A stretch of DNA of 24,256 bases. Source: an uncultured Gammaproteobacteria bacterium (lineage in GTDB: Bacteria > Patescibacteriota > Patescibacteriia > UBA1558 > UBA10009). Both the position numbers and the translations under genes were made by a program. The stretch spans positions 1 to 24,256 of the forward strand of contig CAZSGB010000001.1 of NCBI GenBank assembly GCA_964606355.1, given 5' to 3'. Position 1 is the stretch's first letter, and every line of letters starts with the position of its first letter. The notes beneath the pieces were generated by a model. It ran no database searches and was not told the DNA's origin. It was given only the letters and a program-made list of their open reading frames with translations. Of the stretch, positions 1 through 24,256 are shown one piece after another.

Positions 1-22
1 CATGAATTCTATATTTCCCCAT
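1..22 (-). CDS. infB: 5' end of translation initiation factor IF-2 (partial, runs off the window)
   Basis: Minus strand reads AGGAGGTG-6 nt-ATG GGG AAA TAT AGA ATT CAT G = MGKYRIH(E). This resembles the IF-2 N-terminus (xKxRV/IH/YELAK) and follows a ylxQ-like ORF, the conserved Firmicutes order. Only 7 codons are visible. Confidence 0.6.
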
Positions 23-28
23 TTAAAA

Positions 29-36
29 CACCTCCT
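29..36 (-). promoter_or_regulatory. Strong Shine-Dalgarno sequence AGGAGGTG for the infB-like start
   Basis: Reverse complement of cacctcct (29-36). It overlaps the TAG of the ylxQ-like ORF and lies 6 nt from the ATG at 22. Confidence 0.75.
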
Positions 37-265
37 ACAGCATTTCGTCACAACACTTTCTTATTTCAGATTCAATAACTGCTGCAAATTTCCCATCAGT
101 TATGCCGAAAACGGTACTGTTTTCGGTTCCAACAGCATGTGACATCTCTTCTTTATTACCCCAAACAATCATTTTTGTTGTCCGATTGTAAGTTAAACTT
201 TCAAATTTATCTTTTGTATTCTCTGCTGCATCTGTAGCAATAATAACTAACGGTAATTTATTTTT
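35..265 (-). CDS. ylxQ: 5'-truncated L7Ae/L30e-family RNA-binding protein (YlxQ-like), C-terminal ~76 aa only
   Basis: KNKLPLVIIATDAAENTKDKF...WGNKEEMSHAVGTENSTVFGITDGKFA matches the L7Ae/YlxQ pattern (LVIIAxDAxxNTKxKF...GxKEELxxAxG...xxITDxxFA). The family N-terminus (LGLAxRAG...SG) is absent; the ORF extension to 382 is antisense to cvpA. Confidence 0.75.
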   Translation of the reverse strand, partial: KNKLPLVIIATDAAENTKDKFESLTYNRTTKMIVWGNKEEMSHAVGTENSTVFGITDGKFAAVIESEIRKCCDEML

Positions 266-290
266 AAGAATATAATTAACTTTTAAAAAT

Positions 291-881
291 ATGACTTTCA
301 TTGACATCATTATTATAGTCTTACTAGCTGGTTTTATCTGGAAAGGTGTAAGACTCGGCTTAATTGAAGCTTTGGGTGGCATTATCGGTTTATTTGTCGG
401 TGTTTACTTAGCTGGCCTATATTACACGGATGTAGGTAATATGATTAAGGGTTTATTATTCCATTCTGATATCTTAGCAAATATAATTGGCTTCTTACTG
501 GTTTTTATCATAATTAATCGAGGTATTGCTTTAATTTTTTGGGTGGTGGATAAAATCTTTAATCTCATTGCTATTATTCCAGGACTTAAGAGTTTGAATC
601 ATTTATTAGGTGGTATCCTTGGTTTAATTGAAGGCTTTATCTTTATTGGTATTTTAGTCTATGTATTTTCTTTCTTTCCTTTAACTGATAAGTTAAGTGC
701 TAAATTTACTGATTCAAAGTTTACTCATGTTTTTAATACAGTTGGTAAAATAAGTGATCCCTTTATCCCTGATAATTTAAAAGATTGGAAATCAAATATT
801 CCAGATTTAAATAATTTACCCAAATTACCTAATATTCCCTTTGGTTCTATACCCGAAAACATTAATTTTTTAGATAATTAA
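291..881 (+). CDS. cvpA: CvpA family (colicin V production) membrane protein
   Basis: IDIIIIVLL...GVRLGLIEALGGIIG N-terminal pattern, four hydrophobic segments, LNHLLGGILGLIEG motif, Pro/Asn-rich tail. Confidence 0.85.
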   Translation: MTFIDIIIIVLLAGFIWKGVRLGLIEALGGIIGLFVGVYLAGLYYTDVGNMIKGLLFHSDILANIIGFLLVFIIINRGIALIFWVVDKIFNLIAIIPGLKSLNHLLGGILGLIEGFIFIGILVYVFSFFPLTDKLSAKFTDSKFTHVFNTVGKISDPFIPDNLKDWKSNIPDLNNLPKLPNIPFGSIPENINFLDN

Positions 882-883
882 GC

Positions 884-1690
884 ATGTTAATAGATACTCA
901 CGCTCATCTTAACTTTAATGCCTATAACTCCGATAGAGATGAAGTAATTAAAAGATGCCAAGAAAGAGGTATGGCTATAATTAATGTTGGAGCTCAGTTT
1001 GAATCAAGTCAGAGGGCCGTAGAATTAAGTAAAAATAATAATTTTTATGCTTCAATAGGTCTTCATCCTATCCATGTTTATGATGAAGATTTTTCTATCT
1101 TCAAGTATCAAGCTTTAATAGATGAAAAGGTAGTAGCTATGGGTGAAACTGGTTTTGATTATTATCACATTACTTTTAATAGGGATAATTTTAAAGGTAA
1201 AACTAAAGAAGAAATAATTAAAAAACAAAAAGAAGTATTTTTTAAACATTTAGAACTAGCTTTAAAAAATGATTTAGCTGTCGTCTTACATGGTAGGAAT
1301 GGTATAGAGAATAGGGAAGTTTATCAAGAAATGTTAGGAATGATTATAGAACAGAATTTTAAAAGAGCGGTCTTTCATTGTTATGGTGGATCGTTAGCAA
1401 TAGCTAAGAAAATAGTATCAGCAGGTTATTATATTGGAATTGATGGACCGGTTACTTTCAAGAAAAAAGTTGAAGAACTTCAAGAAATCGTTAAAGCCAT
1501 ACCACTCGAAAAAATATTAATTGAAACTGACTCTCCTTATTTAACTCCAGAACCACACAGAGGAGACAGAAATGAACCTATATTTGTAGAATATGTAGCC
1601 GAAAAAGTTGCCGAGCTTAAAGGTTTAACAAAAGAAGAAGTAATTGAGGCTACTTGGCAAAATGCTAAAAATCTGTTTAGATTAGAATAA
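884..1690 (+). CDS. tatD: TatD family metal-dependent DNase
   Basis: IDTHAHL, GLHP, GETGFDY, HGR, FHCY and ETDSPY(L) metal-ligand motifs; RNEP near the C-terminus. Confidence 0.95.
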   Translation: MLIDTHAHLNFNAYNSDRDEVIKRCQERGMAIINVGAQFESSQRAVELSKNNNFYASIGLHPIHVYDEDFSIFKYQALIDEKVVAMGETGFDYYHITFNRDNFKGKTKEEIIKKQKEVFFKHLELALKNDLAVVLHGRNGIENREVYQEMLGMIIEQNFKRAVFHCYGGSLAIAKKIVSAGYYIGIDGPVTFKKKVEELQEIVKAIPLEKILIETDSPYLTPEPHRGDRNEPIFVEYVAEKVAELKGLTKEEVIEATWQNAKNLFRLE

Positions 1691-1691
1691 C

Positions 1692-2723
1692 ATGGATATA
1701 TTAACATTAATAATATTAATAGTCGTAGTCATTGGCTTTGCCATTATTTTTTGGTTTTTAAGTAAAAAGGGTAGTTCTAAAGATGATCAATCATTATTAA
1801 TGATACATAATCAAATTAATGAGATAAGTAGATCTTTAGATCAAAAATTAGGCGATTCAAATAAAATGATGCAAGGACAATTAAGCGAATCTTCAAAAAT
1901 CGTTAGAGACGTAACTGAGAAATTAACTAAGCTTGACGAAACTAATAAGCAAGTACTTAATTTTTCTGATCAATTAAAAAATTTACAAGATATTTTAAAA
2001 AATCCAAAACAACGTGGAGTTTTAGGTGAATATTATTTAGAAGAGACTTTAAGAAATGTTTTACCACCTAATGCCTATCAAATGCAGTATAAGTTTAAAA
2101 ATGGTGACATTGTTGATGCCGTGGTCTTTGTTAAAGATAAAATAATACCTGTTGATTCTAAGTTTTCTTTAGAAAACTATGAACGTATTTTAAATGAGAA
2201 TAATAAGGAAGAAAGGGAAAAGTTAGAAAAGGTATTTAAAATGGATTTAAAGAATAGAATTGATGAAACTGCTAAATATGTAAGACCTGATGAAAAAACT
2301 ATGGATTTTGCTTTTATGTTTATTCCCTCAGAAGCAATTTATTATGATTTATTAATTAACAAAGTAGGAGCGGTTAAAGTTACAACCCGTGATTTAATTG
2401 AATACGCATTTAAAGATAAACACGTTATCATTGTATCACCTACATCATTTCTAGCTTATTTACAAACTGTTTTACAAGGACTTCGCGCCTTACAAATAGA
2501 AGAATCAGCTAAAGAGATAAAAGAAAGAGTAGAGATATTAGGTAAGCATATAATAAATTATGATGACTATTTACAAAAGTTAGGTGGGCATTTAGGGACT
2601 ACGGTTAATACCTATAATATTGCCTATAAAGAATTTAAAAAAATTGATAAAGATGTAATTAAAATAACAGGAGCTGAATCTAAAATTGAAGCTGAAATTT
2701 TAGATAAACCAAGAATAGAGTAA
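1692..2723 (+). CDS. rmuC: DNA recombination protein RmuC (membrane-anchored nuclease-like)
   Basis: N-terminal TM anchor, coiled coil, NPKQRGVLGE, PVDSKFSL, DFAFMFIPSEA, IIVSPT motifs. Confidence 0.92.
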   Translation: MDILTLIILIVVVIGFAIIFWFLSKKGSSKDDQSLLMIHNQINEISRSLDQKLGDSNKMMQGQLSESSKIVRDVTEKLTKLDETNKQVLNFSDQLKNLQDILKNPKQRGVLGEYYLEETLRNVLPPNAYQMQYKFKNGDIVDAVVFVKDKIIPVDSKFSLENYERILNENNKEEREKLEKVFKMDLKNRIDETAKYVRPDEKTMDFAFMFIPSEAIYYDLLINKVGAVKVTTRDLIEYAFKDKHVIIVSPTSFLAYLQTVLQGLRALQIEESAKEIKERVEILGKHIINYDDYLQKLGGHLGTTVNTYNIAYKEFKKIDKDVIKITGAESKIEAEILDKPRIE

Positions 2724-2756
2724 TGTATTTTATTTATATTTAAATAATAATAAAAT

Positions 2757-2785
2757 AAATAGGCTTTTAATAAGTCTATTTTTTT
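2757..2785 (+). terminator. Intrinsic terminator after rmuC
   Basis: aaataggctt-ttaat-aagtctattt stem (one G-U pair) running into a T tract. Confidence 0.6.
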
Positions 2786-2837
2786 GGCTAAGATTAGCTA
2801 ATTAATATATTTTGGGGGTAATAAAAAGTAAAAACCC

Positions 2838-2866
2838 TTGATTTATTTGTTAAATTTATATATAAT
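2838..2866 (+). promoter_or_regulatory. sigma70-type promoter of the atp operon
   Basis: TTGATT (2838-2843), 17 nt, TATAAT (2861-2866). A second TATAAT lies at 2903-2908 with no good -35. Confidence 0.65.
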
Positions 2867-2917
2867 TATGGCGAAAAATTAAGTTTTTACTTAATTTTAG
2901 AGTATAATAAGGTTATT

Positions 2918-3214
2918 ATGAATAACCAAGATAACAAGCAAAATAATGCTTGGTGGCAACCAGCTATCACTATTTTTTCGCAAGTAACTGGTTTAATAGC
3001 TGGCCCTATAATCATAGCGCTTTTTTTAGGTAAATATTTAGATGAGAGGTATAACACTGAACCTTGGTACTTTATTGGATTAACTGGTTTAGCTTTTATC
3101 ATATCTTGTGTTAGTATCGTTAAAATTACTTTAAATTATACTAAAAAAATAGAGAGGGAACTAAAGGAAGAACAAACAAATAAAAATAATGAGTCAAGAG
3201 ATAGAACAAATTGA
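2918..3214 (+). CDS. atpZ: AtpZ/AtpI-like (ATPase gene 1) two-TM accessory protein
   Basis: First gene of the atp operon; LGKYLDERYNTEPWYFIGL matches the GxxLDxxxxTxPW pattern; ends in TGA, overlapping atpB by 26 nt. Confidence 0.8.
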   Translation: MNNQDNKQNNAWWQPAITIFSQVTGLIAGPIIIALFLGKYLDERYNTEPWYFIGLTGLAFIISCVSIVKITLNYTKKIERELKEEQTNKNNESRDRTN

Positions 3215-4088
3215 GAATCAAGAAATAACTGATGAATATCAGGACGTTTTATTAAACGAAGCTGAACAAGACGAAACTACTGGTCATGTAGCACATGAAC
3301 CGACTTTATTTGCAGAGCCGGTTTTTAATTTGGGTAATTTCACGGTAACTAATGCTTTACTTAATTCATGGATTACAGTTTTAATTATCATTGTTTTAGC
3401 TACCTATATTAGTCAGAAGATAAAACGCATCCCTCAGGGCATACAAAATTATTTTGAAATTATTTTAGAAGGTGCCTATAATTTAGCTGATTCAGTAACT
3501 GGTAGTAGAGCTAAAACTAAGAAGGTTTTTCCGGTTGTTTTTTCAATTTTTATGTTTATTCTTATTAATAACTGGTTAGGCTTATTTCCTGGTATTGGTT
3601 CTGTTGGTTTTATTGAATCACACGCCGGGCATGAAACTTTTATACCATTTTTTAGAGGTGGGACAGCTGATTTAAATACTACTTTAGCTTTAGCTTTGTT
3701 TTCAGTAATTGCTTCCAATATTTTTGGTGTTATCATTGTTGGTGGTTGGAAATATTTAAATAAGTTTATTAATATTAAAGCCTTTATTGAAATACCTAAG
3801 AAGATTAAAAAAGACCCTGCCATTATTTTTGTTAATCCTATAAAAGCCTTTGTGGGTTTAATTGAGATAGTCGGTGAATTTGCTAAAGTTGCTTCTTTAT
3901 CATTCAGGTTATTTGGTAATGTCTTTGCCGGAGAAGTCTTACTTGGAGCTATGGCTGCTATTTTTGCTTTTATTCTACCTATTCCTTTTATGTTTTTAGA
4001 AGTAATAGTTGGAATAATTCAAGCATTGATTTTTGCAATGCTTACATTGGTCTATTTTACAATAGCCAGTACAGAAGAAGAACATTAA
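3189..4088 (+). CDS. atpB: F0 subunit a
   Basis: TADLNTTLALA, SLSFRLFGNVFAGE (essential Arg), IIQALIFAMLT. Confidence 0.97.
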   Translation: MSQEIEQIENQEITDEYQDVLLNEAEQDETTGHVAHEPTLFAEPVFNLGNFTVTNALLNSWITVLIIIVLATYISQKIKRIPQGIQNYFEIILEGAYNLADSVTGSRAKTKKVFPVVFSIFMFILINNWLGLFPGIGSVGFIESHAGHETFIPFFRGGTADLNTTLALALFSVIASNIFGVIIVGGWKYLNKFINIKAFIEIPKKIKKDPAIIFVNPIKAFVGLIEIVGEFAKVASLSFRLFGNVFAGEVLLGAMAAIFAFILPIPFMFLEVIVGIIQALIFAMLTLVYFTIASTEEEH

Positions 4089-4093
4089 TTAAT

Positions 4094-4377
<284 letters not shown>

Positions 4378-4385
4378 TTTGTCTC

Positions 4386-4428
4386 TTAACAGATCAGAAG
4401 ATCATATTTATTGGTCTTCTGGAGTTAA
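4386..4428 (+). other. RNA stem-loop in the atpE-atpF spacer
   Basis: cagaagatca (4395-4404) pairs with tggtcttctg (4412-4421; one G-U), closed by ttaac/gttaa; no T tract, so not a classic terminator. Confidence 0.65.
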
Positions 4429-4448
4429 TAGATAAATAACATAAATAT

Positions 4449-4946
4449 ATGGATGAATTAATTAAAACATTTTATATCGATTGGAAATTAATTATCGCTC
4501 AACTCATAAACTTTGCGATTGTACTTTTTGTTCTCTGGAAGTTCGCTATAAAACCATTATCCAAAGTCATGGATAAAAGGACAGAAGATATTGCTAAGAG
4601 CTTAGATGATGCTAGAAAGATTGAAGAGAATCTAACTAAAGTTGAAAGAGAAAATGCAGATAGAATAGTTAAAGCTAAACAAGAAGCTCAAAGTATTATT
4701 GAAGAATCTAGAAAACACGGTGAAGAGCAGGGTAAACAGATGGTTGGTGAGGCTAAGCGAGAAGTGCAGACTGTTATTGCCGCGGCTAAAGAACAAATAG
4801 CCAGTGAAAAGAATAATATGGTAAGTGAGATTAAAGAAGATGTGGCTGATTTAGTAGTGAGAGCTACGGCTAAAATGTTGGAAAAAACTGGTAGTAAAGA
4901 GATTGATGAGAAATTAATCAAAGAAACATTAAAAGAATTAAAGTAA
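4449..4946 (+). CDS. atpF: F0 subunit b
   Basis: AQLINFAIVLFVLWKFAIKP TM segment followed by a long charged coiled coil. Confidence 0.95.
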   Translation: MDELIKTFYIDWKLIIAQLINFAIVLFVLWKFAIKPLSKVMDKRTEDIAKSLDDARKIEENLTKVERENADRIVKAKQEAQSIIEESRKHGEEQGKQMVGEAKREVQTVIAAAKEQIASEKNNMVSEIKEDVADLVVRATAKMLEKTGSKEIDEKLIKETLKELK

Positions 4947-5347
4947 TGAAGAAATTAACTGCTAAACAATACGCTGTTTCATTGTATGAAACTATTGAAG
5001 AAGCTAAAGGTGAAGATTTAAAAAATAAGATTCATAATTTTTTGAAAGTGGTTAAAAAGAGAAAAGATATTAAATTATTAAATAAAATATTTGAAAGATT
5101 TGTTGAAATATATCAAATAAGAAAAGGTATTATGACTGCTGAAGTTACTTCTTCCCATAAGTTAAGTTCGGAATTAATAAATGAAATTAAGAAATGGTTA
5201 AAGAAGGAAACAGGGAATGAAGCAGAGATTTATGAAAAAGTTACGCCTGAAATATTAGGAGGCGTGGTTATTAAATATAATGATACTATTTTAGATGCTA
5301 GCTTAAGAAATAATTTAAATAATTTAAAAAATAAATTAATTAAATAA
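4946..5347 (+). CDS. atpH: F1 subunit delta (short, 133 aa)
   Basis: YAVSL N-terminus; AEVTSSHKLS and PEILGGVVIKYNDTILDASL OSCP C-terminal motif; TAATG overlap with atpF. Confidence 0.92.
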   Translation: MKKLTAKQYAVSLYETIEEAKGEDLKNKIHNFLKVVKKRKDIKLLNKIFERFVEIYQIRKGIMTAEVTSSHKLSSELINEIKKWLKKETGNEAEIYEKVTPEILGGVVIKYNDTILDASLRNNLNNLKNKLIK

Positions 5348-5361
5348 TAATTTAAAATTAT

Positions 5362-6888
5362 ATGTCTAGTAAAGATCAAATTATTGATGAATTAAAAAAA
5401 CAAATTACAGACTTTAAAACAGAAGCCATTACCGAGAAAGTTGGAACGGTTATTGAAATTGGTGATGGTATTGCCAAAATATCTGGATTAGCTGATTGTA
5501 TGTCACAAGAAATGCTTGAATTTGAAGGTGGTCAACATGGTGTAGCATTAAATTTAGAAGAAGATAATGTTGGCGCCATGATTTTAGGTGATTACTTGAA
5601 TATTAAAGAAGGAGATAAAGTAAAAACTACGGGCAGAATTTTAGAAGTACCAGTGGGTGAAGCTGTAATTGGTAGAGTGGTTAATCCTTTGGGTAAACCA
5701 GTTGATGGTAAGGGTGAAATTAAAACTGATAAATATTATCCAGTTGAAAAGATTGCTCCTCGTGTTATTACTCGGGCCGGTGTTGATACTCCTATTCAAA
5801 CCGGAATAAAAGCTATTGATTCGATGATACCTATTGGTCGTGGTCAACGTGAATTAATCATTGGGGATAGACAAACAGGTAAAACTGCGGTAGCTGTGGA
5901 TACGATTATTAATCAAAAAGGACAAGATGTTATTTGTATTTATGTAGCTATTGCTCAGAAAGAATCAAAGATTGCTAAAATTGTTACTAAACTTGAAGAA
6001 TATGGAGCTATGAAATATACCACGGTGGTCTTAGCTGGCGCTTCTGACCCGGCTTCATTATCATTTATTGCTCCTTATTCGGGTTGTGCTATGGGAGAAT
6101 ACTTTATGGATCTGGGTAAAGATGTTTTAGTTGTTTATGATGATCTTTCTAAACATGCTGTTTCCTATCGTGAAATTTCATTACTTTTAAAAAGACCACC
6201 AGGTAGAGAAGCTTATCCTGGAGATATTTTTTATTTACATTCAAGGTTATTAGAACGAAGTGCCAAAATGAGTAAAGATTATGGTGGTGGCTCTTTAACC
6301 GCTTTACCTATTATTGAAACTCAAGCAGGTGACGTTTCTGCGTATATTCCAACTAATGTTATATCCATCACTGATGGACAAATATATTTAGAATCAGACT
6401 TATTCAATAAAGGAATACGTCCAGCTTTAAATACTGGTCTGTCAGTTTCAAGAGTAGGTAGTAAAGCTCAAATTAAAGCTATGAAAAAAGTAGCCGGTAA
6501 AATAAAATTAGCTATGGGACAGTTTAGCGAGTTAGAAGCTTTTGCTCAGTTTGGTTATGATCTTGATCAAGAAACACAAAAACAATTAGATCTAGGTAGA
6601 CGTTTAACTGAAGTCTTAAAACAAGGACAATATGAACCAATGCCTGTAGAACAAGAGGTAGCTATTCTTTATGCTGTTAATAATGGCTTTTTAGCTGAAG
6701 TTAAAGTTGAAGATGTAGTAAATTATGAAAAAAACTTTTTAAAGTATATGACTACTACTAGTGATAAGGTTTTGGAGGAAATTAGAGAGACTAAAGAATT
6801 AAATGAAAAGATAGAAAATGAATTAAAGAGTTTAATTAGTGATTTCAATAATACCTCTAATTATATTAATAAGAAAGAAAGTAAATAA
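5362..6888 (+). CDS. atpA: F1 subunit alpha
   Basis: [14 protein letters not shown]-loop, [28 protein letters not shown] arginine finger. Confidence 0.99.
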
Positions 6889-6893
6889 TATCT

Positions 6894-7796
6894 ATGCCTC
6901 AAGCCACTAAGGAAATACAAAGAAGAATAAAATCAATTAGTAATACCAAAAAGGTTACTAAAGCTATGGAAATGGTAGCTGCTTCTAAAATGAGAAAAGC
7001 GGTTAATAATGTTTTAGCTACTAGAAGTTATTCTAATTTGGCTTGGGATTTAGTTAAAACTTTAGCTTCTAAAACTGATTCTAAATATCATCCACTTTTA
7101 AAGAGAAAGAAAGAAATTAAGAAGATAGGTTTAGTTTTAGTTACTTCTAATAGGGGGTTATGTAGTGATTTTAATACTTCCATTATTAATCGAGTTTTAA
7201 GATATATTAAAGAAAATAGTGAAGCGCAAATTGAATTAATTGTCCTTGGTAAAAAGGGTAGAGACTTTATGTATAAGAAAGGACATGAAATAATTGCTGA
7301 GTTTGAGAAATTAGATATAACTACTAAAGTAATTGAAATTAGACCTTTGGCTAAACTTTTAGTTGAGGATTTTGTTAATAATAAATTTGATAAAGTAGTT
7401 TTAAGCTATACTGACTTTGTTTCTACTTTAGTTCAAAAACCAAGAGTTTTAGAGCTATTACCAATTGTTAGTAAAGTCAAAGATACTGATCTGGGTAAAG
7501 TTAATGAGCAAGAAGTAAAAAAAATTGAAAATAAAGATTTTGAATATCTTTTTGAACCCACTCCAGATCAAGTTTTAAGTGAGTTATTACCGAGACTCAT
7601 TGAAATGCAAATATATCAAGCTATTTTAGAATCAGATGCTTCTGAGCATAGCGCTAGGATGGTGGCTATGCGAGGAGCTAGTGATGCGGCTACTGAAATG
7701 ATTGATGATTTAACCTTAATCTTTAATAAAGCTAGACAGTCATCAATTACAGCAGAACTTGCTGATATTAGTGGTGGACGTTTAGCCATGGAATAA
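6894..7796 (+). CDS. atpG: F1 subunit gamma
   Basis: RIKSISNTKKVTKAMEMVAASK, SNRGLC, SEHSARMVAM, ARQSSITAEL. Confidence 0.98.
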   Translation: MPQATKEIQRRIKSISNTKKVTKAMEMVAASKMRKAVNNVLATRSYSNLAWDLVKTLASKTDSKYHPLLKRKKEIKKIGLVLVTSNRGLCSDFNTSIINRVLRYIKENSEAQIELIVLGKKGRDFMYKKGHEIIAEFEKLDITTKVIEIRPLAKLLVEDFVNNKFDKVVLSYTDFVSTLVQKPRVLELLPIVSKVKDTDLGKVNEQEVKKIENKDFEYLFEPTPDQVLSELLPRLIEMQIYQAILESDASEHSARMVAMRGASDAATEMIDDLTLIFNKARQSSITAELADISGGRLAME

Positions 7797-7816
7797 ATAA
7801 ATTAAATAATTAATAA

Positions 7817-9201
<1,385 letters not shown>

Positions 9202-9202
<1 letters not shown>

Positions 9203-9657
9203 TGTCTAAGATTAAATTAAAAATTGCCACACCAGAAAGAATAGTTTTTGAAGAAGAAATTGATCAAATAACCCTACCAACTAAAATGGGTGAGATTACT
9301 ATTTTACCTAATCATTTACCCTTAGTTAGTACTTTGGTACCTGGTGAAATATTATTTAAAAAAGAAGGTCAAGAAATACCTATGGTAGTTTCTGGTGGTT
9401 TTGTAGAGTTTAATAATAATATTTTAACTATTCTAGCTGATACTGCTGAACGAATTGAAGAAATTGATGAATTAAGAGCTGAAGAAGGTAGAAAGAAAGC
9501 TAAAGAACTACTTGCCAGAAAACAAGATATGGATGAAGTTGATTTTACTGCGTTATCTGTTCAATTAGAAAAAGAGTTAGCTCGTATTAAAGTAGCTAAG
9601 AAATATAAGAAGTTTAGACCAAGACCAGAAATACAAAGAGAAGAAGATAATATGTAA
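9202..9657 (+). CDS. atpC: F1 subunit epsilon
   Basis: IATPER, GEITILPNHLPL, VSGGFVE, ILADTAE, helical C-terminal domain; TAATG overlap with atpD. Confidence 0.96.
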
Positions 9658-9670
9658 TTAATATATTAAG

Positions 9671-9700
9671 TTAAAAGAATACATTCTTTTAAATTTTTTT
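9671..9700 (+). terminator. Weak AT-rich terminator-like hairpin after atpC
   Basis: Perfect inverted repeat ttaaaagaat/attcttttaa followed by 7 T; only one G-C pair, so probably leaky. Confidence 0.45.
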
Positions 9701-9724
9701 ACTTAAAAATTAATATTCTAAAGT

Positions 9725-11296
9725 ATGACACATCTTTTGATGCAATTTACTCTTCAGATTGGTATCATTTTGTTAGTCGCTAAAATTTTTGGTGAGTTAT
9801 TCGAACGTATGGGCCAATCATCAGTTTTAGGTGAACTTATCGCTGGTATGGTCATGGGACCATATGCCTTAGGTTCCATTGAATTACCTTTTTTAGGTAA
9901 ACTATTCCCCATAGCTGAAGCAATAGGTGAACATGTCTCAACTTTGCCGGTTTCTTCTGAATTATATGTTTTTGCTCAAGTTGGAGCTGTTATTTTACTA
10001 TTCTTAGTAGGTTTAGAAACCGATGCTAAGATGTTTATGAAGTATGGCTTAAAAGCTTTAGGCGTAGCTATTGGTGGTGTAATTTTACCATTTTTTCTTG
10101 GTGCTTGGGCTACGGTTATGTTTGGTTTTGCTGAAAGTATGTTTGATGTTTCAGCTATGTTTATGGGGGCTATCATGGTGGCCACGTCCGTAGGTATTAC
10201 GGCTCGAGTATTAAGTGATATCTACAAATTAGATACTTCGGAAGGTGTTTCTATTTTAGCGGCTGCTGTCATTGATGATGTTTTAGGTATTTTAGTCTTA
10301 GCTTTAGTTCTTTCCATGGGTAGTAGCGGTGGTGAGATCTCCTGGAGTGAAATCGGCGTAATTGGTGCTAAAGCTTTAGGTTTCATTTTTGTTATTGTAG
10401 TTCTTGGTATATTATTTGCTAAAAAATTATCAAATCTTTTACTTAAATTACAAGGTAAGACTTATGTGGCTATTGCCGCTGCACTTTGTTTTATTATTGC
10501 TTCTCTTGCTGAACAATTTGGACTTGCTATGATTATTGGAGCCTATCTTTCAGGTGTTATTCTCTCAGTTACTGAAGTAGGACATCAAATTGAAGAGAAA
10601 TTAGTTTGGACTTCACATATTATTGTTCCAGTTTTTTTTGCAGTTATGGGTATGCTGGTTAATTTTCAAGCTATGATGTCAGCTCTTACTTTTGGTTTAG
10701 TTATTACTTTGTTTGCTATCATTGGTAAAATTGTTGGTTGTGGTTTGCCTGCTTTTTTTTCAGGCTTCAATTTTTTAGGTAGTATGAGAATTGGTTTTGG
10801 TATGTTACCTCGAGGGGAGGTCGCTTTAATTGTAGCCGGTGTTGGCTTAGCCGCTGGGGTTATTAATCAAGAAATATTTGGGGTAAGCATTATGATGACT
10901 ATTATTACTACCCTTATGGCTCCTCTTATCTTGGTACCACTTTTTAAAAAGTCTAAATCTGGTTTAAGAGCTGTTAAAGGTCTTGAAGCACCTTTAGCTA
11001 TCCCAATGATTGAACCTGCTTTTACTTGGACTAATACAGAGAACGTTTTAGATTTATTCCAAGAAAATTTAGTATCTGTTTTTAAAAATCATGGTTACAC
11101 CTTACTTCGTGAAGAAGCAGAGGATAGGATATTGGAACTGGCACATAATGAAGAAAAAACTAAAGTGGCTACTTTAAGAAGAGAAGATAAGCAATTAACT
11201 ATTGATTGTTCAGAGGATGCTAAGAATGAAGTAGATGAATTAATTACTGAAGCTCAGAATAAGTTGGTTAACTTGGTTAGTAGTTTTGCAAGTTAA
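9725..11296 (+). CDS. CPA2-family cation:proton antiporter, NapA-like, with extra C-terminal soluble domain
   Basis: About 12-13 TM segments; LFLVGLETD, ATSVGITARVL, AAVIDDVLG (DD), IIGKIVG (Lys), PRGEVAL motifs. Confidence 0.9.
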   Translation: MTHLLMQFTLQIGIILLVAKIFGELFERMGQSSVLGELIAGMVMGPYALGSIELPFLGKLFPIAEAIGEHVSTLPVSSELYVFAQVGAVILLFLVGLETDAKMFMKYGLKALGVAIGGVILPFFLGAWATVMFGFAESMFDVSAMFMGAIMVATSVGITARVLSDIYKLDTSEGVSILAAAVIDDVLGILVLALVLSMGSSGGEISWSEIGVIGAKALGFIFVIVVLGILFAKKLSNLLLKLQGKTYVAIAAALCFIIASLAEQFGLAMIIGAYLSGVILSVTEVGHQIEEKLVWTSHIIVPVFFAVMGMLVNFQAMMSALTFGLVITLFAIIGKIVGCGLPAFFSGFNFLGSMRIGFGMLPRGEVALIVAGVGLAAGVINQEIFGVSIMMTIITTLMAPLILVPLFKKSKSGLRAVKGLEAPLAIPMIEPAFTWTNTENVLDLFQENLVSVFKNHGYTLLREEAEDRILELAHNEEKTKVATLRREDKQLTIDCSEDAKNEVDELITEAQNKLVNLVSSFAS

Positions 11297-11307
11297 TATA
11301 TTTATTT

Positions 11308-11348
11308 AAAAAAAGAGGCCTTACCTAGAAATAGGTATGGCTTTTTTT
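11308..11348. terminator. Bidirectional intrinsic terminator between the antiporter and the convergent remnant gene
   Basis: A7, stem gcc-t-taccta / GAAA loop / taggta-t-ggc, T7. Confidence 0.75.
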
Positions 11349-11363
11349 CATCCGTTGATGAAA

Positions 11364-12144
11364 TTAGTTAAAATTAGCAAGTTTTTTCAAAGCCAGTTCG
11401 AAGATCTCCACTTTTCTTTTGTCGTCTCTTGTCTTATCAGCCAGGTTTTGCCATTGGAAGCGGGTTCCTTTGACTTGGGTTAATCATTCAAAGACAAACT
11501 TCTCTATTTTGACTCTGGCTTTTAATTCAATGACTTTATTTAAAATATCTCTGATGTTATAGAATCTATTCGGAGATTTCTTAAGGATGAGTCTCGGTAT
11601 GAATTCGGTGAATTGGTAATTTGGCCGAATTTTGAATTTTTTACTCATCTTTAGAAGATCATCGAGTGTCTGTACTAAATAATCACGTTGCTTAATTTTT
11701 TTTCTGTCCAGACTCCTAATCTTCGGATTTTGATGGGTTGCAGCTTCAAAAAGTCTTGCTTTATCAACTCGAGAGTACTGATTCAGATCCAATATTTTAC
11801 TAAAGGTTGCTAAGGCAAAATATTGGTCCGTTGAGTCGTTCGGAGACAGAGTAATTAAGGCCTCAAGAAATTTTCAATCACGATGGAAGTCAAGTTCACT
11901 TTCATGTCCTCGATATAAATCTTAAACAAAGTTCTACGAGCTGTTTTTTGTTAATCTGAACCTTTATTCGAGATAGTGGCGATTAACCACCAATTATCCT
12001 TGCTACTTGGTTTGGCACTTTTTATCATGTCACAAGGGTAATCTCTTTATCTGAATTATTTTCAGCCTCAAATCATTTTTGGTGCCATTAATCAAATATT
12101 GTTCGGTTTTTTCTTTTGGCAGTTTGGGAAGTATTAATTGACAT
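11364..12144 (-). pseudogene. Decayed gene of unknown family (contains track ORF 11484-11792)
   Basis: GGAG SD and ATG at 12144. Protein-like segments lie in shifting frames. The 11792 frame extends upstream to a TGA at 11874-11876 and continues 39 codons past the TGA at 11484-11486 (LTQVKG...KRKVEIFELALKKLANFN) to a TAA at 11364, next to the terminator. Confidence 0.5.
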
Positions 12145-12199
12145 TTTTACTCCTTTAAATTGTTTTTGTACGACAATATAACTTACTAAGATTTTAAAT

Positions 12200-12228
12200 T
12201 TGTCTCAAGGTAAGTTTTTTGCTAAAAT
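12200..12228 (+). promoter_or_regulatory. sigma70 promoter with extended -10 for the helicase-nuclease
   Basis: TTGTCT (12200-12205), 17 nt, TAAAAT (12223-12228) preceded by TGc; ATG lies 8 nt downstream. Confidence 0.6.
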
Positions 12229-12236
12229 AGCTTTGT

Positions 12237-15200
12237 ATGACATACAAGGATAAATTGAATAATGAGCAGAAAAAAGCGGTCCAATTTAAAGAGGGTCCGC
12301 TTTTAATTGTGGCTGGTGCCGGAACCGGTAAAACCACGGTTATTACTGAAAGAATTAATTATTTAATTACTGAAAAAAAAGTAAATCCTGAGGAAATATT
12401 AGCTTTAACCTTTACGGAAAAAGCAGCTCAAGAAATGGAAGAGCGAGTTGATAAAGCATTACCTATGGGTTACTTTGATTTATGGATTTCTACTTTCCAT
12501 TCCTTTGCTCAAAGAATTTTAGAGTCGCATGGCTTAGAAATAGGTTTAACCACTGATTTTAAGTTAGTTGATCAAACTGAGAGCTGGCTTTTAATACGTA
12601 ATAATTTAGATAAGTTTAATTTAGATTATTACCAACCACGTGGTAATCCCTCTAAATTTATACATGCTTTAATTAAACATTTTTCAAGATGTAAGGATGA
12701 ATTAATTACTCCAGAAGATTATTTAAAATATGCTGAGCAGTTTAGATTAGATAATGATCTTCGAAAAGACGAAGAAGCTGCTTTAGAAGTGAGACGCTTA
12801 GAAGAAGTAGCTAATGCATATCACACATATCAACAATTATTAATCGATAATGATTTATTAGATTTTGGTGATCTCATAAATTATTGTTTAGAGTTATTTA
12901 CTAAGAGACTAAATATTTTAAAAAAATATCAACAACAATTTAAATATATTTTAATTGATGAGTTTCAAGATACTAATTATGCGCAGTACCAATTAATTAA
13001 GTTACTTGGTAATGAGCATAATAACATTACGGTAGTTGGTGATGATGATCAATGCTTGCCTTCTGATTCAGAAGTGTTGACCGAAAAAGGAAAAAAGAAA
13101 ATAAAAAATATTAGAATTGGTGATGAGGTATTAACGGCAGTAGGTAAAGGGCATATTGGTATTTCTAAAGTTAATCATGTTCTTAAGAATAAGAAAAAAA
13201 CTAAACTGATTAGTGTAAAAACAAAAAAGGGTTACCAGGTTCAAATAACTGATAATCATAAGATGTTTTGTCATGTCTCATCTGCGAACGATAAAAATAA
13301 GTATTTTTATGTTTATTTAATGTGGAAGCAAAGTCTAGGTTGGAGAATAGGTATAACTAAAAATTTAGCATGGAGATTACCTTTAGAACGTTCGGCTGAT
13401 AAAATTTTAGGTATTAAAGCTTGTTTATCCGAGAAAGAAGCTAGATATCATGAACAATTATATTCTCTAAAATATTCTATTCCAACATATTGTTTTAAAG
13501 ATAGAGATGGTTTAATGCTTAAGGAAAATAAATTAAGTAGTTTATATAAGGAATTGGATGTTGAAAAAGGAGTAAAAAGATTAGCAAAAGATCTAAATAT
13601 TGACTTAAATAATGCACATATCTATCTAGCTGGTGTAACTAGAGGTAAAAGTAAAAGAATTAAAATTAATTTAAATATGTGTTATAGGTGTCATAGAAGT
13701 AAAGAGCATGTTAAGAAAAATAAAAAATTATTAGTAAATGGTCTAATTCAACATGAAGTAAATTTACAGACTTCAAATAAAGAAGTAATTAAAAAATTAG
13801 AAGATAATGGGTTTAAGCTTGCAAAAGCAAAAATAGGCAAACGATTACATATAGTTAGTAAAGATTTATTATATTTAGGAGGAGTAGTAAAAAAATTGGA
13901 AAATTTAACTAATGGAATAGTTGAGGTTAAGGCTAAAATAGGTAAGAAAAATTATCAGCATTTGCCAGCTGTAATTATACCTGCAAAAAATTTATTATTA
14001 GGTCATTTTTTGCCTGTTAAAGTTAAAAATCAAATAATATATGATGAAATAATTGATATCTCCGAACAAGACAAGATATTGACAGTCTATGATTTAGAAA
14101 TAGATAAAACTCATAATTTTATAGCTAATGGTATAGTAGTTCATAATTCAATATACAAATTTCGTGGAGCATCGGTTAGTAATATTTTAGAATTTAAAAA
14201 AGATTATCCAAAGAGTCAAGAAATATTTTTAAGTATTAATTATAGATCAAAACAAAATATATTAGATTTAGCATATAACTTCATTCAACTAAATAATCCA
14301 AATAGATTAGAAGTTAAATTAAAAGTAGCAAATAAAAAGTTATCTAAAAAATTGAAATCAGCGTTAGTTGGTGAAGGTATTATTGAGCATATACATGCTC
14401 CTAGTTTAGAAGAAGAAATGGCTGGAGTGATAAATAAAATACAAGAGATAACAAATAAAGAAAAAGGTATTAGTTATAATGATTTTGCTATACTAGTTAG
14501 AGCCAACAATCAAGCTAATTTGTTTGTTCAAGGTTTGGAACGTGCAAATATTCCATATCAATATGTAGCTTCTAAGGGTTTATTTGCTAAACCCATTGTT
14601 TTAAATTTAATTGCTTTTCTAAAGCTTTTAGATGATTATCATGAATCTGATGCAATGTATAGGGTTTTAACTATGCCCATGTGGAATTTAACTACCTTAG
14701 AAATTGTTCAACTTACCTATTTAGCTCGTAAAAAAGCTTGGTCTTTGTGGGAAGCAGTTAATCAATCAAAATATGAATTAAGATTACCTGATGGTACGCA
14801 AGCTCAGATAAATAGGGTAGTAGATATGATAAAGAATTATTCATCCTTAACTAAAGAAGAAAAAGTAAGTAAAATAGTTTTTGACTTTTTAAATGATTCT
14901 GGTTATTTAAAATTTGTTGATAGTGAAGACGAATTAGATAAAAGGCAGGACTTTTCTTATCTTGGGCAATTCTACAAAAAGATAAAAGTATTTGAAGAAT
15001 TTAATGATGACAAAAGTGTTAAGAATTTTTTAAAGCAACTGGGCTTAGAACTTGAATCTGGAGAACAGGGTAGTATGCAACCCTTAGGTGAAGATGAAGG
15101 TCCTGAAATGGTTAAAGTAATGACAGTTCACGCAGCTAAAGGTTTAGAGTTTAAATACGTATTTTTAGTTAATATGGTAGATCGGAGATTCCCTTCCATG

Positions 15201-16265
15201 GAAAGAAGTGAAGAGATAGAGTTACCTGATGAGTTGATTAAAGAAATCATTCCTGAAGGCGACATCCATCTTCAAGAAGAAAGAAGACTTTTTTACGTCG
15301 CTATGACTAGAGCTAAGCTTGGTCTCTTCTTAACTTCAGGTGAAGATTATGGCGGAATACGTAAAAAGAAGTTATCACTTTTTATGATAGATCTTGGTTT
15401 TAAACAAGTTGAACTTAAAAAGAATGATTTAAAAGTTTCTCAACTGGAAAAAGTAAAACCAATTAAAGTTAAAAAAACTAGTTATCATGATCTATTACCT
15501 AAACGATTTTCTTTTACCCAAATTAATGATTTTCAAAATTGTCCTCGTATGTACTATTATCGTTACATCTTAAAAGTACCTACTCAGGGTAATCAATATT
15601 TTAGTTTTGGTTCAACTATTCATTTGTCACTTCAAAGATTTTTTGAAGAGGCTAAAAAAAGACAAGGATTGAGTCAAGGTGACTTATTCTCTAAATCTAA
15701 AGAGGGACAACTTAGAAAAAAAGCTAGGGACCTAGTAAGTTTGGAGGAGTTACTAAGAATATATGAAGAGTCATGGCTAGATGATTGGTATCAGAATAAA
15801 AAACAGAAAGAAGAATATTTTAAAAATGGTAAGGAGATTTTAAAGAAGTTTCATAGTAGCCAACATTACTCAAAAATAATACCAGGCTATCTAGAAAAAG
15901 GTTTTACCATTAAAATAGGTGAGTACTCTTTAGGTGGTAAGATTGATCGAATAGATGATTTAGGTGATAGGTATAGGATCATTGATTACAAAACAGGTAA
16001 GCCTAAAATAAAGCTTGACGTGAATGATAAAGAACAACTCTTAATCTATCAAATGGCTTTAGAAAGCTGGCAGAATATGATAATTGAAGAATTAGTCTAT
16101 TATTATTTGGAAGATGATAGTTTAATGAGTTTTAAGGGCACAGATAATGAAAAGAAGAAATTAACAGATAAGATAATTAAAACAATTGAAGAAATAAAAG
16201 GTTTTGATTTTGAAAAATATATTAAGAACCATGAAAAGTGCATCTATTGTAAAGAAATACTATAA
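12237..16265 (+). CDS. UvrD/PcrA-type SF1 helicase fused to a C-terminal PD-(D/E)XK (RecB/AddAB/AdnAB-like) nuclease; intein-containing precursor (1342 aa, 977 aa after splicing)
   Basis: AGAGTGKT Walker A, LTFTEKAA, IDEFQD Walker B, GDDDQ/SIYKFRGA motif III split by the intein, NYRS, TVHAAKGLEF, EERRLFYVAMTRA. Nuclease: SFTQINDFQNCP, GKIDRID, IIDYKTGK, QLLIY. Confidence 0.93.
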   Translation: MTYKDKLNNEQKKAVQFKEGPLLIVAGAGTGKTTVITERINYLITEKKVNPEEILALTFTEKAAQEMEERVDKALPMGYFDLWISTFHSFAQRILESHGLEIGLTTDFKLVDQTESWLLIRNNLDKFNLDYYQPRGNPSKFIHALIKHFSRCKDELITPEDYLKYAEQFRLDNDLRKDEEAALEVRRLEEVANAYHTYQQLLIDNDLLDFGDLINYCLELFTKRLNILKKYQQQFKYILIDEFQDTNYAQYQLIKLLGNEHNNITVVGDDDQCLPSDSEVLTEKGKKKIKNIRIGDEVLTAVGKGHIGISKVNHVLKNKKKTKLISVKTKKGYQVQITDNHKMFCHVSSANDKNKYFYVYLMWKQSLGWRIGITKNLAWRLPLERSADKILGIKACLSEKEARYHEQLYSLKYSIPTYCFKDRDGLMLKENKLSSLYKELDVEKGVKRLAKDLNIDLNNAHIYLAGVTRGKSKRIKINLNMCYRCHRSKEHVKKNKKLLVNGLIQHEVNLQTSNKEVIKKLEDNGFKLAKAKIGKRLHIVSKDLLYLGGVVKKLENLTNGIVEVKAKIGKKNYQHLPAVIIPAKNLLLGHFLPVKVKNQIIYDEIIDISEQDKILTVYDLEIDKTHNFIANGIVVHNSIYKFRGASVSNILEFKKDYPKSQEIFLSINYRSKQNILDLAYNFIQLNNPNRLEVKLKVANKKLSKKLKSALVGEGIIEHIHAPSLEEEMAGVINKIQEITNKEKGISYNDFAILVRANNQANLFVQGLERANIPYQYVASKGLFAKPIVLNLIAFLKLLDDYHESDAMYRVLTMPMWNLTTLEIVQLTYLARKKAWSLWEAVNQSKYELRLPDGTQAQINRVVDMIKNYSSLTKEEKVSKIVFDFLNDSGYLKFVDSEDELDKRQDFSYLGQFYKKIKVFEEFNDDKSVKNFLKQLGLELESGEQGSMQPLGEDEGPEMVKVMTVHAAKGLEFKYVFLVNMVDRRFPSMERSEEIELPDELIKEIIPEGDIHLQEERRLFYVAMTRAKLGLFLTSGEDYGGIRKKKLSLFMIDLGFKQVELKKNDLKVSQLEKVKPIKVKKTSYHDLLPKRFSFTQINDFQNCPRMYYYRYILKVPTQGNQYFSFGSTIHLSLQRFFEEAKKRQGLSQGDLFSKSKEGQLRKKARDLVSLEELLRIYEESWLDDWYQNKKQKEEYFKNGKEILKKFHSSQHYSKIIPGYLEKGFTIKIGEYSLGGKIDRIDDLGDRYRIIDYKTGKPKIKLDVNDKEQLLIYQMALESWQNMIIEELVYYYLEDDSLMSFKGTDNEKKKLTDKIIKTIEEIKGFDFEKYIKNHEKCIYCKEIL
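13053..14147 (+). mobile_element. Intein (365 aa, residues 273-637) with putative GIY-YIG-like endonuclease cargo
   Basis: Starts CLPSDSEV (Cys1); block B ITDNHKMF; block F VYDLEI; ends HNFIANGIVVHN followed by Ser+1. Removal restores VGDDDQ-SIYKFRGA. Confidence 0.95.
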
Positions 16266-16294
16266 TTGCCAAAAGATGCTAAAAATAGTAAAAT
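16266..16294 (+). promoter_or_regulatory. Candidate sigma70 promoter for the membrane protein-pheST unit
   Basis: TTGCCA (16266-16271), 17 nt, TAAAAT (16289-16294). Confidence 0.5.
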
Positions 16295-16338
16295 ATATAG
16301 GTATTTAAGTGGATAAACGATAATTTTTGTTATATATT

Positions 16339-16716
16339 ATGACTACTAAACAATTTGTTTTATTATTGGGTATTATTACCTTAATCTGTCTGGGAGCTTT
16401 TGTCATGGTACTTTTTTTTATTAACCCCGAAACTACCAGTATAATTGGTTTTTTACTCTTTTATCTCTCCTTATTTTTTGGGATAACCGGTATTATGTCT
16501 TTAATTGGTTTTTTAATGAGATCAGTCTTTACCCATAGATTTGAGGTTTTTGAACAAGCTCAAATATCTTTTCGTCAAGGCGTATTCTTCGGTATTATCT
16601 TAGCTGGTTCTATGTTTATGCAAGCTAATCGGTTACTTACTTGGCTTAATGCTTTACTTTTAGTTATGTTACTAACTATTATTGAATTTTTAATTATTTC
16701 GCTCAAAAAAACTTAA
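16339..16716 (+). CDS. Hypothetical four-TM membrane protein
   Basis: Four hydrophobic segments with an SFRQG motif. ATG at 16339 is preferred over the track TTG at 16327; sits 3 nt before pheS. Confidence 0.75.
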   Translation: MTTKQFVLLLGIITLICLGAFVMVLFFINPETTSIIGFLLFYLSLFFGITGIMSLIGFLMRSVFTHRFEVFEQAQISFRQGVFFGIILAGSMFMQANRLLTWLNALLLVMLLTIIEFLIISLKKT

Positions 16717-16719
16717 AAT

Positions 16720-17739
16720 ATGTTAGATGAATTAAAAAAATTAAAAGAAGATGCTTTAAATGAATTTAAGAAGGTTAAAGAGTCTGAAGAATTACAAAGA
16801 TTAGAAACTAAGTATTTAGGTAGAAAAGGGGAGTTAACAAAATTACTTAAGAAAGTTAGGGATTTAGCTTTAGAGGAAAAGCCAAGGGTAGGTAAATTTG
16901 CTAATGAGGTAAAGAGTGAAATTGCTAAAACTATTAATGATATTAAATATGAATTAGGTAGCCATGAAGGTAGGCACGAAGCAGAGTATTTTGACCTGAC
17001 TTTACCGGGTAAAAAGTATAAAGCTGGTCATTTTCACCCTTTAACTTTAGTTCAAAAACAGTTAGAAGAAATATTTGAGAGAATGGGTTTTATGGTTTTA
17101 GAAGGACCTGAGCTTGAATCAGAGTATTACAACTTTGAAGCCTTAAATATTCCTGAAACTCATCCAGCTCGTGATACCATGGATACCTATTATCTAAAAA
17201 ATAAAAAGGGTTGGTTACTTAGAACTCATACTTCTAATCAACAAGTTAGAACCATTGAAAAGTATGGCGCTCCACTTCGAGCTGTTTTTCCTGGTAGATG
17301 TTTTAGATACGAAGCAACTGATGCTTCACACGAAACTACTTTTAATCAATTAGAAGGCTTAATGATTGATAAGGATATATCTATTGCTAACTTAATTGCG
17401 GTAATGAAATCATTACTTCGTGAAGTTTTGAATAAAGACGTTAAAGTAAGAATGAGACCAGGCTATTTTCCTTTTGTGGAACCTGGTTTTGAATTAGATG
17501 ATTCATGTTTAATTTGTTCTGGTAAGGGGTGTAGTGTTTGTAAGAAATCAGGCTGGGTAGAACTTTTACCTTGTGGTCTAGTCCATCCTAATGTTTTAAG
17601 GGCAGGTGGTCTTGATCCAAAGGTTTATTCAGGTTTTGCCTTTGGTCTTGGTTTGACAAGACTCGTTATGATGAAATATGAAATAGATGATATACGCTTA
17701 CTGTTAAGCGGAGATTTAAGATTTTTAAATCAATTTTAA
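16720..17739 (+). CDS. pheS: Phenylalanine--tRNA ligase alpha subunit
   Basis: HPARDTMDT, LLRTHTS, GRCFR, FNQLEGL, YFPFVEP, CxxC-x3-CxxC insert, GFAFGLG, DDIRLL. Confidence 0.98.
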   Translation: MLDELKKLKEDALNEFKKVKESEELQRLETKYLGRKGELTKLLKKVRDLALEEKPRVGKFANEVKSEIAKTINDIKYELGSHEGRHEAEYFDLTLPGKKYKAGHFHPLTLVQKQLEEIFERMGFMVLEGPELESEYYNFEALNIPETHPARDTMDTYYLKNKKGWLLRTHTSNQQVRTIEKYGAPLRAVFPGRCFRYEATDASHETTFNQLEGLMIDKDISIANLIAVMKSLLREVLNKDVKVRMRPGYFPFVEPGFELDDSCLICSGKGCSVCKKSGWVELLPCGLVHPNVLRAGGLDPKVYSGFAFGLGLTRLVMMKYEIDDIRLLLSGDLRFLNQF

Positions 17740-17742
17740 TAT

Positions 17743-20163
17743 ATGCAAATATCTTTAAACTGGTTAAAACAATACGTAGATATACCAAAAGATTTAGAGC
17801 CTAAGGATCTAGCTTTAAAATTAACTATGGCTACAGTTGAAATAGAGAATATTATTGATCAGAGAGAACGCTTTAATAATATTATTGTGGGTGAAATAAT
17901 TGATATTGTAGATCATCCTGATGCTACTAAGTTAAAAGTCTGTCGAGTTAAAACTGGTAAAGAAGAATATCAAATAGTTTGTGGCGGTGCTAACATTTAT
18001 CAAGGTCTAAAAGGTGTTTTAGCTTTACCTGGGGCGCAAGTTAAATGGCATGGGCAAGGAGAATATGTAAAATTAGAGAAAACTAAAATACGTGGCATTG
18101 AGAGTAATGGTATGCTATGTGCTGCTGAAGAAGTAGATTTGCCTGAGATTTATTCTGTTAATGGTGGGGTAGTTGATTTAGGAGCTAAGGTAAAAATTGG
18201 ACAATCGATTGCTGAAGTATTTGGTTTAGATGATGTAATCTTTGAAATTGATAATAAATCTATTACTCATCGTTCTGATTTATGGGGTCATTATGGTTTA
18301 GCTCGGGAAATAGCCGCTATCTTTGATACTAAGTTAGGACAACTTAAAACTGATATCTTAAAAGAAGGTAAGGAGGTTGATTTAAAGGTTGAGATTGAAG
18401 ATAATGAGAATTGTCTAAGATACATGGCGGTAGCGATTGGAAATGTTAAGATTGAAGCTTCACCGGATTGGCTACAGAATTTTTTGAAAGCCGTAGGTAT
18501 TAGACCAATAAATAATATCGTTGATATTTCTAACTTTGTTATGTTAGAGTTAGGGCAACCAACTCATGCTTTTGACAGAAAAGATATTACTGATGATACG
18601 ATTATTATTAAAAGAGCTAAGGGTAAAGAGAAGTATAGAACCTTAGATAATATTGAAAGAGAATTAGATTTAAATACTTTACTTATTTGTGATAAAAAGA
18701 GACCAGTCGCTTTAGCTGGAGTGATGGGTGGATTAAATAGTGAAGTTGAAGAGAAGACGGAAGAAATCATATTTGAAGTAGCTAATTTTAATCCAGTTAA
18801 TATCCGTAAAACAGCTACTCGTTTAGATCTTCGTACTGATGCAGCTACTCGTTTTGAAAAAGGTTTAGATCCAGGTTTAGTGGAAATAGGTATGAAACGA
18901 GTTATTACTTTAATTCATGAATTATTACCTCAAGCTAGATTAACAAGTAAAGTAATTGATATAAATAATCTTAAAGCTGAAGCTAGAGTGATTGAACTAA
19001 GTTTAGACTTTTTAAAACGTCGAGTAGGCATTGAAATACCTAAAAAAGAGGTTATACGTATTTTAGAAAGTCTTTCCTTTAAAGTCAGTGATAAGAAAGG
19101 TGAACTGTCAGTTACCGTACCTGATTTTAGAACAAAAAAAGATATTTTTATTGTCGAAGACTTAGTTGAAGAAATTGCTCGTATTTATGGTTATGATAAT
19201 ATTGAACAAGTTATGCCATATATTTCCATGGAACCTCAGGAATATAATCAGGAAAGGGAAATAGAAAGACAGGTAAAAAATATCTTAGTTAATGTCGGTG
19301 GTTTAAATGAAGTACTTAATTATTCCTTTATTTCAGAGAAACAGATTCTTAATTTGGGTTTGGAATTAGAAAATCATTTAGAGCTTAAGAATACATTATC
19401 CCAAGATCAAAAATACTTAAGGTCTAGTTTAATCTTTAATTTACTTCATAATGTAAGTGATAATTTAAGATTTTTTAAGGAGTGTAAATTATTTGAATTA
19501 GGTAGGGTTTTTAATCTAAAAGCAGGGGAATATAGTTTTAGCCCGAAGAGTAAAGAACTATTATCTAGTCAAAGTAAAGAGTTAGCTGGCGTGGTGATTA
19601 ATGATAATCCTTTTATTGAAGTTAAAGGATTAGTTGAAACTTTACTTAACTTGTTAGAAGTAAAATATGAGTTAAGAATCAATAAGAATAATTCAGGTCA
19701 TGTTTTAGATAATACAAAATGTTTAGAAATTATTATTGGTGACAATTTAATTGGTTATCTTGGTGAAGTTGATAAAAAAATATTAAGTAAAAATGAGATT
19801 AAAGTTAAGGTAGGGTATTTTCAGATTAATTACAAAGAATTCCTTAAACATGTAGCTGATAACTTAAAATATGAGCCATTACCTAAATATCCAGGCATGA
19901 CCTATGATTTGTCCATAATAGTGCCATTTAAGGTAAATTGGGCTGATTTGGAACAAGAAGTAAGGTCTACTAGTAAATTAATACAACAAGTTGAATTATT
20001 TGACGTTTACCAAGTATCTAAGTTAGGGCCTAATAAGAGATCACTAGCTTTTCATATACATTTTCTTGATAAAAAGAGAACTTTAGAGACTAAAGAAGTT
20101 GAGAAAATAAGGGAAGAGATAGTTAAAAAATTAATTAAAAAATTTAAGGCAGAAATAAGATAA
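17743..20163 (+). CDS. pheT: Phenylalanine--tRNA ligase beta subunit
   Basis: HPDATKL/IVCGGAN OB fold, GIESNGMLC, DNKSITHRSDL, NNIVDISN/GQPTHAFD editing domain, RFEKG, DLVEEIARIYGYD, C-terminal FDX-ACB (RSLAF). Confidence 0.98.
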   Translation: MQISLNWLKQYVDIPKDLEPKDLALKLTMATVEIENIIDQRERFNNIIVGEIIDIVDHPDATKLKVCRVKTGKEEYQIVCGGANIYQGLKGVLALPGAQVKWHGQGEYVKLEKTKIRGIESNGMLCAAEEVDLPEIYSVNGGVVDLGAKVKIGQSIAEVFGLDDVIFEIDNKSITHRSDLWGHYGLAREIAAIFDTKLGQLKTDILKEGKEVDLKVEIEDNENCLRYMAVAIGNVKIEASPDWLQNFLKAVGIRPINNIVDISNFVMLELGQPTHAFDRKDITDDTIIIKRAKGKEKYRTLDNIERELDLNTLLICDKKRPVALAGVMGGLNSEVEEKTEEIIFEVANFNPVNIRKTATRLDLRTDAATRFEKGLDPGLVEIGMKRVITLIHELLPQARLTSKVIDINNLKAEARVIELSLDFLKRRVGIEIPKKEVIRILESLSFKVSDKKGELSVTVPDFRTKKDIFIVEDLVEEIARIYGYDNIEQVMPYISMEPQEYNQEREIERQVKNILVNVGGLNEVLNYSFISEKQILNLGLELENHLELKNTLSQDQKYLRSSLIFNLLHNVSDNLRFFKECKLFELGRVFNLKAGEYSFSPKSKELLSSQSKELAGVVINDNPFIEVKGLVETLLNLLEVKYELRINKNNSGHVLDNTKCLEIIIGDNLIGYLGEVDKKILSKNEIKVKVGYFQINYKEFLKHVADNLKYEPLPKYPGMTYDLSIIVPFKVNWADLEQEVRSTSKLIQQVELFDVYQVSKLGPNKRSLAFHIHFLDKKRTLETKEVEKIREEIVKKLIKKFKAEIR

Positions 20164-20167
20164 AAAT

Positions 20168-20593
20168 ATGAAAGAAATAAAAAAAATAAGTTTATTATCA
20201 GTTGCTGAATTCGCAGGTATTTTAGTTGGGGGTATCTATTTGGTGATTGGTGTTTTAATGAGTTTAGTCTATTTTGTAATGGGTATATTTGTTTTAGAAA
20301 GTTCTGATGTTATTGGTTTAGGTTCTGGGATCTTAGCTACTTTTCTTTTAGCTCTTTTAGTTGGCGTACTAAGTTTTATCATTGGACTTTTTATTGCTTG
20401 GTTATATAATTTAACGGCTAAATTAATTGGTGGTATTAAAATAGAATTAAGTGATAGAATTGAAGTAATTAAGGAAGAAATGAAAGAAGAGGTTAAACCA
20501 CAAATGTTTACCACGCCACCACAAGTTGAAGTAGATGATTTAGTGGATAAAATACCAGCTGAAGGAATAGATGATACTTTCAAAACATATTAG
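20168..20593 (+). CDS. DUF3566-like two-TM membrane protein with acidic tail
   Basis: IKKISLLSVAEF N-terminus and IAWLYNLTAKLIGGIKIEL C-terminal motif resemble DUF3566. Confidence 0.6.
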   Translation: MKEIKKISLLSVAEFAGILVGGIYLVIGVLMSLVYFVMGIFVLESSDVIGLGSGILATFLLALLVGVLSFIIGLFIAWLYNLTAKLIGGIKIELSDRIEVIKEEMKEEVKPQMFTTPPQVEVDDLVDKIPAEGIDDTFKTY

Positions 20594-20653
20594 TTTATTA
20601 ACAAATTAATTGAGATAGTATGAGTTAAAATCATTAAATCAGGAGGAATTGAC

Positions 20654-20914
20654 ATGTATAAAAAAGGTAATTGGTTACAACGTAAATATCAGATTATATC
20701 TGATAATCATCGTTGTTTACATTGTGCCAGGCAATGTCTGAGATGTTTGAGGGAACTCAGATTTAACAGACTGACTCCTTTTCAACTGGAGCATAATATC
20801 TATATCGCTTTGAGTCAGTTTCGGGGGGGAGTTGCTAAGTTCTGGTCGATGCTCAGTATTACTCCCGAGTCACTTTCTGAATTGAAAAGAAGAGGTTATC
20901 GGGCTACTAATTGA
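20654..20914 (+). CDS. Small basic orphan protein with HxCxHCx3Cx2C motif
   Basis: 86-aa ORF with AGGAGG SD 7 nt upstream and a terminator right after; more G/C than its neighbours by eye. Confidence 0.65.
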   Translation: MYKKGNWLQRKYQIISDNHRCLHCARQCLRCLRELRFNRLTPFQLEHNIYIALSQFRGGVAKFWSMLSITPESLSELKRRGYRATN

Positions 20915-20933
20915 TTACTTCTATGAATTCATT

Positions 20934-20961
20934 AATCTGCTCTTTTGAGCAGATTTTTTTT
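20934..20961 (+). terminator. Intrinsic terminator
   Basis: aatctgctc-tttt-gagcagatt followed by a T run. Confidence 0.8.
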
Positions 20962-20974
20962 ATTCAAAAAACAC

Positions 20975-21003
20975 TTGCTTTTTTATCTAAATTATGCTAT
21001 TAT
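20975..21003 (+). promoter_or_regulatory. sigma70 promoter of gyrB with extended -10
   Basis: TTGCTT (20975-20980), 17 nt, TGc-TATTAT (-10 at 20998-21003). Confidence 0.6.
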
Positions 21004-21047
21004 TAGGTTAGAATTGTAAGCTATTGTAAGCTAAGGTTAGCCTAATA
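21001..21047 (+). repeat. 10-bp tandem direct repeat nested in an inverted repeat at the gyrB transcription start
   Basis: ttgtaagcta twice (21014-21033), flanked by tattaggtta (21001-21010) and tagcctaata (21038-21047). Confidence 0.75.
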
Positions 21048-21082
21048 TTAAACATAATTTATTTAATTTTTTATTTATTTAA

Positions 21083-23152
<2,070 letters not shown>

Positions 23153-23155
23153 ATT

Positions 23156-24073
23156 ATGGCCTTAGAAACGATAAAATTTAATAATGTTACTTGGGTTAAT
23201 ATTATTGAGCCTGATGTTAATGATATTAATTTTTTAGTTGAAAAATACAAGTTTCATCCTCTGGACATTAAAGACGTAAAAGGTGAATTTCAAAGATCCA
23301 AAATTGATATTTATTTAGATTATGCTTTCATTATTCTACGCTTTCCTGTAACTTATAAAGATTCTAATTTAATTGGTTCTCATGAATTAAATATTTTTCT
23401 AGGTAATAATTATGTTATCACTATTCAAAAGAAAGTTATTAAAAGTCTAAACCACTTTTTTACTCGAGTAAAGAATAGTAAGAAATTACAAAAAGAGATA
23501 TTCCAGGGTAAGGCGGCTTTGGTTCTTTATTATATTTTAGATAACTTGTATCGTTCTTCATTTACCATCATTGATTGGTTAGCAAGAGAGATAAATAGGA
23601 TAGAAACAGCAGTTTTTGAAGAAAGTACTAGAAAAGTAGTTAAAGATTTAGCTCAGGCTCGGAGAAACGCTTTAACCTTTAGTACCATTATCGATCCTCA
23701 ACGTTTAGTTTTTAAGAGTATAATTAATTTAAAAAAAGATTATTTTAGTGAAGACTTAGTAGATTATTTTGATGATATTAATGACTTTATTGGTAGAATT
23801 TATACTAATTTAACTAATTTAAAAGAATTAGTTAATGGTTTACACGAAACTAACGAATCATTAATAACACATAGATTGAATAAAGTAATGAAGATTCTTA
23901 CTATTTTTTCTGTTTCCATGTTACCCCTTACTTTACTTACTGGTATTTATGGTATGAATTTAGATAATCTACCTCTTATTCATAATGAATCATTAGTGTG
24001 GTGGATATTTGGTGGCTTAGTTATAATTATTGTAGCTATTTTTGCTTACTTAAATCATAAAGATATTATTTAA
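23156..24073 (+). CDS. corA: CorA family Mg2+/Co2+ transporter
   Basis: FHPLDI, NKVMKILT, PLTLLTGIYGMN signature, two C-terminal TM helices. Confidence 0.93.
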   Translation: MALETIKFNNVTWVNIIEPDVNDINFLVEKYKFHPLDIKDVKGEFQRSKIDIYLDYAFIILRFPVTYKDSNLIGSHELNIFLGNNYVITIQKKVIKSLNHFFTRVKNSKKLQKEIFQGKAALVLYYILDNLYRSSFTIIDWLAREINRIETAVFEESTRKVVKDLAQARRNALTFSTIIDPQRLVFKSIINLKKDYFSEDLVDYFDDINDFIGRIYTNLTNLKELVNGLHETNESLITHRLNKVMKILTIFSVSMLPLTLLTGIYGMNLDNLPLIHNESLVWWIFGGLVIIIVAIFAYLNHKDII

Positions 24074-24074
24074 T

Positions 24075-24254
24075 ATGGTAAAAAGAAAATTTGTTGAAAA
24101 TCCAGAATCAGAAGCGTCGATTATGGAGGGAGAAGTAACTCCTAAAGAGAAGCCTAAAGAACCTGAAGGTTTGGTTATTACTGTTGAGCAGAAAAAGCGG
24201 GTAAGGTGTCCCCTTTGTCTAGACAGTCATATTGGGTGTAAATGTGATTTTTAA
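24075..24254 (+). CDS. 59-aa microprotein with C-terminal CPLC-x3-H-x2-CxC motif (not in the ORF track)
   Basis: MVKRKFVENPESEASIMEGEVTPKEKPKEPEGLVITVEQKKRVRCPLCLDSHIGCKCDF*. Starts 1 nt after the corA stop; its TAA overlaps a next ATG (TAATG, 24252-24256). Confidence 0.7.
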   Translation: MVKRKFVENPESEASIMEGEVTPKEKPKEPEGLVITVEQKKRVRCPLCLDSHIGCKCDF

Positions 24255-24256
24255 TG

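What the first reader, a model, noticed from the sequence alone, without database searches (positions are those of the whole stretch)
13053..14147. Intein in SF1 helicase motif III carrying a GIY-YIG-like endonuclease instead of LAGLIDADG
Seen: a canonical C1...HN/S+1 intein splits GDDDQ|SIYKFRGA. Right after the N-terminal splicing region (about 13300-13500) is YFYVYLMWKQSLGWRIGITKNLAWRL...EKEARYHEQ. That is YVY, 9 residues, RIG, then Arg and a helical Glu, the GIY-YIG layout. No intact LAGLIDADG motif is visible. Known: intein homing endonucleases are mostly LAGLIDADG, some HNH; GIY-YIG cargo is uncommon. Inference: a mobile intein subfamily targeting the conserved motif III of repair helicases, making DNA end processing dependent on splicing. 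The His often following the Arg is missing, so activity is uncertain. Related inteins may already be in databases.
Basis: partly seen in the sequence, partly recalled or inferred. Interest (0 to 1): 0.8.

Follow-up and report, generated by a model that had tools for sequence, protein, structure and literature searches.

The report
Helicase intein with GIY-YIG-like nuclease
A self-splicing protein insert (intein) interrupts a conserved motor motif of a DNA-repair helicase in a tiny-genome bacterium, and where inteins normally carry a LAGLIDADG or HNH cutting enzyme its front half is a diverged GIY-YIG-type nuclease, a pairing I found in hundreds of public sequences but in no paper I could search.

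Summary
Window 13053-14147 (+) encodes a 365-aa class-1 intein (Cys1 ... His-Asn | Ser+1) that splits motif III (GDDDQ|SIYKFRGA) of a 1342-aa UvrD/PcrA helicase fused to a PD-(D/E)XK nuclease. The closest relative searched has the uninterrupted site.

Insert residues 84-150 have the motif order and predicted beta-beta-alpha-beta-alpha order of a GIY-YIG domain. Profile-profile comparison with free-standing GIY-YIG proteins gives 93% probability (E 2.5e-7; reversed and shuffled controls at most 4%). It pairs Y88, G100, R108 and E134 with the catalytic Tyr, Gly, Arg and Glu. The second Tyr is Arg98 and the usual His is Glu112. In the wider family, 12 of 61 diverse members hit Pfam GIY-YIG directly. 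Foldseek against the PDB gave no significant match, so fold-level proof is missing and nuclease activity is untested.

The back half (about 204-288) weakly resembles one LAGLIDADG half-domain (34%, E 4e-4, above all shuffles). The insert may therefore be a natural chimera.

The element looks mobile. It is in 4 of 61 relatives, 58 of which have the helicase. It also occurs in other phyla and in Klebsiella phages, and as a splicing-dead free-standing gene that breaks a phage helicase gene.

This scan has already reported the same intein family on other genomes, with the same reading (117 notes from at least 93 genomes match the key words).

The parts
12237..16265 (+). Host gene: 1342-aa precursor of a UvrD/PcrA-type SF1 helicase fused to a C-terminal PD-(D/E)XK (Cas4/AddB-like) nuclease. 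It is about 977 aa after splicing.
   Evidence: Pfam UvrD-helicase 3e-76, UvrD_C 7e-52, PDDEXK_1 1e-30. Intein-free orthologues of 980-1020 aa occur in 54 relatives.
12237..13052 (+). N-extein, ending in helicase motif III first half ...TVVGDDDQ
   Evidence: Translation. The same motif is uninterrupted in 20 intein-free alleles.
13053..14147 (+). Class-1 intein, 365 aa, Cys1 to His364-Asn365
   Evidence: AlphaFold2 model pLDDT 88. Foldseek matches inteins and Hint domains at E down to 1e-7, with TM 0.76-0.84 relative to mini-inteins.
13053..13286 (+). Hint N-terminal half (blocks A and B; Cys1, T66-x-x-H69)
   Evidence: TIGR01445 intein_Nterm on residues 1-72. C1, T66, N68 and H69 are invariant in 30 orthologues.
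13302..13502 (+). GIY-YIG-like module, intein residues 84-150. Key residues: Y88 (13314-13316), R98 (13344-13346), G100, R108 (13374-13376), E112 (13386-13388), E134 (13452-13454), then the K-Y-x-I-P-T motif.
   Evidence: hhalign 93.4%, E 2.5e-7 against 27 free-standing GIY-YIG proteins, controls at most 4.3%. 12 of 61 family members hit PF01541. The sole PDB sequence hit is 1ZG2. Atlas neighbours are all from the GIY-YIG clan. Predicted strand/helix order is b-b-a-b-a. Y88, M90, R98, G100, R108, E112, E134 and P144 are invariant in 61 diverse members.
13503..13661 (+). Linker: two helices (residues 158-167 and 170-181) and a low-confidence loop. Conserved L164, D169, T170, L177.
   Evidence: AlphaFold2 secondary structure and pLDDT. 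Conservation table. In a forced alignment it lines up with LAGLIDADG blocks D and E, without statistical support.
13662..13916 (+). Back subdomain, residues 204-288, b-b-a-b-b-a. It is possibly a LAGLIDADG-type half-domain kept as the DNA-binding part. Conserved R202, H231, T237, S238, G250, R261.
   Evidence: hhalign against 49 LAGLIDADG_3 domains gives 34%, E 4e-4, score 24.6, against at most 14.1 in 60 shuffles. About two thirds of the atlas neighbours are LAGLIDADG_3 clusters, at a low score of 0.6. Weak Foldseek hits to meganucleases and to the MotA DNA-binding domain.
13917..14147 (+). Hint C-terminal half (blocks F and G; ...VYDLEIDKTHNF...GIVVHN)
   Evidence: TIGR01443 intein_Cterm and PF14890. 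Y346, D347, L348, E349, T353, H354, N355, F356, H364 and N365 are invariant.
14148..16265 (+). C-extein, starting with Ser+1 (TCA) of SIYKFRGA. It holds the rest of the helicase and the PD-(D/E)XK nuclease.
   Evidence: It is 83% identical to the intein-free orthologue of G004.

Best explanation
This is a mobile class-1 intein whose homing endonuclease is built on a diverged GIY-YIG-superfamily catalytic module rather than a LAGLIDADG pair or an HNH domain.

Shown:
- The intein sits precisely between Gln and Ser of motif III of a UvrD/PcrA helicase-nuclease.
- It has every canonical splicing residue.
- Its insert belongs to a large conserved family that is found only at this site of UvrD-type helicases.
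- The front module is a remote relative of GIY-YIG nucleases.

Inferred steps:
1. The precursor is translated and the Hint domain splices itself out. The route would be an N-S shift at Cys1, transesterification to Ser+1, cyclisation of Asn365, then an O-N shift. This restores GDDDQSIYKFRGA and an active helicase.
2. The intein protein binds the intein-free motif III DNA (about GGN GAY GAY GAY CAR TCN ATH TAY) through its back subdomain, possibly with help from the Hint domain.
3. The GIY-YIG-like module cuts nearby, using Y88, R98, R108, E112 and metal-binding E134.
4. Recombinational repair from the intein-bearing allele copies the intein into the cut site.

The substitutions Tyr to Arg98 and His to Glu112 suggest altered chemistry, as in the T5orf172 branch of the superfamily.
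For: Splicing apparatus
- Canonical splice junctions and blocks are present, and they are invariant in 30 orthologues.
- The model has a Hint fold.

GIY-YIG relationship
- The wide-family profile of residues 84-158 against 27 free-standing GIY-YIG proteins from relatives gives hhalign probability 93.4%, E 2.5e-7, over 52 columns. It aligns Y88, R98 (at the YIG Tyr), G100, T102, R108 and E134 with the GIY-YIG positions.
- The reversed target and 20 column-shuffled targets give at most 4.3%.
- 12 of 61 diverse family members hit PF01541 (best E 3.8e-4). No other nuclease family is hit.
- The only PDB sequence hit of the profile is the GIY-YIG protein 1ZG2, in the same register, E 0.24.
- 2 of 30 close orthologues hit T5orf172.
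- The named language-model neighbours are T5orf172, SegE_GIY-YIG and GIY-YIG clusters.
- The predicted secondary structure is b-b-a-b-a.
- BFVD Foldseek lists T5orf172 and GIY-YIG proteins at probability up to 0.92, though with non-significant E-values.

Selection on the insert
- Y88, R98, G100, R108, E112 and E134 are invariant in 61 members that share only 31-60% identity.
- The insert is as conserved as the splicing domain.
- The intein tree is shorter than the extein tree (9.9 against 14.2 substitutions per site). Intein identity exceeds extein identity by more than 10 points in 143 of 378 pairs, and never the reverse.

Mobility
- The helicase is in 58 of 61 relatives and the insert in 4 of 61.
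- The site is empty in G004, whose C-extein is 83% identical.
- The same site is used after GDxxQ in all hosts examined.
- The element occurs in Omnitrophota and other phyla, in huge-phage contigs and in Klebsiella phages KP2025 and KP13-16.
- The placement of P0029 is incongruent between intein and extein trees (AU p 0.002 and 0.03; the groups were chosen after seeing the trees).
- A splicing-dead free-standing copy (P0138) keeps all the nuclease-motif residues. It sits between the two halves of a phage UvrD gene, just upstream of motif III.

Literature
- T5orf172 is a GIY-YIG subfamily with Glu-dependent nuclease activity (PMC10448857).
Against: - Foldseek of the insert model against the PDB found no significant hit and no GIY-YIG structure in the top 50.
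- The window's own sequence does not reach any Pfam or NCBIfam GIY-YIG threshold.
- The second motif Tyr, a defining catalytic residue, is Arg in 97% of the family. The usual His and the motif-E Asn have no counterpart.
- Much of the hhalign score comes from the first motif block (block-shuffle result).
- I could not inspect model coordinates, so clustering of the proposed catalytic residues is untested.
- Intein and extein trees are largely congruent (AU p 0.75 and 0.40 for two major clades). Much of the inheritance is therefore vertical, and the patchiness could partly reflect loss.
- No cleavage or splicing experiment exists.
Confidence: 0.6

Rival explanations
1. Domesticated or inactive module. 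The front domain derives from GIY-YIG but no longer cuts DNA. The insert would be kept for DNA binding, for folding or control of splicing (for example, coupling helicase maturation to DNA or stress), or for another host-beneficial role, and the intein would be inherited mainly vertically.
For: - The canonical second Tyr, the His and the Asn are all absent.
- Intein and extein trees are largely congruent, and the intein evolves more slowly than its host protein. That is unusual for a purely selfish element.
- T5orf172 was first named as a DNA-binding domain.
Against: - The Glu that binds the metal in GIY-YIG enzymes is conserved in 100% of the family, and Y88, R98, R108 and E112 are invariant. 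That pattern fits catalysis better than binding alone.
- The distribution is patchy, with empty sites in close relatives.
- The element is present in phages and in several phyla.
- A free-standing, splicing-dead copy keeps the motif while breaking a helicase gene, which is how an active homing endonuclease gene behaves.
Confidence: 0.2
2. The whole insert is a highly degenerate two-lobed LAGLIDADG endonuclease that has lost its first motif helix. On this reading the GIY-YIG likeness of the front lobe is convergent.
For: - The back lobe aligns with LAGLIDADG_3 (34%, E 4e-4, above all shuffles).
- In a forced alignment the K-Y-G-I-P-T and L-Y-x-x-I-D-T stretches line up with LAGLIDADG blocks D and E.
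- Meganucleases appear among the weak Foldseek hits.
- The atlas neighbours of the back part are mostly LAGLIDADG_3 clusters.
Against: - The front lobe scores 0.5-2.3% against LAGLIDADG profiles and 93% against GIY-YIG.
- Pfam LAGLIDADG families hit none of the insert sequences scanned: the window's own insert, its 30 close orthologues and 61 front modules of the wider family. A six-frame genome search with PF14528 finds other inteins of this genome but not this one.
- No helix precedes the first hairpin.
- The acidic positions that would be catalytic are not conserved.
- The whole-intein model superposes on LAGLIDADG inteins no better than on mini-inteins (TMq 0.24-0.30 against 0.28-0.34).
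Confidence: 0.12
3. The insert is a new fold unrelated to any known nuclease, and all similarities are chance.
For: There are no significant PDB Foldseek hits. The window's own sequence has no family hit.
Against: Several independent kinds of evidence converge on the GIY-YIG clan: profile-profile comparison, direct Pfam hits in relatives, the sole PDB sequence hit, and the language-model neighbours. Clean negative controls support the profile result.
Confidence: 0.05

Closest known systems
Bifunctional class-1 inteins with an in-frame LAGLIDADG homing endonuclease (PI-SceI/VMA1, PI-PfuI, PI-TkoII, Pho/Tli VMA inteins)
   Same: - A Hint splicing domain is split by an inserted endonuclease region between blocks B and F.
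- The splice residues are canonical.
- The insertion lies in a highly conserved motif of a DNA-metabolism protein.
- Occurrence is patchy, with empty alleles.
- Foldseek matches these structures through the Hint domain.
   Different: - The insert has no LAGLIDADG motif pair and no Pfam LAGLIDADG hit.
- The front module is GIY-YIG-like.
- At most one lobe (the back one) is weakly LAGLIDADG-like.
GIY-YIG nucleases: the free-standing YhbQ/UPF0213-type proteins (PDB 1ZG2), I-TevI and the Seg homing endonucleases, and the T5orf172 subfamily (PF10544)
   Same: - The motif order is the same: Tyr strand, x-I-G strand, Thr, Arg helix, then a Glu helix (E-A-x-x-x-E). The spacing also matches.
- The predicted order is b-b-a-b-a.
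- As in I-TevI, a catalytic module is followed by a linker and a separate DNA-binding part.
- T5orf172 proteins are phage homing endonucleases (PMC10448857).
   Different: - The module is embedded in frame inside an intein rather than being free-standing or intron-encoded.
- The second Tyr is Arg and the usual His is Glu.
- There is no NUMOD, zinc-finger or helix-turn-helix DNA-binding module.
- Scores are below the family thresholds for the window's own sequence.
'Fractured genes': split inteins with a free-standing GIY-YIG or Vsr-like endonuclease gene between the halves (Dassa et al. 2009, PMC2677866)
   Same: - A GIY-YIG-type nuclease is associated with an intein or intein site in a DNA-metabolism gene.
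- A relative of this element (P0138 in locus L076) is itself a separate gene lying between two halves of a phage UvrD helicase gene.
   Different: - Here the nuclease is in frame within a contiguous, splicing-competent intein.
[quoted passage not shown]
- The free-standing relative carries dead Hint remnants rather than split-intein halves.
Known UvrD helicase inteins (16 listed by Novikova et al. 2016, PMC4760082)
   Same: The host family is the same (COG0210 UvrD).
   Different: That survey gives neither the insertion site nor the endonuclease type for them in the text I could read. I could not tell whether they are the same allele.

Membership tests
Class-1 intein | Cys/Ser at position 1 and Ser/Thr/Cys at +1 | tested here: met
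   Cys1 (13053-13055) and Ser+1 (14148-14150). Cys1 is invariant in 30 orthologues.
Class-1 intein | Block B T-x-x-H, block F, and block G ending His-Asn | tested here: met
   T66-D-N-H69, VYDLEIDKTHNF and GIVVHN are all invariant or nearly so. TIGR01445 and TIGR01443 score above their cut-offs.
Class-1 intein | Hint fold | tested here: met
   AlphaFold2 pLDDT 88. Foldseek hits inteins at E down to 1e-7, with TM 0.76-0.84 relative to mini-inteins.
Class-1 intein | In-frame insertion in a conserved host motif, with intein-free alleles that restore the motif | tested here: met
   GDDDQ|SIYKFRGA. Twenty empty alleles read TVVGDDDQS[IV]Y[KA]FRG[AS].
Class-1 intein | Protein splicing demonstrated | not testable with these tools
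   This needs expression of the precursor and detection of ligated exteins.
GIY-YIG nuclease superfamily (Pfam clan of PF01541, PF10544, PF13455) | First motif: Tyr of 'GIY' in strand 1 | tested here: met
   Y88 is invariant in 61 diverse members and aligns with the GIY Tyr.
GIY-YIG nuclease superfamily (Pfam clan of PF01541, PF10544, PF13455) | Second motif: Tyr-Ile-Gly in strand 2 | tested here: not met
   I99 and G100 are present, but the Tyr is Arg98 in 114 of 118 family members.
GIY-YIG nuclease superfamily (Pfam clan of PF01541, PF10544, PF13455) | Conserved Arg in helix 1 | tested here: met
   R108 is invariant in alignment A3 and aligns with the GIY-YIG Arg.
GIY-YIG nuclease superfamily (Pfam clan of PF01541, PF10544, PF13455) | Metal-binding Glu in helix 2 | tested here: met
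   E134 is present in 118 of 118 members and aligns with the catalytic Glu.
GIY-YIG nuclease superfamily (Pfam clan of PF01541, PF10544, PF13455) | His/Tyr after the Arg, and the motif-E Asn | tested here: not met
   The His position holds E112. No conserved Asn follows E134. These residues are not universal in the superfamily (PMC1564403).
GIY-YIG nuclease superfamily (Pfam clan of PF01541, PF10544, PF13455) | Score above the family model's threshold | tested here: inconclusive
   The window's own sequence has no hit. Of the relatives, 12 of 61 hit PF01541 (best E 3.8e-4) and 2 of 30 hit PF10544 (E 0.011). Profile-profile probability is 93%.
GIY-YIG nuclease superfamily (Pfam clan of PF01541, PF10544, PF13455) | Three-stranded sheet flanked by helices, superposable on solved GIY-YIG domains | tested here: inconclusive
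   The predicted strand/helix order fits. Foldseek against the PDB gives nothing significant. BFVD gives GIY-YIG and T5orf172 proteins only at E 0.1-0.3.
GIY-YIG nuclease superfamily (Pfam clan of PF01541, PF10544, PF13455) | Metal-dependent DNA cleavage | not testable with these tools
   This needs a biochemical assay.
LAGLIDADG homing endonuclease | Two LAGLIDADG helices, each ending in a catalytic acidic residue | tested here: not met
   No such motif is present. There is no PF14528, PF05204 or PF00961 hit. The candidate acidic positions 169 and 171 are variable.
LAGLIDADG homing endonuclease | alpha-beta-beta-alpha-beta-beta-alpha half-domain | tested here: inconclusive
   The back lobe (204-288) aligns with LAGLIDADG_3 at 34%, E 4e-4, above 60 shuffles. 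The front lobe scores at most 2.3%.
HNH homing endonuclease | HNH / beta-beta-alpha-metal motif | tested here: not met
   No Pfam, NCBIfam or PHROG hit to HNH families.

The most novel reading that the evidence does not exclude
The insert is a natural chimeric homing endonuclease. A GIY-YIG-type catalytic module has replaced the first lobe of an ancestral LAGLIDADG intein endonuclease, and the surviving LAGLIDADG lobe now serves only to recognise the helicase motif III DNA. This would be a natural counterpart of engineered I-TevI-meganuclease fusions, and the first in-frame GIY-YIG-class nuclease in an intein. The family can also shed its splicing function and persist as a free-standing gene that breaks the helicase gene in two.
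Probability: 0.3. Interest if true: 0.75.

Novelty: new variant of a known kind. Interest (0 to 1): 0.6.

Why it matters
Intein homing endonucleases are described as LAGLIDADG or, rarely, HNH. Two papers I read state that GIY-YIG domains are not known inside inteins (PMC1564403, PMC2677866). A later preprint lists GIY-YIG only through split-intein loci with a separate nuclease gene.

A large, conserved, unannotated family of contiguous inteins with a GIY-YIG-derived module has at least 571 cluster representatives across Patescibacteria, Omnitrophota and phages. It would add a further independent capture of a nuclease by inteins. It offers a test case for how inteins gain, swap and lose nucleases, because contiguous, possibly chimeric and free-standing forms all exist at one target site. 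It could also supply a compact nuclease that targets a nearly invariant helicase motif.

Practically, these inserts are currently annotated only as helicase or hypothetical protein, so a family model would improve annotation.

Tried and rejected
- **Direct family scans.** Pfam, NCBIfam and PHROGs scans and a PDB sequence search of the window's own insert gave nothing usable.
- **Foldseek, insert model against the PDB.** No significant hit. The top rows were CASTOR1, ACT-like and BMC-shell proteins with TM about 0.2, which I treat as noise.
- **Foldseek, whole intein against the PDB.** Only the Hint domain matched. It therefore could not settle the insert, beyond showing no better fit to LAGLIDADG inteins than to mini-inteins.
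- **Zinc finger at C-Y-R-C-H (residues 210-214).** Rejected. Only C210 is conserved among close orthologues, and in the wider family the position is Cys or Phe about equally.
- **Clear horizontal-transfer signal from trees.** Mostly not found. Two major extein/intein clades are not rejected by the other data set (AU p 0.75 and 0.40). Only the placement of P0029 is incongruent.
- **Base composition as a sign of foreign origin.** The difference is slight (26.5% against 29-30% GC) and not informative.
- **Block-shuffle control for the GIY-YIG comparison.** Uninformative, because 8-column blocks keep the motif intact. It shows that much of the score lies in the first motif block.
- **Model coordinates.** Not available to scripts, so I could not measure distances between the proposed catalytic residues.
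Full report
**1. The observation**

The ORF at 12237-16265 (+) encodes 1342 aa. It reads ...TVVGDDDQ, then CLPSDS...GIVVHN, then SIYKFRGA.... The 365 aa from 13053 to 14147 have every hallmark of a class-1 intein: Cys1, block B T66-x-x-H69, block F VYDLEIDKTHNF, terminal His-Asn and Ser+1.

- Pfam and NCBIfam recognise UvrD-helicase, UvrD_C and a C-terminal PD-(D/E)XK nuclease in the exteins. In the insert they recognise only Hint and intein splicing blocks.
It has Y86-V-Y88, nine residues, then R98-I-G100, R108 and E134, exactly as described.
- No LAGLIDADG or HNH family hits residues 84-292.
- The neighbours are housekeeping genes: an ATP synthase subunit, a Na/H exchanger, pheS, pheT and gyrB. 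The host gene is therefore chromosomal core, not a prophage.

**2. A large family at one site**

A word-indexed search found 30 helicase-nuclease orthologues from Patescibacteria with the same insert at 47-66% identity (alignments A1 and A2). A profile of the insert searched against 1.84 billion representatives found 571 proteins at E up to 0.001, and 276 at E up to 1e-10.

- Every host I examined is a UvrD-type helicase, some with additional LAGLIDADG inteins elsewhere in the protein.
- The residues before the intein Cys are GDxxQ in almost all of them.
- Named genomes with the close subfamily include many Patescibacteria lineages, but also Omnitrophota, Aerophobetes, Saganbacteria and Margulisiibacteriota MAGs.
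- Two huge-phage contigs carry relatives at 30% identity.
- Klebsiella phages KP2025 and KP13-16 have the same kind of intein after GDEFQ in a gene annotated 'putative DNA helicase' or 'hypothetical protein'.
- The three significant Foldseek hits in BFVD are also long phage proteins, two of which the table names as a DNA helicase and an adenine methyltransferase.

**3. What the front of the insert is**

AlphaFold2 on A1 gave a confident model (pLDDT 88). In the insert it predicts strand 85-92, strand 96-102, helix 105-111, strand 115-124 and helix 127-141, which is the order found in GIY-YIG domains.

Conservation points to the same residues. In 118 diverse representatives the most conserved insert positions are Y88, M90, G96, R98, G100, A115-D116, A130, E134 (100%), Y141, P144 (100%) and F148. 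In a re-aligned set of 61 members sharing 31-60% identity, Y88, M90, R98, G100, R108, E112, E134 and P144 are invariant.

For a profile-profile test I collected 27 free-standing GIY-YIG (YhbQ-like) proteins from relatives' genomes and ran hhalign.

- Probability is 93.4% and E is 2.5e-7 over 52 columns.
- Y88 aligns with the GIY Tyr, R98 with the YIG Tyr, and G100, T102, R108 and E134 with their GIY-YIG counterparts. E112 sits at the usual His.
- The reversed target and 20 column-shuffled targets gave at most 4.3%.
- A block-shuffle shows that much of the score sits in the first motif block.

Independent lines agree with this result:

- 12 of 61 diverse members hit Pfam PF01541 directly (best E 3.8e-4), one hits MUG113, and no other nuclease family appears.
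- 2 of 30 close orthologues hit T5orf172.
- The only PDB sequence hit of the profile is the GIY-YIG protein 1ZG2, in the same register, at a non-significant E of 0.24.
- The named neighbours in the protein-language-model atlas are T5orf172, SegE_GIY-YIG and GIY-YIG clusters, at a lead-level score of 0.83.

Evidence against this reading:

- Foldseek of the insert-only model against the PDB found nothing significant, and no GIY-YIG structure in the top 50.
- BFVD lists T5orf172 and GIY-YIG proteins only at E 0.1-0.3.
- I could not read model coordinates, so clustering of the proposed catalytic residues is untested.

**4. What the back of the insert is**

Residues 204-288 are predicted as strand-strand-helix-strand-strand-helix, preceded by two helices.

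- Against a profile of 49 LAGLIDADG_3 domains from Patescibacteria inteins, this part gives 34%, E 4e-4 and score 24.6. It aligns over the strand2-helix-strand3/4-helix part.
- Sixty shuffled controls reached at most score 14.1.
- The front part gives at most 2.3% against the same profile.
- A forced alignment also places K-Y-G-I-P-T and L-Y-x-x-I-D-T opposite LAGLIDADG blocks D and E, but without statistical support.
- About two thirds of the atlas neighbours of this part are LAGLIDADG_3 clusters, at a low score of 0.6.
- The whole-intein model fits LAGLIDADG inteins no better than mini-inteins.

I read this as a possible surviving LAGLIDADG lobe used for DNA recognition, at about 35-40% confidence.

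**5. Is it mobile?**

- The helicase-nuclease is found in 58 of 61 related genomes, and the insert in only 4.
- The closest relative searched (G004, C-extein 83% identical) has an uninterrupted TVVGDDDQSVYKFRGA in a 980-aa frame.
- Twenty further empty alleles have nearly the same protein and DNA sequence at the site.
- Intein identity is equal to or higher than extein identity. It is more than 10 points higher in 143 of 378 pairs, and never the reverse. The intein tree is also shorter (9.9 against 14.2).
- The trees are mostly congruent (AU p 0.75 and 0.40). One intein, P0029, is placed incongruently, and both data sets reject the other's placement (p 0.002 and 0.03). Those groups were chosen after seeing the trees.
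- A 380-aa relative (P0138) lacks Cys1 and the terminal His-Asn but keeps all the nuclease-motif residues. It has its own ribosome-binding site and sits after a terminator-like hairpin, between the N-terminal and C-terminal halves of a phage UvrD gene. The break lies a few codons upstream of motif III.

That last arrangement is how an autonomous homing endonuclease gene behaves. It argues that the selected activity resides in the insert rather than in splicing.

**6. Mechanism proposed**

Steps 2-4 are inferred. No experiment exists.

1. The intein splices by the standard class-1 route and restores motif III.
2. The intein protein recognises the intein-free motif III DNA, mainly through the back lobe.
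3. The GIY-YIG-like module cuts, using Y88, R98, R108, E112 and E134.
4. Recombinational repair copies the intein into the cut allele.

**7. Comparison with what is known**

- A 2025 preprint lists LAGLIDADG, HNH, Vsr-like, endonuclease VII-like and, through split-intein loci, GIY-YIG as intein-associated nucleases.
- UvrD is a known intein host (PMC4760082).
- T5orf172 is regarded as a GIY-YIG subfamily of phage homing endonucleases with Glu-dependent activity (PMC10448857).
- My searches of the held library found no description of an in-frame GIY-YIG-type intein nuclease. Subscription journals are largely absent from that library.
- Membership in the GIY-YIG superfamily is probable by homology, but one defining residue (the second Tyr) is not met and fold-level proof is lacking. 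I therefore call it GIY-YIG-like rather than a member.

**8. Earlier work in this scan**

A word search of the scan's index returned 117 notes from at least 93 genomes that hold the key words for this intein family. The follow-up reports shown reached the same reading.

- the LAGLIDADG-like back lobe;
- the free-standing copy in a fractured helicase gene;
- the comparison of intein and extein trees;
- the Ser+1 codon bias.

**9. Verdict**

The element is a new variant of a known kind of element. It is already abundant but unannotated in public data, and it awaits a cleavage assay.

Noticed in passing
window 14148-14150 and loci L081-L182: Codon bias at Ser+1. Of 20 intein-free alleles in relatives, 15 use TCN and 5 use AGT. 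Of 79 intein-bearing alleles, 71 use TCN, 8 use TGT (Cys+1) and none uses AGY. AGY alleles may be poor targets for the endonuclease, or TCN may be co-converted with the intein. Related genomes are not independent samples.
   Followed up: partly
L076:1290-5220: In a phage-like contig, a UvrD-type helicase gene is broken into two ORFs (438 aa and 433 aa). Between them lies a free-standing 380-aa relative of this intein (P0138). It has lost Cys1 and the terminal His-Asn but keeps the GIY-YIG-like residues. The break lies a few codons upstream of motif III, which is intact in the second half.
   Followed up: partly
L044:1993-4872 (Klebsiella phage KP2025, PP919962.1) and L045:994-4590 (phage KP13-16, OP617741.1): Two cultured Klebsiella phages carry the same intein type in their UvrD-like helicase (GDEFQ|C...SHN|CIYQFRG). 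The genes are annotated only as 'putative DNA helicase' or 'hypothetical protein'. KP13-16 also has a LAGLIDADG intein in the same gene.
   Followed up: partly
G000 contigs C66:1568-1819, C17:6650-6835, C71:235-432 (loci L031, L043, L040): The window's genome (797 kb, 131 contigs) has at least three other LAGLIDADG_3 matches. Two lie in long open frames of 994 and 1207 aa and are probably further inteins in other genes.
   Followed up: no
P0063, P0076, P0100, P0153, P0166: Some UvrD helicases of the wider family carry two or three inteins in one gene: a LAGLIDADG intein near the P-loop plus the motif III intein with the GIY-YIG-like insert.
   Followed up: no
window 16327-16716 (+): A 129-aa ORF with a TTG start lies directly downstream of the helicase-nuclease and has no Pfam hit at E up to 1e-5. 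I did not test that here.
   Followed up: no
loci L083, L093, L097 and others: Several MAG records labelled 'uncultured Gammaproteobacteria' carry Patescibacteria-type helicase-nuclease genes with this intein. One of them (L083) is the same contig as G020, which the genome search places in the window's own order. The organism labels of those records look unreliable.
   Followed up: no
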